Of a stretch of DNA of 64,000 nt, positions 1 through 64,000 are shown piece after piece (the stretch's first letter is position 1; each line of letters opens with the position of its first letter). The DNA is from Gemmatimonadota bacterium (GTDB lineage: Bacteria; Gemmatimonadota; Gemmatimonadetes; Longimicrobiales; Gaopeijiaceae): the NCBI GenBank assembly GCA_039589315.1, contig JBDHHQ010000021.1, forward strand, positions 1-64,000. Direction: 5' to 3'. The position numbers and the translations under genes are program-made. The notes under the pieces are model-generated. The model had not been told where the DNA came from and made no database searches. It saw nothing but the letters and a program-made list of their open reading frames with translations.

Positions 1-571
1 GGTACCCCAGCGTCAGCACCGACGCCGTCTGCTCGTGGACCAGGAGCAGGGCGGGGAAGCCGGTCACGCCCATGGCCCGGGCCCGTGCGAAGTCCTGCCA
101 GGTGGCCTCCCGAATCGCGTCCGACGCGAGCAGCGCGCCGAAACCGTCGCGCTCGACCCCCAGAGGCTCGACGAGCTCTGGATAGACGTCGGGAGACGTC
201 ACGTCTACACCCTCGGCGTAGAAGGCCCGCTGGAGCCGTGTGAACAGCGCCAGCTCGAGATCGGGTGCGGCCTGGCGCATGGCCACCACGGCCCGGGCCG
301 GCAGCTCGGTGTCGTAGACCCACTCCTTCCAGTCCAGCGGCGCGAAGTCGAAGGGGGGCTGAGAGGTCAGCTCGGAGATGCGCCCCCACGTTCCCCGCAG
401 ATAGCTTCGCATGCCATCGTCCATCCGTTGGGCAGCCCCGCCCGGACGGAGACCTCCCACGATCAACTCGACTGGGAGCTCGAAGCGAGCCCGGACGGTC
501 TCCAGCACCGGCGAGAAGCCCCAGCACCACGAGCACATGGCGTCGGCGACGTAGACGAGCCGGGTGCTCAC
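1..571 (-). CDS. DsbA/FrnE-like thioredoxin-fold protein (3' end beyond window)
   Basis: Not in ORF track; manual translation from GTG at 571 gives MSTRLVYVADAMCSWCWGFSP...YDTELPARA...LQRAFY...MGVTGFPALLL (CxxC and cis-Pro GFP motifs). Start overlaps the stop of the upstream gene (GTGA). Confidence 0.9.
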   Translation of the reverse strand, partial: MSTRLVYVADAMCSWCWGFSPVLETVRARFELPVELIVGGLRPGGAAQRMDDGMRSYLRGTWGRISELTSQPPFDFAPLDWKEWVYDTELPARAVVAMRQAAPDLELALFTRLQRAFYAEGVDVTSPDVYPELVEPLGVERDGFGALLASDAIREATWQDFARARAMGVTGFPALLLVHEQTASVLTLGY

Positions 572-2490
572 CGGCCCACCAGCTGGGCCCGGAGATCACC
601 CACGTCGTACTGCCCATTCCGATTGCCGTCGTTGTCGAGGATCTCCAGATCCTCGTCGGAGGGAGGGGCCGCGCCGTTGGCGAGGAACGTCGAGAGCAGG
701 TGGTCCACGGCCAGGCCGAGGCTGGCCACGACCAGGTTGAACGGCGATGGGGTCCGGAAACCGCGGGCGTCGCGGATGACCACCTCGCCTTCGAAGACGC
801 CGGTGCTCATGGGAACGCCGGAGACCACCAGCTCCTCCTCGATGAGAGCCACCGTCACGCCCAGCGGCAGATCGGGACGTGACGAGAGGATGTAGGGCAG
901 CGCTCCGCCGCCCACGGCAAGGCGGCCCTCGTAGGGTTCCCGCACCTGGGCGGGCGGGAGGGCGTCGGCGCCGATCACAGTGACGTCCTCTGCTGTGGAG
1001 AGACGAAGCCGGGCCACGGCTCCCTCGACTCGGATGTCGTGCAGGGTCACCGTCGAAGGGAGCCCCGACGCTCGCAGCGCCCGGGGCTGGGTGGCGTTGG
1101 AGAAGCTCGCCGGCTGTCCATCGGCGGCCCATGCGTCACCCGCCTCTCCCCGGTTCCCCCCTTGGGGATGGGTCCGCTGGAGGGTGCTGTTGGCGTCGGC
1201 CTCCACCACCGAGAACAGGTAGCTCTGGGCGCTGTCGGGGTTGGGCCAACGCCGCCCGTCCTCATCCCAGTGATAGATGAGCACGCCGGAGGCCGGCAGG
1301 TGTCGGTCGAACCCCGTCCGCGGGCGATACTCCACGACGAAGCTCTCCGTGCCGGCGGAGTCCAGCGGCAGCTTCAGTACGCGTCCGGAAGACTGCACCG
1401 GCTCCAGGACGAACTCCTCGTGGAGTACGCTGCCCACCTCGTGGACCTCGAGCCACCCAAGGCGCTCCTTGGACCACGGCGCCAGCCCGGTGGGGCCGAA
1501 GTTGCCGGTGATCTGATCCGAGGGACCACAGCCCCACGCCCCTGCGGCCATGAGGTCCCAGCACCCCAGCACCCACCGGCGCTCCGTCGGCTGCGACCCT
1601 TCGATGGGGTGGTAGAAGTCCGGCAGTCCCAGCACGTGACCGAGCTCGTGGGACGCGACCGGCATGGCACCGATCTGCTGACCCGAGCAGTCCACCACGG
1701 TCGACAGCACGTAGCCATTCACCTCGATAGGCGTGTCGTCGGGCCGCGTGTCGTCGGACGCATAGGGGGTGTCGCCGTTCCACGGCGCCAGGCCGCCGAA
1801 GTGAGGCCAGGGGCCCGTGCCGCCGCAGTGGGCGCCCACCTCGTGATACAAGAAGAAGACGGAGTCCACGATTCCGTCGTCGTCGCCGCTGTTTGGGATC
1901 CCGTCCGGTCCGTCGTTGTCGAATTGGCCCAGGTCGACGGACTGGTCCACCGTGGCAATGGCCTGGAGGAGGTACTCGCCAGTCCGGGGTGGCTCACCGC
2001 TCGCGAAGTCGCCGCCACGCACCTCCGCCAGGGTCAGGGCGGTCCTGTGCCACGGCGCCACCGTGCCCGAGATGTCGAGCGCGCCGCGAGAGGCCTCCTG
2101 GTAGAGCTCGCGGATCGTGCCCTGGGTGGTGGGGCCATCGAAGAGCGCCGTCTGCAAGTCCTCTGCGGAGAAGAAGGGCTCGGGTGAGTCGGCGAAGAGC
2201 GCCGGTACCACGAGGACCTGGAGGGTCCCCGACACCGGAAGAGCGGCAGCACCGGCCTCCGCCCGGACCGTCCAGCCCGATCTGTAGAGGAGTTGCCGTT
2301 CGTCGGAGGATCCCACAGGAGCTCCGCCCGCCTGCCCAACGAGGCCACGTCGCTGCAGCTCGGTGAGGGAAGGCACGTGTTGCCCCGCCACCTTGGCCGT
2401 CCCCGGGCCAAGGCAGACCGCCAAGGCAGCGGCCGCCCCAATCCCCGCGAGGAGAGCGCGCCGATGTCGGCCGAGCATGAGCGCGCTCAT
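568..2490 (-). CDS. Secreted M6-family (immune inhibitor A-like) zinc metalloprotease with C-terminal Ig-like region and Ca-binding dockerin-like tail
   Basis: Signal peptide; FDNDGPDGIPNSGDDDGIVD; HELGHVLGLPD zinc motif; WDLMAAG Met-turn; VEYR...GVLIYH; C-terminal LDNDGNRNGQYDVGDL. Confidence 0.9.
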   Translation of the reverse strand: MSALMLGRHRRALLAGIGAAAALAVCLGPGTAKVAGQHVPSLTELQRRGLVGQAGGAPVGSSDERQLLYRSGWTVRAEAGAAALPVSGTLQVLVVPALFADSPEPFFSAEDLQTALFDGPTTQGTIRELYQEASRGALDISGTVAPWHRTALTLAEVRGGDFASGEPPRTGEYLLQAIATVDQSVDLGQFDNDGPDGIPNSGDDDGIVDSVFFLYHEVGAHCGGTGPWPHFGGLAPWNGDTPYASDDTRPDDTPIEVNGYVLSTVVDCSGQQIGAMPVASHELGHVLGLPDFYHPIEGSQPTERRWVLGCWDLMAAGAWGCGPSDQITGNFGPTGLAPWSKERLGWLEVHEVGSVLHEEFVLEPVQSSGRVLKLPLDSAGTESFVVEYRPRTGFDRHLPASGVLIYHWDEDGRRWPNPDSAQSYLFSVVEADANSTLQRTHPQGGNRGEAGDAWAADGQPASFSNATQPRALRASGLPSTVTLHDIRVEGAVARLRLSTAEDVTVIGADALPPAQVREPYEGRLAVGGGALPYILSSRPDLPLGVTVALIEEELVVSGVPMSTGVFEGEVVIRDARGFRTPSPFNLVVASLGLAVDHLLSTFLANGAAPPSDEDLEILDNDGNRNGQYDVGDLRAQLVGR

Positions 2491-3041
2491 CGACCCAGCT
2501 CCGCCCCATACGCCGCCGGATCCCTCAGGCGGTTCTCCCCATCCGCCACCTGAAGCACCGTGGCCACGAGGGACGCGGACGGGTCCGCCACGCGGAAGTC
2601 GAACGCCAGGGGGCCGGGCTCCTCGCGGACGACGACGACACGAGTCGTGTCGCCCCGGCCGTGGAAGAAGACCTCACCCTCGGGGGTCGTGACCGAGGTG
2701 ACGGCCCCGCCCACCAGCTCCACCAGCGCGGCTCCGTCGTCGTCAGGCGGGATGAGGGCGACGCTTCGGGCCAGGGGGTCCTCGGGGGCCGTCGACTCAC
2801 AGGCGACGAGGGCGGTCACCAGCCCCACAGCCACGAGGCCGACACGGCGGCCGCGGCCCCTCGGAAATGCCTCGAAGAGGCCGGATCGGCGGCTGGGGCT
2901 GCGGCGACCATCGGGCGGCGGTCGCTCGTGGTCTCCCGCCGGCCAATCCGGGCGGTGTCGAAAAAGTGGCCGTCGCAGATGCAGAATCACCCTCCGCCCG
3001 CGTTCAGCGGCGTGGAGCCGGCACCGAATCAGGTCCCACAC
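2487..3041 (-). CDS. Putative lipoprotein with beta-rich (possibly cohesin-like) domain; true start uncertain
   Basis: Lipobox-like LVTALVA-C followed by about 100 aa of alternating beta-strand pattern; stop overlaps the M6 protease start (ATGA). Confidence 0.65.
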   Translation of the reverse strand: MWDLIRCRLHAAERGRRVILHLRRPLFRHRPDWPAGDHERPPPDGRRSPSRRSGLFEAFPRGRGRRVGLVAVGLVTALVACESTAPEDPLARSVALIPPDDDGAALVELVGGAVTSVTTPEGEVFFHGRGDTTRVVVVREEPGPLAFDFRVADPSASLVATVLQVADGENRLRDPAAYGAELGR

Positions 3042-3112
3042 ATGGCAGGGCGCGCCCCCCTCCCGTCAAGCCGACGACAGAGGCGACGCGCCCATACTCA
3101 TACGCCGATTTC

Positions 3113-3127
3113 GCACAGGTGTTGCCA
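3113..3127 (-). promoter_or_regulatory. Possible sigma54 (-24/-12) promoter for the lipoprotein-M6 protease-DsbA operon
   Basis: Minus strand TGGCAACACCTGTGC has GG and GC at canonical spacing; partial match to TGGCACG-N4-TTGC. Confidence 0.3.
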
Positions 3128-3134
3128 GCGCGGG

Positions 3135-3692
3135 TCAGCGCGCCCGCCGCAGGAGCAGCACCTCGGCGTGCCCGTCGCGCTCCCTATCTATGAGACGCGC
3201 CACCGGGATCGGCCCCACGCGCACCTCCACCTCGATGCCTCCGTAGCCCGAATCGAGCCAGCGGCCGGACAAGCGGCCAGGGAGCCCGAGCCAATCGGCG
3301 TGCTGGCGAATTCGCCGAGTGGTGCTCCGGCCGATCCAAGAGCGCAGAGGGGCGTGTCGGTCGTGATACCCAGGGGTGTAGCCCACATCCAGCCACACGC
3401 CTTCCCACCGAACGGACGCCCAGACGCCAACGGGGTAGGCGGGGGCCGGGTAGGCCCGAGCCGGAACCCGGTACGCTCGAGCCCGGCGGTATGGCGTGGC
3501 CCTCCATCCTCGACGGGCGCACCAGCGCCAGCCATGGACGGGGTGACCCTTCCCGCTGCGGCAAAAGGCCGGTCCCTTCTTCACGTGGCGTGCGGCGGGT
3601 ACATACACCGCTTGTGCCTCGACCGGAGCCGGTGCCACCGACCCGGCCAATGCGACCGTCAGTCCGAGGACGCCAATCGTTGCCTTCCGCAT
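3135..3692 (-). CDS. Secreted hypothetical protein, Arg/Trp-rich, with GPAFCRSGxGHPVHGxxWC motif
   Basis: GGAGG RBS before ATG 3692; signal peptide MRKATIGVLGLTVALAG...VEA-Q; C-terminal DRERDGHAE resembles a Ca-binding loop. Confidence 0.75.
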   Translation of the reverse strand: MRKATIGVLGLTVALAGSVAPAPVEAQAVYVPAARHVKKGPAFCRSGKGHPVHGWRWCARRGWRATPYRRARAYRVPARAYPAPAYPVGVWASVRWEGVWLDVGYTPGYHDRHAPLRSWIGRSTTRRIRQHADWLGLPGRLSGRWLDSGYGGIEVEVRVGPIPVARLIDRERDGHAEVLLLRRAR

Positions 3693-3736
3693 GGTCCACC
3701 TCCCTGTCTCCGCGAGCCCTCGGAGCACAGAGGGGG

Positions 3737-3751
3737 GCACGGCCCATGCCA
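3737..3751 (-). promoter_or_regulatory. Putative sigma54 (-24/-12) promoter
   Basis: Minus strand TGGCATGGGCCGTGC matches TGGCAYG-N4-(T)TGC with exact spacing, 45 nt upstream of ATG 3692. Confidence 0.5.
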
Positions 3752-4050
3752 ACGGCGAGCCTGACGCCGTAAGGCACAACGGGAGAACGAGATAGATCAG
3801 CTCTCGTCGGGCGTGACCTCGACGGGGGATGTGTCCTCCACAGAGGACATTTCCTGCGGGATGGGGCGCAGAGGATCCGCTGACTCCTTGCCCATACGGA
3901 CGGCCCCGCACAGCGAGACCGCACGGGGCCGCATGGGAGAACGCGGTCTCCTGACCGACGCCTGCCGGTCAGGACCAGGGCCGGACCGAACGTCGGTGTC
4001 GAATCTCTCGACCGCGACAGGCGCTCGATGTCGGGAGTGGCTCTCTCCGC

Positions 4051-5274
4051 CTAACCCTCGGGCCGCCTCGGCCAGAGAACTCCCTGGTCCATTGCCGTGA
4101 CCGGCCCCATGCCCTTGTAGACGAACTTCTGGACCCGTTTCCCCTCATAGGTCTCGGTCGTGTAGATGTTGCCCTCGGAGTCCGTGGCGATGCTGTGGAC
4201 GGCGAAGAACTGACCGGGCTGGCGTCCGCCGTCGCCGAAGGTCGTCAGGATCTCCATCGACTCCCGCTCGATGATGTAGACCTTCTCGTTCTTCCCGTCG
4301 GCCAGGTACATGAAGCGCTGCGTGGGGTCGCGGGAGAACGCGATATCCCAGGTGGAGCCGTCACCCAGCGTCTCCGGCGCGATGAACTTCTCCATCACGA
4401 AGGTACCGTCCTTGCGGAAGACCTGGATCCGGTCGTTGGGGCGGTCACAGACGTAGACCAGGCCGTCGTTGGAGGGCTCGGCGCAATGCACCGGCGTGCG
4501 GAACTGCTGGGCGGGAGGCGCGCTCGGGTCGTAGGACCCGATGTCCTCGTCGGAGGGGCGATTGCCATAGGCGCCCCAGAACCGCTTGAACTCCCCGGTG
4601 TTGGCGTCGATCACCGCGACCCGCCGGTTGCGGTAGCCGTCAGCGACGTACGCCTCGTCGCCGGTGGCGTCGAACGAGATCTTGGCCACGCGCCCGAAGC
4701 GCTCGGTGCTGTTGCTGTCGCGCTCCCGCTCGGGGATTACCTCGCCCCCCTCCCTCACGAGCGAGGGGTCTCCGATCTCCATCAGGAATCGCCCGTCCCG
4801 TGTGAACTTCAGGATGTGGGCGTCGCCTGACCCGTTCCCGCCGATCCAGACGTTGTCCTTCGGATCGACGGTGATGCCGTGGTTGGACTCGGGCCACGTG
4901 TACTCTTCGGCCGGGCCACCCCAGTAGCCCACCAGATTCCCCTCTGGATCGAACTCCAGGATGTTGGGGGCGGGATAACAACAGGAGCCGGTGGGTGGAT
5001 CGGTGGCAGCTCCGATCTCGGTCCGTTCGTTGAACGACTGTTGGCGGTGGATGATGAAGACATGGTCCCGTGAGTCCACGCCCACGCCCACCGCGTTTCC
5101 GATGAGCCAGTGATTGGGTAGGGGCTTGGGCCAGAACGGGTCGACTTCGAACATGGGTGCCTCGACGGTCGCTCCGTCGGCGGCTGCCTCCTCGAGTGCG
5201 ACGGACCCGAAGCCCAAGGCCACGATGGATCCGAGCAGGGTCATTCCCAGGATCAGATTGCGGGACTGCTTCAT
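4051..5274 (-). CDS. Secreted NHL-repeat beta-propeller, peptidyl-alpha-hydroxyglycine alpha-amidating lyase (PAL)-like
   Basis: Signal peptide; FEVDPFWPKPLP; NHGITVD, VADGY, VHCA, VCDRPNDRIQVF, VHSIATDSEGNIY. Confidence 0.85.
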   Translation of the reverse strand: MKQSRNLILGMTLLGSIVALGFGSVALEEAAADGATVEAPMFEVDPFWPKPLPNHWLIGNAVGVGVDSRDHVFIIHRQQSFNERTEIGAATDPPTGSCCYPAPNILEFDPEGNLVGYWGGPAEEYTWPESNHGITVDPKDNVWIGGNGSGDAHILKFTRDGRFLMEIGDPSLVREGGEVIPERERDSNSTERFGRVAKISFDATGDEAYVADGYRNRRVAVIDANTGEFKRFWGAYGNRPSDEDIGSYDPSAPPAQQFRTPVHCAEPSNDGLVYVCDRPNDRIQVFRKDGTFVMEKFIAPETLGDGSTWDIAFSRDPTQRFMYLADGKNEKVYIIERESMEILTTFGDGGRQPGQFFAVHSIATDSEGNIYTTETYEGKRVQKFVYKGMGPVTAMDQGVLWPRRPEG

Positions 5275-5588
5275 TCTCTCGCCGCCTGCGAATGCGGAGC
5301 CCCACGAGGCGCCGCGTGGTCGGGCGCGGGCGTCGGTTTGGCCCAGTCCTGTGGAACATCAATCCTATGCCGGGGCATGCCCACCCGTCCAGAGAGGAGG
5401 CTACGGCCAATTCGAGAGGGCGCGAAGCCGGATGCAGGGAGCGTGTGCTGGCCCGGAGTGCCACTCTGCCGTCCACATGCGCGCCTGGGTTCATGAAGAC
5501 TCGGGTCTTTCCCCGGCGGCCCGCGTACCTCACTGTGTGCCCCACGGAGTCCGACCCGCCCCATGCCCGACCTCAACGAACGCCAACC

Positions 5589-6761
5589 ATGAGCATCGTA
5601 GTGGAGCAAGAAGGGTCCGTGCCGCCATCAAGGCGGCCTATGGAGGTATCCCGTCGGTGGAGGTTCAACGCCGCGAAGGGCACGGGCGCGGCCCTGACAG
5701 CACGGGTGACAACGGCCCTCATGGTGCCCCTGCTGGCGGGGGGCTGGACCGTCGGCCTCCTCGCCCCGACCCATGCCGCTGCCCAGGATTCAGATCTGGT
5801 GATCCTACGCAGCGGCAACCCGGTTGTCGGCGAGGTGCAGTCTCTCAGGCGGGGCACCCTCTCCTTTGATACGCCCGAGATGGACGTCGTGGGAATCGAC
5901 TGGGAGGACATCGCGTTCGTCACGAGTCCGTTGTTCTTCGAGGTGGAGACGTCGGGCGGGGAGCGCTACTTCGGGAGCCTGGCCTCGGCCGACACCGCCG
6001 TCCTCATCGTCGTGGGGGACCAGCGGGCGGACACCCTCGACTTCAGGGAGGTCGTGGAGATCGGATCGATCGAGACGAGCTTCTTCGCCCGCACGAGCGG
6101 GTTCGTCGACCTGGGGGCCAATCTGGCGAAAGCCAACAGCCTGGCGTCGCTGCTGGTGGGGGGACGCTTCGCCTACAGGGGTCCCAAGTGGGGCTTCGAG
6201 GTAAACGGTGACACCTACGTCCAGACGCAGGAGTCGGTGGACACCGCGGGCAACACCTTCGAGCAGCGAACGAGCCGCGCCAGTGCGCAAACGACGCTGA
6301 ACCGTTTTCTCAGCGCCCGCTGGGTGGCGTCGGCGTCCGGCAAGTTCGAGACGAACGAAGAGTTGAGCCTCGATTCCCGGTTCCTGGGGGTCCTCGGGGG
6401 TCAATACATCATTGTCCGCAATCAGGGACTCGAGCTCACTGCCGGAGCGGGAGGCGCGCTGAACGACGAGCAGTTCACCGGCGAGGAGCGCCAGACTACG
6501 GGGGAGGTCCTGCTGACGGCCACGTTCGACGTCTTCGATATCGGTGACATCGACATCTTCACGAGTGTGGATACCTACACGAACCCGAGCGACGGCGGCC
6601 GTTTCCGGGCCAGCTTCGACGGTCGCGTGTCCTGGGAGATCTTCGAGGACTTCTTTCTGGGCTTCACGACCATCAACCGGTTCGACAGCAAGCCTCCCTC
6701 GGAGGACGCCAGCAAGAGCGACTTTCAGTACGGCGTGACCATCGGCTGGAGCTGGAGCTAG
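5589..6761 (+). CDS. DUF481-like outer-membrane beta-barrel protein (start 5589, 5640 or later)
   Basis: Signal-like segment ending AAA-Q; N-terminal DLVILRSGNPVVGEV domain; amphipathic beta-strands; terminal aromatic GVTIGWSWS. Confidence 0.75.
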   Translation: MSIVVEQEGSVPPSRRPMEVSRRWRFNAAKGTGAALTARVTTALMVPLLAGGWTVGLLAPTHAAAQDSDLVILRSGNPVVGEVQSLRRGTLSFDTPEMDVVGIDWEDIAFVTSPLFFEVETSGGERYFGSLASADTAVLIVVGDQRADTLDFREVVEIGSIETSFFARTSGFVDLGANLAKANSLASLLVGGRFAYRGPKWGFEVNGDTYVQTQESVDTAGNTFEQRTSRASAQTTLNRFLSARWVASASGKFETNEELSLDSRFLGVLGGQYIIVRNQGLELTAGAGGALNDEQFTGEERQTTGEVLLTATFDVFDIGDIDIFTSVDTYTNPSDGGRFRASFDGRVSWEIFEDFFLGFTTINRFDSKPPSEDASKSDFQYGVTIGWSWS

Positions 6762-8477
6762 GTGATGATGCGACTCCTCGATCGGAGGGTCCGATCACGC
6801 AGCTCGGCGGTCATCTTCGCGATTCTGTTCACCGTCCCGGGTGCCGGCGGCCTGAAGGGCCAGGATGCACAGGAGGCGCAGGCGACGCTGGAAGAGGCCA
6901 ACGCCCTCGTCGCGGAGCTTGCCGAGCTCGACGGTTCCCTGGCGCTGCTACGGGAGTTGGCCGACGCAGGGTTGCCAGAGGACCAGGCACGAGTGGCGAG
7001 GCGGACGGCGACCTACTCGGCACAGAGACGCGCCGTCGTCTGGGACCTGGCGGAGCTGGTTGGACGACTGCCTGGCGATTCACTCTCTCAGCAAACCGTG
7101 GCGTTCGCCGACAGCGTGCTGACAGCCGAGTTGGGGACCATCGAGGCGGAGGCCCTCGCGCGATCGGAGGAGGCGGCCCGGATTCGGTTGAGTCAGTCCG
7201 ATGCGAGCCCTGCCACGCAGCTCGAGCTGCAGATCCGCCTGAACAGGCTGGACGGCCAGATCGCGCAACGTATCTCCGACTACGTAGAAACGTTGGAGCG
7301 GATGGAGGCCCGGGGCATCGACCGTCCCACCATCGTGGATCGGCTGGATCGTTTCCTGCTGGGCCGCGCCGAGATGGCCATCGCAGAAATGGACCTGGCG
7401 GCGGAGGATGCGGAGACTCTGGAGCGCGCCATCGCCACTGCCGGGGATGCGTCCGAGGCCGAAATGCGACTCCGTCTCGAGGTGGCGAGGTCCCGATTCA
7501 CCGACGCCACGGCGGCTTTGAGGGCCCTCATCGAGGTCATGGATCGACGCGGCATGGATACCGGGGACTTGAACGAAGAGCTTCTGGTCCGGTCCCGGGA
7601 CTTCACTCCCGAGAGCGTGGACGTCCAGGTGCTGGGGCTACTGGCGCGGCGATTCTCGGCCCGGGTCACGGCCTGGATCTCGGACAGCGGTAGCACGGCC
7701 GTCATCCGCGGTCTTTCGATCGTTGCGATCCTCTTGGTCTTCCGACTACTCGCGGGACTGACGCGCAACCTCACACGGCGAGCGGTTGCGACCTCACGAC
7801 TGAACCTGTCGCGGCTGCTACAGGACACCTTCGTGTCCTGGGTCGGCCGAGTCGTGATGATCCTCGGAATCCTGATCGCCCTGAGCCAACTGGGACTCGA
7901 CCTGGGTCCGGTTCTGGCTGGCCTCGGCGTGGCCGGCTTCATCGTGGGCTTCGCCCTGCAGGACACGCTGTCCAACTTCGCGTCGGGGATGATGATTCTC
8001 ATCTACCGTCCGTTCGACGTGGACGACCTGGTCGAGGCCGGAGGAGAATTCGGGACGGTATCCGCGTTGAGCCTGGTATCCACCACGCTGCTCACCATAG
8101 ACAACCAGCGGCTGGTGGTGCCCAACAGCCAGATATGGGGCGGCGTGATCCGCAACGTCACCGCACAGCGGGTCAGGCGCGTGGATCTGGTCTTCGGGAT
8201 CGGGTACTCGGACGACATCCCCAAGGCCGAGGAGGTCCTGAAGCGCATCGTAGCACAACACCCCAAGGTGCTCGATGACCCCGAGCCCGTCGTGAAAGTC
8301 CACAACCTGGGAGACTCGTCCGTCGACTTCGTCGTACGCCCGTGGTGCAACACCGACGACTACTGGGACGTGCATTGGGACATCACGAAGAGCGTGAAGA
8401 TGACCTTCGACGCCGAGGGCATCTCGATCCCGTTCCCGCAGCGGGATGTGCACATCCACGAAGCCACGGCGGACTGA
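6762..8477 (+). CDS. mscS: Small-conductance mechanosensitive channel (MscS family) with long N-terminal helical extension
   Basis: LAGLGVAGFIVGFALQDTLSNFASG, RPFDVDD, VPNSQIW, RRVDLVFGIGY, GISIPFPQRDVH. Confidence 0.92.
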   Translation: MMMRLLDRRVRSRSSAVIFAILFTVPGAGGLKGQDAQEAQATLEEANALVAELAELDGSLALLRELADAGLPEDQARVARRTATYSAQRRAVVWDLAELVGRLPGDSLSQQTVAFADSVLTAELGTIEAEALARSEEAARIRLSQSDASPATQLELQIRLNRLDGQIAQRISDYVETLERMEARGIDRPTIVDRLDRFLLGRAEMAIAEMDLAAEDAETLERAIATAGDASEAEMRLRLEVARSRFTDATAALRALIEVMDRRGMDTGDLNEELLVRSRDFTPESVDVQVLGLLARRFSARVTAWISDSGSTAVIRGLSIVAILLVFRLLAGLTRNLTRRAVATSRLNLSRLLQDTFVSWVGRVVMILGILIALSQLGLDLGPVLAGLGVAGFIVGFALQDTLSNFASGMMILIYRPFDVDDLVEAGGEFGTVSALSLVSTTLLTIDNQRLVVPNSQIWGGVIRNVTAQRVRRVDLVFGIGYSDDIPKAEEVLKRIVAQHPKVLDDPEPVVKVHNLGDSSVDFVVRPWCNTDDYWDVHWDITKSVKMTFDAEGISIPFPQRDVHIHEATAD

Positions 8478-8598
8478 GGGTGCGACGCTGGTTCCGGTCG
8501 GGCCGGCGGACGAGGGGCAGGTCCGAATCGGGAAGGGCGGGTCCGGCTCGGTCTCCCATGAACGGCCCGCATCCACCATCGGTGCGACCGATGACCAC

Positions 8599-9963
8599 GT
8601 GACGAGGCCCCGGAGCGGACGGGAGGTCAGGACCGCGGTGTCGGTGTCCCTCGCCGTCGGCCTGCTCCTGCTGGCCCCCTCCAGCCCCGAGGCTCACGAG
8701 ATCCCCGCCGACGTCACCGTCCAGGCGTTTCTGAAGGCCACGGATCAGCGCATGCGCATGATCGTGCGGGTGCCGCTGGAGGCCATGCGGGACTTCGCCT
8801 GGCCGGTCACCGGGCCCGGGTACCTCGACCTCGAGCGGGTGGAGCCCATGCTCAGGGACGCTGCCCGGCTGTGGATCTCCGACTACGTCCAGCTCTCCGA
8901 GGAAGGGCGTGTCCTACCTGACGAGGAGATCGTGGCGGTGCGGGTCTCGCTTCCGTCCGACCCGTCGTTTTCGACCTTCGAGACGGCCCTTGCTCACGTC
9001 ACGGGCTCACCGCTGGCGTCCTCGACGCTTCTCCCCTGGGAGCAGGCCGTCCTGGACGTTCTCCTGGAGGTTTCCATCACCTCCGAGACCTCGCGGTTCT
9101 CCATCGATCCGGAGTGGGCACATCTGGGGCTCCGGACGCTCACCGTGCTCCGGTTCGTGACTCCGACCGGAGCCGAGCGGGCGTTCCAGTACACGGGCAA
9201 CCCGGGGCTGGTGCGGTTGGACCCCCGCTGGCACCAGGCGGCCCTCCGGTTCACGCGGCTCGGGTTCCACCACATCCTGGAGGGAGTCGACCACCTCCTG
9301 TTCATCCTCTGCCTGGTCATCCCCTTCCGGCGCATAGGCCCCCTGATCCCCATTGTGACGTCGTTCACGGTGGCCCACTCCATCACGCTGATCTCTTCGG
9401 CGCTGGGTCTGACCCCGAGCGCGCTCTGGTTTCCCCCGTTGATCGAGACCCTGATCGCCCTGTCCATCGTGTACATGGCTGTGGAGAACATCTTCGGGGC
9501 GAGCGCGGAGCGCCGCTGGCTCCTGGCCTTCGCGTTCGGCCTGGTGCACGGGTTCGGGTTCTCGTTCCTGCTACGGGAATCCCTGCAGTTCGCCGGTGGG
9601 CACCTGTTGTCGTCACTCCTCTTCTTCAATGTGGGCGTCGAATTGGGTCAGCTCTTCGTGCTCGTGTTGATGGTTCCGTTGCTGAACTGGCTGTTCCGGC
9701 GTGTGAGCGAGCGGATGGGCACGATCGTTCTGTCCGCTCTGGTGGCGCACGAAGCGTGGCACTGGATGACCGATCGTGGCAGCCGGCTCCTGCAGTACGA
9801 CTTCCAGCGGCCGATTCTGGGCTTGTCGTTTCTTGCCAGCATCATGCGTTGGCTCATGCTGGGATTGATCCTGGTCGTGGCGGTATGGGGACTTTCGGGC
9901 GTGTACCGGTGGCTCGGCCGTAGGCTCGGGCAGGACGACGCCATCGCGGAGGCTGGGGGCTGA
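8599..9963 (+). CDS. HupE/UreJ-family membrane protein with periplasmic N-terminal domain
   Basis: Signal peptide then A-HEIP; LGFHHILEGVDHLLF, FTVAHSITL, FGLVHGFGF, FNVGVELGQ. Start estimated at GTG 8599. Confidence 0.88.
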   Translation: MTRPRSGREVRTAVSVSLAVGLLLLAPSSPEAHEIPADVTVQAFLKATDQRMRMIVRVPLEAMRDFAWPVTGPGYLDLERVEPMLRDAARLWISDYVQLSEEGRVLPDEEIVAVRVSLPSDPSFSTFETALAHVTGSPLASSTLLPWEQAVLDVLLEVSITSETSRFSIDPEWAHLGLRTLTVLRFVTPTGAERAFQYTGNPGLVRLDPRWHQAALRFTRLGFHHILEGVDHLLFILCLVIPFRRIGPLIPIVTSFTVAHSITLISSALGLTPSALWFPPLIETLIALSIVYMAVENIFGASAERRWLLAFAFGLVHGFGFSFLLRESLQFAGGHLLSSLLFFNVGVELGQLFVLVLMVPLLNWLFRRVSERMGTIVLSALVAHEAWHWMTDRGSRLLQYDFQRPILGLSFLASIMRWLMLGLILVVAVWGLSGVYRWLGRRLGQDDAIAEAGG

Positions 9964-10105
9964 GGGCAGGGCCGGTCCGGTGCGGCGCCCGCACGTGAGG
10001 GTCGCCACGCACCCGCGGCCCACCCGTAGGACGAGTACGGTGAGGCGCACTGGGTCCGCGACCGCCCCCACGGGCCTCCGGCCTGCCCTTCCGCCGCGAC
10101 AGGCC

Positions 10106-10144
10106 AAGAAGAGGCCCACCGGGTGGTGTCCCCCGGTGGGCCTC
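10106..10144 (-). terminator. Rho-independent terminator
   Basis: 13-bp perfect stem GAGGCCCACCGGG (10111-10123) / CCCGGTGGGCCTC (10132-10144) followed by TTCTT on the minus strand, downstream of the 10188 stop. Confidence 0.75.
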
Positions 10145-10187
10145 CGCGCACGAGCGCACTGTCGTGCCCCGGTGGATGGGTCCCTGG

Positions 10188-10850
10188 CTAGCGCCCCGTG
10201 CCCACCGCGAAGCAGTAGAAGAGGCCATCGCCCCCGGTCCCCTGCAGGTCCGCTTGACCGCAGCCCCGAGATCCGTGTGCCGAGTTCCAGGACGTGGGAT
10301 TCTGGCCGCCGCCCTGCCGGTCGTGGTGGCCCACGCGGGCGCTGCCGTCCCCGGCGTCGCTCGCCCAATTGGAGCAGGTCGCGTCCCCGCCGTCCTCGGC
10401 CACGAAGAGGTGGCCGTCCAACGTCGACCCCGTGATGATGTCGTGTCGGTTGGGATCGTCGCCCCGGCCGTTCACCATGTCGCCCTGCTCCGTCAGGATG
10501 GTTTCCTTGGTCAGGTTGGCGTCGTCGCTGTGCAGGTCGTCCACGTCCTCCGCCACCAGGACGCCCGCGTGGTTGTGCCAGGGCCCTTCACCGATGCGGT
10601 CCCGGGCGTTCACGGCCTCCTGGCCGTCCATGGCGGCCGCGCTCAGGTAGGCGTGCCAGGTGAGGTCTCCGGCCCCCACCGCCTCGGCCAGCGCCTGGCA
10701 GTGAGCGTCCGCCCCTTCCAGGCCGCCCAAGCTGGCGCCGTCGCCTGGGCCGGCGCTCGTGATGAAGAAGCTCATGTTGTCGTTCTGGGCCTGCGCCGGC
10801 TGTGTCCCGGCCAGAGCGAGCAGGGCCAGGACGGGGATGGCTTTGGTCAT
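10188..10850 (-). CDS. Secreted endostatin/C-type lectin-like protein
   Basis: Signal peptide MTKAIPVLALLALAG; GLEGADAHCQALA, WHAYLS, ARDRIGEGPW, TCSNW, SRGC, LFYCFA (four Cys). Confidence 0.8.
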   Translation of the reverse strand: MTKAIPVLALLALAGTQPAQAQNDNMSFFITSAGPGDGASLGGLEGADAHCQALAEAVGAGDLTWHAYLSAAAMDGQEAVNARDRIGEGPWHNHAGVLVAEDVDDLHSDDANLTKETILTEQGDMVNGRGDDPNRHDIITGSTLDGHLFVAEDGGDATCSNWASDAGDGSARVGHHDRQGGGQNPTSWNSAHGSRGCGQADLQGTGGDGLFYCFAVGTGR

Positions 10851-10991
10851 CGTCGGTACTCCTGTGTGCGGGTTGCTGATCGACGCGACGCTACCGCTGG
10901 GGTCGCGGGCCGTCCGCGGCAGCAGCCGCTGACGGCGTGGGCGAGCGGACTCCGAGGAGCCGAGCGGGTCGCCCACGGAGCTCTGGGGCGG

Positions 10992-12038
10992 TTATCGTCG
11001 CACGTATTTCTTGACCGTCCGGGGCCCAACCTCAGCCCCGTAGATGTTGCCCATCCCGTCCACGGCCACGCCCTCGGCGGCGCTGGTGCCGGCGTTGTCC
11101 GGGTCGGGCTCTGGGTCGGGGATGAACGCGGTGACCCACCCATCCCTGGCGCTCCCGATGTAGATGCCCCGCTTCCAACCCGGGTTCCGTCCCGTGTTGG
11201 ACTCGGAGTCGGCGGCGTACAGCACGTCGTCGTCATCGATGAAGAGACCACTCGGCCGGCCGAACTGCGTCCACGTGGCCAGGTGATTCCCGTCCTGGTC
11301 GAAGATCTGGATGCGGCTGTTGCCACGGTCGCCGACGAACAGCCGGCCCTGACTGTCCATGGCAAGAGCGTGGGGGTCCCGGAACTCGCCGTTCTCCGAT
11401 CCGGTCGTCCCCCAGGCTTTGATGAAGGTCCCGTCGCTGGCGAGCTTCACGATCCGGTTGTTGCCACCGGCGTCGTGGCCATCTGCCACGAAGATGTCTC
11501 CATTCGGAGCCACGAGGAGATCGGACGGCTTCGTGAACGTGTCCGGACCGTCGCCGGCCACGCCCTTCTGCCCCAGGGTCATCAACAGCTCACCCTCGGG
11601 GCTGAACCTGTAGATTATGTGCCCCCATCCCTCCGGCACCGGCGCGTAGCCCACCGCGTCCGCGATCCAGACGTCGCCCGCAGGATCCACGAAGATGCCG
11701 TGAGGCCACGCGATCAGACCCGCGCCGAAGCTCCGGATCAGCTTGCCGTCCAGGTCGAAGAGCATGACCGGATCCACGTCGCTATCGACGCAAAGGTTCG
11801 TTCCGCAGCGCTCGGCCACCCACATACCCATGCCGTCGGGAGTCGGATAGACCGCGCTGGAGGCGCCGTACGTGCGGCCGTCCGGTAGCTCGCCCCACGC
11901 CTCGGAGGCGACCCGATAGGGATTCTCCAGCGTGTGCGGGGCTTGCGCGTCAGCGTCAGCCGCGGTCGCGACGAGGGCGGGTCCGGGGACAAGGGCGGCA
12001 CAAACGAGAGGCAGCGATACGAGTCGGGAGCGGGTCAT
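10992..12038 (-). CDS. Secreted NHL-repeat (PAL-like) beta-propeller protein
   Basis: Signal peptide; WPHGIFVD, FTKPSDLLVAPNGDIFVADGH, DPHALAMDSQGRLFVGDRGNSRIQIF. Confidence 0.85.
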   Translation of the reverse strand: MTRSRLVSLPLVCAALVPGPALVATAADADAQAPHTLENPYRVASEAWGELPDGRTYGASSAVYPTPDGMGMWVAERCGTNLCVDSDVDPVMLFDLDGKLIRSFGAGLIAWPHGIFVDPAGDVWIADAVGYAPVPEGWGHIIYRFSPEGELLMTLGQKGVAGDGPDTFTKPSDLLVAPNGDIFVADGHDAGGNNRIVKLASDGTFIKAWGTTGSENGEFRDPHALAMDSQGRLFVGDRGNSRIQIFDQDGNHLATWTQFGRPSGLFIDDDDVLYAADSESNTGRNPGWKRGIYIGSARDGWVTAFIPDPEPDPDNAGTSAAEGVAVDGMGNIYGAEVGPRTVKKYVRR

Positions 12039-12064
12039 GGGAATCCCCCGAGGATGGAAGTCGA

Positions 12065-12592
12065 CTATGCGCGGTGAGCCATGAGCTGCCAGACCCGATT
12101 CACGCTCTCCGAGATCTCGTGCATGGCGGCCATGGCCACCGCGTCCAGCTGACGCCCGATCTTGGGTCCGACCAGACGGCGGATGAAGGCGAGCGGGTAT
12201 TCGAGGTCCCAGTCCAGCAGCGGCTCCGGGCCCTGCTGCAGGTTGTCCAGGACCTTGAGAACCAGATAGGCGTCGTCGAGCAGACCGGCCAAGCCCATGG
12301 TCATTTCGGGCATGAGGTCCATCGGCGCGAGGAAATAGCGCTCGGCGTGGTCGAGCACTGGCTTGACCACGACCGTGAGATCTCGGAGCTGCGCCTCGTG
12401 GGCTGCTGCGGCAAGCATCAGTGGCACCGTATCGATGATCTCAATGGCGGTCTCGGCGGCCTCCTCGACCTCGTCCGGTGTGGCCTCGGGGAGGCCTTCC
12501 CGGATGAACTTCACCAGCGGCTCGCGACCGCGGGCCTTGGCGCTTTCGATGACCGCCTGGATGGAGGCCAGGTCCACAGAGCTCTCCGTCAT
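12065..12592 (-). CDS. YkvA/DUF1232-like protein
   Basis: YFLAPMDLMPE...GLAGLLDDAY signature. Confidence 0.7.
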   Translation of the reverse strand: MTESSVDLASIQAVIESAKARGREPLVKFIREGLPEATPDEVEEAAETAIEIIDTVPLMLAAAAHEAQLRDLTVVVKPVLDHAERYFLAPMDLMPEMTMGLAGLLDDAYLVLKVLDNLQQGPEPLLDWDLEYPLAFIRRLVGPKIGRQLDAVAMAAMHEISESVNRVWQLMAHRA

Positions 12593-12715
12593 TTCGAAGG
12601 CTGGCGCGTATCGGGGCCGCGTCCTGGACCGTGTAGGGCACCGCCGCGTCAGCGGTTCATTCAGCAAACCAGGACGGCCAACCTAGTAAGTGTGCCCGCT
12701 TCGGGCGAGTGCCAG

Positions 12716-13978
12716 TCAGAGCAGGAGCGCCAACCCCAACGTGGCGAGAAGCACGAGGACAGCGCCCGGCAGGATGGCTTTGCGGTAGGGCGGGGATCCC
12801 CCGGTGAGGGCCATGCCCCCCTTGACCAGCGTGTTGGAGACGATCGCCAAAACGACGGCCAGAGCGCCCACTCCCAGGTCGAGGCCCTCGTTCGCTGTGA
12901 GCTCGGCCATGGTCAGCGTGATGGCGTCCACATCGGCCAGGCCGGACACCAGGCTGGACACGTAGATCCCGGCATCGCCGAAGTGGATCTGCGCGGTGCG
13001 GGTAATCAGAAGCACCAACCCGTAGACAATCCCGAAGCCGATGGCCGGACGCAGCTCGAAGGGGTTGGTCACGCTGAGCTCACCGACGTCGGCCGCCACC
13101 CGGTAGTAGAGGTAGACGGCGACCACGACGGCGACGAGGCCGCCCCCCACCACCGGCGCCCAGAGCGACCCGAGCAGCCCCGGGTTCACCACCGCGACCT
13201 CCACCAGGACCCGGACGAACATGACGGACCAGGAGAGGATGGTGGCCATGGCATACGCTCGGGCGAGCTCGCTGTTGAGCCGGCTGCGGGCGGCCATACT
13301 CAGGGTCACGGCCGTGCTCGACGCCAGGCCACCGAGGAGTCCCGTGAGCGCGATGCCTCGGTGCGCCCCCACCACCTTGATGAGCACGTATCCCAGGAAG
13401 CTGATGCCGGAGATCAGGACCACCATGAGCCAGATCTTGTAGGGATTCAGCACGTCGAAGGGTGGTGGACCGAAGGACCGGTTGGGCAGCACCGGGAGGA
13501 TCACGGCCGTGATGACCGCGAACTTGAGCGTGGCCAGGACGTCTTCGCGCGTCAGTCGCTCGGCGAAGCGGTGGAGCTCGAGCTTCAGCGATAGCAGCAC
13601 CACGACGACGACGGCGACGGCCACCGCAAGGCCGTTCTGGTCCCAGTACGCGAGAGCTCCCGCCATGGCGGCGATGATCGCCGCGATCTCGGTGGTGAGG
13701 CCGATGCGGCCCCGCGCGGCCGTCTGGAGGTAGCTCGCGGCGATGAGTCCTCCCACGAGCAGCAAGAATGCCGCGAACACCAGGGCCGAGCCGAGCAGAT
13801 CGGACAGCAGCGCCGCCGTGCAGCCAGCCAGGGATATGAGCGCGAACGTGCGCACCCCCGCGAACGACTCGCCCGGAGGCCGCTCTTCCAGGTCGTAAGT
13901 GTGCTCGCGCTGGAGGCCGATCAGGACCCCGATGAAGAGCGCGACGCCGAAGCGGTAGAAGAGGTCGAGTCCGTCCAT
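12716..13978 (-). CDS. MgtC/SapB-family membrane protein with DUF4010 domain
   Basis: IGLQRE...AGVRTF, GLTTE, LNPYKIWLMVVLISGISF, GGLASSTAVT, GLADVDAI. Confidence 0.9.
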   Translation of the reverse strand: MDGLDLFYRFGVALFIGVLIGLQREHTYDLEERPPGESFAGVRTFALISLAGCTAALLSDLLGSALVFAAFLLLVGGLIAASYLQTAARGRIGLTTEIAAIIAAMAGALAYWDQNGLAVAVAVVVVVLLSLKLELHRFAERLTREDVLATLKFAVITAVILPVLPNRSFGPPPFDVLNPYKIWLMVVLISGISFLGYVLIKVVGAHRGIALTGLLGGLASSTAVTLSMAARSRLNSELARAYAMATILSWSVMFVRVLVEVAVVNPGLLGSLWAPVVGGGLVAVVVAVYLYYRVAADVGELSVTNPFELRPAIGFGIVYGLVLLITRTAQIHFGDAGIYVSSLVSGLADVDAITLTMAELTANEGLDLGVGALAVVLAIVSNTLVKGGMALTGGSPPYRKAILPGAVLVLLATLGLALLL

Positions 13979-14152
13979 CGAACCTGTTTGGCGGTCCACG
14001 GGTCCCCCGGCTGGGGGGCGGTAGCCCACGTCGTTAACCTATCGAGTCATTCGCGCCGCGCACGTGCAGCCAGGATCGGGACGATCCGCGAGCGAGGTAT
14101 CAGGAGCACGAGGTGTCCCGATGGCGACTGACCGGCTCCGGAGGGAGCGGGG

Positions 14153-14443
14153 TCAGGGATCAGCCTCTGACTGGTCGTGCCCCGGAGGCTTCTCCAGCAG
14201 CTCCGGCTCAAACTGCTCCGTACCCTCGATGGCCCGGAGGCGGTTCGACAGGGCATCGACCTGGATCCTGAGGACGTCGAGCTCGTCGAGCATCCGTGAC
14301 TCGAGGTCCTCCTGGTCCTTGTAGCTCAACCGGTCGCGGATCCGGGAGAAGAGATACATGGAGCCGCCAATCATCGAGCCCAGGAACAGGAATGTGAAAA
14401 AGAGGCCGAAGACCAGCGAGAAGAAGAACGGTATGAGCTCCAT
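14153..14443 (-). CDS. Small membrane protein with coiled-coil C-terminus
   Basis: AGGAG RBS; hydrophobic N-terminus; heptad-like LDELDVLRIQVDALSNRLRAIE. Confidence 0.7.
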   Translation of the reverse strand: MELIPFFFSLVFGLFFTFLFLGSMIGGSMYLFSRIRDRLSYKDQEDLESRMLDELDVLRIQVDALSNRLRAIEGTEQFEPELLEKPPGHDQSEADP

Positions 14444-14461
14444 GGCTCGCTCTCCTGGGCG

Positions 14462-15547
14462 TTACGGCGCGTAGTGCGCCGTTCCTTCGAACAGCTCGAG
14501 GCCCGCGGGGGTGTGAACCGACATCCAGGGCGTCTCGGCCGTAGCCATCATCGCGCACCCGTACTCCCCATCCTTGTTGATGGCCACGAACTTCTCCGAC
14601 GGGACGAAGTTCGAGCTCACCTGTCGGTACTTGTCCACGATCATTTCGATGGCGTCTTCGCAGGCTTCCTGCGGAGACCGTCCGTCGCGCATGCGCATGA
14701 CGATGAAGTACGACGCGCACGACTTGATCACGTCCTCGCCACGGCCGGTTGCGCCGGCTGCTCCCACCGCATTGTCCACGTAGAGGCCCGCGCCGATGAT
14801 GGGTGAGTCGCCGATCCGCCCCGGGATCTTCCAGCTGAGCCCGCTCGTGGTCGTGATGCCCGCCACGTCGCCGTCGGCGTCCACGGCCAACACGTTGGTC
14901 GTGCCGTAGTGGTGGGGGACGGGGCCCTCCAGCAAGGCGCCCATTTCCTCGCCGGCCATCGTCCGGAGGTGGTCCGGCGGACCCCAGTCGTCCGTGGGAC
15001 CGCGCCGCTCCCGCCAGCGAAGCCAGATCTCCCGGGCCTCGTCGGTGAGCAGGTTCTCCTCTTCGAAGCCGAAGGACCTGGCGAACTCGAGCGCGCCCGG
15101 GCCCACCAGCATGACGTGATCGGTGCGCTCCATCACCAAGCGGGCGACCGACGACGGCGTCTTGATGTTCTCGAGTGAGGCCACCGAGCCGGCGTTGTAG
15201 GTACGGCCGTCCATGATCGAGGCGTCGAGCTGGACGATCCCATGCTCGTTGGGAAGCCCGGCATAGCCCACGCTGTGATCGTTGGGGTCCACCTCGATCA
15301 CGTTGGCGCCTCGCTCCACCGCGTCGAGGGCCGAACCGCCCGCGGAGAGGATCTCCCAAGATTCCCGGAGAGCGTTTTGCCCGGTCTCGTTGTCGTGGCT
15401 CGTGATGATCATGGGCGGGCCCGCCGATTGACGGGGGACCGCCAGCAGGCGGTCCGGCATCCGACCCAAAGCGAGCGCCCCCATTCCCGCGCCGAGGCTG
15501 GAGTGGACGAAGCTGCGGCGTGACAGCTGCTTGTGACTCTCGGACAT
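14462..15547 (-). CDS. Tat-exported N(4)-(beta-N-acetylglucosaminyl)-L-asparaginase / type 2 asparaginase (Ntn hydrolase)
   Basis: SRRSFV Tat motif; ALDAVE, SVGYAGLPN, LDASIMDG, YG-TTNVL nucleophile Thr, TSGL..KIPGRIGDSPIIGAG, ATGRGE. Confidence 0.9.
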   Translation of the reverse strand: MSESHKQLSRRSFVHSSLGAGMGALALGRMPDRLLAVPRQSAGPPMIITSHDNETGQNALRESWEILSAGGSALDAVERGANVIEVDPNDHSVGYAGLPNEHGIVQLDASIMDGRTYNAGSVASLENIKTPSSVARLVMERTDHVMLVGPGALEFARSFGFEEENLLTDEAREIWLRWRERRGPTDDWGPPDHLRTMAGEEMGALLEGPVPHHYGTTNVLAVDADGDVAGITTTSGLSWKIPGRIGDSPIIGAGLYVDNAVGAAGATGRGEDVIKSCASYFIVMRMRDGRSPQEACEDAIEMIVDKYRQVSSNFVPSEKFVAINKDGEYGCAMMATAETPWMSVHTPAGLELFEGTAHYAP

Positions 15548-15687
15548 GGTCCTCGTCTCCGGCGGCTTCAGGGCTCTCGCGCAACACACTAGGCCTTTCG
15601 GCCCCTCATGCTACGGCCGGAGGGAGAGAACGGTCAAAGAGGCGTCAGCAGGTGGCCGGGAGCTCCCGGCGGGTCGGTCTGGAGAGC

Positions 15688-15728
15688 TCCCGCCCCATCC
15701 GCAGGACATGCCTGCCGATGGGGCGGGA
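15688..15728. terminator. Long GC-rich hairpin downstream of the DUF4097-like gene
   Basis: TCCCGCCCCATC (15688-15699) / GATGGGGCGGGA (15717-15728) plus inner GCAGG/CCTGC; no U-tract. Confidence 0.5.
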
Positions 15729-15734
15729 CCCGGC

Positions 15735-16535
15735 TCAGCGCCCCGTGACGGTTATGGAGCCGTTGGTGAGGCCGATGTTGATGGTGCCGTCGCCGGCACC
15801 GAAGACGCCCCGGATCGAGGTCTCCCTGATCTGCTGGTCGTGCAACGTCAGATTCGTGATTGTCGCGCCCCCGTTGACCCACGTAGCCTCGAACTCGGCG
15901 GAGACGTGCTGTGGAACCGTGAGGGACACGTTGCCGTTGACCGTGGCGAGCGCCACGTCTCCGCTGGGCGGGAGGCTCACGTCGGCCACGACGTTGCCGT
16001 TGACCAGACCCACGGACAGGTCCCCGAACACTCCCGACGCCGTGACGTTGCCGTTCACGTTGCCGATGGCTACGTCGTTGGAGATCCCGGACGCGACCAC
16101 GTTGCCGTTCACGTTGGCGATGGACTGGATCATGAAGTCCGGGACCCTCACCTCGTAGGTGACCGTGTAGCTCCGACCCCGGCTGTTGTCGGGTTGGACC
16201 GTGCGCACCACGAACTCGCTGCTCCGCTCGTCCACCTCGACCCTGAGGTTGACCAGATTGGCCTGGGCGTCGGCAGTGCTGTTGGATCCGACCTGACGGA
16301 CTCCGGACACGTCGACGGCGGTGGCGTCCGGATCCCCGGTCACCGTCATGTTGCCGTTGATGCCCTCGAGCCGGAACTGGGTCTGGGTGGTGACGTCCAG
16401 CGTGAACGCGAAAGATTCGGATGCGACGAAGTCGGTGTTGTCGACGTCGCCGATGCTGCTGACGATGTCCGTGCACCCCGCCGCCAGCACTGACAGCACC
16501 CCGATGATCGTGGCGCTTCGTACCTGGTACCACAT
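15735..16535 (-). CDS. DUF4097-like beta-strand-repeat (adhesin-like) lipoprotein
   Basis: GGAGGAG RBS; lipobox LAAG-C; repeated VNGNV / TNGSI units. Confidence 0.85.
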   Translation of the reverse strand: MWYQVRSATIIGVLSVLAAGCTDIVSSIGDVDNTDFVASESFAFTLDVTTQTQFRLEGINGNMTVTGDPDATAVDVSGVRQVGSNSTADAQANLVNLRVEVDERSSEFVVRTVQPDNSRGRSYTVTYEVRVPDFMIQSIANVNGNVVASGISNDVAIGNVNGNVTASGVFGDLSVGLVNGNVVADVSLPPSGDVALATVNGNVSLTVPQHVSAEFEATWVNGGATITNLTLHDQQIRETSIRGVFGAGDGTINIGLTNGSITVTGR

Positions 16536-16705
16536 GGCTCTCTCCTCCCCACGGGTTCGCAGCCGGACCGGCCTGGCCAGTTGGCGGCGTCCCACCGTCC
16601 GCGTCGTCCTCCACTCGCGAAAACGAGTTGTCGCGATACCTTCTGACACCCAGCGTGCGAGCCGGCGCAGCGCTCGCCCTTTACGACACGGAACAGGAGC
16701 CAGTC

Positions 16706-17644
16706 ATGCCGATTCCGCATACACCAGTGCGCCGCCGGGGAGCCCTCCCGATCGCCGCCGCCTGGCTTCTCTTCGTTGGTTGTGGGGCTGGTGAGGAAAC
16801 CGGCGAAAGTGGCCCGGCAGACGACGCGGCGAGGTCCGCCGCGATCCGAGTGACCGGATTCTCCACACCCGAGTCCGTTCGGCACGATCCTGCGGCCGAC
16901 GTCTATCTGGTTTCCAATATCAACGGCAATCCCCTGGACAAGGACGGGAACGGCTTCATCTCTCGGGTGACCCCGGACGGGGAGATCGCAGAGCTCAAGT
17001 GGATCGATGGTGAGACCGATGGTGTGACCCTCAACGCGCCCAAGGGGATGGCCCTTGTCGACGGCGTGCTCTACGTGTCCGACATCGATTGCGTCCGGGC
17101 CTTCGACCAGGAGATGGGCGCGCCCCGGGGTGAGATCTGCGTGGAAGGCGCCACCTTCCTCAACGACATCGCCGTGGGTCCCAACGGCGAGCTGTTCGTG
17201 TCCGACTCGGGCCTGCGGGCGGGGGCCGACGGGTTCGAGTCCTCCGGCTCGGCGGCGATCCACCGCATGAGCCCCGACGGGCGTCAGGCGCCCATCATCG
17301 TGGGCGACCAGCTGGGCGTGCCGAATGGCTTGGCCGTGGGGCCCCGGGGGCTGTTCATGGTGTCGTTCGGCTCCGGCCAGATCTTCCAGGTGGGCGTGGA
17401 CGGCAGCCTCACGCCGGTGACGGGAGAATCCGAGCGGCAGCTCGATGGTATCGAGTTCCTGCCCGACGGCGGGTTCCTGTTCTCGAGCTGGGGCGACCAG
17501 GCCGTGTTCATGGTGGGCGCGGACGGCAGCCAGACACAGGTGGCCAGCGGAGAGGCGCCTGCCGACATCGGCTACGATGCGGGTCGCAACCGGGTGCTGA
17601 TCCCCCTGTTCGCCGGGGACGAGGTGCTGCTCGTCGACCTGTAG
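16706..17644 (+). CDS. SMP-30/gluconolactonase-like beta-propeller lipoprotein
   Basis: AGGAG RBS; lipobox FVG-C; GFSTPESV, VSNING...DGNGFISR, LNAPKGM, FLNDI, PNGL, LDGI, PADIGYD. Confidence 0.82.
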   Translation: MPIPHTPVRRRGALPIAAAWLLFVGCGAGEETGESGPADDAARSAAIRVTGFSTPESVRHDPAADVYLVSNINGNPLDKDGNGFISRVTPDGEIAELKWIDGETDGVTLNAPKGMALVDGVLYVSDIDCVRAFDQEMGAPRGEICVEGATFLNDIAVGPNGELFVSDSGLRAGADGFESSGSAAIHRMSPDGRQAPIIVGDQLGVPNGLAVGPRGLFMVSFGSGQIFQVGVDGSLTPVTGESERQLDGIEFLPDGGFLFSSWGDQAVFMVGADGSQTQVASGEAPADIGYDAGRNRVLIPLFAGDEVLLVDL

Positions 17645-17722
17645 AGGCTCCGATCGTCGGCTCCCGAGGCCTTGACCGTCGACCCCCGAGGCCTCGATCG
17701 TCGACTGCTGGTAGATTCTCGT

Positions 17723-20494
17723 ATGAAGACGCGCGTTTCCCGCATGCTCACGGCAACCGCAGGGGCCAGCCTGGCGCTGGCCCCTTGGCTCGCCATACCG
17801 GCCCTTGCCCAGGGCAAGGTGAGCAGGGATCAGCCCGCAGCGGTGGTGACCCCCGCGGACGAGCGTCCAACCATGCGGGCCTATCCGCTGGACGAGCCGC
17901 TGACAATCGACGGCCGCCTGGATGAGGAGGCGTGGTCCCGCTACCCGTCGGCTGCCGGCTTCATCCAGAAGGAGCCGGTCGAGGGCGCGCCGGCGATCAA
18001 CGACAGCGAGGTGTGGGTCTTCTACGACCCGGGGGCGATCTACGTCGGCGCCATCCTCCACGACGAGACTCCCTGGGCCATTCCCGCGGGGCTGGCGCGC
18101 CGTGATGCGCCGTACGGCGGGCAGTTCGACTACTTCGAGGTGATGTTCGACCCGAACCTGGACCGGTTGACGGGCTACCGGTTCCGGACGACGTCGGCCA
18201 ACGTCCAGACCGACCGCTACCTCTTCAACGACGGCGGCGAGGACGCCAACTGGGACGCCGTCTGGGAGTCGGCGGTGACCATCGACGAGCGTGGCTGGAT
18301 CGTCGAGATGCGGATCCCCCTGTCCCAGATGAGATACGAGTCGTCGGCGGATCCACAGACGTGGGGGATCAACTTCGGCCGGCGCAGGTCCCAGGACAAC
18401 GAGCTCACCCGGTTCGCCCTGGAGTCGAAGCTGGTGCCGGGTCGCGTGAGCCAGTTCGGGCACGTGGAGGGTGTCGTGGCGGAGAAGTCGCGGCGCCTCG
18501 AGATGCGCCCATACGTGGTCACGAGCGCCCACGTGGGCACGGCCCAGGAAGGGGATCCCTTCTTCGACGGCAGCGAGCTGGACGGTCGTGTGGGCGTGGA
18601 CCTGAGGTACGGCATCGGCACCAACTTCACCCTGGACGCCACGTTCAACCCCGACTTCGGGCAGGTAGAATCGGATCCGGCGGTCATCAACCTCTCTGCT
18701 TTCGAGGTCTTCTTCGAGGAGCGAAGGCCCTTCTTCGTGGAGGACGCCCGGGTCTTCGACTTTCGTATCTCGGGGGGCGCCAGCGACCTCTTCTACACGC
18801 GCCGGGTAGGCCGCGAGCCTCAGGGAAGATCGCCCTCGGAGGCATCCTTTACCGATGTGCCCGAGGCCACCACGATTCTTGGTGCGGCGAAGCTCACCGG
18901 ACGCACCGCCGGCGGACTCTCACTGGGTGCGTTGGCCGCCGTGACGTCGAAGGAGACGGGCCGCGCCTACTTTCCGGACGGAGAGGTCATCGAGTCGTTC
19001 CCGGTTCAGCCTCGCGTGGGCCATGCCGTGCTGCGCCTTCAGCAGGACATGCGCCAGGGCGCCACGTCGGTGGGCGGGATGGTCACGTACCTCAACCGGG
19101 CCCTGCCGTCGGACGGGACGTTCGACTACCTGACCGCCGACGCTCTCACCGGGGGGCTCGACTTCGAGCACTACTGGGGCGACCGTAACTGGCGGCTCTG
19201 GGGCTTTGGCACCTACAGCCATATTCAGGGCGATTCCACCGCCATGATCCGGGTCCAGCGGGCGAGCAACCACTTTCGTCAGCGACCCGACAACGAGTTC
19301 AACCCCATCGACTCCACTGCCACGGCGCTGAACGGGGGCGAGTGGCGGCTCCAGCTCGAGAAGGCCAGGGGCAAGTGGACGGGGGCGCTCTGGACGGCGC
19401 AGATCGGGTCGGGGTACGAGATCAACGACCTGGGCTTTCGGACGTCCATGGAGCGGCTGGACGGCGGGGCACGGGTCGCGTTCCAGGAGGTCACGCCGGG
19501 CACCATCTTCCGGAACTACTCGGTATCGCTGTCCACCTTCCACAATCTGAGTCACGAGCTACTGGAAGGCTCCCTCACGTGGGACCGGATCCGGTGGGCC
19601 CAGACCTCAGGCCGCGTGGGTCTCGAGGCCAACTTCGTCTTCAACAACTTCTGGGGGATCCAGGCCGAGGTCGACTACGTGCCGGAGCGCATGAGCCGGA
19701 CCCTGACCCGTGGCGGACCCCGCATGGTGTCGCCGGCCGGCGCGGAATGGGAGCTGGAGTTCAACACTGACAACCGGCAGGTGCTCAGCATTCGCCCGTC
19801 GGTGGCCTTCAGTCAGCGTTCCCAGGGAGACGGCTCCACCCTCGATGCCCGCGTGCCCATCGTCTGGCAACCTTCGTCCCAGGTGCAGGTCCAGGTGTCG
19901 CCGGGCTACGGCGTGGGGAGCACGGGGTCACAGTACGTCTTCACCTCAGACGCTCTCGAATACGAGCCGACCCTCGGTGACCGCTACCTGTTCTCGGACC
20001 TCGACCAGACCGGCTTCTCCATGGAGACGCGGCTGAACTGGACCGTCAGCCCGACGCTCTCGCTCCAGCTCTGGGCCCAGCCTCTGCTGTCGTCGGGGAA
20101 CTACGTCACTTACAAACAGCTGTCCCTTCCCGAGACCTTCGACTTCGACGTCTTCGAGGAGGGGGTGTTCGAGGAGGACGTGGACGGCGTGATGTGCGTG
20201 GGGGGTCGGACGTGCACCGACGGCGAGGGCACCCGCTACGTGGATTTCGACGGCAACGGGGCTGTCGACGACTCCTTCCAGGACCAGGACTTCAACGTCC
20301 GGTCGTTCAGGGCCACGGCGGTCCTGCGGTGGGAGTACCGTCCGGGATCACGGCTCTTCTTCGTCTGGCAGCGGCGACAGGGGGAGCGGGTGAACGTGGG
20401 CGACTTCGACTTCGGCCGGGATCTGGGGGCGATGTTCGGTGCGCCCGGCGACGACGTGTTCATCATCAAAGCGGACCTCTGGATTCCCCTCTGA
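17723..20494 (+). CDS. DUF5916 protein with N-terminal CBM9-like domain (probable outer-membrane protein)
   Basis: Signal peptide; IDGRLDEEAW, WDAVW, EMRIPLSQMRY, WGINF, LDATFNPDFGQVESDPAVINLSAFEVFFEERRPFF. Confidence 0.88.
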   Translation: MKTRVSRMLTATAGASLALAPWLAIPALAQGKVSRDQPAAVVTPADERPTMRAYPLDEPLTIDGRLDEEAWSRYPSAAGFIQKEPVEGAPAINDSEVWVFYDPGAIYVGAILHDETPWAIPAGLARRDAPYGGQFDYFEVMFDPNLDRLTGYRFRTTSANVQTDRYLFNDGGEDANWDAVWESAVTIDERGWIVEMRIPLSQMRYESSADPQTWGINFGRRRSQDNELTRFALESKLVPGRVSQFGHVEGVVAEKSRRLEMRPYVVTSAHVGTAQEGDPFFDGSELDGRVGVDLRYGIGTNFTLDATFNPDFGQVESDPAVINLSAFEVFFEERRPFFVEDARVFDFRISGGASDLFYTRRVGREPQGRSPSEASFTDVPEATTILGAAKLTGRTAGGLSLGALAAVTSKETGRAYFPDGEVIESFPVQPRVGHAVLRLQQDMRQGATSVGGMVTYLNRALPSDGTFDYLTADALTGGLDFEHYWGDRNWRLWGFGTYSHIQGDSTAMIRVQRASNHFRQRPDNEFNPIDSTATALNGGEWRLQLEKARGKWTGALWTAQIGSGYEINDLGFRTSMERLDGGARVAFQEVTPGTIFRNYSVSLSTFHNLSHELLEGSLTWDRIRWAQTSGRVGLEANFVFNNFWGIQAEVDYVPERMSRTLTRGGPRMVSPAGAEWELEFNTDNRQVLSIRPSVAFSQRSQGDGSTLDARVPIVWQPSSQVQVQVSPGYGVGSTGSQYVFTSDALEYEPTLGDRYLFSDLDQTGFSMETRLNWTVSPTLSLQLWAQPLLSSGNYVTYKQLSLPETFDFDVFEEGVFEEDVDGVMCVGGRTCTDGEGTRYVDFDGNGAVDDSFQDQDFNVRSFRATAVLRWEYRPGSRLFFVWQRRQGERVNVGDFDFGRDLGAMFGAPGDDVFIIKADLWIPL

Positions 20495-20567
20495 TCCCTG
20501 GTTATCTCTGTCGCGTGGCAGAGCCGCATTCCTCTTCCAACTTGCGCACCAGCGAGGCGCAGCCCCC

Positions 20568-21650
20568 ATGAGCCACCAGGCCGTACGCATCGCCGGTTCG
20601 GGCAGCTACCTGCCCGACCGGAGGTTGGACAACTTCGAGCTGTACGATCTGCCCTCCATCCAGGCGGCGTTCGACGTCGAGCGGGCGCGCGGCTCCCTGA
20701 AGGACATGCCCGACGCCGGGGAGCTCCCGCCCCCCGAAGTGTTCGACCGTTGGGCGGTCCAGGTCACCGGGATCAGCGAGCGGCGGGTTCTGCCCAAGGA
20801 CCGAAGCGTGACCACGGAAGACATGTGCGCGCAGGCGTCCCTTCGGGCCCTCGAGGCGGCGGGGATGGCGGCCTCCGACCTCGACTTGATCTACGTCGCC
20901 TGCCTGACCGGTTCGGATTCGGTGCCCAATCCGGCGTGCACGGTGGCCGAGCTCATCGGCGCTCCGGCCCTGGGGGGATACACGCTGAACGCGGCGTGTG
21001 CCGGATTCATCCACGCACTGGGAACCGGGTATGCGGTGATCCGCTCCGGCATGGGGCGCAATGTGCTCGTGGTGGCCGGAGACGCGTTGTCTCATATCAC
21101 CGACTATGGAGACCCCACCACCGCGGTCCTGTTTGGCGATGGCGCTGGGGCCACGGTGCTGACGCCCTCCGAGGCGGGGGACGGGGTCGTGGCGGCCCCT
21201 GTGATCCTCGGCAACTACCAGAGGGATCCCCTCTTCCTGTTGGGACAGGGCTGGGAGACGGAGGAGGATCCCGACCCCAAGCTGCGCATGGGTGGCGGAC
21301 CCCGAATCCTCAGGCGGGCCATCGGGTCCATGATCCGTGTGGCCGAGGAGGCGCTGGAACGGGCGGGGAAGGGCTGGGACGATGTGGACGTGGTCGTGCC
21401 CCACCAGGCCAATCTGCGGATCACGAAGGGGATGGAGAAGCAACTCGACGAGCACGATCTGCGCGTGGTCCACAACATCCAGCGGTACGGCAACATGTCC
21501 GCCTCGACCGTCCCGGTGGCCTTCGACGAGGTGCTACGGGGCAAGCATGGCCCACTGCCCGATCCTGCCACTATCGTCCTGACCTCCATCGGCGGCGGCT
21601 ATGCGATCTCGGCGGCCGTCGTGGAGTGGAGGGGCGGGGTAGTGGGCTGA
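20568..21650 (+). CDS. fabH: Beta-ketoacyl-ACP synthase III
   Basis: TGISERR; catalytic triad in NAACAG, PHQAN and YGNMSAS; LFGDGAGA. Confidence 0.9.
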   Translation: MSHQAVRIAGSGSYLPDRRLDNFELYDLPSIQAAFDVERARGSLKDMPDAGELPPPEVFDRWAVQVTGISERRVLPKDRSVTTEDMCAQASLRALEAAGMAASDLDLIYVACLTGSDSVPNPACTVAELIGAPALGGYTLNAACAGFIHALGTGYAVIRSGMGRNVLVVAGDALSHITDYGDPTTAVLFGDGAGATVLTPSEAGDGVVAAPVILGNYQRDPLFLLGQGWETEEDPDPKLRMGGGPRILRRAIGSMIRVAEEALERAGKGWDDVDVVVPHQANLRITKGMEKQLDEHDLRVVHNIQRYGNMSASTVPVAFDEVLRGKHGPLPDPATIVLTSIGGGYAISAAVVEWRGGVVG

Positions 21651-21665
21651 CCCGATCACTTTCGC

Positions 21666-22355
21666 ATGCTGGGCTCTCAGTTCGTGGTCCTGGTCGTTCC
21701 TCTGGGCTTGAGAAGGCTCGCCAGGTATTTGGCCGGGTTCTTCACGTCCACGCCTCTCGACCCGCCAACCGCGAGGAGTCCCCGCCCGGCCCAGCGTTTC
21801 TCCTACTTCGATGCTTGGCGGCACGAGGCGCTGGTGTGCGACTGCGGCTGGAGCGGACCCCTTGGCCCTGATCAGGTCGAGCCCTACGAGACCCTCATGG
21901 AGTTCTGCTGTCCCGAGTGCGACACGGCGCTCGCCATCGTGACCTACCCGACCGACGAGGAGATGCTCGCGAACCTCGGCAAGCTCTCGAAGAGCGAACG
22001 TGCCGGCGTTTTGAAGCGTCATCAGTTCATCGAGGAAGCTGGCCGCCTTGCCCTCCAGAGTCCCGAGCAGCTACCGGATCTCGAAGGCGACACGCTCGAG
22101 CTCCTGTGGGACTTCGTAACGGAGGACGGGACCCGCTACACAGTGATTCGTCACGCGGCCACGGTGGTATGGAGAGAACTGGCCATCTGGCAAGGCATCG
22201 AGCGTTTCGAGGAGATCGCGGCGATGTTGAAGGCGCGGTACGGAGAGCGGTTACACGACCTGATTCCGACCGAAGCGAGCGAGCTCTACCTGTACGGAGA
22301 CAAGCTGTCGGGTCCTGACAGGGTGGAACGGATCCGGGAGACGTTGTCGCCGTGA
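21666..22355 (+). CDS. Hypothetical protein with Zn-ribbon-like motif (true start may be downstream)
   Basis: VCDCGWSG...FCCPECD; protein-like composition. Confidence 0.6.
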   Translation: MLGSQFVVLVVPLGLRRLARYLAGFFTSTPLDPPTARSPRPAQRFSYFDAWRHEALVCDCGWSGPLGPDQVEPYETLMEFCCPECDTALAIVTYPTDEEMLANLGKLSKSERAGVLKRHQFIEEAGRLALQSPEQLPDLEGDTLELLWDFVTEDGTRYTVIRHAATVVWRELAIWQGIERFEEIAAMLKARYGERLHDLIPTEASELYLYGDKLSGPDRVERIRETLSP

Positions 22356-22613
22356 CATGACGTCTGCTTTCTCCTCGTGGGCGGGACGACGTCGAACCCC
22401 ACTACAACGCACCGACTCGCGATCCGGTCCGTGAACTCGGATCCGGGCACCGGACCTGGCAGGACCCCCCGTCGCTCGCGTCCGCTTGACTCTTCCTTGA
22501 CCCCAGTGTGGCAACGTGCTCCCGGAGAATCGAGCCGGGAGACCGCCATGCGAAGTCCGCTGCGTCGCTCCCTGCGGGACGACGGAACGGGCCCTATGGG
22601 TCAGGAGGTCGCA

Positions 22614-23480
22614 ATGAGGAAGCCTCGCGGGTTTCGAATCGCTCTGGTCCTGATAGCCTCGTGCCTATGCCAACCACTGGTCGCACAACTGCCGAGGGGC
22701 GAGGTCCCCAGCGCCGATCCGGGCGCGCTGCAGAGGATCGAGCTGTCGGACGGCACCGAGCTACGCGGCTGGGTCGTCGTCGAGGATAACCCGATCCAAT
22801 TCCGCCTGATCTCCGGACATGTTCTCGAGCTCGAGCGGTCTGGGATACGGAAGATCACGCCCGCCCGAGGCCAGATCGTGGACGGTAAGTTCGTCCGCGA
22901 AGACCCGAATAGAACTCGCCTGTTCTTCGCGCCGACCGGGCGCGGGCTGTCCAAAGGACAGGGGTACTTCGCGGTTTACGAGATCGTCATGCCCTTCTTG
23001 GCCGTGGCACCGGTGGACAACTTGGTGCTGTCGGGTGGCACGCCACTCCTGTTCGGAGGTGGGGGGGACCGCCCGTTCTGGTTCGCCCCGAAGGTGCGGG
23101 TCGCCGGGGGAGAAAAGGTAGACGTAGCGGTGGGCGCCATCGCGATCGGAGGCCTGGGCGGCGGTGATGTGGCCGGGATCGCGTTCGGGGTTGCCACCTT
23201 CGGGGACCACGCGCAGGCACTGACCACGGGGATCGGGTTCGGGTGGACCGGTTCGGAATGGTCCGACAAACCCGTGGTCATGATCGGGGGTGAGATCGCG
23301 GCATCGAATGGGATCAAGTTGGTGAGCGAGAACTACTTCCTTCCTGGCGAGGGAGGGTTGGTGAGCCTGGGGCCCCGCTTCTTCGGTGAGCGGCTCACGG
23401 CCGACCTGGGAATCGCAGTGCCCCTCACGGGCGGGGAGACCTTCGCGTTCCCGATTGTCAACTTCGTCTGGAACTGGTAG
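22614..23480 (+). CDS. Exported hypothetical protein, probable small beta-barrel
   Basis: AGGAGG RBS; signal peptide; TRLFFAPTGRGLSKGQGYF; beta-strand pattern; terminal FVWNW. Confidence 0.75.
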   Translation: MRKPRGFRIALVLIASCLCQPLVAQLPRGEVPSADPGALQRIELSDGTELRGWVVVEDNPIQFRLISGHVLELERSGIRKITPARGQIVDGKFVREDPNRTRLFFAPTGRGLSKGQGYFAVYEIVMPFLAVAPVDNLVLSGGTPLLFGGGGDRPFWFAPKVRVAGGEKVDVAVGAIAIGGLGGGDVAGIAFGVATFGDHAQALTTGIGFGWTGSEWSDKPVVMIGGEIAASNGIKLVSENYFLPGEGGLVSLGPRFFGERLTADLGIAVPLTGGETFAFPIVNFVWNW

Positions 23481-23540
23481 GAGGCTGCGGCGGACCGGTC
23501 CGTATGGTAAAGCGCCGCGGCGCAGTTCATCTTTCCTCGC

Positions 23541-23807
23541 ATGACGTATTCCTACGCCACGAGCCAGCACGGGCGGCTCACGGACTTCGGACAATGGCCC
23601 GTCTGGCTGCCGGACAGCCGCAGACTCATGTTCGTCTCGGGCGGCAGCGCGTTCTACATCGTGGACACCGAAACCCGTGAGGTGCGCCAGATCTACTCGA
23701 CCGTGAGCGACGTGCTGGGCCCACCTCGGCTGACGGCCGACGGCCGCTGGATGGCCTACTCTCGCAGAGTCACGGAAGCGGACCTCTGGATGGTCACCAT
23801 CGAGTAG
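23541..23807 (+). pseudogene. C-terminal fragment of a TolB/PD40-type beta-propeller protein
   Basis: Only about two blades (WPVWLPDSRRLMF; PRLTADGRWMAYSRRVTEADLW); in-frame TAA at 23508; no evident RBS. Confidence 0.6.
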
Positions 23808-23825
23808 GCGGCAGACAGGGCTCGG

Positions 23826-24695
23826 TCAGATGACGACGTGGTTGCCTGACGGATCCACCGCTCGCGTGGTGCCCTGGGCGAGCGACCGTGTGGTCTCCCG
23901 GTTGTGTAGGCGATCGACGACGAGTTGGCGGGCTGCTGGGTCGGCCACTTCGATGCGGAACCAACCCAGCCCCAGGGCGTCCTCCGGCGGGGTCGGAGCG
24001 CCCCGCGACGCCCAGGTGTTGACCGCTACGTGATGATGGTAGCGGCCCGCCGAGAAGAACGACGCGGAGCCGCCGTACCGCTGCATCAGGTCCAGCCCCA
24101 CCACGTCCTGGTAGAACGCTTCCGCCTCGGCAACGTCGGCGACTCGTAGGTGCACGTGACCCAGACGGGTCCCGGTGGGGATCCGCCAGCGCTCAGCGGG
24201 AGGCGCCTCGTTGAGGAGGGCCCGGAGGTCGAGGGGCAGGGTCTGCATGTGCAGCTCCCCGTCCCGCACGGGCCACTCCGCGACCTCTCGGTCCCGGTAG
24301 ATCTCGACGCCGTTGCCCTCGGGATCGGCGAAGTAGACGGCCTCGCTCACGCCGTGATCAGAGGCGCCCTGAATCGGTGCCTGCAAGCCGACGAGTCGGG
24401 CCGTGACCGCAGCGAGATCGGCACGGGACGGATAGAGGATGGCCAGGTGGAACAGGCCGGTGGTGCCGGGCTGAGGCTCTCCCGTGGGGTTCTCGACCAG
24501 CTGGAGAAACGAGCCGTCACCGGCGCCGAGCCACACGGAATCCCGCTCGGCCTCGACTTCGTCGAGACCGACCACGTGCGTGTAGAAACGCACGACCCGA
24601 GCGAGGTCCCGAACCGTCAGCGAGATCTGCGTGACGGACGAGCCGTTCGGGAGGGGCGCCGGCGCGGCCATCAGGGGGGTCGGAGGCATGGTCAT
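23826..24695 (-). CDS. Two-domain VOC/glyoxalase protein (CatE-like)
   Basis: GLFHLAILYPSR, GASDHGVSEAVYFADPEGNGVEIYRDR, GHVHLRV, YHHHVAVNTW, DPSG. Confidence 0.9.
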   Translation of the reverse strand: MTMPPTPLMAAPAPLPNGSSVTQISLTVRDLARVVRFYTHVVGLDEVEAERDSVWLGAGDGSFLQLVENPTGEPQPGTTGLFHLAILYPSRADLAAVTARLVGLQAPIQGASDHGVSEAVYFADPEGNGVEIYRDREVAEWPVRDGELHMQTLPLDLRALLNEAPPAERWRIPTGTRLGHVHLRVADVAEAEAFYQDVVGLDLMQRYGGSASFFSAGRYHHHVAVNTWASRGAPTPPEDALGLGWFRIEVADPAARQLVVDRLHNRETTRSLAQGTTRAVDPSGNHVVI

Positions 24696-24818
24696 GGTCC
24701 GATCAGCCTCGGGGTTGCGTCGGTGCTCCCGGATCGGGCGGCCGCACGGTGCCCCCCATCGCGGGCCAGCCTGGATCCATCACGACCTCACGCAATGCGG
24801 GCACGAACCCTCCCAAAG

Positions 24819-26726
<1,908 letters not shown>

Positions 26727-27143
26727 CCTCGCGCTTCTCCCCGTTGGCTGCGGGACCACATCCGCGTGTCGTGGCTCATCCAGGAGAGTCCGTGCCGTGC
26801 CGACGGACCTCCCGAGAGCCGGGAAAACCAGCCCCCCACCGTGCGGGGCTGGCGCTCTCCGGTCAAGAGCGAGACACGCCACGCAACGGGATCGTTGGCG
26901 AGCCTGCCCGAGGACCGTGGGCCACACCGCTCCCGGGGCGGTCGGCTGACCCGTGCAGGGCTCGCCGTCACGCGCCGATCTGTGAGCCGTCGCTGGCCCA
27001 CGCTGGGCTCACTGCGATGCGCCGACCTTGGGGGGGCCTGGCTGACCCGGCGCGAGAGCGTTGGCTGACCGTCGCCGATTCTTCGTATCTTCCCGCTCGC
27101 GGTGGGCGTCGACATCCCCCACCACCGAGCCCTGGACCTTGCC

Positions 27144-28250
27144 ATGTCTCGACCTCTCGAGGACTACGCACCCTTCCTGGTCGCGGCCAACGTGCGGCCC
27201 CGCTTCGACGCGGCCGGACTGCGTGTCGAAGACGGCACCGGCCTGCCCGGGGACCTCGTCCTGGGTGAGGTGTGCCCGCGAGAGGGGGGCTCGATCACCG
27301 TCCTCGACCAGGAGCTCCGCCCCCACGGCATCAACACGCCGACCCCGGTCGTCGCTCCCCTGGGAATCCGGGAGTCGTCCACGCACGTGAACGGTGGCAT
27401 CCCCGAAGGTGGGTTGAAAGTGTTCGACGGGCGCGACGTGCATTGGCTCGCGGGCGAGAGCGGTCTCGTGGGCCTACTCATGGCCGAGGGCAGGCCCACG
27501 TCCGGCCTGGATGTCGAGACTTCGGTGCCGTTTCGCTGCACGGGTCTGCTTCGGCATGGCGACGGAAGGAACGCCAACATTGCCGACTGGGCCATCCAAC
27601 CGGACACCGATCGGTTGTCGGTGCCCATGATCGCGATCGGAGCCACGTCGGCGGAAGCGGGCAAGACGGTTCTGACCCAGAAGGTGATCCGCTCAGTGGT
27701 CGACCGAGGGCTCCGTACGGCGGCCATCAAGGTCACCGGTACCGGCGGCACCGTGGACTCGTCCCAGCACCGGGAGGCCGGCGCCCACATCGTCTTGGAC
27801 CAGGTGGACGGCGGCCTGATCACGACATACGGCGATCCGGAGACCTTCAGCGAACGGATCGTGCGGCCCTTCCGGTACGCCCAGGACCTGGGGGCCGAGG
27901 TGATCGTCGCCGAGCTGGGCGGGGACCTGGTGTGGGCCAACAACCCGACGTTCCTGGCCATGCCCGAAATGGTGGACCAGATCCGCACGCTGATGGTGAT
28001 CAACAACGATGCCCTGTCCTGCCTCGGCATCGTCCGCTACCTGGACGAGATGCTGGGCTTCCCCATGGACCGGGTCCGCCTGTTCAGCTCGCCGTTCCGA
28101 AACCACATGGGCCAACTCAAGAGGACGCCCGTTCTGGGGATCGGCAGGCTCGATGACCCGAATGACCGCGACCGGGTGGCGGAGATCGTGGCCGGCGTGC
28201 TGGACGCCGCTCAGCCCTACGGCACGCGCTCGAACACGTACGATCCCTGA
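27144..28250 (+). CDS. DUF1611-like P-loop protein
   Basis: IGATSAEAGKT Walker A; AAIKVTGTGG; VIVAELGGD. Confidence 0.7.
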   Translation: MSRPLEDYAPFLVAANVRPRFDAAGLRVEDGTGLPGDLVLGEVCPREGGSITVLDQELRPHGINTPTPVVAPLGIRESSTHVNGGIPEGGLKVFDGRDVHWLAGESGLVGLLMAEGRPTSGLDVETSVPFRCTGLLRHGDGRNANIADWAIQPDTDRLSVPMIAIGATSAEAGKTVLTQKVIRSVVDRGLRTAAIKVTGTGGTVDSSQHREAGAHIVLDQVDGGLITTYGDPETFSERIVRPFRYAQDLGAEVIVAELGGDLVWANNPTFLAMPEMVDQIRTLMVINNDALSCLGIVRYLDEMLGFPMDRVRLFSSPFRNHMGQLKRTPVLGIGRLDDPNDRDRVAEIVAGVLDAAQPYGTRSNTYDP

Positions 28251-29782
28251 TCACGGTATACGAGCTGCCACTCGGGGTGAGCTGCCAGGTGGAGGGGCAG
28301 CGGGTATGGCTCCGCGTCGAAGCTACCGCGGACGGGGAGGATCACCAGCGCGAAGTCCTGGTCCTGAAACCACGCGAGCCCGGGGGGAGTCGCCCAGAGA
28401 GCGTTGGTGTAGGGGGCCAGCTTTCGGGTGTCGAGCAACCGTCCGTCCACGTAGGGGGTCACCCGCTCCTCGAGATACCAGAGGAGGTACCCTCCCCAGT
28501 TCATCGTATTGAACGCCCGGCCCTCCGTGCCTCGCTCGGCGACCACCCGGGTCGCCTCGGCCGGGAACCTGCCCGCGGCGACCCCACCCTGGAAGAGATC
28601 CCCTCGAAGAAGACCGAGCCCGAGGAACCCCAGCAATACGGCGACCAGCAACCGCTCTGAGTGAGGCCACTCGATCCGCCCGTGGGCTCGCTCGAGGCGC
28701 TCCCAGGCGCCGCTCAGGCCCAGGGCGACGTAGGGGGCGGACACGACGAGGAAGAAGCTCAGGTAGCGATAGGCGGTGCAGGAGACGATCCCGAGAAACG
28801 CAACGACGAGGAGTCTGTCGAGCCGGTCGCGCCGGGCCAGCCAGGCGAGGGACAGCGCCGCCAACGCCAGCCACAGGTAGATCCCAGCCTGCATCCAGCC
28901 GAGGCCGAGACGGTGGATGAGGAGCGCGCTCACGTATTCCGACGTACGCTCCTGGAGGAGCGTCCCTTCCAGCCGCAGCAGATAAGCGTAGGTCTCGATT
29001 CCGCTGGGCGTGACGAAGGTCGCGAGCACGAAGCCAACTGCAAAAGGCAGGAGGCGGAGGAAGGCACGCCGCTCCGCACCGGAGGTTTCGCCTGCTGGGA
29101 GACGGCCCAAGCAGACCAGGACGACGAGTGCCGTGCCCAGGATGAAGCCTCCGTGGCTGTTCGCCCAGAGGAGGCCCAACAGCGGGAGAGGCAGGAGCCA
29201 CCTCCACGAGCCACCGCGGGCCCCGTCGAGGATCAGGAACAACAGGCCCGCGAAGAGGAACGAGAGGAGCTGGGGCCGCTCGCCGGTGAAGCCGGTCAGG
29301 AGCGCGGCCGTGAGCAGCAGCACGACCCAGGCGGGGCCGGGCTTCACCGCGTTGAGTCGGCATCGGGCGTAGACCAGGGCGAGGCAGGCCACGAGGAGGC
29401 CGGTGCGCAGCGCCACGACCCCGGTGAGGCCCAGGCGGTCGAAGGTGAGGTAGAAGACGACCTGCCCCAGCCACTGGCTGCGAAGGTAGCCGTCGCGGCG
29501 GGCCGGATCGGGATCGGGGTACATGCCGAACGGGTCGTCGACGGGTACCTCGCCTTGCTGGACGATGGTCCGTCCGGTGGCGATGTGCCACCAGAAGTCG
29601 ATGTCGGAGATCGGCACCCAGAAGAGCCCGGCCGCGAGGATGAACAAGGCCAGGGCGGCCCCGGCGCCGATGCCCCAACGGAGGTTGAAGCCCCTCCTGG
29701 CTTCGCTCTCGTGACCGGGTGGGGGACCCGGGGCGGGGGGCGGTCGAGAGTGCGCGGAGTCGTCGGCCCGGGTCACGCTCAT
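28217..29782 (-). CDS. Polytopic membrane protein, probable GT-C-fold glycosyltransferase
   Basis: ISDIDFWWHIATGRTI, ERPQLLSF, LWANSHGGF, FNTMNWGGYL, YVDGR; many TM segments. Confidence 0.7.
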   Translation of the reverse strand: MSVTRADDSAHSRPPPAPGPPPGHESEARRGFNLRWGIGAGAALALFILAAGLFWVPISDIDFWWHIATGRTIVQQGEVPVDDPFGMYPDPDPARRDGYLRSQWLGQVVFYLTFDRLGLTGVVALRTGLLVACLALVYARCRLNAVKPGPAWVVLLLTAALLTGFTGERPQLLSFLFAGLLFLILDGARGGSWRWLLPLPLLGLLWANSHGGFILGTALVVLVCLGRLPAGETSGAERRAFLRLLPFAVGFVLATFVTPSGIETYAYLLRLEGTLLQERTSEYVSALLIHRLGLGWMQAGIYLWLALAALSLAWLARRDRLDRLLVVAFLGIVSCTAYRYLSFFLVVSAPYVALGLSGAWERLERAHGRIEWPHSERLLVAVLLGFLGLGLLRGDLFQGGVAAGRFPAEATRVVAERGTEGRAFNTMNWGGYLLWYLEERVTPYVDGRLLDTRKLAPYTNALWATPPGLAWFQDQDFALVILPVRGSFDAEPYPLPLHLAAHPEWQLVYRDQGSYVFERVP

Positions 29783-31245
29783 GGCGTCCCCATCTCGCGC
29801 AGACCTTGCATCACCGCGTCGACCACCAACCGATTGCCCTCTTCCGTGTAGTGCGGAGTGACGCGATACGGAAACAGGGACAGCGGATCGGGGTGGGCGG
29901 CGAAGACGGGGACCAGATCGACCGTCCGGATCCGCAGACCAGCGGCTTGTGCCAGGACCTCCAGACGATACGGGTTGCTGCCGGGCTCCCCGGCGAGGCG
30001 CCTCCGGGACGGCAGATACACGAACAGCATCTCGCCGCCCCAGGCGTGGACGTCGTCCTGGGCCGCCTCCAGGACTCGACGGAACAGCTCGGCGTTCCAG
30101 GGATGGTGTCGAACCGACCGGCCCTCCCGCGACCGCTCGACAGTGGCCCGCAGCTCCCAGAGCTTGATCCACTTCATCCAGGGACGGTTCCTGATCCGCC
30201 GGGCTGCCTCCTCACGGAGGCGCAGCCGCTCGACGATGGCACGTTCCTGCTCCCGGCGCACGTGGATCACCCAGTCCGCGAGGACCCTGTCGAGTCGATC
30301 CTGCTTCGACCGGAGCCCCTGTTCGAATCCAGGTCGGAGATAGCGCCGCAGGATATCGTGCTGGCTCTCGTCCTGCAGGTTTATGAGGTCGTCGTCTTCA
30401 TAGAAGAGCCACACCACGGCGGGTGGTCGGAGGGGGACGGCGTACTCACGGACGGAGGCCAAGGTCGTGAGGGGGCCGCTCGATTCGGAGCCGAACGAGA
30501 CGACGCTGGGCACCGCCTCCCGCAACACTCCTATTATGTCGCTGTCGGAGGCGGTGCACCCGCCGTGCGCGAACGAGTCGCCCACGAGCACGACCTCGAC
30601 CTCTCCGGGAACGTGACTCCCCACGGGGTTGCGAAAGCCGTACTCGTCGGACCGGTACATCCCCCACTCGCCGAGCTCGTTGCAGAACAGGGTCGGGACT
30701 CGTGAGACTCCCGGCGCGATCGGGGCGATGTCGCGTCCGTCGATCCGTGGCGGGTCGCTCGAGATCGCCGTGACACCGTCGACGCTGGGCCACGCCTCCT
30801 GTCCGGCTGCCCTCAGGTCCTCGATGACCTGCATGCGGGTGCGCGCGTCGAACTTCCCGCCGCCGGCGACCATGGTCAGGCACATCCAGCGCTCCGGGAG
30901 CGCCCGGGGGCAGGCGGAATCGGCGACGGCCACCGGGAGGCCGTATTCCGTACGGGTGGCCCGGACGTAACCGAGCCAAGCTTCGGCCGTGTAGAGGGCA
31001 CCGACGGTGAGCGCCAGCGACAGGCCGAGCTTCAGCTGGATTTCCCTGGAGGCGCGGAGTGCGGCGGCGAGACCGACCGCCGCCGCCGCCGGCAGCGTGT
31101 AGTAGAGGATCACCGACCCGACGCCGCCCAGTCTCCGCTCGTAGGTCAGCACGGAGTAGAGAAGCGCGACCGAAGCCACGATCAGGCCCACGGCCAGAAT
31201 CAACTTGGCGCCGCGCGTGAGGCTCGGGTGGGTCGGTGGGGGCAT
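29779..31245 (-). CDS. Membrane-anchored SGNH/GDSL hydrolase-like protein (AlgX/AlgJ-like)
   Basis: Three N-terminal TM segments; SDEYGFRNP, VGDSFAHG, FYEDDD, PHYTEEGNRLV; ATGA overlap with the downstream gene. Confidence 0.8.
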   Translation of the reverse strand: MPPPTHPSLTRGAKLILAVGLIVASVALLYSVLTYERRLGGVGSVILYYTLPAAAAVGLAAALRASREIQLKLGLSLALTVGALYTAEAWLGYVRATRTEYGLPVAVADSACPRALPERWMCLTMVAGGGKFDARTRMQVIEDLRAAGQEAWPSVDGVTAISSDPPRIDGRDIAPIAPGVSRVPTLFCNELGEWGMYRSDEYGFRNPVGSHVPGEVEVVLVGDSFAHGGCTASDSDIIGVLREAVPSVVSFGSESSGPLTTLASVREYAVPLRPPAVVWLFYEDDDLINLQDESQHDILRRYLRPGFEQGLRSKQDRLDRVLADWVIHVRREQERAIVERLRLREEAARRIRNRPWMKWIKLWELRATVERSREGRSVRHHPWNAELFRRVLEAAQDDVHAWGGEMLFVYLPSRRRLAGEPGSNPYRLEVLAQAAGLRIRTVDLVPVFAAHPDPLSLFPYRVTPHYTEEGNRLVVDAVMQGLREMGTP

Positions 31246-31431
31246 CCCGCTCACAATCTGTCCGCTCCCGGGCGCTGCGTCGCTCGATGACGTCGGTCTC
31301 GTCCCAGCGGGCCCCGGGGCCCTCGCTGGCCGAGCGGCCGTGGCCCGAGTGCTTGGTCGCGCGACGGATTCCACGCCAAGGTGGGCGGCCCCCGCGGGCC
31401 GATGCAAGGCGAGATAGCCGGACCCTTGGGC

Positions 31432-32007
31432 CTAGCCGTCCTCCTGAAAGCCCGCTTCGAGACGCCGAATGATCGACGGGTACACGATCCACCGACGGAA
31501 GGGGTCGATCAGCCTCATGTAGAGCGGCGTGAATCGGCTGACCGGTTTCACGTAGATTGCCCAGTAGAGCGTGTGCCCCCGCTCGGACCGGACCAGGGCG
31601 AAGAGCAGGAATGCGTGGACCGTGCGGTTGATGACTTCGCCCAGCGCTTCGTGCGGGAAGGTGTAGATCGTCGTCCAGAAGCCCTGCGTCGATCCGGGCT
31701 CGTCCAGCGAGCTCGCCCGGTCATCCCGCGACAGCCGACTCACGTATGACGCCGCGCTGAGCTCCGGAGACAGGTCGTCCCATCCAAACAGCCTTCCCAA
31801 TCCCCTGCGAAGCGTGAAGAGAGCCTTCGTCACGGGATCCACACCTCCGCTCTCCAGCGCGACGAACCGGCCCAGGGCCTCGGGCATGGTCAGGTCCACG
31901 CGGGAGCCGCGAAGGCGGATCTTCCACACGTCGTGCAAGGGGACGTCGTCCAGGAAGTCGTGTGCCCGGAGGTCTAACGAGCGGAGCTCCGAGGGTTGAA
32001 TTCGCAT
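31432..32007 (-). CDS. DUF2867-like protein
   Basis: LHDVW, LFTLRRGLGRLFGWD, EVINRTVH, YMRLIDPFRRWIVYP. Confidence 0.75.
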   Translation of the reverse strand: MRIQPSELRSLDLRAHDFLDDVPLHDVWKIRLRGSRVDLTMPEALGRFVALESGGVDPVTKALFTLRRGLGRLFGWDDLSPELSAASYVSRLSRDDRASSLDEPGSTQGFWTTIYTFPHEALGEVINRTVHAFLLFALVRSERGHTLYWAIYVKPVSRFTPLYMRLIDPFRRWIVYPSIIRRLEAGFQEDG

Positions 32008-32021
32008 GTCGGCTCCGAAGC

Positions 32022-32354
32022 TCACGTCCCCGACCCGACCTCCTCGATCATGAGCTCCGGATGGCGGCCGGGCAGCGCCACCCTGAACCAGATGAATGGC
32101 AGCAGCGGATTGGGAAGCCAGTACTTCCAGCCAAGGCCGCGCACCGGCTTCTGACCGTCGAGCCGCAGATCCAGCCACACGTAGAGGAACTTATAGACGC
32201 AGACGCCCGGAGCGAACTTCGCCCTGAAGCCCTCCGTCAACAGGTACTTCCGCGCTATGTAGTAGTTGCCTTCGAAGGGGGTGATCCCCCAGCCCACAGG
32301 GCCCTCGGCCAAGAGGGTGCCGGAGGGCGTGTGGGTGATGCGAATCCAGCGCAC
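32022..32354 (-). CDS. Hypothetical protein, DUF427-like
   Basis: LLAEG...FEGNYY...CVYK resembles the DUF427 EGNxY and CPxKG pattern; start GTG 32354 or ATG 32408. Confidence 0.6.
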   Translation of the reverse strand: MRWIRITHTPSGTLLAEGPVGWGITPFEGNYYIARKYLLTEGFRAKFAPGVCVYKFLYVWLDLRLDGQKPVRGLGWKYWLPNPLLPFIWFRVALPGRHPELMIEEVGSGT

Positions 32355-32539
32355 GTGAGCCTCGCGCTGGTGCCCTGTCGAGGGAGACGGCCAAGCGAAC
32401 CCGTTCACCGCCTTCGATCATCCGTAGAACGAACCGGTGATACCATCCTCCGTAGCCCCAACGGGTGGGAGGCCTGGATGGTTCGCAGCGGCCTGAGTCG
32501 AGCGACCGGTCACCCGAAAGGACCAGCACCTTCCCGGCC

Positions 32540-33403
32540 TCAGGTCGTGCTCGCGACCCTTCGACCGAGACGGATGGCCAGCAAGAGCAGCAGCGGAGTC
32601 TGGATCACGACGGCTCCGATGGGGATCGCGGCCGTTTCCACCCTACCCAACAAGGTCCCGCCAACGAAGATCGCGAGGCCTCCGTTCCGGAGGCTGAAGT
32701 CGAGAGCCAGCGTGAAACGGTCTTCGTCGTTGAGACCGAGCACGGTGGCCGTGCCGTATCCGAGGGCCAGGGTCACGATGGCGAACAGGAGCACCAGTGA
32801 AGAAACCCACAGCGCGTCGGCCATCAACGCGTCGAGAACCCGGTACCCGACCAGGATCGCCACCAACAGGATGCCCACCACACTCCCCTTTCGGACGATC
32901 GGCATCGCCCGGGCGGCCGCTACCGGCCACACAAGCCGCACGCCCATCCCGACGGCCAGCGGCACGATCATGGTGGCGAAGGTCTGGACCAGCATGGGTA
33001 GGATCGGCGTGCTGACCTCAGCGGCCTGACCCAGTCCGAGCCTCAAGCTCGTCGCGAGCAGCATCGGCAAGAGGAATGGCAGGGCCAGATTGCCGATCGC
33101 CGTGAGTGTGACCGAAAGCGGGGTATTCGCCCGCGCCAGATCCACGAGGAAGTTGACCATCGCAGCTGGAGGGCACACTGCAAGGATGATCAACCCCGCT
33201 GCCAGGTAAGGGGGGGGATCGAGGAGGATGGCGAGGCCCACGGCCACGAGCGGAAGCAGGACGAGCTGAACCGCCGTTGCCATGAACACGACGCGTGGGA
33301 ATCGTGCCACGCGCCCGAAGTCCTCAGGTGCCAGGCTCAGCCCCACCACGGTCATGATGTAGACCACGACTGCGGGAACGACGACCTGAATGACCAGATC
33401 CAT
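32540..33403 (-). CDS. Bile acid:sodium symporter (BASS) family transporter
   Basis: MTVVGLSL, QLVLLP, AVCPPA, ARANTPLSVTLT, DFSLRNGG. Confidence 0.85.
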   Translation of the reverse strand: MDLVIQVVVPAVVVYIMTVVGLSLAPEDFGRVARFPRVVFMATAVQLVLLPLVAVGLAILLDPPPYLAAGLIILAVCPPAAMVNFLVDLARANTPLSVTLTAIGNLALPFLLPMLLATSLRLGLGQAAEVSTPILPMLVQTFATMIVPLAVGMGVRLVWPVAAARAMPIVRKGSVVGILLVAILVGYRVLDALMADALWVSSLVLLFAIVTLALGYGTATVLGLNDEDRFTLALDFSLRNGGLAIFVGGTLLGRVETAAIPIGAVVIQTPLLLLLAIRLGRRVASTT

Positions 33404-33684
33404 GGGCGCATAGTCTGGCGTCCCGGACATCACCGAGCCAGGCCCGCTGTCATGCGACGGCCCGTGCACCTAACCCGCGGTTGCTTCGCGGTCCGCCCCA
33501 CCGGGAGGTTGCGCTCCCCCTCCATCGGCACGATCTTCTGGCGATTTTTTCCGAATCCGGGCACTGACGGACAGTGTTCCAGACGACCCCACCAACGGGT
33601 CCCCGGATCTCCGGAAGAGCCATACCGGCAGCGGCTTGTCCGCAGTGCTGGTTCAGACGCAGCCAATCCAGGACGGCGGAAGGG

Positions 33685-34323
33685 ATGACCGAACGACTTC
33701 GGAACACAGGAGTCGCAGCGGCGCTCATCGTGGCGCTGAGCGGGTCGGCGTGCTCCGAGCCGACTCCGGGCCTTGCCCGGGGCGACGCTCTGTTCGACAC
33801 CTGCGTTCCTTGCCACGGCGCAGAAGGTCAAGGAAACCGGGAGCTTGGAGCGCCCGCCATCGCCGGACTACCTCAATGGTACGTCCAGGCCCAGCTCGAG
33901 AAGTTCGAGTCGGGATGGCGGGGCGCCCATCCGATGGACACGGTAGGGATCCGCATGAAGTCCATGGCGCGCTCCCTCGACCTCGAGGGCGACCTGGAGT
34001 CGGTGGCCGAATACGTGGCCACCATGCCGCCCACGGATCCCCAACCCGTTCTGCACGGTGACGCGCAGGCCGGTCAAACGGTCTATCAGGGAACCTGCAT
34101 CGCTTGCCACGGCCCGGACGGGCGGGGCAACGAGGCGTTGAACGCACCGCCGCTGGTGGGTCAGAGCGATTGGTACCTTCTGGCCCAGTTCCAGAAGTTC
34201 CGGAAGGGTTGGAGAGGCACGAATCCCAACGATACCTGGGGCTCGACCATGTACCCCAACTCCCTGCTCTACGAAGACGCCGCAGTGGAAGACGCCCTGG
34301 CCTACATCCAGACCTTGCAGTAG
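33685..34323 (+). CDS. Diheme cytochrome c4-like lipoprotein
   Basis: Lipobox SGSA-C; CVPCHG and CIACHG; APAIAG / APPLVGQ; Met ligands (IRMKSM, STM). Confidence 0.93.
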   Translation: MTERLRNTGVAAALIVALSGSACSEPTPGLARGDALFDTCVPCHGAEGQGNRELGAPAIAGLPQWYVQAQLEKFESGWRGAHPMDTVGIRMKSMARSLDLEGDLESVAEYVATMPPTDPQPVLHGDAQAGQTVYQGTCIACHGPDGRGNEALNAPPLVGQSDWYLLAQFQKFRKGWRGTNPNDTWGSTMYPNSLLYEDAAVEDALAYIQTLQ

Positions 34324-34338
34324 GGACACGATACGCGC

Positions 34339-34521
34339 ATGAGCAACGAAGTGAGTGCCCCGAAGGAGAATCTGCCGGTGGACGAAGCTTCCATCGAGGA
34401 CGCCTATCTGGCGATCCCCGACGAGGAGAATCCACCCATCATCGACGCTCGCAAGACGTTCCGCGTGACCGTGATCATGGCGATCCTGTTCATCGGAAGT
34501 GTCTTCGTCTTCATTCTTTGA
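34339..34521 (+). CDS. Small single-TM protein in oxidase operon
   Basis: 60 aa; acidic N-terminus and C-terminal TM helix; fills the gap between cyt c4 and subunit II. Confidence 0.7.
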   Translation: MSNEVSAPKENLPVDEASIEDAYLAIPDEENPPIIDARKTFRVTVIMAILFIGSVFVFIL

Positions 34522-34543
34522 TCCGAGCGGAACCGCTGCGCCC

Positions 34544-35311
34544 ATGATCGAGAGTCTGATTCAGCAAGCATCGTCGTACGCGGCGTCCATCGACGGGATC
34601 ATCCTGTTGATCGCCGTGCTGGTGGGGTTCTGGTTCATCCTGGCAGAGGGCGTCTTCTTCTGGCTGATCCTGAAGTTCCGGGCCAAGCCCGGGCAGAAGA
34701 GCGACTACATCACCGGCAAGGAGAAGCATCTCAAGCGGTGGATCACGATTCCCCACGCGCTGGTGCTGCTGTGCGACGTCTTCATCGTCATAGGCGCAGT
34801 CCGGGTCTGGCATGAGGTCAAGCTCCAGCTGCCCGAACCCGACGCGACTGTCAGGGTCATCGGCCAGCAGTGGGCGTGGGTGTTCCAGCACCCAGGCCCC
34901 GACAACGAGTTGGACACCGGCGACGACATCTTCACGACCGACGAGCTGCACGTTCAGAACGATCGGACGTACCACTTCCAGCTCCAGTCGCGAGACGTGG
35001 TCCACAGCTTCTCGGTGCCGGTCTTCCGCCTCAAGCAGGACGCGGTCCCGGGCCGGACCATCACCGGTTGGTTCCGTCCTACGCAGACGGGTGAGTTCGA
35101 CATCCAGTGCGCCGAGATCTGTGGAATCGGCCACGGCGTTATGGGGGCCCGGATCCACATCGAGAGTGAGAGCGAACACGCCACCTGGATGGCGCTGAAC
35201 AGCCCTGGGGACGGCACCGGCTTGGCACTAGCCGGCCCGGTGGATGCCCCGGCACTCGCTCCGGCAGCGGACCACGACAGCCACGACCACAGTCCGTCGA
35301 ACACCCAGTAG
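34544..35311 (+). CDS. coxB: Cytochrome c oxidase subunit II
   Basis: Two TM helices; GQQWAW; DVVHSF; CuA motif CAEICGIGHGVM. Confidence 0.95.
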   Translation: MIESLIQQASSYAASIDGIILLIAVLVGFWFILAEGVFFWLILKFRAKPGQKSDYITGKEKHLKRWITIPHALVLLCDVFIVIGAVRVWHEVKLQLPEPDATVRVIGQQWAWVFQHPGPDNELDTGDDIFTTDELHVQNDRTYHFQLQSRDVVHSFSVPVFRLKQDAVPGRTITGWFRPTQTGEFDIQCAEICGIGHGVMGARIHIESESEHATWMALNSPGDGTGLALAGPVDAPALAPAADHDSHDHSPSNTQ

Positions 35312-35329
35312 CGGAGAGAGACGACCAAC

Positions 35330-37039
35330 ATGGCTCAGGCCGCCACGATTGCCGAGGGTGCCGAGCACCACGCTCACGAGCACCACGGTCCCCAGGGGAT
35401 CCTGAAGTACATCTGGTCCACCGACCACAAGATCATCGCCATGCAGTATCTCTTTACGGGGATGTTCATGGGTGTGATCGGTGGTCTGATGGCGTACGTG
35501 TTCCGTATGCAGCTGGCTTTCCCGGGTGTCTCGGTCCCCGGCTTCGGCGTGGTCTCGCCCGGTGAGTACAACGCACTCGTGACGAACCACGGGTCCATCA
35601 TGATCTTCTGGGTGGCGATGCCCGTATTGATCGCCGCCTTCGGGAACTTCCTGATCCCCCTGATGATCGGGGCGGACGACATGGTGTTCCCCAGGATCAA
35701 CCGGCTGTCGTTTCAGATCTTCTTCCTGAGCGCCGTCCTGATCCTTCTCTCGCTGGTGGTGGAGGGTGGCGGCTTTGGGGGCGCCTGGACGGCGTATCCG
35801 CCGCTTTCAGCCAATTCGGCCTACAACCTGACCAAGCTGGGCGCGACGCTCTGGCTCCTGGCCGTGGCGCTCGAGTTCGTGGCTTTCCTGCTGGGCGGCA
35901 TCAACTTCATCACGACGTTGATGAACTCCCGAGCCCCCGGGATGAAGGCCTACGACATCCCGCTGGTCTGCTGGATGATCGTGATCGCCAGCATCATCTT
36001 CATGCTGTCGGTGGGCCCGCTCATCGCAGGCGCGGTGATGCTGCTCTTCGATCAGGTGATCGGTACCGGCTTCTACGACCCGACCCGAGGCGGGGACCCG
36101 ATCCTCTGGCAGCACCTCTTCTGGTTCTTCGGCCACCCCGAGGTGTACGTTGTGTTGCTGCCGGCCATCGGCATCGTGATCGACGTCGTGGCCACCTTCG
36201 CCCGCAAGAAGGTGTTCGGCTACAAGATCATGCTCTACACGGCGGTAGCCACCGGCGTGTTGAGCTTCTTCGTCTGGGCGCACCACCAGTTCGTCGCCGG
36301 GATCGACCCCCGGATGGCGAACATCTTTACGGTCACGACGCTGCTGATCTCGGTGCCCATCGCCGAGTTGTGCTTCGTAATCATCGCGACGCTGTATCGA
36401 GGGTCGATTACGCTCAATACGCCCATGCTCTGGGCACTCTCGTTCATCGCAGAGTTTCTGATCGGCGGTGTCACGGGGATCTTCCTGGGAGCCAGCGGCT
36501 CGGATATCTACCTGCACGACACGTACTTCGTGTTGGCGCACTTCCACTACACGTTCTTCCCCATCGCCATCATCGGGGCATTCGCCGCGCTGACGTACTG
36601 GTTCCCGAAGATGTTCGGGCGGATGATGAACGACACTCTCGGGAAGATCCACTTCTGGGGAACGATCATCCCGTTCAACTTCATCTTCATTCCGCTGTTC
36701 GTGCTCGGGTTGGGTGGTCAGCACCGCCGGATCTACAACTTCCAGAATTTCTCCGAGCTGGCGGCCATGCAGCCCTACCGGGTCCTGGCCACGGTGTCGT
36801 TGATCGTCATGCTCCTCTTCCAGCTGGTCTTCTTCTACAACTTCTTCCGGAGCATGCGGAAGGGAGAGGCGGCAGGCAGGAACCCGTGGAAGGCAAACAC
36901 CCTGGAGTGGACGGCGGAATCGCCGCCGCCCCACGGCAACTGGCCCCGTGACGAGATGCCCCGCGTCTACCGCGGTCCCTACGAGTACGGGCACCCGGAC
37001 CGTGAAGAAGACTACTGGCCCCAGAACCTTCCTGCCTGA
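35330..37039 (+). CDS. coxA: Heme-copper oxidase subunit I, A1-type (divergent K-channel)
   Basis: H87, GHPEVY (H269/E271/Y273), WAHH (H318/H319), LHDTY, AHFHY (H404/H406), RR pair. Confidence 0.97.
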   Translation: MAQAATIAEGAEHHAHEHHGPQGILKYIWSTDHKIIAMQYLFTGMFMGVIGGLMAYVFRMQLAFPGVSVPGFGVVSPGEYNALVTNHGSIMIFWVAMPVLIAAFGNFLIPLMIGADDMVFPRINRLSFQIFFLSAVLILLSLVVEGGGFGGAWTAYPPLSANSAYNLTKLGATLWLLAVALEFVAFLLGGINFITTLMNSRAPGMKAYDIPLVCWMIVIASIIFMLSVGPLIAGAVMLLFDQVIGTGFYDPTRGGDPILWQHLFWFFGHPEVYVVLLPAIGIVIDVVATFARKKVFGYKIMLYTAVATGVLSFFVWAHHQFVAGIDPRMANIFTVTTLLISVPIAELCFVIIATLYRGSITLNTPMLWALSFIAEFLIGGVTGIFLGASGSDIYLHDTYFVLAHFHYTFFPIAIIGAFAALTYWFPKMFGRMMNDTLGKIHFWGTIIPFNFIFIPLFVLGLGGQHRRIYNFQNFSELAAMQPYRVLATVSLIVMLLFQLVFFYNFFRSMRKGEAAGRNPWKANTLEWTAESPPPHGNWPRDEMPRVYRGPYEYGHPDREEDYWPQNLPA

Positions 37040-37050
37040 GGTCCGATCAA

Positions 37051-37623
37051 TTGGATAAGCCCATCGCGACCACGCGCTACGCTACCGGGATCCCCACCGG
37101 CCGTCTGGCTGTCTGGTGGGTTCTCGCCTCCGAGGTCGTCATCTTCGGGGGCCTGCTGGCGTCCTATCTCATGTTCCGGCTCGGTCATCCGGAGTGGGCC
37201 GACGCCGCGGCGCACACCAACACGTGGATCGGCGCATTCAACACCTTCGTCCTGCTTACGTCGAGCTTCACCGCGGTCCTGGCCCACCAAGCCGCGGAGA
37301 AGGGCGACGGGCAGCTGGCGGCCAAGTACCTGGGGTTCACCATCATCGGTGCGGCCACCTTCATCGGCGTGAAGAGCTTCGAGTGGTACTCGGAGATCAC
37401 CCACGGCTATACCATCACGGCGAACGGATTCTGGAGCTTCTACTACACGGCGGCGGGGCTGCACGCGGCCCACGTGATCGCAGGCGCCGTCATCATGGCG
37501 TTCGTCGCGAGGGACGCGGCGCAGAACAAGGAGCTCCACCGGGTGGAGCTGATCGGAATCTATTGGCACTTCGTGGACGTCGTCTGGATCTTCCTGTTCC
37601 CCCTGCTCTACATCGCGAAGTAG
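37051..37623 (+). CDS. coxC: Cytochrome c oxidase subunit III (short form, copy 1)
   Basis: LASEVVIFGG, NTFVLLTSS, FYYTAAGLHAAHV, YWHFVDVVWIFLFPLLY. Confidence 0.93.
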   Translation: MDKPIATTRYATGIPTGRLAVWWVLASEVVIFGGLLASYLMFRLGHPEWADAAAHTNTWIGAFNTFVLLTSSFTAVLAHQAAEKGDGQLAAKYLGFTIIGAATFIGVKSFEWYSEITHGYTITANGFWSFYYTAAGLHAAHVIAGAVIMAFVARDAAQNKELHRVELIGIYWHFVDVVWIFLFPLLYIAK

Positions 37624-37630
37624 GTACGAC

Positions 37631-38374
37631 ATGTCGGATCAATCCGGGCACGACATCAACTACAAGAAGATCTATTACACGCTGCTGATCCTGCTGGTGA
37701 TCAGCGTAGCGGGCCCGTTCTTGGGGATCTTCTGGGTCACGCTCATCACGGCCTTCGGGATCGCCTTGGTAAAGGCCAACCTGGTCGTCCAGAACTTCAT
37801 GCACCTGAAGACCGAGCGGCAAATCATGAAGTGGTTGCTGGCCGGGTCTCTCGTGCTCATGTTCCTGCTGTTCGCCGGTGTCGCCGCGGACGTGATGAAG
37901 CACGAAGGCGCCAATTGGGAGAACACGGCTGCCAAGGCCGCCGTGGCCCGGGGAATCCCGGACGCCGACCACGCCGAGGAGTCGGGTGAGGAGCACGGCG
38001 AGGGGTCCGGTGAGGAATCGGGTGCCGAGGCGGGGGCGCCGGAGGGTGGGGCCGCTGTGGCGGTCGCTGGGGCGGCCGAAGCCGCCGCGTTCGACGCCGA
38101 GGGCGCCTTCCAGGCGGTGTGCGCCACCTGCCATGGCTTGACGGGCGGCGGCGACGGGCCGGGTTCGGCGGCCCTGGAGCCCAAGCCCGCGGCCTTCGAC
38201 GACCGGGCCTTCTGGGAGACGCGCACCGAGGCCGACATGGTGACGGTCATCCTGCAGGGCGGTGCGGCGATCGGTAAGTCGCCCCTGATGCCCCCCTGGA
38301 ACGCGCTCTACGACCAGGCAAAGGCCGAGGCCCTGGTTGCCTACATCCGGGAGACCTTCGCGCCCGCCAGCTGA
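37631..38374 (+). CDS. Cytochrome c oxidase subunit IV fused to a monoheme cytochrome c
   Basis: IALVKANLVVQNFMHLKTE subunit IV motif with 3 TM; acidic linker; CATCHG...SPLMPPW. Confidence 0.88.
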   Translation: MSDQSGHDINYKKIYYTLLILLVISVAGPFLGIFWVTLITAFGIALVKANLVVQNFMHLKTERQIMKWLLAGSLVLMFLLFAGVAADVMKHEGANWENTAAKAAVARGIPDADHAEESGEEHGEGSGEESGAEAGAPEGGAAVAVAGAAEAAAFDAEGAFQAVCATCHGLTGGGDGPGSAALEPKPAAFDDRAFWETRTEADMVTVILQGGAAIGKSPLMPPWNALYDQAKAEALVAYIRETFAPAS

Positions 38375-38407
38375 CCCTCGGGTCGGCCGGCTGGGAGACG
38401 ATCGGTA

Positions 38408-39001
38408 ATGGAAGCCTCGACCTTGACGTTGGCGCGCCGCGAGCCGCAGCCGTCACCCCAGCTGCTTGCGAGCAGCGTGCTGGGCATGCTGCTGTTCGTA
38501 TTCACGGAGATCATGCTCTTCTCCGGCTTGATCTCGGCCCACGTCATCTTCCTGTCGGGCCGGGTGGGCGAAATCTGGCCGCCTCCCGGACAGCCTCGTC
38601 TGCCGTTCCAGGAGACGGCCCTGAACACGACGGCGCTTCTGGTGAGCGGCGTGGTCTTGCTCATTGCCCGGCTGGCGTACGCCAAGAGCCCGCGCCGGGC
38701 TCTCGTTCCCATGGCGATCTCGGTTCTGCTCGGCGCATTCTTCGTCGCCGCCCAGGGTGCGGAGTGGCTGGACCTGATCCGCGAGGGGCTCACGATGACG
38801 TCGAGCACGTACGGGGCCTTCTTCTACCTGATCGTGGGCACTCACGCGGTACACGCGGTGGCCGCCATCTTCGGTCTGGCGTGGGCTTGGCTGCGACTGC
38901 GAACAGGCGAGCTCAACAGCGCCCACTTCGACACGGTCCAGATCTTCTGGTATTTTGTGGTGCTCGTGTGGCCGGTGATCTACTTCCAGGTGTACGTGTG
39001 A
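38408..39001 (+). CDS. Cytochrome c oxidase subunit III-like (copy 2)
   Basis: FVFTEIMLFSGL, WPP, NTTALLVS, QGAEW, FYLIVGTHAVH, FWYFVVLVWP. Confidence 0.9.
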   Translation: MEASTLTLARREPQPSPQLLASSVLGMLLFVFTEIMLFSGLISAHVIFLSGRVGEIWPPPGQPRLPFQETALNTTALLVSGVVLLIARLAYAKSPRRALVPMAISVLLGAFFVAAQGAEWLDLIREGLTMTSSTYGAFFYLIVGTHAVHAVAAIFGLAWAWLRLRTGELNSAHFDTVQIFWYFVVLVWPVIYFQVYV

Positions 39002-39231
39002 TGGCTCATCGCTGGATCCCCATGCTGGTGCTGGTGCTCCTGGTCGCTCTGCCCGAGGCGATCTTCGCCTGTCCCGTCTGCTTCGACGCGAGCGCCGAGA
39101 ACCGCGTAGCGTTTCTGAAGACCGCCATCGCTCTGTCGGTCCTGCCATTGGGACTGGTGGGAGGGACAGGCCTGTGGCTACGCAAGCGGTGGCGGGAGCT
39201 GTCCGGCGAGTCGGACGAAGATCTGGGCTGA
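39001..39231 (+). CDS. Small membrane protein with CPVC motif
   Basis: Signal peptide ending IFA-CPVCF, then one TM helix; abuts the previous stop. Confidence 0.75.
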   Translation: MAHRWIPMLVLVLLVALPEAIFACPVCFDASAENRVAFLKTAIALSVLPLGLVGGTGLWLRKRWRELSGESDEDLG

Positions 39232-39407
39232 CGAGGTCCTCCATCCACATTCCTGCCGGTCCAATCTCGGCAGAGCCGCAGGATCAACTCTCAGCTCAAC
39301 TCCAAGCCGCTCCGTCAGTCCTCGGCATGCCTGCGAAGACAAAGGAGCGGAGGCAAGCGGTTGGTGGAGGGCGGAGGCTGCCTGAGGGTACGACGGCAGG
39401 CTGGCCT

Positions 39408-39956
39408 CTAGGCCGGGGTGCCGCTCAAGTCCGCTACGTCGTTCCCCGCGTTGGCGCTCTCCCCCTGCTCCGCCTCGGCAGAGAGATGGGCTCTCCGGAG
39501 GAACGCCGTCATGGCTGTGGCCGTGAGCGCGTTGGCGACCAGGATGCTGCCCGCCCCGATCCGCCCGGCCACTCCTGGCATGATTACGCTGGCGCTCATC
39601 AGGAATCCGGCGGAGGAGAGCACGAAGAGCGCGCCGGCGGAGGCCGAGAAGGAAGTGGCGCGCGCCTCGACGAAACGGACGACCCAGGAGGCCAAGAGGC
39701 CCAGTATCATGAACGCGAGGATGTGGACGATCGTGGTCAGCGCCACCGCGTCGAGCCGGACCGCGCTCACGGCATCTGCGGCCTCGCCGAAGAACAGCAC
39801 GCTGCCCACCAGTGAGGGCGTGAAGAGCGGTTGCCCACCGATCGTGTCGAGCACCAGGAAGAAGAGCGCGACGACGGCCCCGCCAATGGCACCGGAGTAG
39901 AACGACTCGTACAGGACATCGGCCATCGTGGGCGGGCGGTGGTTCTCGTGCGTCAT
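39408..39956 (-). CDS. Hypothetical membrane protein (about 4-5 TM)
   Basis: Purine-rich RBS; GAIGGAVVALFFLVLD...GQPLFTPSLVGS, TIVH. Confidence 0.75.
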   Translation of the reverse strand: MTHENHRPPTMADVLYESFYSGAIGGAVVALFFLVLDTIGGQPLFTPSLVGSVLFFGEAADAVSAVRLDAVALTTIVHILAFMILGLLASWVVRFVEARATSFSASAGALFVLSSAGFLMSASVIMPGVAGRIGAGSILVANALTATAMTAFLRRAHLSAEAEQGESANAGNDVADLSGTPA

Positions 39957-40236
39957 CGGACCTCTCCCTCCGGGCAACCAGGAGCCCGGACCTGCCGTAG
40001 TAGGCTCTACTCCCCCGAAAGCGTGAGCCTCTGGCGGAGTTCCGTGCGGAATGGCATCGATCGACCCGGGGGAGGGGAGACCCGGGACGGTCGCGCCGAG
40101 GTCCGCTGTGGGAATAAAGGCAACAGTAGGGCCTTCGCGCCCCCTTGGCGAGGGGCCCGGGGGCGGTGGTGCGTCGGTGGGCCCGATTGCCCGGCGGGTA
40201 CCCGGTGCCGACCGCTGCCGAGGGCGCCCTCGAGGC

Positions 40237-41622
40237 TCATCTGGCCTTGGCGTCGGCGTCGCCCAGGTAGATCCGCCCCCCCTTCATGACCCAGGTCACT
40301 CGCTCCAGCTCGGTGATGTCCTCGAGCGGGTCGCCGGCGACGGCGATGAGGTCAGCGAGCTTGCCGGCCTCGACGGAACCGAGCCGGTCGTCCCAACCCA
40401 TGATCGTGGCATTGAGGCTGGTCGCCGCCACGATGGCGTCCATCTCGCTCTCGCCGAGCTCGATGCGGATCGCGAACTCTCGGGCGTTGTGGCCGTGGGG
40501 GAACACTCCGGCGTCCGTGGCGAACCCGATGGTGAGCCCTGCTTCCAGGGCCCGCTGGAAGGTGGCGTTCCGGTATTTCATCATCTCCCGGGAGCGCTCG
40601 ATCTCGGCGGGTGGGATGCCGAGCTCGGCCCCGTCGCGGACCACTACGGCCCCCACGTAGAGGGTGGGCACGTAGTACGTATAGCCGCTGGCCAGGAGCA
40701 TCCGGATCCCCTCGTCGTCCATCATCGAACCGTGGTCGATGGTGCGGACGCCAGCGCGGATCGCGGCCTTGATGCCCTCGGCTCCATGTGCGTGGGAAGC
40801 AACGAAGCGGCCCCATCGGTTTGCCTCCACCACGGCCACCGCGATCTCCTCGTCGGAGTACTGCTGAGCCCCCGGCGGGATGCCCCTGGACAGGACCGCA
40901 CCGGTGCTGAGGATCTTGATGAAGTCCGCGCCGTGCTTGAAGTTCGTGCGCACGGCCGCCCGGACCGCGTCGACCCCGTCGGCCAGGTTCCGTACGACGG
41001 GGACGTCTACGTAGATCGAGAACTGGCGGGCGTCGCCGGCGCCCCCCGTGGCTGACACGTAGTTGCCGGCCACGGACATCCTGGGCCCCGGTACGAGCCC
41101 CTCGTCGATGGCGTTCCGGAGGTCCACGTCGGTGTAGGGCCACGTCGGGCCCATGTCCCGCACGGTCGTGAAGCCGGCCTCGAGGGTGACACGGGCGTTG
41201 TAGGCGCCGGAGAGCGCGGCGTAGCCGGGCGTCGTGGTGACGAGCTCCTCCTCCCAGGTCACGTTGGTGCTGCCGGACAGGTGGGTGTGGAGGTCGATGA
41301 GGCCGGGCAGCACCGTGGCGTCGCCCAGGTCGATCACGCGAGCGCCCGACGGGATCGCGGATGCGTCACCGACGGCTCTGATGCGCTCGCCCTGGATCAC
41401 GACCGCACCGTTCTGGATGGGTGGGGCGCCCGTGCCGTCGATGATCCGAGCGGCACGGACCGCGAGGGTCTCGCCCTCCTGTCCCAGGGCCGGCAGGGGC
41501 ATGACGGCCAGGAGCCCCACCATCACCGACGCTGCGTGCACGCGGCGCCGGTCCGGGGTGAATCGGCGACGCCCACCGAGAGCGGGCGATACGGTCCGGC
41601 GGAGCTCATTCGAAGGAAGCAT
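40237..41622 (-). CDS. Secreted metal-dependent amidohydrolase (Xaa-Pro dipeptidase-like)
   Basis: LPGLIDLHTH, GFTTVRD, GADFIK, ASHAHG, IDHG, FATDAG, GKLADLIAV; AGGAG RBS. Confidence 0.9.
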   Translation of the reverse strand: MLPSNELRRTVSPALGGRRRFTPDRRRVHAASVMVGLLAVMPLPALGQEGETLAVRAARIIDGTGAPPIQNGAVVIQGERIRAVGDASAIPSGARVIDLGDATVLPGLIDLHTHLSGSTNVTWEEELVTTTPGYAALSGAYNARVTLEAGFTTVRDMGPTWPYTDVDLRNAIDEGLVPGPRMSVAGNYVSATGGAGDARQFSIYVDVPVVRNLADGVDAVRAAVRTNFKHGADFIKILSTGAVLSRGIPPGAQQYSDEEIAVAVVEANRWGRFVASHAHGAEGIKAAIRAGVRTIDHGSMMDDEGIRMLLASGYTYYVPTLYVGAVVVRDGAELGIPPAEIERSREMMKYRNATFQRALEAGLTIGFATDAGVFPHGHNAREFAIRIELGESEMDAIVAATSLNATIMGWDDRLGSVEAGKLADLIAVAGDPLEDITELERVTWVMKGGRIYLGDADAKAR

Positions 41623-41746
41623 CGTCACGCTCTCCTGCATCTCGAGTCCGTGGGGCCGGTCGGCGCCCCGGAGGTCGTCGCCATCAAGTCGCAGCTGAGT
41701 GACCTGCACCCAGAGCCGGACGCCCGCGCCACCCCGCTCCCGGTCC

Positions 41747-44700
41747 TCATCCGATCGGGCCGTCCTGTTCGTCGTCCGAGATCACGGCCGTGTCCCGCTC
41801 CGGCGCCTCGATCATGGGCAGGCCCGCCTCCTGGATGCGGCGGTTCAGGTCGCTCACGTCTTCCTGGATGATCCGCTCAATCTCGCGGCTCAGGTCCTGA
41901 AGTGAGGTGTCGAACACCTCGATCCACTGGTCTTGCTGTGCGTTGGGCCCTTCACTCACGGTCCCCACGTCACCGAGCATCGCGCTGATCCTGTCCCGTA
42001 GCATGGCCGGTGACCGGTAGCCGCCGGGCTCGCTCACCAACTCCCCGCGGACCGTCTCCAGATCCTCGTGGATCGTGCGTGCGTCCCCCGCCAGGACCCC
42101 CGGCTGACCTTCCTCATCCTCGTAGCGATCGGCGAAGGTCTCCAGTCCCTCCTGGACCGCTTCGGCGTCCTCGATGGACGTGTCCGCGGCGTACCGCATC
42201 CGGGCCAGGCGCCGGGCGGCCTCCACCTGGGCGATGACGTCCGCCTCCGTAACGCGGGCCTCGGGGTCCATGCGGACCTGGAGAAGCTTGGTGAGCTCGG
42301 CCTCGCCCACCGCCAGCCGCACGGTGTAGACGCCCGGTGGCACGCGCACCAACGGATTGGATTGCGCAAAGGGATTCCCCCCACCGCCTTCGCCCATGGG
42401 ATCGTAGTCCAGCGCCCAGTGGACACGGTTCACTCCGGTGTGTCCGGTGGCCTCCAACGTCCGGATCACGCTCTCGCCATTCTCCACCGTGAGCGACACG
42501 TCGGCTTCCGGCTCCGCGTCCAGGTAGTACGAGATCGTGGCCACGCTACCCGGGTTGTCTCCCTTGAAGGCGCCTTGTGCCAGGAAGGGCTTGTTGAACT
42601 GCATCTGGAAGCGCGTGGCCGTGGGTGGATCGAACAGATAGGTGCCGGCCATCCGCCCCTCGGCCAGTTGCTGGAGGGGCGTGAGGTCGTCCAGGATCCA
42701 GATGCTCCGGCCGTGGGTGCCCACGATCAGGTCGTTGTCCCGGGGGTGGATCAGAAGGTCGTTCACCGGGGCGGGGGGCAGCGAGCCGCCGCTGAGCTCG
42801 GTCCAGCTCCCGCCCGCGTCGAAGGAGGCGAAGAGCCCGAACTCGGATCCCACGTACAGGAGGTTCGCGTTCATGGGGTCCTCCCGGACGACGTGCAGGT
42901 ACCCGAAGTCCGGCAGATCGGCCGTGATGTTCTCCCACGTCTGTCCGAAGTCCCGGGTGCGGAACAGGTAGGGTGCCATGTCGTCCAGCCGGTGCCGATC
43001 GAAGGAGGCGTAGGCCGTGCCGGCATCGTGATGGGACGCGTCGATGCGGGACACCCACGACTCGGGCGGCAGACCCGGCACGCTCTCGGTGACGTTGGAC
43101 CAGGTCGCTCCCCCGTCCTGGGTGACCTGCACCAGGCCGTCGTCCGTCCCCACCCAGACGACACCGGCCTGCACCGGCGACTCCGAGATGGTGTGGATGG
43201 TCGTGTGGTACTCGGCGCTGGTGTTGTCAGTCGTGATCGGTCCGCCCGATGCGATCTGCTTGGCGGGATCGTCGGTGGTCAGGTCGGGGCTGATCTCGGT
43301 CCACGACCGCCCCCCGTCGTCGGTCCGATGGAGGACGTTGGAGCCGAAATAGACCACCGTCGGATCGTGGGGCGACAGATGGATGGGTGAGTTCCAGTTG
43401 AACCGGTACGGGTGATCGCCGGCCGCGGCGCCCTGGAGTGAGACCGGATAGGGCTGGATGGACTGCTTCTCTCCGCTGGTCTGGTCCACCCGGACGATGT
43501 TCCCGTAGTGGGCGTTCGTGTAGACGGTGGTCCAGTCCGTGGGGTCGATCTGGGCGTAGTAGCCGTCGCCGAAGTGGATGATGTACCAGTTGTCGTTGAC
43601 CAGGCCCACGGTCTCCCGCGTCTCCGACGGGCCGCACCAGACTCCGTTGTCCTGGAGGCCGCCGCAGACCCAGTACGGATCCCGCATGTCCGCGCCGATC
43701 TGATAGAATTGGCCCAGTGGCACCCGGTTCAGGTATTGGAACGACTCTCCCCGGTCCCGGGACAGGTAGACGCCGCCGTCGTTCCCGTTGAGGATGAACC
43801 GGGGGTCCTCGGGGTCGATCCACATGGACTGGTGGTCGGGGTGAATGTCCTCGCCGAGCCGCTCCCAGGTGCGCCCGCCGTCCGTGGAGACCATCAGTCG
43901 GCCGCTGAGGGAGTAGAGGCGCTCGCTGGTGGCCGGGTCCACACGCATGTCGGTGAAGTAGAAGGGGCGGGAGTTCACGTTGCCGTCTTCGGTGACCACC
44001 CGCCACGTCCTGCCCCGGTCGTCGGAGCGCCAGACCTGGCCGTCGTGGGTGGACTCGATCATGGCGTAGACCACGTCGGCATCGCTCGGGGCTACCGCCA
44101 CGCCGATTCGCCCCAGCGCCCCCTCGGGTAAGCCGTTGTCGGGCGCCGCGTCGGTGAGCGCCTCCCACGTGTCGCCTCCGTCCGCCGAGCGCCACAGCCC
44201 GCTGCCCGGACCGCCGGAGCGGAAGTACCACGGCTGCCGGCGGAAGTCGTACATGGCGGCGTACAGGATCCTCGGGTTGGCCGGGTCCATGGCCAGGTCG
44301 GCCGCGCCCGTGGTGTCATCGACGTACAGGATTCTGTCCCACGTTGCACCGCCGTCGGTGGAGCGAAAGATGCCCCGATCAGGATGGTCCCCCCACTCGT
44401 GGCCCAGAGCGGCCACGTAGACGACGTCCGGATCGGTGGGGTGGATGCGGATCCGGGTGATCTTCTCCGTGCCGCCCAACCCCAGAGACGTCCAGGTCTC
44501 GCCGGCGTCCACGCTGCGCCACACCCCCCGACCCACTGAAGCGCTGTTCCGGGGGTTGCCCTCACCTGTGCCCACGTAGATGACGTTGGGATCCGACGGT
44601 GCTACGGCGATGGCGCCGATGCTGGGCACGCCGATCTCGTCGAAGATGGGCTCGAACGTGACGCCCCCGTTCCGCGTACGGAAGACGCCTCCCGACGCAT

Positions 44701-44902
44701 GACCGAAGTAGAACGTGAGCTGGTCGCCCGGGACGCCGGCGATGGCGGCCACCCGCCCGCCCATGATGGCGGGACCGATGGAGCGGAACTCCAGGGCGGC
44801 GAGGGCTTCGTCCGGCCCGTCCTGGCCCGTCAAGGCGGGCGGCCCTGCGAGCACGACGGAGAGGAGGAAGCTCAGGGCAGGCAGGATCAGTCGGACATGC
44901 AT
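41747..44902 (-). CDS. VPS10/BNR (Asp-box) repeat beta-propeller glycosyl-hydrolase-like protein
   Basis: Signal peptide; FRSIGPAIMGGR; many SxDGGxTW Asp-boxes; GGLQDNG; GTHGRSIWILDD; helical C-terminus. Confidence 0.9.
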   Translation of the reverse strand: MHVRLILPALSFLLSVVLAGPPALTGQDGPDEALAALEFRSIGPAIMGGRVAAIAGVPGDQLTFYFGHASGGVFRTRNGGVTFEPIFDEIGVPSIGAIAVAPSDPNVIYVGTGEGNPRNSASVGRGVWRSVDAGETWTSLGLGGTEKITRIRIHPTDPDVVYVAALGHEWGDHPDRGIFRSTDGGATWDRILYVDDTTGAADLAMDPANPRILYAAMYDFRRQPWYFRSGGPGSGLWRSADGGDTWEALTDAAPDNGLPEGALGRIGVAVAPSDADVVYAMIESTHDGQVWRSDDRGRTWRVVTEDGNVNSRPFYFTDMRVDPATSERLYSLSGRLMVSTDGGRTWERLGEDIHPDHQSMWIDPEDPRFILNGNDGGVYLSRDRGESFQYLNRVPLGQFYQIGADMRDPYWVCGGLQDNGVWCGPSETRETVGLVNDNWYIIHFGDGYYAQIDPTDWTTVYTNAHYGNIVRVDQTSGEKQSIQPYPVSLQGAAAGDHPYRFNWNSPIHLSPHDPTVVYFGSNVLHRTDDGGRSWTEISPDLTTDDPAKQIASGGPITTDNTSAEYHTTIHTISESPVQAGVVWVGTDDGLVQVTQDGGATWSNVTESVPGLPPESWVSRIDASHHDAGTAYASFDRHRLDDMAPYLFRTRDFGQTWENITADLPDFGYLHVVREDPMNANLLYVGSEFGLFASFDAGGSWTELSGGSLPPAPVNDLLIHPRDNDLIVGTHGRSIWILDDLTPLQQLAEGRMAGTYLFDPPTATRFQMQFNKPFLAQGAFKGDNPGSVATISYYLDAEPEADVSLTVENGESVIRTLEATGHTGVNRVHWALDYDPMGEGGGGNPFAQSNPLVRVPPGVYTVRLAVGEAELTKLLQVRMDPEARVTEADVIAQVEAARRLARMRYAADTSIEDAEAVQEGLETFADRYEDEEGQPGVLAGDARTIHEDLETVRGELVSEPGGYRSPAMLRDRISAMLGDVGTVSEGPNAQQDQWIEVFDTSLQDLSREIERIIQEDVSDLNRRIQEAGLPMIEAPERDTAVISDDEQDGPIG

Positions 44903-45114
44903 GGTCGCGTCCCCCGGGATAACACGTGCAGGTCTGGGCAGGAAGAAGAGATTAGAATAGGGGGGAGGCCCCGTGCCGTCGATGCGGGGTAGCACCGAGT
45001 CCCTCCCGGGTCGGCTCGGGACCGGTCCCAGGATGGCGGCGGGGAGCGAGACCGCTAGCCGAACATGCGTGGTTCAGGACCCGGTCTCCAAGACCGATTA
45101 CACCGGAGCGAAGG

Positions 45115-45777
45115 ATGTTCCCACAGGCTCATGGCGCGATCCGACCTGCGGCTCCGGCCGTGAACGAGGAATCCTCCGCTCGTCCGGTGCTGCTACAGCG
45201 AGGACGCCGTCTCGAATACCTGACCATCGGCTGGAACGTCGTGGAGGCCGGGGTGTCCATCGCCGCCGGCGTTGTGGCCGGGAGCACGGCGTTGATCGGC
45301 TTCGGCATCGACGCCGCTATCGAAAGCGCCTCGGGTGCCACGCTGCTCTGGCGACTGCAGGACTCGGAGCACGCTGAGGCCCGGGAGGAAACAGCGCTCA
45401 AGCTGGTGGGCCTGTCATTCCTGCTCCTGGCGGCGTGGGTGGCTTACGACGCCGTGCAGACGCTGCTTGCGCAGAGCGCACCCGACGCGAGCCCTGCCGG
45501 GATCGTCATCGCGTCCCTCTCGCTGGTGGTCATGCCCTGGTTGGCGTGGCGGAAGCGGCGGGTGGCCGCGCTTCTGTCGAGTCGAGCGCTGCAGGCCGAC
45601 TCGCGACAGACCTCGCTGTGCGCCTACCTCTCGGCGATCCTCTTGGGCGGACTCACGCTCAACGCCCTGTTGGGGTGGTGGTGGGCCGATCCCGTGGCCG
45701 CTTTGATCATGGTGCCGATCATCACGAACGAGGGGGTCGAGGCGCTCCGGGGAGAGCGGTGCGACGACAGGTGCTGA
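45115..45777 (+). CDS. Cation-efflux (CDF-like) transporter, TM domain only
   Basis: WNVVEA, ALIGFGIDAAIE, ALQADSRQT, WWWADP. Confidence 0.85.
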   Translation: MFPQAHGAIRPAAPAVNEESSARPVLLQRGRRLEYLTIGWNVVEAGVSIAAGVVAGSTALIGFGIDAAIESASGATLLWRLQDSEHAEAREETALKLVGLSFLLLAAWVAYDAVQTLLAQSAPDASPAGIVIASLSLVVMPWLAWRKRRVAALLSSRALQADSRQTSLCAYLSAILLGGLTLNALLGWWWADPVAALIMVPIITNEGVEALRGERCDDRC

Positions 45778-46102
45778 GGATGGTCGCCGGATAGGAGCCG
45801 GGGGGTGCCGTGCAACGACGCGACGGGGATGGGCCTGGCCCCGCACAGCGACGCAGATCGAGCCCGCCGTCTCGGCGTCACTACCTTGTTCGGTCGTGCT
45901 CCCGTCCGCAAACTAATGCCCCGTTGGCGGAGGATCTCAGCCGGTCGGCGGCACGGGCCTCCGTCGGAGCTCGGTGCGCGGCCGCGGCCGCTGCCACGAC
46001 GCCTCACCCTGGTCCCGCGTGCACATTCCCCTTCGGTCCGTCAGTGTAGGGCCTTGGGCGACAGGGCTCGACGCCCGTACCTGTAACGGAGCAGCCTGAC
46101 CC

Positions 46103-47470
46103 ATGCGTTTCACCAGCACTGATCCATCGAGCGGCGAGGTGATCGCCGAGTATCCTTCGTTGACCGACGCCGAGGTAGCGGAGGTCCTGACTCGCGCGGA
46201 CATGGCGTTCCGGTCATGGCGGCGTGTGGATTCGTCCTCGCGGGCCCGAGTCCTGACCGCCACGGCCGGCGTTCTGCGTGACCGGCTGGAGGACCTCGCG
46301 CGCCTCGTGACGCAGGAGATGGGCAAACCCCTGGACCAGGCTCGGGCCGAGGTGGAGAAGTGCGCCTGGGTATGCGAGTACTACGCAGCCGAGGGGACGG
46401 ACCACCTCGCACCGGTCGCCGTCGAGACCGACGCGTTCCGCAGCATGGTGGCCTTCGAGCCCCTGGGTGTGATCCTGGCCATCATGCCGTGGAACTTCCC
46501 TTTGTGGCAGGTCGTGCGGTTCGCGGCGCCCACGCTGATGGCCGGCAACGCAGCCCTCCTCAAGCACGCGCCCACCACTCAGGGATGCGCACACGCCATC
46601 GAGGACGTGTTCCTCGAGGCCCGGCTTCCCGGCGGCGTCTTCCAGAACCTGCCCGTCGACGTGGACGCGATTCCCGGCATCATCGCAGACCCGAGGGTGG
46701 CAGCGGTCACGCTGACCGGAAGCACCCGGGCGGGTAAGGCGGTGGCTGCCACGGCGGGCGCCCACATAAAGAAGACGGTGCTGGAGCTGGGCGGGAGCGA
46801 CCCGTACCTGATCCTGGAGGACGCGGACCTGGATGCCGCGGCGGCCCAGTGCACGACCGGCAGGCTGATCAACTCCGGGCAGAGCTGCATCGCGGCCAAG
46901 CGGTTCATCGTAGTCGCGTCGGTCATGGACGACTTCAGGGAGCGGGTGCTGGCCAGGATGGGCGCGGCCGTGATGGGCGATCCCCTGAACCCGGCCACCC
47001 ACGTCGGCCCCATGGCGCGGAAGGACCTCCGGGACACGCTCCGCGATCAGGTGGCGCGTAGCGTCCGGGCCGGCGCCCTCTGTCTGCTCGGCGGCCAGGT
47101 CCCCGAGCGCCCGGGCTGGTTCTATCCGCCGACGGTGCTGAGCGACGTCCGCCCGGGCATGGCCGCTTTCGACGAGGAGCTGTTCGGGCCCGTCGCGACC
47201 CTTATCGAGGCGCGGGACGAGGTGGATGCGATCGAGTTGGCCAATCGGACACGCTACGGCCTGTCCGCTGCGGTCTTCACGCGCGACCTGGAGCGGGGCG
47301 AGCGGATCGCCCGGGAGCGCATCGAGGCCGGAGCCTGCTTCGTGAACGCGTTCGGCCGCTCCGACCCCCGCCTTCCCTTCGGTGGAATCAAGGAGAGCGG
47401 ATACGGTCGGGAGCTCTCGGAGTTCGGGATCCGGGAGTTCGTGAACATCAAGACCGTCTGGGTCGCTTGA
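46103..47470 (+). CDS. NAD(P)-dependent succinate-semialdehyde dehydrogenase-like aldehyde dehydrogenase
   Basis: IMPWNFPLWQ, LLKHA, LTGS, LELGGSD, NSGQSCIAAKR, EELFGP, PFGGIKESGYGRE. Confidence 0.92.
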   Translation: MRFTSTDPSSGEVIAEYPSLTDAEVAEVLTRADMAFRSWRRVDSSSRARVLTATAGVLRDRLEDLARLVTQEMGKPLDQARAEVEKCAWVCEYYAAEGTDHLAPVAVETDAFRSMVAFEPLGVILAIMPWNFPLWQVVRFAAPTLMAGNAALLKHAPTTQGCAHAIEDVFLEARLPGGVFQNLPVDVDAIPGIIADPRVAAVTLTGSTRAGKAVAATAGAHIKKTVLELGGSDPYLILEDADLDAAAAQCTTGRLINSGQSCIAAKRFIVVASVMDDFRERVLARMGAAVMGDPLNPATHVGPMARKDLRDTLRDQVARSVRAGALCLLGGQVPERPGWFYPPTVLSDVRPGMAAFDEELFGPVATLIEARDEVDAIELANRTRYGLSAAVFTRDLERGERIARERIEAGACFVNAFGRSDPRLPFGGIKESGYGRELSEFGIREFVNIKTVWVA

Positions 47471-47480
47471 GGGGCGGACA

Positions 47481-48734
47481 ATGGAGGTCTTTCACGTCGT
47501 TGCGGCCCTCATGGCGCTGGCCGCCGTCTTCGCCTGGCTCAACCACCGCTACCTGAAGCTGCCGACCACGATCGGACTGCTGGTCATCTCCATGGTCTTC
47601 TCCCTGGCGATGGTTCTGCTCGGCGCGGCGGGGGTTCGCTTCCAGGGACTGCGCGACCTGCTCCTGGCGGTCGACTTCGACCAGGCGCTGCTCCACGGCA
47701 TGCTGGGAGCGCTACTGTTTGCCGGGGCGCTGCACGTCAACCTGGACGACCTGGCCGAGCAGAAGTGGGTGGTCCTACTGCTCGCCACCGTCGGCGTAAT
47801 CACGTCCACGGCGCTGGTGGGCCTGGGAACGTGGTGGCTGCTCGACGCCCTCGGCGTCGGGTTGCCCCTCGTCTTTTGCCTGCTGTTGGGCGCGTTGATC
47901 TCACCGACCGATCCCATCGCGGTGGGGGCGATTCTCCGAAACCTCGGCGCACCGCGGCGCCTCATGACCACAATCACCGGCGAGTCCCTGTTCAACGACG
48001 GGATCGGGGTGGTGCTGTTCCTCGTGCTCCTGGGGATCGCCACCGGTGGCCACGGGAGCGACGCGACGGCAGCGGGAGTGCTTCAGCTCCTCGTGGTGGA
48101 AGTGGGCGGTGGCGTCGTCTGGGGTGCGTTGCTGGGTCTCGTGGCGTACGGAATGCTGAAGAGCGTGGACAACTACCAGGTGGAGATCATGGTCACACTC
48201 GCCCTGGTGACCGCCGGCTACGCCATGGCCGACCGACTCCACATCTCCGGCCCCCTGGCCATGGTCGTGGCAGGGCTGCTGATCGGGAACCACGGTCGCC
48301 GATTCGCCATGTCCGAGCGCACCCAGGAGCGCCTGGACGGATTCTGGGAGCTGGTGGATGAGCTCCTTAACGCGCTCCTGTTCGTGATGATCGGCGTCGA
48401 GGTGCTCGTGCTCGCGTTCTCCATCCCTGCGGTCATCGCGGGGGTCGCCATGATCCCGCTGACCCTGGCCGCTCGCTGGATCGCCGTGAGCATCCCGCTC
48501 ACCGCCCTTCGGGGACGCCACGGCCTCCCGCGGCGGGCGGCCGAGATCCTGACCTGGGCGGGCCTCAGGGGCGGGATCTCGGTGGCACTGGCACTCTCCC
48601 TCCCGGCTGGTCCCGAGCGGGACCTGACGCTCACGATCACCTACATCGTGGTGGCGTTCTCCATTGTCGCTCAGGGGCTGACCGTAGAGGCTGTAGTACG
48701 GCGGTTGGTGGAGGATCCGCCGGCTGAAGGGTAA
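47481..48734 (+). CDS. nhaP: CPA1-family Na+/H+ antiporter
   Basis: LLFAGALH, ISPTDPIAV, GESLFNDG, WAGLRGGIS. Confidence 0.92.
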   Translation: MEVFHVVAALMALAAVFAWLNHRYLKLPTTIGLLVISMVFSLAMVLLGAAGVRFQGLRDLLLAVDFDQALLHGMLGALLFAGALHVNLDDLAEQKWVVLLLATVGVITSTALVGLGTWWLLDALGVGLPLVFCLLLGALISPTDPIAVGAILRNLGAPRRLMTTITGESLFNDGIGVVLFLVLLGIATGGHGSDATAAGVLQLLVVEVGGGVVWGALLGLVAYGMLKSVDNYQVEIMVTLALVTAGYAMADRLHISGPLAMVVAGLLIGNHGRRFAMSERTQERLDGFWELVDELLNALLFVMIGVEVLVLAFSIPAVIAGVAMIPLTLAARWIAVSIPLTALRGRHGLPRRAAEILTWAGLRGGISVALALSLPAGPERDLTLTITYIVVAFSIVAQGLTVEAVVRRLVEDPPAEG

Positions 48735-48790
48735 GCCCGGCCCACGCCTATCCACTTGATGATCGGCGGCTTGGCCCCCACCATGCCCCG

Positions 48791-50302
48791 ATGACACAAG
48801 CTGCTACGACCGCGCCGACCGATCGCGCGCCCACCGGACTCATCCGGGAGCTGGGGCTGCTGGGCCTGGCCGCCACCGGCATCTGCTCGATGCTGGGGGC
48901 CGCTATCAACGTCATCCCCATCATGATCCACCGGAGCGTCCCGGGGATCGGCCCCAATGTGCTACCCGCCTACCTTTACGGCGCCCTCCCGGCGATCCTC
49001 GCAGCGCTGGCGTACGCAATCCTCGCCTCGGCCATGCCACGGGCAGGCGGGAGCTACGTGTACGCCAGTCGAGCGCTCCACCCTTATCTGGGCTTCGTCG
49101 CCAGTTTCTCCCAGTGGTTCGGCTTGTGCATCGCCATCGGGGTGGTCTCGTACGTAGTCGTGCCGTTCCTGCGGGACATAGCCGCGGCGCTCGAGATGAG
49201 TGGCCTGGCAGCCACGCTGGACGCGGGGCCGGCCCGAGTGGGGATCGCCCTCGCGTTCCTTTGGACCTTCGTAGGCGTCAACCTCCGGGGTGTGAAGCTC
49301 TACGAACGAACGCTGGTCCCACTCATGTTCCTCATGTTCGCTCTGGGGAGCATCGTGATCGTGGCGGGGTTCTCGTTCGACCACGCCGACTTCGCCGCGG
49401 CGCTCGCCGCGCGGGAGGGCGCCCAAGTCCCTGCCGATCCCGGCACGCCCTTCCGTCTGGGTCCGTTCCTGGCCGCGGCGGCGCTGCTGTTCTCGAGCTT
49501 CATCGGGTTCGACTCCATCGCCCAGGCCGGCGGCGAGGCAAGGAACCCCAATCGGGCCCTGCCCCTGGCGATCGGCATTGCCGTCGCCACGGTGGGCACC
49601 TTCTACATCCTCTTCACGGCGGCCGTGTACCACGCCGTCCCGTGGACCTTCGTGGCCGAGCGCGCGCAGGAGACGGACCTGACGGCCCCCGGGCTGTTGG
49701 GCTACGTGCTCCCCACCGGTTGGACCGTGGCGATCGTGGCCGGCGCCGCCATTGCCCTGATCAACGACCTCCCGGCCATGCTCCTGGCCGTCTCCCGGCT
49801 CATGTTCGCCTGGGCCGAGGACGGGATCTTCCCGAAGCAGGTGGCGAAGGTGCACGCGCGACGCCACACCCCACACGTGGCCATCGTGGCCAGCGGGCTC
49901 ATGGCTTCGGTGGGGATCCTGGGAAGCCACTTCGCCGGGGACTTCTTCCTGGGCGTGGACATCCTGGTCACGTCGATGCTGGTGAACTTCCTGCTGATGT
50001 GCCTCTCGGTCTTGATCCTGCCGCGGCGGAATCCCGAGTTGGCCGCCGAGGTCCGGGTGATCGGGTCCCGGCGGGGGCAGGTGCCCATCGCGGTCGGTGG
50101 CGTCGTGCTCCTGGGCATCTTCCTGGTCGTGCACGTCGTGAAGGACATGGGGGCTCCGGTGGAGGCGTGGTACTTCCGCTCCACGTGGCTCTGGATCCTG
50201 GTGATGGCGCTCGCCAGCGTGGTGTTCCTGAGGGAGTGGCGGGCGCTGGAGGCGAGCGGGGTGGACGTGAAGGCTCGGTTCGCCGAGCTGCCACCGGAGT
50301 AG
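48791..50302 (+). CDS. APC-family amino acid permease
   Basis: SAMPRAGGSYVY, FIGFDSIAQAGGEARNP, SRLMFAWAEDGIFP, TPHVAI; about 12 TM. Confidence 0.9.
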   Translation: MTQAATTAPTDRAPTGLIRELGLLGLAATGICSMLGAAINVIPIMIHRSVPGIGPNVLPAYLYGALPAILAALAYAILASAMPRAGGSYVYASRALHPYLGFVASFSQWFGLCIAIGVVSYVVVPFLRDIAAALEMSGLAATLDAGPARVGIALAFLWTFVGVNLRGVKLYERTLVPLMFLMFALGSIVIVAGFSFDHADFAAALAAREGAQVPADPGTPFRLGPFLAAAALLFSSFIGFDSIAQAGGEARNPNRALPLAIGIAVATVGTFYILFTAAVYHAVPWTFVAERAQETDLTAPGLLGYVLPTGWTVAIVAGAAIALINDLPAMLLAVSRLMFAWAEDGIFPKQVAKVHARRHTPHVAIVASGLMASVGILGSHFAGDFFLGVDILVTSMLVNFLLMCLSVLILPRRNPELAAEVRVIGSRRGQVPIAVGGVVLLGIFLVVHVVKDMGAPVEAWYFRSTWLWILVMALASVVFLREWRALEASGVDVKARFAELPPE

Positions 50303-50440
50303 AGGGGACGTGTTCATGAAGATACCACCTGCCAGGGCGTGCAGAGTCGGCCTCACACCGGACATGGTCCCTGTCCGGGCTCCCGCCGCACCGGGCACAG
50401 GATCCGCCTCGGGTGGGCGCCAGGGGCGGGCGCGCTGACC

Positions 50441-51541
50441 GTGTCGGATTCTACCCGTCCCTCCGACACCGCCGCGGGCTTCGAGGTCAACGCGGACTTC
50501 CGCCGCTTCAACCAGAAGAACGACGTCTTCTGCCGCTCCTTCTGGGATCCGACGGTCCGGTCGGGCCGTTCCGGCCTCTTCTACCAGTCCTACCGCACTC
50601 CGCTGATCGAGTGGAAGAAGGTGGAGGGCTTCACCCAGCGGGACTACGCGCTCCGGAACGCCGCCTGGCACGTGACGGACATCTTCGCCGAGCTCAAGGA
50701 GGACGGGGACCGGCGAGAGGGCTTCCTGGATGAGTACACCGTTCTACGGGATGGCCCGGACCAGAAAGTCGACGTCGAATCGCCCGAGGCCATGGCCACC
50801 GAGATCAAGCACGTGGCCAAGACATTCGGCGCCGACCTGGTCGGGATCACCGACTTCGACGAGCGGTGGATCTACACCCGGAAGTACTCGCGCCAGCGGG
50901 AGAACGAGAAGCCCCAGGAGATTCCGGGCGATCTCACCAACGTCATCGTCATCGCCCAGTCCATGGACCGGGACCTGATCCGCACGGTGCCCTCGGCGCT
51001 CAGCGGCACTGCAACCGGGCTCGGATACGCCCACGACACCGTGGTACTACTTGGCCTCACTCAGTACATCCTGAACCTGGGCTACCGGGCCGTGGCCAGC
51101 ATGAACGACTCGGCGCTGGCGATCCCGTATGCCCTGAAAGCCGGCCTGGGGGAGTACGGGCGCCACGGCCTGGTGATCACCGAGGAGTTCGGGCCGCGCG
51201 TTCGCTTCGGCAAGATCTTCACCGATCTGCCTCTGGCCCACGACAGCCCGAAGCGCTTCGGTGTGAAGGAGTTCTGCGAGGTGTGCCGGGCGTGCACGGA
51301 TGCGTGCCCGGCGAATGCAATACCAGGCGGCACGCCCAGCACGGAGGTCCACAACATCTCGAACATCCGGGGAGTGAAGAAGTGGACCGTCGATGGAGAG
51401 AAGTGCTTCAGGTTCTGGGCGAACCAGAACAGCGACTGCTCGATCTGCGTGCGCGTCTGCCCCTACAACCGGGACTATGGCAAGCTCTCCAGAAACGGTG
51501 AAGTGCGGCGCAGCCGAGGACTCGCGTCGCCGATGCGGTAA
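50441..51541 (+). CDS. Reductive dehalogenase (RdhA)-like cobalamin / 2x[4Fe-4S] protein
   Basis: IKHVAKTFGADLVGIT, YALKAGLGEYGRHGLVITEEFGPRVRFGKIFTDLPL, FCEVCRACTDACP, KC...W...DCSICVRVCPYN. Start estimated at GTG 50441. Confidence 0.85.
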   Translation: MSDSTRPSDTAAGFEVNADFRRFNQKNDVFCRSFWDPTVRSGRSGLFYQSYRTPLIEWKKVEGFTQRDYALRNAAWHVTDIFAELKEDGDRREGFLDEYTVLRDGPDQKVDVESPEAMATEIKHVAKTFGADLVGITDFDERWIYTRKYSRQRENEKPQEIPGDLTNVIVIAQSMDRDLIRTVPSALSGTATGLGYAHDTVVLLGLTQYILNLGYRAVASMNDSALAIPYALKAGLGEYGRHGLVITEEFGPRVRFGKIFTDLPLAHDSPKRFGVKEFCEVCRACTDACPANAIPGGTPSTEVHNISNIRGVKKWTVDGEKCFRFWANQNSDCSICVRVCPYNRDYGKLSRNGEVRRSRGLASPMR

Positions 51542-51644
51542 CCCGTGGCGGATAGGACGCCAGGGGGAGGCGGATCGGACGACACGCGGCGCAATCGGGC
51601 AATGCCCTGTGCTGCGCGAGAGAAACCTGACCACGGAGCATCGA

Positions 51645-53399
51645 ATGCCGGGGAGACGTACGGGGATCTTCGACGGGACTTCCGCGATGGGCATCGTGGT
51701 CGCTCTGGTATCGTTCTGGGTCTGCGCCACGTCCGCGCAGGCTTCCTCTAGCGCAATGGACGGGGGGGCCGCGGCGGCAACGATCCCGTCCAGCGTGGCA
51801 ACGAATCCGTCAGTGGCGGTTGCCGGCGAGGCCGGGTCAACACCTCCAGCGCCCGCAGTGGTGACCCCGACGGCGGACGCCTCGGGCGACACGATCCCGC
51901 TCTACGGCAACCTGGGGCCTCACACCCGGCCGATCACGACCTCGTCCCCGTTGGCGCAAGCGTACTTCGATCAGGCCAAGCAGCTGACGTTCGCCTACGG
52001 CCACTCCGAGGCGTTGCCCTCCTTCAAGGAAGCCCAGCGCCAAGATCCCGAGTGCGCCATGTGCTTCTGGGGCGAGGCCTGGGCCAACGGGCCCTACCTC
52101 AATTCGGGGATGGACGAGGAAGAGGGGATCGCGGCGAATGCCGCGATCCAAAGGGCAATGGAGCTGCGGCACGCTGGCACTGACGTCGAGAAGGCCCTCA
52201 TCGAGGCCATGGCCACCCGGTACGTTGCCGAGCCCACCCAAGCCAACCGCGCTCCCCTCGACAGCGCCTACGCCGACGCCATGAGGGACGTGGTTCGGAG
52301 ATTTCCCAACGACCTGGACGCCGGCAGCCTACTGGGGGAGGCGCTGATGCTCTTGGCTCCGCGGCGGTTCTGGGACGAATACGGAGACCCGAACCCTGGC
52401 GTGGAGGAGATGGTGGCGGTCCTCGAGAGCGTCCTGGCCCGGGACATCAAGCACCCCGGGGCTTGCCATCACTACATCCACCTCGTGGAGGCGTCTCCCA
52501 CGCCGGAGCGGGCCGAAGCCTGTGCCGACCACCTCGGCAGCGCCATTCCCGGCGCCAGCCACATCAACCACATGCCGTCCCACATCTACATGAACATCGG
52601 GCGCTACGGCGACGCGGTGAAGGCCAACCAGCAGGCCTGGCACACGGACCTCAAGGCTGCTTACGGCGGTCCTCCCGGGATCTACCCGACCCACAATCTC
52701 CATATGATGCTGTTCGGGGCCTGGCTGGACGGACAGAGCGCGGTGGCGATGCAAGCCGCGCGAGACCTGGCCCGGATCGCGGAGAATTCGGCCTTCTACG
52801 TTCCGGTGGCGCTGGTACGTTTCGGGCGCTGGGACGAAGTGCTGGAGTTGCCCGACGGTCCCGACACGCCGTTCCAGCGGGCGTTGTGGGACTTCAGCCG
52901 TGGGATGGCCACGCTTCGGCTCGGAGACGCCCAGGCGGCCCGTACGCACCTGACCGAGGTGGATCGGGTCGTGGACGAGCTGCCGGACTCCATGAGTCGG
53001 AGCTTCCGCCGTCACAAGCAGCGGGACCTGCTCCTCATGGCTCGTGGGGTTCTCTCCGGTGAGATCGACGCCTCGGAGGGCCGTTACGATCAGGCCATCG
53101 AGGCCCTGCGCGCCGCTGCCACCGTGGAGGACAACCTCGCCTACGACGAGCCCGAGCCTTGGCCCATCCCCGTGCGTCACGTGCTGGGCGCGGTCCTCCT
53201 GGAGGCGGGTTGGCCGTCCGAAGCGGAAGTGGAATACAAGAAGGAGCTGGACCACCACAAGGAGAACGGTTGGTCGCTGTTCGGCTTGGCTCAGAGTCTC
53301 GAGGCGCAGGACAGGAACGACGAGGCGGGGGAGGTCTGGCAGCGCTTCGAGCGCGCCTGGGGCCGGTCCGACCTGTGGATTCGGTCGTCACGTTTCTGA
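51645..53399 (+). CDS. Exported TPR-repeat protein with histidine cluster
   Basis: AQAYFDQ, DPECAMCFWGEAWANGP, HPGACHHYIH, HINHMPSHIY, RFGRWDE, YDEPEPW, NGWSLFGL. Confidence 0.8.
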   Translation: MPGRRTGIFDGTSAMGIVVALVSFWVCATSAQASSSAMDGGAAAATIPSSVATNPSVAVAGEAGSTPPAPAVVTPTADASGDTIPLYGNLGPHTRPITTSSPLAQAYFDQAKQLTFAYGHSEALPSFKEAQRQDPECAMCFWGEAWANGPYLNSGMDEEEGIAANAAIQRAMELRHAGTDVEKALIEAMATRYVAEPTQANRAPLDSAYADAMRDVVRRFPNDLDAGSLLGEALMLLAPRRFWDEYGDPNPGVEEMVAVLESVLARDIKHPGACHHYIHLVEASPTPERAEACADHLGSAIPGASHINHMPSHIYMNIGRYGDAVKANQQAWHTDLKAAYGGPPGIYPTHNLHMMLFGAWLDGQSAVAMQAARDLARIAENSAFYVPVALVRFGRWDEVLELPDGPDTPFQRALWDFSRGMATLRLGDAQAARTHLTEVDRVVDELPDSMSRSFRRHKQRDLLLMARGVLSGEIDASEGRYDQAIEALRAAATVEDNLAYDEPEPWPIPVRHVLGAVLLEAGWPSEAEVEYKKELDHHKENGWSLFGLAQSLEAQDRNDEAGEVWQRFERAWGRSDLWIRSSRF

Positions 53400-53445
53400 C
53401 CCGAGGGATCCGACTCCGTATCGACTCCGGAAAGGACCACTGATC

Positions 53446-54270
53446 GTGCGACTCGATAGACCAGAGACCGCGGCGGCTCCGAGCCGAGGTGTCCCGCGAC
53501 GACGCTTCCTCGTGGACGTGTCGGCTGCGGCGGGGCTGCTGACGTGGGGAGTGGCAAGCGCCAGAAGGCTCGGCGCCGCCCCCGTGCCGCCGGATGCCGA
53601 CACCCGGATCCCGCACTCCGAGTCCCGGGCCCAGGAAGCCAGCTCCGGGATCGTCCTCCCCCAGTCCGGGGCGCAGGAAGCCAGTGCCCGGATCGTGCTC
53701 CCCGAACCGGGGCCCATGCTCCCACCCGTCCCCGCCGTGCTCCTCACGGTGCGAGGTAAGGACGAGGACCCGCACCACATTTCGGTAGTCTGGACGTTCG
53801 TCGTCAACGGCGACCCGCCCCAGATCGGCATCGCCCCCGGACACGAGCATGTGGCCGGAGAGCTCGTGGACCTGCATGGCGAGTTCGTGCTCAATGTGCC
53901 GACAACCAGGATGGTGGAGGGCTTCGACCGCGTGGACATGACCTCGTCCCGTGTGGGCGACAAGTTCACGCTGTCGGGCTTCACGGCGGGTCAGGCGGTC
54001 GCCGTGGATGCCCCCACCGTCGAGGAGTCCCCGATCCACGTGGAGTGCCGCGTGTTCGACCGCCACGAAGTGCCCCCCAGCCGTACCCTGTTCCTGGCCG
54101 ACGTCGTCGCAACCACGGTTCACGAGGGTGCTTGCGACGAGAACGGTCGCCTGATCGTGGAGAACGTGCCGTTCTTCGGCATGACCGCCGGCAGTGGCGA
54201 GTTCTACACGGTGGGCACGCGGGTGGGGAACATCGGCATGACCATGGGTCGCTCGGACATCAAGTACTGA
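53446..54270 (+). CDS. Flavin-reductase-like (DIM6/NTAB) protein with Tat-like signal
   Basis: PRRRFL plus hydrophobic stretch; PVPAVLLT, GEFVLNVP, DKF, APTVEESPIHVECRV. Confidence 0.8.
   Translation: MRLDRPETAAAPSRGVPRRRFLVDVSAAAGLLTWGVASARRLGAAPVPPDADTRIPHSESRAQEASSGIVLPQSGAQEASARIVLPEPGPMLPPVPAVLLTVRGKDEDPHHISVVWTFVVNGDPPQIGIAPGHEHVAGELVDLHGEFVLNVPTTRMVEGFDRVDMTSSRVGDKFTLSGFTAGQAVAVDAPTVEESPIHVECRVFDRHEVPPSRTLFLADVVATTVHEGACDENGRLIVENVPFFGMTAGSGEFYTVGTRVGNIGMTMGRSDIKY
53629..53712 (+). repeat. Degenerate in-frame 42-bp tandem duplication
   Basis: 53629-53670 versus 53671-53712, 33/42 identical; encodes AQEASSGIVLPQSG / AQEASARIVLPEPG. Confidence 0.8.
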
Positions 54271-54291
54271 GCCAGACTGGCCTCGGCCGTC

Positions 54292-56055
54292 ATGACGCTG
54301 CTCTTTCGCCGTCTCGTCCTGATCTTCGTGGCACTGTCCGCCACTGGCGCTTTGGTTTGGGTGGGCATGACGGTCGTCGCCGAGCAGCTGATCGACGCCG
54401 AGCTGCTGGAGCAGGTCTTGAACGGCGCCGTGGGTCCCGCCACGGACGGCCGGTACCGCGTCCAGGTCGATCACGTCGACGTGGCGCCGTGGAAGGGCGA
54501 CCTGACGGTGAACGGGATCCGCCTGCGACCCCAGGACTTCGGCACCAACGATCCGGACCCCGGTTTGGCACCCGCGCTCCGCTTTTCGATGGACGTGGGC
54601 ACCGTGTCCTTCGAGGGGGTGCAGATCGGTAGGCTGATCCTGGACCGGGACCTGGAGGCGGACGCGTTCACCATCCGGGCACCCCGCGTCGCTGTGATCC
54701 TCGTGGAGCGGGAGATCCCCCCGGTCATGGATGGAGCCGGCACGACGCCGGGTGATGAAGCTCGTGTCGAGGCACGCGGCGGTGAGGCGGCCGCGCCCAC
54801 GCCGGATTCGGCTGGCACCAGCCCGACGCTCCGTGAGGCCGTGGCTCAACAGCTGCGCCACATCCACGTTAGAACGGTGGCGATCGAAGACGTCGACGCG
54901 ACGATCGTCACGCTTCGCCGCGGCGGGGCCGGTCGCGGGGAGGCGCCCCTGAGGGAACGCGTGAGAGGGCTGTCGCTGACCTTCGACGACTTCCGCATCG
55001 ATCCGGGCGAAGCCGATTCCGAGGAGCGGTTTCTGTGGTCGGAGGATGTCCGGCTCGAGATGGACGCCATGGAGCTCAGCGGCGGTGAGCGAGCGGTGGT
55101 GAGCATCGGAGCCGTGTCCGCGTCGACCGCCGCGGGCTCGATCCACGTCGAGTCCTTCGCGCTGGATCCGACGCGCGCGGAGGCCGAGTACCTGGCCGGA
55201 CAGGGCCCCGGAGGCGATCGGGTCACCATGGCGACCGGCGCGGTGTCGGTGGAGGGACTCCAGTTCCATCGACTCACCCAGGACCTCGAAGCGGTGGCCC
55301 GGACGGTGCGGGTCGAGGGACTCACGCTGACGGTGCTGAGCGACAAGCACCGGCCCGGCAGTCCTCGCACGAGCCCGCCCACCATGCCCCACGACGTCAT
55401 GCGCGAGCTGCCCGTGGGCATCACGGTGGATACCGTGGAGATCGTGGACGGCTCCGTGACCTACTCGGAGCGAGGCCCACGGAGCCAGCGTCCGGGATCC
55501 GTCGCCTTCGCCGACGTCCAGGCCCGGCTCACCAACCTGACGAACGACCCGGCCCGCATCGCGTCCGACGGGCCGACCATGCTGGAGGCCGAAGCCCGCG
55601 CGTTCGACGCCGCTCCGGTGAGCGTCCGTGCCTCCATCCCCCTGCTCGCCCCCCCCCCGACCATGTTCTTCTTCGCCAGCGTGGGGCGCTTTCCCGCCGG
55701 GGCGGTGAACGCGATCCTGCCGGACCTGGAGGGAATCCGCGTGACGGCGGGCCGCGTCGACAGCGCCCGCGTGGACATCCGTTACCGGCCGGGCGGGGCT
55801 TCAGGTGCTGTCATGGTGGGATACGAGGATCTCTCGATCCGCCAGGAGGACCGGAACACCGGGAACCAGAACCTCGGGCAGAAGCTCACGAGCTTCCTGG
55901 CCAACACTTTCGTGATTCGCGGGAGCAACCGGCCGGACGACGGCAAGCCGCCGCGCCAGGGTCGGGTCGCCTACGAGGCTGATCCGAACGCACCCTTCTT
56001 CAAGATCTTCTGGGAAGCGATCCGCGAGGGTCTGATCGACGTGACAAAGCGCTGA
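54292..56055 (+). CDS. AsmA-like / DUF748-type membrane-anchored beta-rich protein
   Basis: N-terminal TM anchor; long beta-rich body; C-terminal YEDLSI...SFLANTFVIRGSN...PFFKIFWEAIREGL. Confidence 0.7.
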   Translation: MTLLFRRLVLIFVALSATGALVWVGMTVVAEQLIDAELLEQVLNGAVGPATDGRYRVQVDHVDVAPWKGDLTVNGIRLRPQDFGTNDPDPGLAPALRFSMDVGTVSFEGVQIGRLILDRDLEADAFTIRAPRVAVILVEREIPPVMDGAGTTPGDEARVEARGGEAAAPTPDSAGTSPTLREAVAQQLRHIHVRTVAIEDVDATIVTLRRGGAGRGEAPLRERVRGLSLTFDDFRIDPGEADSEERFLWSEDVRLEMDAMELSGGERAVVSIGAVSASTAAGSIHVESFALDPTRAEAEYLAGQGPGGDRVTMATGAVSVEGLQFHRLTQDLEAVARTVRVEGLTLTVLSDKHRPGSPRTSPPTMPHDVMRELPVGITVDTVEIVDGSVTYSERGPRSQRPGSVAFADVQARLTNLTNDPARIASDGPTMLEAEARAFDAAPVSVRASIPLLAPPPTMFFFASVGRFPAGAVNAILPDLEGIRVTAGRVDSARVDIRYRPGGASGAVMVGYEDLSIRQEDRNTGNQNLGQKLTSFLANTFVIRGSNRPDDGKPPRQGRVAYEADPNAPFFKIFWEAIREGLIDVTKR

Positions 56056-56118
56056 CGCACGGCTTTCCCGGAACGGCCAGGGCCTCCCGCACGCGGTACG
56101 CCGCCGCAGTCCCGCAGG

Positions 56119-56802
56119 TCAGTACGGCACGTCGATCGCCCTGCAGATGAAGCGCACGAGGCTCCCGCCGGCCTTGAAGGTGGCCGCCAGCTCGTCCGCG
56201 AATCCCGCGCTGGTCACGGCCTTCTGGCTCAGCCGCGTGACGCCGATGAAGTCCTTGCGCCGGAGGTCGTCGATCAGGGGGTGCTCGGGATCGACTCCCT
56301 TGGGTGCGCGCTTGAGGGCGTCGCCTTCCAGGTCGTAGAGGTTACGGAACCGCTTGCCCACGGCACGCTTCCAGGCGGTCGGGTCCTCTACGATGGCCTC
56401 CCGGATCTTGCGAAGCGTCGTCGAGTCGGGATGCCAGCTCCCCACCCCGCAGAAGACCTGGCCAGGCTCGAGGTGCAGGTAGAATCCCGGCGCGTACGCG
56501 TCCTTGCCCAGCTCGTGACGGAACTGGATGCCCGTGTGGGTCTTGTAGGGGCTCTTGTCCTTCGAGAAGCGGGTGTCCCGGTGGATTCTGAACAACGATC
56601 CACCCACGGCCCGGGGATCCGCCCGGAAGTGGGGGCTGATCTTCTCGAGTCGGGGACCGAAATCGGCGATCAGCTTGAGCGCCGGGTCCTTCACGTGCTG
56701 TTCGTAGCGACTCTTGTTGTCCTGGAACCACTCCCGATTGTTGTTCTCCGCCAGCTCCTTCAAGAAGGTGAAGAGCGAGGGTGTGAAGTAACGTTCCGCC
56801 AT
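56119..56802 (-). CDS. DUF2461 (TIGR02453) family protein
   Basis: FLKELAENNNREWF, FRIHRDTRFSKDKSPYKT, GFYLH, LKRAPKG, LRRKDF. Confidence 0.92.
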   Translation of the reverse strand: MAERYFTPSLFTFLKELAENNNREWFQDNKSRYEQHVKDPALKLIADFGPRLEKISPHFRADPRAVGGSLFRIHRDTRFSKDKSPYKTHTGIQFRHELGKDAYAPGFYLHLEPGQVFCGVGSWHPDSTTLRKIREAIVEDPTAWKRAVGKRFRNLYDLEGDALKRAPKGVDPEHPLIDDLRRKDFIGVTRLSQKAVTSAGFADELAATFKAGGSLVRFICRAIDVPY

Positions 56803-57158
56803 TGTTCCCTACCCGGTCAGAGGTCGGCCCCATTTAGGTCCGGCGCGTGAGGCAAGCAGCTCGGCGGGCGCGCCAGGACGGGATCATGCGACGTGGGCCC
56901 GGGCGACGCCAGGGCCGAAGGGGCGGTGTGAGATTCGATGCGTCGACGCCGTTCGCCGACTACCCACGGCTCTACCGTCGGGCCCGTATGGCAGATATTC
57001 GCGCTCCGCCCCGGGCACGACTGTGCAGAGAAGCGACGGAGCGTCTCCGGAGTGGACGCCGGACGGCGACCACGTCGTGGCGGAGCCCTCTCTCCCCTGC
57101 GTGGGGGCGGCCGTGAAACCCTCAGCAAACAGAGCCCGTAGGGCCAGTGTCACAACTA

Positions 57159-57210
57159 CTGGAGAATAGGACTAATCCGTCTCGATCAGTCCTGGAATAT
57201 AGGACTGATC
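57159..57210. promoter_or_regulatory. Putative PadR operator (inverted plus direct repeat)
   Basis: GATCAGTCCT-N7-AGGACTGATC (57184-57210); 19-mer direct repeat at 57159 and 57192 (16/19 identical). Confidence 0.65.
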
Positions 57211-57242
57211 AGCGGGCACCGACCCTCTACGGAGCGACGCAA

Positions 57243-57572
57243 ATGCGAAAGGGGCTGGGCGAGTTCGAGCACCTCCTGCTCCTGGCCGTGATGCGGTTGG
57301 GAGACGAAGCGTACGGGGTCACCATGCGCCGGGAGATCGAAGCCCGAACCGGACGCTCCGTTTCCCTCGGGGCCATCTACCCCTCCATGGACCGGCTCGA
57401 GGAGCGTGGGTTGGTGTCGTCCCGCATGGGGCCCCCCACGGGCGAGCGCGGCGGAAGGAGCCGGCGCTACTTCCGCCTGGAGCCCGCCGGCGAACGGGCG
57501 ATTCGGGCTACGCGGGACATGCTCGCGTCCATGTGGGACGGCCACGAGGCCTATCTGGGATCCGACCGGTGA
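57243..57572 (+). CDS. PadR-family transcriptional regulator
   Basis: LGEFEHLLLLAV, AYGVTM, GAIYPSMDRLEERG, ERGGRSRRYF. Confidence 0.92.
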   Translation: MRKGLGEFEHLLLLAVMRLGDEAYGVTMRREIEARTGRSVSLGAIYPSMDRLEERGLVSSRMGPPTGERGGRSRRYFRLEPAGERAIRATRDMLASMWDGHEAYLGSDR

Positions 57573-60295
57573 CACCCTTGGTGCCGAGCGCTCCGCCGCT
57601 CTGGCTTCGGATTCTGAGCTGGCTGCTTCCGCGGAGGCACCGCGAGCTGGTGCTGGGCGACCTCTACGAGGAGTACACCGAGCTGATCCGGCCACGACGG
57701 GGCGCGGTGCGGAGCCGGATCTGGCTGGTTCGCCAGGCCGTCGCGAGCGCCGGCTCGGGGCTCGCGCACCGAGTCTACGACCTCTTCCGCACCCCTCTCA
57801 GCCAACCCGGACCGGGCGGCCCCAAATCGCCTCGAGGCCAGATGGACATCCTGAATCAAGATCTCAAGTATGCCGTGCGCCGCCTCTTCGGCAGCCCAGG
57901 CTTCACCTTCGTAGCCATCCTGAGCCTGGCACTCGGGATCGGCGCCAACACGGCGCTGTTCACGGTCGTCAACCGGCTCATGCTCGAAGGTGTGGGCCTC
58001 TCCGACCCGGCCACCCTTGTCCAGATCTACACGAGCGAGGAGGACGGCTATCCGTACTCCACGAGCTCATACCCCGACTACTTCGACCTCCGGGAACAGA
58101 ACGAGGTCTTCGAGGACGTAGTGGCTCACGCCATGTTCTTCGCCCAGTCCGAGGTAGACGGCGGAGAGCCCATGCTCTCCATGGGCGAGGTAGTGAGCGG
58201 CAACTACTTCGACGTGCTGGGCATCCGGCCCGCGTTGGGCCGGGGCTTCCTCCCCGAGGAGGACGCGACCCCCGAGACCCACACCGTGGTGGTGATCGGC
58301 TTCGAGTACTGGCAGCGGGTGTTCGCCGGCGATCCGGCGGTGGTGGGTCGGACGCTACGGATCCTACGGCGGCCCTACACGATCGTCGGTGTGGCACCCG
58401 AGGGGTTCGGTGGCATGTGGCCCGGGATCGAGGTCGACATGTGGGTGCCGTCCATGATGACCGACCACGTCAACCGGGCGTTCGGCGGGACCCGGCTCGA
58501 GAATCGCGGGAGCCGTTCGCTCTTCCTGACCGCGAGGCTGGCAGCGGGCGTGACGCCGGACCAGGCAGCGGAGTACGTCGCGACCTTCTCCCGGGGCCTC
58601 GAGGGAGCCTACGCGGACACCAACGACGGCCGGATCATGACGGCCCTTCCAGCCGAGGACGTGGCCCTCCACCCATTCGTGGACCGGGCGCTCCTGCCCG
58701 TGGCGGGCCTCCTCTTCGCCGTCGTGGGGCTGGTCCTGTTGATCGCGTGCACCAACCTGGCCAGCTTCCTGCTGGCTCGCGGCGCGGACCGGAAGAAGGA
58801 GATCGCGGTGCGGCTGGCCCTGGGCGCGAGACGGTGGACGCTGATCCGGCAGCTCATGACCGAGACGGTCGTGTTGGCTGTGCTCGGCGGTTTGGGCGGC
58901 CTGCTGCTGGCCCAGTGGACGCTCTCGCTGGTGGTGGGCTTCCAGCCGCCCATTCCGATCCCGATCAACCTGGATCTCAGCCCGGACGGAACGGTGCTCT
59001 GGTTCACGCTGTTGATCGCCGTCGCCGCCGGCATGCTGTTCGGCCTGGTGCCGGCGCTGCAATCCACCAGGCCCGACGTGGCGCCTACCCTGAGGGACGA
59101 GTCCGGTGCGGTGGCTGGCGGCCGTTCCCGGTGGAGCCTCCGGAACGGCCTGGTCGTGGCGCAGGTGGGCTTGTCTTTCGTGCTGCTCATCGGAGCGGGA
59201 CTGTTCGTCCGCAGCTTGCAAAAGGCCCAATCCATCGACCCCGGCTTCGACACGAGCGCCGCTGCCATGGTGTGGCCCAACATGGAGATGAGCTACATCA
59301 CCGAGGAGGAGGGGGCCGTTCTGTGGGAGGAGCTGGTCCAACGAGCCGCAGCGCTGCCCGGTGTAACAGGCGTGACGCTGGCCGACCGCATCCCCCTCGG
59401 CTTCGCGGTGCAGACCACGAACCTGCTCCCGGACGGAGTCGCGCCACCCGAGGACCTGGACGCCTTCGCGGTAGATCACGCGGTCATCGACGAGCACTAC
59501 TTCGAGGTCATGGCCGTGCCAGTCGTGGCGGGTCGCGGGTTCGCACCCACCGACGTAGCCGAAAACGAGCCCGTTGTGGTCGTGAGCGCGGCCTTCGCCC
59601 GTCGGTTCTGGCCCGGAGAAGCGGCTCTCGGCAGGACCCTGAGTCGCCGGGATCGAGAGTACCGGGTGGTGGGCGTGGCGCGGGATACGAAGGTACGGAC
59701 CCTGGGCGAGTCGCCCCGGCCCTACGTGTACTTCGCACACCGGCAGAACTACAGTCCGGTCCTCAACATCGTCGTTCACGGCATCCTCCCCGAACCCGAG
59801 CTCCTCGGGCAGCTGCAGACCATGGTGCGGGAGACCCGCTCGGATCTGGTGGTGCTCAGTGCGTCGACCATGAGGGAGCACCTGGCGCTTCCGCTCTACG
59901 CCCCGCGCATGGCCGCCATGCTGCTGGGGGTCTTCGGTGGTCTGGCTCTCGTGCTGTCGGGAATCGGTCTGTATGGCGTCGTCAGCTACTCGGTGGCGCG
60001 GCGGACCCGTGAGGTGGGCATTCGGATGTCGCTCGGAGCCGACGCACGCAAGGTGGTTGGCATGGTGGTCGCCGGCGGCATGCGACTCGTCGCCGTAGGT
60101 GGGATTCTCGGCCTGATTCTGTCGGCGACGGTAACCTGGCTCCTGTCTCGCTTCCTCTACGGCATCAGCACGACGGACGTCGCCACCTTCGTGGCCATCC
60201 CGCTGGTCCTGACCGCAGTGGCCATGGTGGCGGCGTTCATCCCCGCCCGACGCGCGAGCCGGGTGAATCCGGTGGAGGCGCTCCGGACGGAGTGA
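57569..60295 (+). CDS. ADOP-type duplicated MacB/FtsX ABC permease
   Basis: LGDLYEEY prefix; QDLKYAVRRL..SPGF, LALGIGANTA, LLIACTNLA, EIAVRLALGA, RTREVGIRMSLGA, PARRASRVNPVEALR; GTGA overlap with padR. Confidence 0.93.
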   Translation: MTPLVPSAPPLWLRILSWLLPRRHRELVLGDLYEEYTELIRPRRGAVRSRIWLVRQAVASAGSGLAHRVYDLFRTPLSQPGPGGPKSPRGQMDILNQDLKYAVRRLFGSPGFTFVAILSLALGIGANTALFTVVNRLMLEGVGLSDPATLVQIYTSEEDGYPYSTSSYPDYFDLREQNEVFEDVVAHAMFFAQSEVDGGEPMLSMGEVVSGNYFDVLGIRPALGRGFLPEEDATPETHTVVVIGFEYWQRVFAGDPAVVGRTLRILRRPYTIVGVAPEGFGGMWPGIEVDMWVPSMMTDHVNRAFGGTRLENRGSRSLFLTARLAAGVTPDQAAEYVATFSRGLEGAYADTNDGRIMTALPAEDVALHPFVDRALLPVAGLLFAVVGLVLLIACTNLASFLLARGADRKKEIAVRLALGARRWTLIRQLMTETVVLAVLGGLGGLLLAQWTLSLVVGFQPPIPIPINLDLSPDGTVLWFTLLIAVAAGMLFGLVPALQSTRPDVAPTLRDESGAVAGGRSRWSLRNGLVVAQVGLSFVLLIGAGLFVRSLQKAQSIDPGFDTSAAAMVWPNMEMSYITEEEGAVLWEELVQRAAALPGVTGVTLADRIPLGFAVQTTNLLPDGVAPPEDLDAFAVDHAVIDEHYFEVMAVPVVAGRGFAPTDVAENEPVVVVSAAFARRFWPGEAALGRTLSRRDREYRVVGVARDTKVRTLGESPRPYVYFAHRQNYSPVLNIVVHGILPEPELLGQLQTMVRETRSDLVVLSASTMREHLALPLYAPRMAAMLLGVFGGLALVLSGIGLYGVVSYSVARRTREVGIRMSLGADARKVVGMVVAGGMRLVAVGGILGLILSATVTWLLSRFLYGISTTDVATFVAIPLVLTAVAMVAAFIPARRASRVNPVEALRTE

Positions 60296-60304
60296 TTCGG
60301 GGGA

Positions 60305-60335
60305 GCCGGGGGGCCGCGTGGCACGGCCCCCCGGC
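60305..60335. terminator. Hairpin between convergent genes
   Basis: Perfect 12-bp stem GCCGGGGGGCCG / CGGCCCCCCGGC with 7-nt loop; no U-tract. Confidence 0.6.
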
Positions 60336-60388
60336 CGGAGCGTCCAGGCTGTCGCGCCGTGAGGTCGAACGTTCGGGGACGCCTCGAC

Positions 60389-60922
60389 TCAGGCCATGCC
60401 CAGGAGCCGGGCGAAGATGGCGGCGATCCCCGCCATGAAGAGGGCTCCGACGAAGACGGCGGCCCAGCCCAGTCCCACGGTGGCAATGGCCTTGCCGGTG
60501 GAGAAGTCCAGGGCCTGGCGGACGGCGATCACACCGGCGATCAGCACCCAGATGCCCACGATGCCCCTGAGGAGGCCGTCGGGCACGAAGGGTACGATAC
60601 CCAGGAAGAGCAGGACGTTGGGAGCCTGGGCGAAGCCCAGCGTGCGCAGGAGCTCTCCCCAATCAGCGGTTCCTTCGAACAGCCTCGAACCCACCAGATA
60701 GGTGATACCTGCCCAGATTCCCCAGCCGACCAGCACCCACCCGGATTGAAAGACGGCCTCGAACAGGCCGACGTCGCTGGCGCCGATCCCGGAGGCCACA
60801 GCCCCCAGGAACACCACCAGGCCGGCCTGACCCGTCGCCGTCTGGTCGTGCTCGACTTCCTCATACGTTTGGATGTCGAGCATCGCCGCGCCCTTCATCC
60901 GGTCGATCAATCCCTGTGCCAT
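60389..60922 (-). CDS. YIP1-family membrane protein
   Basis: GGAGG RBS; YEEVEHD..ATGQA, LLRTLGFAQAP, AVRQALD. Confidence 0.8.
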   Translation of the reverse strand: MAQGLIDRMKGAAMLDIQTYEEVEHDQTATGQAGLVVFLGAVASGIGASDVGLFEAVFQSGWVLVGWGIWAGITYLVGSRLFEGTADWGELLRTLGFAQAPNVLLFLGIVPFVPDGLLRGIVGIWVLIAGVIAVRQALDFSTGKAIATVGLGWAAVFVGALFMAGIAAIFARLLGMA

Positions 60923-60971
60923 CGGTGCCTCCCAGGAGGTGGGTTCGGAGATCCGCTCATCGGGTCGTGCG

Positions 60972-61838
60972 TCAGCGCAGCCCCGTGTCACGCATCCATG
61001 CGTCTATCACGGACCCAATGTCCGCCGGCGGTTCGGAGCCGTCGGCGTCTCGTCGAGCGGCGTCCGTGATCACATGATACGTGAATGGCCTTCCAGGCGC
61101 CCGTAGCGCGTCGATGAGGGCCATCGTCTCCGCGGGGGCGCCCGGGCCCCATTCGCCCAACAACCAGAGCGCCGGAACGTCCAGCTCGGCCAGCTCCGAC
61201 TCCGCGACGTCTCCGCCTTCGGGGACGATAGGAGTGCCGACCATCACCACGAACGCGAGGTCGTCGGAGCGGGACGCGGCTTGCGACGCGACGGAGCCCC
61301 CCTCGCTCAGATCCAGGATTCCCAGGCGGGTCCAGCGAACGTCGGATTGCGCCCGGAGGAAGCCCAGCGCCGCCAGCGCGTTGTCGGTGAGCGTGGCGGT
61401 TGCGCGGTCACTCATGGCCGAGCCGCCGCCCTGATCCAGGACCGTCAGCGCCACGATACCGGCCCGGGCCAGAGCATCGCCGAGATCCCCGAGGTGGCTG
61501 GCGGCCTGCCCGGCGGTGGCCCCGACCACCGCCACGGCCGGGTGGGGTCCCGGTTCCGGAGGTACGTGCAGCACCCCGTCGAGTGGCGTGACCCCTCTGG
61601 CGAACGTCACCTCCTCGACCCGGGGGGGCAGCGGCGCCTGCGGTTCCAGGGTCGCTTCGCTGGACGCAGCGGGCTCATCGGGCAGGAAGATCCACAGGAA
61701 CACGACCGGGATGGCTGCAACGGCCGCCACCACTCCGACCAGGATCAGCCCACCTTTGAGAAGGCTCCCCAGCTTCCGGAGGAAGGGAGGTCCCCTGCGG
61801 GTGCGCTTCCGGTCCATGGGTGAGCGCGGTATGTCCAT
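60972..61838 (-). CDS. Membrane-anchored alpha/beta-hydrolase-fold protein, probably degenerate
   Basis: LDGVLHVP..PGPHPAV, ALGFLRAQSDV, ILDLSEGG, LDVPALWLLGE. Confidence 0.65.
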   Translation of the reverse strand: MDIPRSPMDRKRTRRGPPFLRKLGSLLKGGLILVGVVAAVAAIPVVFLWIFLPDEPAASSEATLEPQAPLPPRVEEVTFARGVTPLDGVLHVPPEPGPHPAVAVVGATAGQAASHLGDLGDALARAGIVALTVLDQGGGSAMSDRATATLTDNALAALGFLRAQSDVRWTRLGILDLSEGGSVASQAASRSDDLAFVVMVGTPIVPEGGDVAESELAELDVPALWLLGEWGPGAPAETMALIDALRAPGRPFTYHVITDAARRDADGSEPPADIGSVIDAWMRDTGLR

Positions 61839-61892
61839 TCCCAGCCTCTCCTCCGCGACGCCGGCAGTGACTGACGAGGCCCTCCGGCCAGG

Positions 61893-62267
61893 CTACTCCA
61901 CCTGCCCGATCAGGCTCGATATGCGCTCCGGTCCGAGCCCCAACCGGCTTCCCACCCGGATCAGCAGGATCTTCTCGTCGCGGTGCAGGGCGCGGTCAGC
62001 GATGGAGACGCACGCCGCCGCCCGCATGATCGCCTCCCGCTCCCCCTCGTCGAAGGCCTGGGCGGCTGTGACCAGAAGCTCGTCGAGGTCCGGCTGCTCG
62101 GCCTCGATGGCATCCATCTCCTGGTCGATGGCCGCCCGAGTCAACGGTGCGCCGAACAGGCGCTGATGGACATCCGACATCATCTCGATCTCGGATGTGA
62201 GAACCCGGCGGTCGGCCATCATCATCAACACCATCACGCGGCGCACGGTGGCGGAGAGGTCAGTCAT
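61893..62267 (-). CDS. TerB-family protein
   Basis: MMMADRRVLTSE and VSIADRALHRDE twin ADxxxxxxE motifs; RLGL. Confidence 0.75.
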   Translation of the reverse strand: MTDLSATVRRVMVLMMMADRRVLTSEIEMMSDVHQRLFGAPLTRAAIDQEMDAIEAEQPDLDELLVTAAQAFDEGEREAIMRAAACVSIADRALHRDEKILLIRVGSRLGLGPERISSLIGQVE

Positions 62268-62360
62268 GATACGCGGGTTCGAAGGAGGTCCGATGCTCCG
62301 CCAGTCTAACGGTTGCTCGCGGAGGGCCATCAGCCACAGGTTTACCGTTCGCCCATCAAC

Positions 62361-64000
62361 ATGGACCCGGCTACGGACCTGGCAAAGCTCGAAGGAGAGT
62401 CGTTGCTCGACGAAAGAGGGGAGGGCAGGACCCTGCCGGGCCCCCATCGAAGACGAACGAGCGTGCCAAGGCTCCTGGCCGTGCTGGTCCTGGCGGCCGC
62501 CGCGCCACTCGGTGCTCAGGACCTGAAGGAGAGGGCCGCGGCCTCCTCCGTTCGAGCCACGCGGCCGCAGGTCATCGCGACGGCGACGACGTCGGAGGTC
62601 CGAATCGATGGGCGTCTCGACGAGCCCGTGTGGCAGGCGGCCCCTTCGGCCACCGATTTCGTCCAGGCTGAGCCCAGGGAAGGTCAGCCGGCCACCGAGG
62701 CGACGGAGGTCTGGATCGCCTACGACGAGGACAACCTGTACGTAGCGGTCAGGCTGCGCGACTCCGATCCGTCCGGCATCGTCGTCAACGACATCAAGAA
62801 GGACTTCGCGGAGGGCAGCCAGGACGTCTTCACGGTCATTCTCGACACCTTTCAGGACCGCAGGAACGGGTACGTCTTCATGACCAACCCGGGCGGCGCA
62901 CGGGGCGATCGGCAGATCGCCGGCGAGGGTCGGGAGGTGAACGGAAGCTGGGACGCCATCTGGCTCGTGGAGACGCAGATCGACGACGCGGGCTGGACTG
63001 TGGAGATGGCCATCCCGTTCCGGACCCTGCGCTTCGACCCGGAGCGGGCGGGCACCTGGGGGATAAACTTCAGCCGCTACATCCGGCGCAAGAACGAGCA
63101 GGTCTACTGGGCACCCGTGCCGCGCTCGTACAACATCATGCGCCTGTCGCTCGCGGGCGACCTCACCGGGCTACCGCAGGCGTCGGCCGGCCGTGATTTG
63201 CGCCTCACGCCCTACGCGCTGGGCCGGACCGTTCGGGAGACCGGTGGCGAGTCCTTCGACAACGACGCGGAGCTCGGGGGCGACCTGAAATACGGGATCA
63301 CCGATGGGCTCACGCTCGATCTCACGGTCAATCCGGACTTCGCCCAGGTGGAGGCCGACGTTCAGCGCGTGAACCTGACCCAGTTCTCTCTCTTCTTCCA
63401 GGAGAAGCGGGATTTCTTCCTGGAGAATTCCGGTATCTTCTACGTGGGAGACCTGGCGCGGAACGTGAGGGTCAGCAACATCCCCCGGGCCGACGAGGAC
63501 CTCGTGGTCTTCTTCAGCCGCCGCATCGGCATCGGCTCGGAGGGGGAGCAGATTCCCATCTACGGCGGTGCTCGGATCACGGGCCGCGTGCCGGGAGGCG
63601 TGAGCCTCGGAGCCCTGTGGATGCGGACGCACGAGCTCGACGAGAACCCCGAGTCGGACTACGGCGTGGTCCGCCTGCGGAAGAACCTGTTCGCCGGGTC
63701 GGACATCGGCGGGATCTTCCTGGTGCGGAACTCGGTGAACCGTGCCGAGGACCACAACATGGTGTACGGTCTCGACTCCTACATCCGCTTCCCGGGTGAC
63801 GTGGACTGGAGCGCCTATGGCCTGTTCACCGAGACCCCGAGCATCAGCGCGGGAGAGTACGTCTGGCGGACCTCCCTGAACCGGGAGGGCAACTTCCATC
63901 ACATCAAGTTCGGCGTCATGCAGATCGGCGAGGGCTTCAATTCCGATCTCAGCTTCTACCGGCGGGTTGGCGTCAGGAAGTACTTCATCGATTGGGGGAT
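62361..64000 (+). CDS. Second DUF5916 / CBM9-like protein (runs off window; start 62361 or GTG 62463)
   Basis: Manual translation: RLLAVLVLAAAAPLGA-Q, IDGRLDEPVW, LDTFQDRRNGY, WDAIW, EMAIPFRTLRF, DLTVNPDFAQVEAD...NLTQFSLFFQEKRDFFLE. Confidence 0.88.
   Translation, partial: MDPATDLAKLEGESLLDERGEGRTLPGPHRRRTSVPRLLAVLVLAAAAPLGAQDLKERAAASSVRATRPQVIATATTSEVRIDGRLDEPVWQAAPSATDFVQAEPREGQPATEATEVWIAYDEDNLYVAVRLRDSDPSGIVVNDIKKDFAEGSQDVFTVILDTFQDRRNGYVFMTNPGGARGDRQIAGEGREVNGSWDAIWLVETQIDDAGWTVEMAIPFRTLRFDPERAGTWGINFSRYIRRKNEQVYWAPVPRSYNIMRLSLAGDLTGLPQASAGRDLRLTPYALGRTVRETGGESFDNDAELGGDLKYGITDGLTLDLTVNPDFAQVEADVQRVNLTQFSLFFQEKRDFFLENSGIFYVGDLARNVRVSNIPRADEDLVVFFSRRIGIGSEGEQIPIYGGARITGRVPGGVSLGALWMRTHELDENPESDYGVVRLRKNLFAGSDIGGIFLVRNSVNRAEDHNMVYGLDSYIRFPGDVDWSAYGLFTETPSISAGEYVWRTSLNREGNFHHIKFGVMQIGEGFNSDLSFYRRVGVRKYFIDWG

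Follow-up and report, generated by a model that had tools for sequence, protein, structure and literature searches.

The subunit I gene at positions 35330..37039 (+) of the window, i.e. the whole stretch of 64,000 nucleotides from a Gemmatimonadota bacterium that was analysed here, encodes an intact A1-type (GHPEVY) heme-copper oxidase without the K-channel lysine. The enzyme likely reduces O2 to water, and we hold it to be slightly better than an even bet that most or all of its protons enter through a D-channel that is reinforced by an additional glutamate, E182. The existence of two proton channels and the need for the lysine at the first reduction step represent a long-standing question, for which nearly all studies have relied on dead-end mutants. 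In this enzyme, the K-channel was removed naturally from both subunits, and several near-complete genomes appear to have no other terminal oxidase; hence, it probably turns over at useful rates. If it is working, it would be a natural test of proton delivery in heme-copper oxidases with named candidate compensations: E182, the residue S341 that is recurrent across lineages, and E346 together with H71/D78 of subunit II. Lysine-less oxidases of the A family are already known as a kind, little explored biochemically; what appears new is a branch with its own residue signature.

The open reading frame codes for 569 aa and matches PF00115. Its HMMER alignment with subunit I of Rhodobacter sphaeroides (1M56; Rs numbering) shows 0 gaps through helices IV and VI-X, and an AlphaFold model based on a 92-sequence alignment (pLDDT 93) has continuous helices VIII (327-355) and IX (364-386). 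A register slip is therefore ruled out by the gap-free alignment and the unbroken helices VIII/IX. Chance or a sequencing error is likewise ruled out, because the substitutions are conserved in the 120 top-ranking homologues, which include the window's own sequence and have 82-100% identity; among these, E182, F186 and E346 are each found in 120/120, position 347 is L or M in 120/120, and E375 occurs in 111/120. All six His ligands (H87, H269, H318, H319, H404, H406), the tyrosine Y273 at the cross-link position (36146..36148, +; invariant) and the D-channel residues D117, N106, N124 and E271 are kept, as the earlier note had read from the sequence. The six His plus Tyr agree with a heme-copper O2 reductase, in which the cross-link itself is putative here, and the helix VI motif H269-P-E271-V-Y273 places the protein in the A1 type. 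Likewise, the readings by eye that T316, K319 and S255 of the bovine enzyme are exchanged for I344, L347 and I284 were confirmed by the gap-free alignment and the model helices (Rs K362, T359 and S299, respectively), and the helix IV Ser-Ser pair indeed corresponds to A185/F186 (Rs S200/S201). The glutamates proposed at apolar sites are real for E346 (Rs I361), E375 (Rs L390) and E182; however, E182 replaces Rs S197, a residue used in defining the D-channel volume according to passages of PMC10341450, and thus represents a change of the D-channel rather than a random apolar site. The remodelled upper D-channel with E182, A185 and F186 is located at 35873..35887 (+), the helix VIII positions S341 (Rs A356), I344, E346 and L347 at 36350..36370 (+), and E375 in helix IX at 36452..36454 (+).

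The model's top Foldseek matches are the aa3 oxidases of R. sphaeroides and P. denitrificans, and subunit I shares with canonical aa3 enzymes (1M56/2GSM, 1AR1, bovine 1OCC) the fold (TM 0.85-0.87, rmsd ~2 Å) at 37-42% identity in structural alignments. Besides the six His, the Tyr and the HPEVY motif, the common features comprise D132/N121/N139/E286, the Mg site H396/D397, R466/R467 and the CuA-bearing subunit II. An assignment to family A is supported by the D-channel core (Rs D132, N121, N139, S142, Y33, N207), the CuA subunit II and the tree placement. The retained D-channel does not fit family B, in which it is absent, and matches to ba3 only reached an E-value of ~1e-12 vs 1e-120 for family A. 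The TIGR02891 score of 587 bits is under the cut-off of 670.75. The enzyme differs from the canonical two-channel A1 type in that K362, T359, S299 and E101 of subunit II are all lost, in the exchanges S197E and S201F, in the presence of S341, E346, E375, T304/T308 and subunit II H71/D78, and in its operon, where subunit III is encoded by two short genes, subunit IV is fused to cytochrome c, and two small proteins of no known family are present.

The substitutions are characteristic of a well-delimited group of sequences. When the full-length members are clustered at 50%, essentially one representative (83% identity) remains; outside of this cluster one partial match of 62% was found, and the remaining full-length matches are at ~45%. 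A scan of 2/64 parts of GTDB, from which the best 80 of 598 relatives were kept, contributed 19 members, and the titles of branch members include Gemmatimonadota, Myxococcota, Bdellovibrionaceae (Bdellovibrionota), Puniceicoccaceae (Verrucomicrobiota), Eisenbacteria and others. One branch operon (L041) stems from a MAG titled Klebsiella pneumoniae; since it groups with Eisenbacteria/Myxococcota-type members, this label is probably unreliable. From all loci we obtained 189 distinct subunit I sequences, of which 32 belong to the branch (>62% identity, counting the window's), 137 have the lysine, and the remaining 20 are lysine-less without being branch members. None of the conclusions draws on genomes flagged as unpublished. 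The suggestion that the substitutions co-occur with the loss of the lysine was borne out by this comparison: in the branch, Lys is found at the K362 position in 0/32 and Thr/Ser at the T359 position in 0/32, while E182 is present in 31/31 covered members, S341 in 32/32, E346 in 31/32, T/S304 in 31/31 and T308 in 29/31, and S200/S201 are replaced by A/F in 31/31 covered members. In contrast, E182, E346 and E375 each occur in 0/137 and S341 in 1/137 of the lysine-bearing set, from which T308 is also absent. Of the three new glutamates, that at position 375 is the most variable, as this position is acidic in 28/32 branch members (E in 27, D in 1) and T in the other 4. D117, N106, N124, S127, Y40, N192 and E271 of the D-channel are invariant wherever covered. 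D285 was considered as a novel acid and rejected, because D/E285 occurs in 60/137 lysine-bearing enzymes. Two further peculiarities were noted: Q320 (36287-36289), directly after the CuB His pair, is found in 32/32, and the stretch of helix X after the heme ligands (residues 404-413, ~36539-36568) is branch-specific with T408 and P411 in 30 and 26 covered members.

The gene is part of a group of eight co-directional genes, whose layout recurs across the branch. It begins with a di-heme cytochrome c (33685..34323, +; start codon inferred, PF00034 twice, 22/23 branch loci), which is the likely electron donor, and a 60-aa single-TM protein (34339..34521, +; no Pfam/NCBIfam match) as candidate extra subunit; a similar single-TM ORF occupies this position in 20/21 loci examined. 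The following gene encodes subunit II with PF00116 and a complete CuA ligand set in the PDB alignment (34544..35311, +). Downstream of subunit I follow the first copy of a short subunit III (37051..37623, +; PF00510), a fusion of subunit IV with a cytochrome c domain (37631..38374, +; PF03626 and PF00034, TIGR02229 above cut-off), the second short subunit III (38408..39001, +; PF00510), and a small protein of 76 aa (39001..39231, +), which contains a CxxC motif as well as a TM helix, has no Pfam/NCBIfam match, recurs in branch operons and has only unnamed neighbours in the Atlas. Operons with a COX3 doublet are named in passages of PMC6431628. Beyond the operon, no protein family was found in more than 4/23 loci. 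Subunit II is also remodelled. The K-channel entry Glu (Rs E101) occurs in 2/29 branch vs 110/111 lysine-bearing enzymes, with L63 in the window's protein at the position of E78 of P. denitrificans (Pd), and its second TM helix carries the new residues H71 (34754-34756, +) and D78 (34775-34777, +), which both occur in 29/29 branch vs 0/111 lysine-bearing enzymes. Together with the loss of K362, T359 and S299, the loss of the entry Glu indicates that the K-channel has been dismantled on both subunits. On the other strand, the window encodes a 189-aa membrane protein without Pfam match (39408-39977, -). Three further copies exist in the same genome, and homologues, often with two repeats, adjoin A-family oxidase operons in the Gemmatimonadota loci L011, L012, L015, L017, L027, L078 and L081.

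The phylogeny was analyzed with IQ-TREE using 51 hand-picked rows and two Tyr-less enzymes as root. The crown of the branch received a support of 100/100, in agreement with the supposition of a distinct oxidase clade. It is situated inside a lysine-less group of 16 rows (100/100), which itself lies inside a group of 33 rows (100/100) together with many lysine-bearing enzymes. A single clade of all 31 lysine-less rows, a group that was residue-defined after earlier trees had been seen, was rejected with p-AU 5e-33. Nesting among lysine-bearing enzymes and rejection of a single clade indicate that lysine loss is derived and occurred repeatedly. This speaks for the possibility that channels without lysine are derived and not ancestral, different from the view of Degli Esposti et al., in which such channels are maybe ancestral. 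The tree also orders the changes. The sister lysine-less rows already have E/D182, S341 and mostly F186 and D78 of subunit II, while E346, E375, H71 of subunit II and the fixed T304/T308 pair are restricted to the crown, with E346 and H71 arising on the same tree branch. Judging from the sequences compared, Ser/Thr at position 341 recurs across independent lysine-less lineages. It occurs in 63/80 lysine-less vs 1/100 lysine-bearing sequences, and over 10 independent pairs 5.9 changed the same way and 0 the opposite way (median p 0.031, range 0.016-0.125, for one of 13 positions and uncorrected). Among the positions listed in this independent-pair test there was no convergence signal for E346, E375 and E182, so that these residues were rejected as convergent lysine replacements. 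An acid at position 182 is present in 26/80 lysine-less sequences; most other lysine-less lineages are without E182, which is thus not a general fix. Additional variants of the K-site were observed, namely Gln or His at the K362 position in family A proteins such as P0155, P0160, P0174, P0177 and others, and Glu at the 338 position in 11/80 lysine-less rows as further independent variants.

The earlier note had regarded the enzyme as the best candidate for an undescribed system in the window, which is weakened by earlier work. Lysine-less A-family oxidases were catalogued in 2020-21, but the signature of the branch is not among their rows. Family A is treated as having two conserved channels in passages of PMC11214002. 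Sections of bioRxiv 10.1101/2020.03.01.968255 describe lysine-less family A oxidases with a loss of E78 of subunit II, and Table_1/Table_3 of PMC8239418 catalogue lysine-less A oxidases as 'KC-channel', 'hybrid' or 'modified'. The branch shares with this set the loss of K354 (Pd) and of E78 of subunit II, the kept D-channel and polar helix VII residues at C-family positions. By offset mapping, the window's enzyme falls into this category with L347, L63 of subunit II, and D285/T304/S312 at the columns of Y227/H247/Y255. The category is descriptive and not a clade, as seen from the p-AU value given above. Unlike the branch, none of the catalogued rows has Ile at T351; their A1 entries comprise Elusimicrobia, HR19, Methylacidiphilum and Halobacteriovorax/Bacteriovorax, and the tables do not score E182, E346, E375, S341 or H71/D78. 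Our literature search, which covered sources other than subscription journals and bioRxiv supplements, gave no description of the branch, and the A-family set of Murali 2024 may include members.

Evidence for the function of the enzyme came from related genomes. In a 201-genome sample of the phylum, the gene is carried by 13 relatives from 4 genera of the window's family; they were picked for carrying it, are 96-100% complete, and 6 are single-contig. In 9/13, the lysine-less subunit I is the only PF00115 match, and the other 4/13 have a second match whose helix VI is without Tyr and which is, by motif, a putative eNOR. Cytochrome bd was found in 0/13 relatives. Five sole-oxidase genomes encode complex I (5/5), full-length NrfD-family proteins (5/5) and cytochrome b (3/5), and heme A synthase is present in 4/4 genomes tested. 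A search for AOX gave matches in 0/4 relatives, with the control also without match in the same search. An expression look-up found runs that contained 6-10% of the words, and the assembled contigs were short, mixed fragments. According to passages of PMC11214002, the active-site Tyr is a stated marker of O2 reductases. Since no other heme-copper enzyme with the Tyr and no bd was found in these 13 relatives, the lysine-less enzyme is most likely the working terminal O2 reductase of these bacteria, although their kinship reduces how independent this evidence is. Instead of it, further genera within this family have ~50%-identical enzymes, which are lysine-bearing in the three that were read.

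Nitric oxide reduction or another altered chemistry, the latter a suggestion of the earlier note, appears very unlikely. It might be considered because several NOR families derive from oxidases and gained glutamates, as stated in parts of PMC11214002, and eNOR, sNOR and nNOR have a CuA-type subunit II like the branch, with a conserved Glu of sNOR in the region of the K-channel. However, all NOR families of this type covered there are without the Tyr, and eNOR, sNOR and nNOR are B-family-derived, while the branch enzyme groups within family A and keeps an invariant Y273. Furthermore, the CuB ligands are invariant, there is no CuB-site Glu apart from the usual E271, NirK does not exceed the cut-off in any of the five sole-oxidase genomes, whose NirS-family matches are all partial (~80 aa), and the window's genome as well as 4 relatives encode a separate enzyme without Tyr in addition. 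Hence, a changed chemistry is not supported for an enzyme beside which the relatives have no other candidate terminal oxidase. The window's own genome further encodes three additional heme-copper enzymes. One is a second lysine-less A1 operon (G000:C27:74976-78711, L027), which is independently derived and has two subunit III genes and Thr at 341. The second is a canonical lysine-bearing A1 subunit I (G000:C43:99794-101456, L028) with a frameshift near 101030, either an assembly error or a pseudogene, which adjoins a bd-like/cytochrome c gene cluster. The third is the Tyr-less enzyme with a CuA-type partner (G000:C6:114046-116396, L029), which has counterparts (L126-L129) in 4/13 relatives; all five are presumably eNOR-like by motif.

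How such an enzyme obtains its protons is the central issue. According to passages of PMC12901375, the D-pathway can carry up to seven of the eight protons and the K-channel is needed at the O->E step, where the exchange K319M in canonical enzymes blocks heme a3 reduction. A supply by the D-channel only would consequently need something more. Since E182 and S341 accompany the loss of the lysine, we favour a D-channel supply with a residual polar pocket. Electrons would flow from cytochrome c, i.e. the operon's di-heme protein and the subunit IV-cytochrome c fusion, via CuA and the low-spin heme to the binuclear centre. The proton for the first reduction step, normally delivered by the K-channel, would arrive via D117-N124-E182-E271, and S341 could stand in for the hydroxyl of T359 one turn higher. 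The old K-channel would be reduced to a short polar pocket around S341 near the active-site Tyr. E346, H71/D78 of subunit II, T304/T308 and E375 might then be polar residues that were added later in particular lineages, at interfaces of helices and subunits, and that tune rather than found the mechanism. Further observations speak against the D-channel supply. Two serines of the D-channel are exchanged for A185/F186, by which it might be narrowed, and E346, H71 and D78 are near-invariant in the crown, which fits a role in a functional path no less than a structural one. A narrowing by residues of the F186/A185 type would be in line with mutant data. Among the literature matches listed, there was no mutant study of the oxidase residues S197/S200/S201.

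F186 at the S201 position could restrict the D-channel, which keeps a variant with reduced or no pumping alive, albeit as an improbable one; some of the chemical protons would then enter over a short distance or from the P-side, e.g. through D78 of subunit II. The A/F exchange at S200/S201 in all covered members and the predicted position of D78 high in TM2, deduced from published depths, would fit, but the whole lower D-channel and E271 are invariant, and a poorly coupled sole oxidase would presumably be costly.

As a tentative alternative to the D-channel supply, a K-type path might have been rerouted through a new chain of helix VII, helix VIII and subunit II residues to Y273 (D285, T304, T308, E346, H71, D78, S341), with an E346-H71(II) relay in place of K362. 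The near-complete conservation of E346, T/S304, T308 and H71/D78 and the lack of E346, T308, H71 and D78 in lysine-bearing enzymes point in this direction, as does the joint appearance of E346 and H71 in the tree. Moreover, passages of PMC9335260 locate the K entrance between helix VII and helix II of subunit II, H71 would lie roughly level with E346, and D78 close to Y273, if 1.5 Å per residue are applied to the depth ladder in parts of PMC10341450, and offset mapping assigns D285, T304 and S312 to 'KC-channel' columns in Table_3 of PMC8239418. In its boldest version, to which we assign the same tentative status, a cross-subunit path E346-H71(II)-D78(II) with T304/T308/S341 would lead to the Tyr and be combined with a second relay Glu in the D-channel of an enzyme that serves as sole oxidase of whole genera, possibly with an altered pumping stoichiometry. 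However, sister lineages have lost the lysine and are without E346 and H71, the member L039, apparently an isolate named Puniceicoccaceae bacterium K14, has H71 but not E346, and no conserved N-side entry acid is found in place of E101. On an ideal helix, E346 points ~100 degrees away from the K362 site and ~200 degrees away from the T359 site. The idea that E346 or E375 replaced the lysine is weakened by these sister lineages, which have neither of them, and as to the question whether they line a path to Y273, the wheel of an ideal helix places neither residue on the K-channel stripe.

Finally, the additional glutamates could have been related to Na+ transport, with E375 and/or E346 binding Na+ in a Na+-translocating A-family oxidase, which seems very unlikely. 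Buried carboxylates are indeed new in this enzyme, and E375 is on one helix face with T382, which takes the place of the conserved helix-IX Glu in cbb3 oxidases. This cbb3 Glu is reported to be a Na+ ligand. Like the branch, C-family cbb3 enzymes, including the Na+-pumping one of Thioalkalivibrio, have a K-type path without lysine and a Glu in helix IX. However, this Glu aligns with T382 when anchored on the heme His pair, i.e. seven residues from E375, which itself is Thr in 4/32 members, and unlike cbb3 the branch has the helix-VI Tyr of family A, the D-channel and the CuA subunit. The window's genome carries Na+-NQR-like and Rnf operons, but NqrB/RnfD are absent from 4/4 sole-oxidase relatives. 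The Na+ ligands of F-ATPase c-subunits are Gln/Ser/Tyr according to passages of PMC10532065; these residues are missing from the c-subunits in 5/5 genomes, which are thus of the H+-type. A Na+ gradient could also serve other consumers, hence, missing Na+ traits only lower the probability of a Na+ pump. Altogether, the suggested Na+ site is poorly supported by the H+-type c-subunits, the lacking NqrB/RnfD and the misalignment of E375 with the cbb3 Glu. In the window's genome, these Na+-NQR-like and Rnf operons, along with a second rotary ATPase whose c-subunit is duplicated, were located at G000:C1 ~154863-158930, C29 ~19062-23015 and C16 ~7800-8200.
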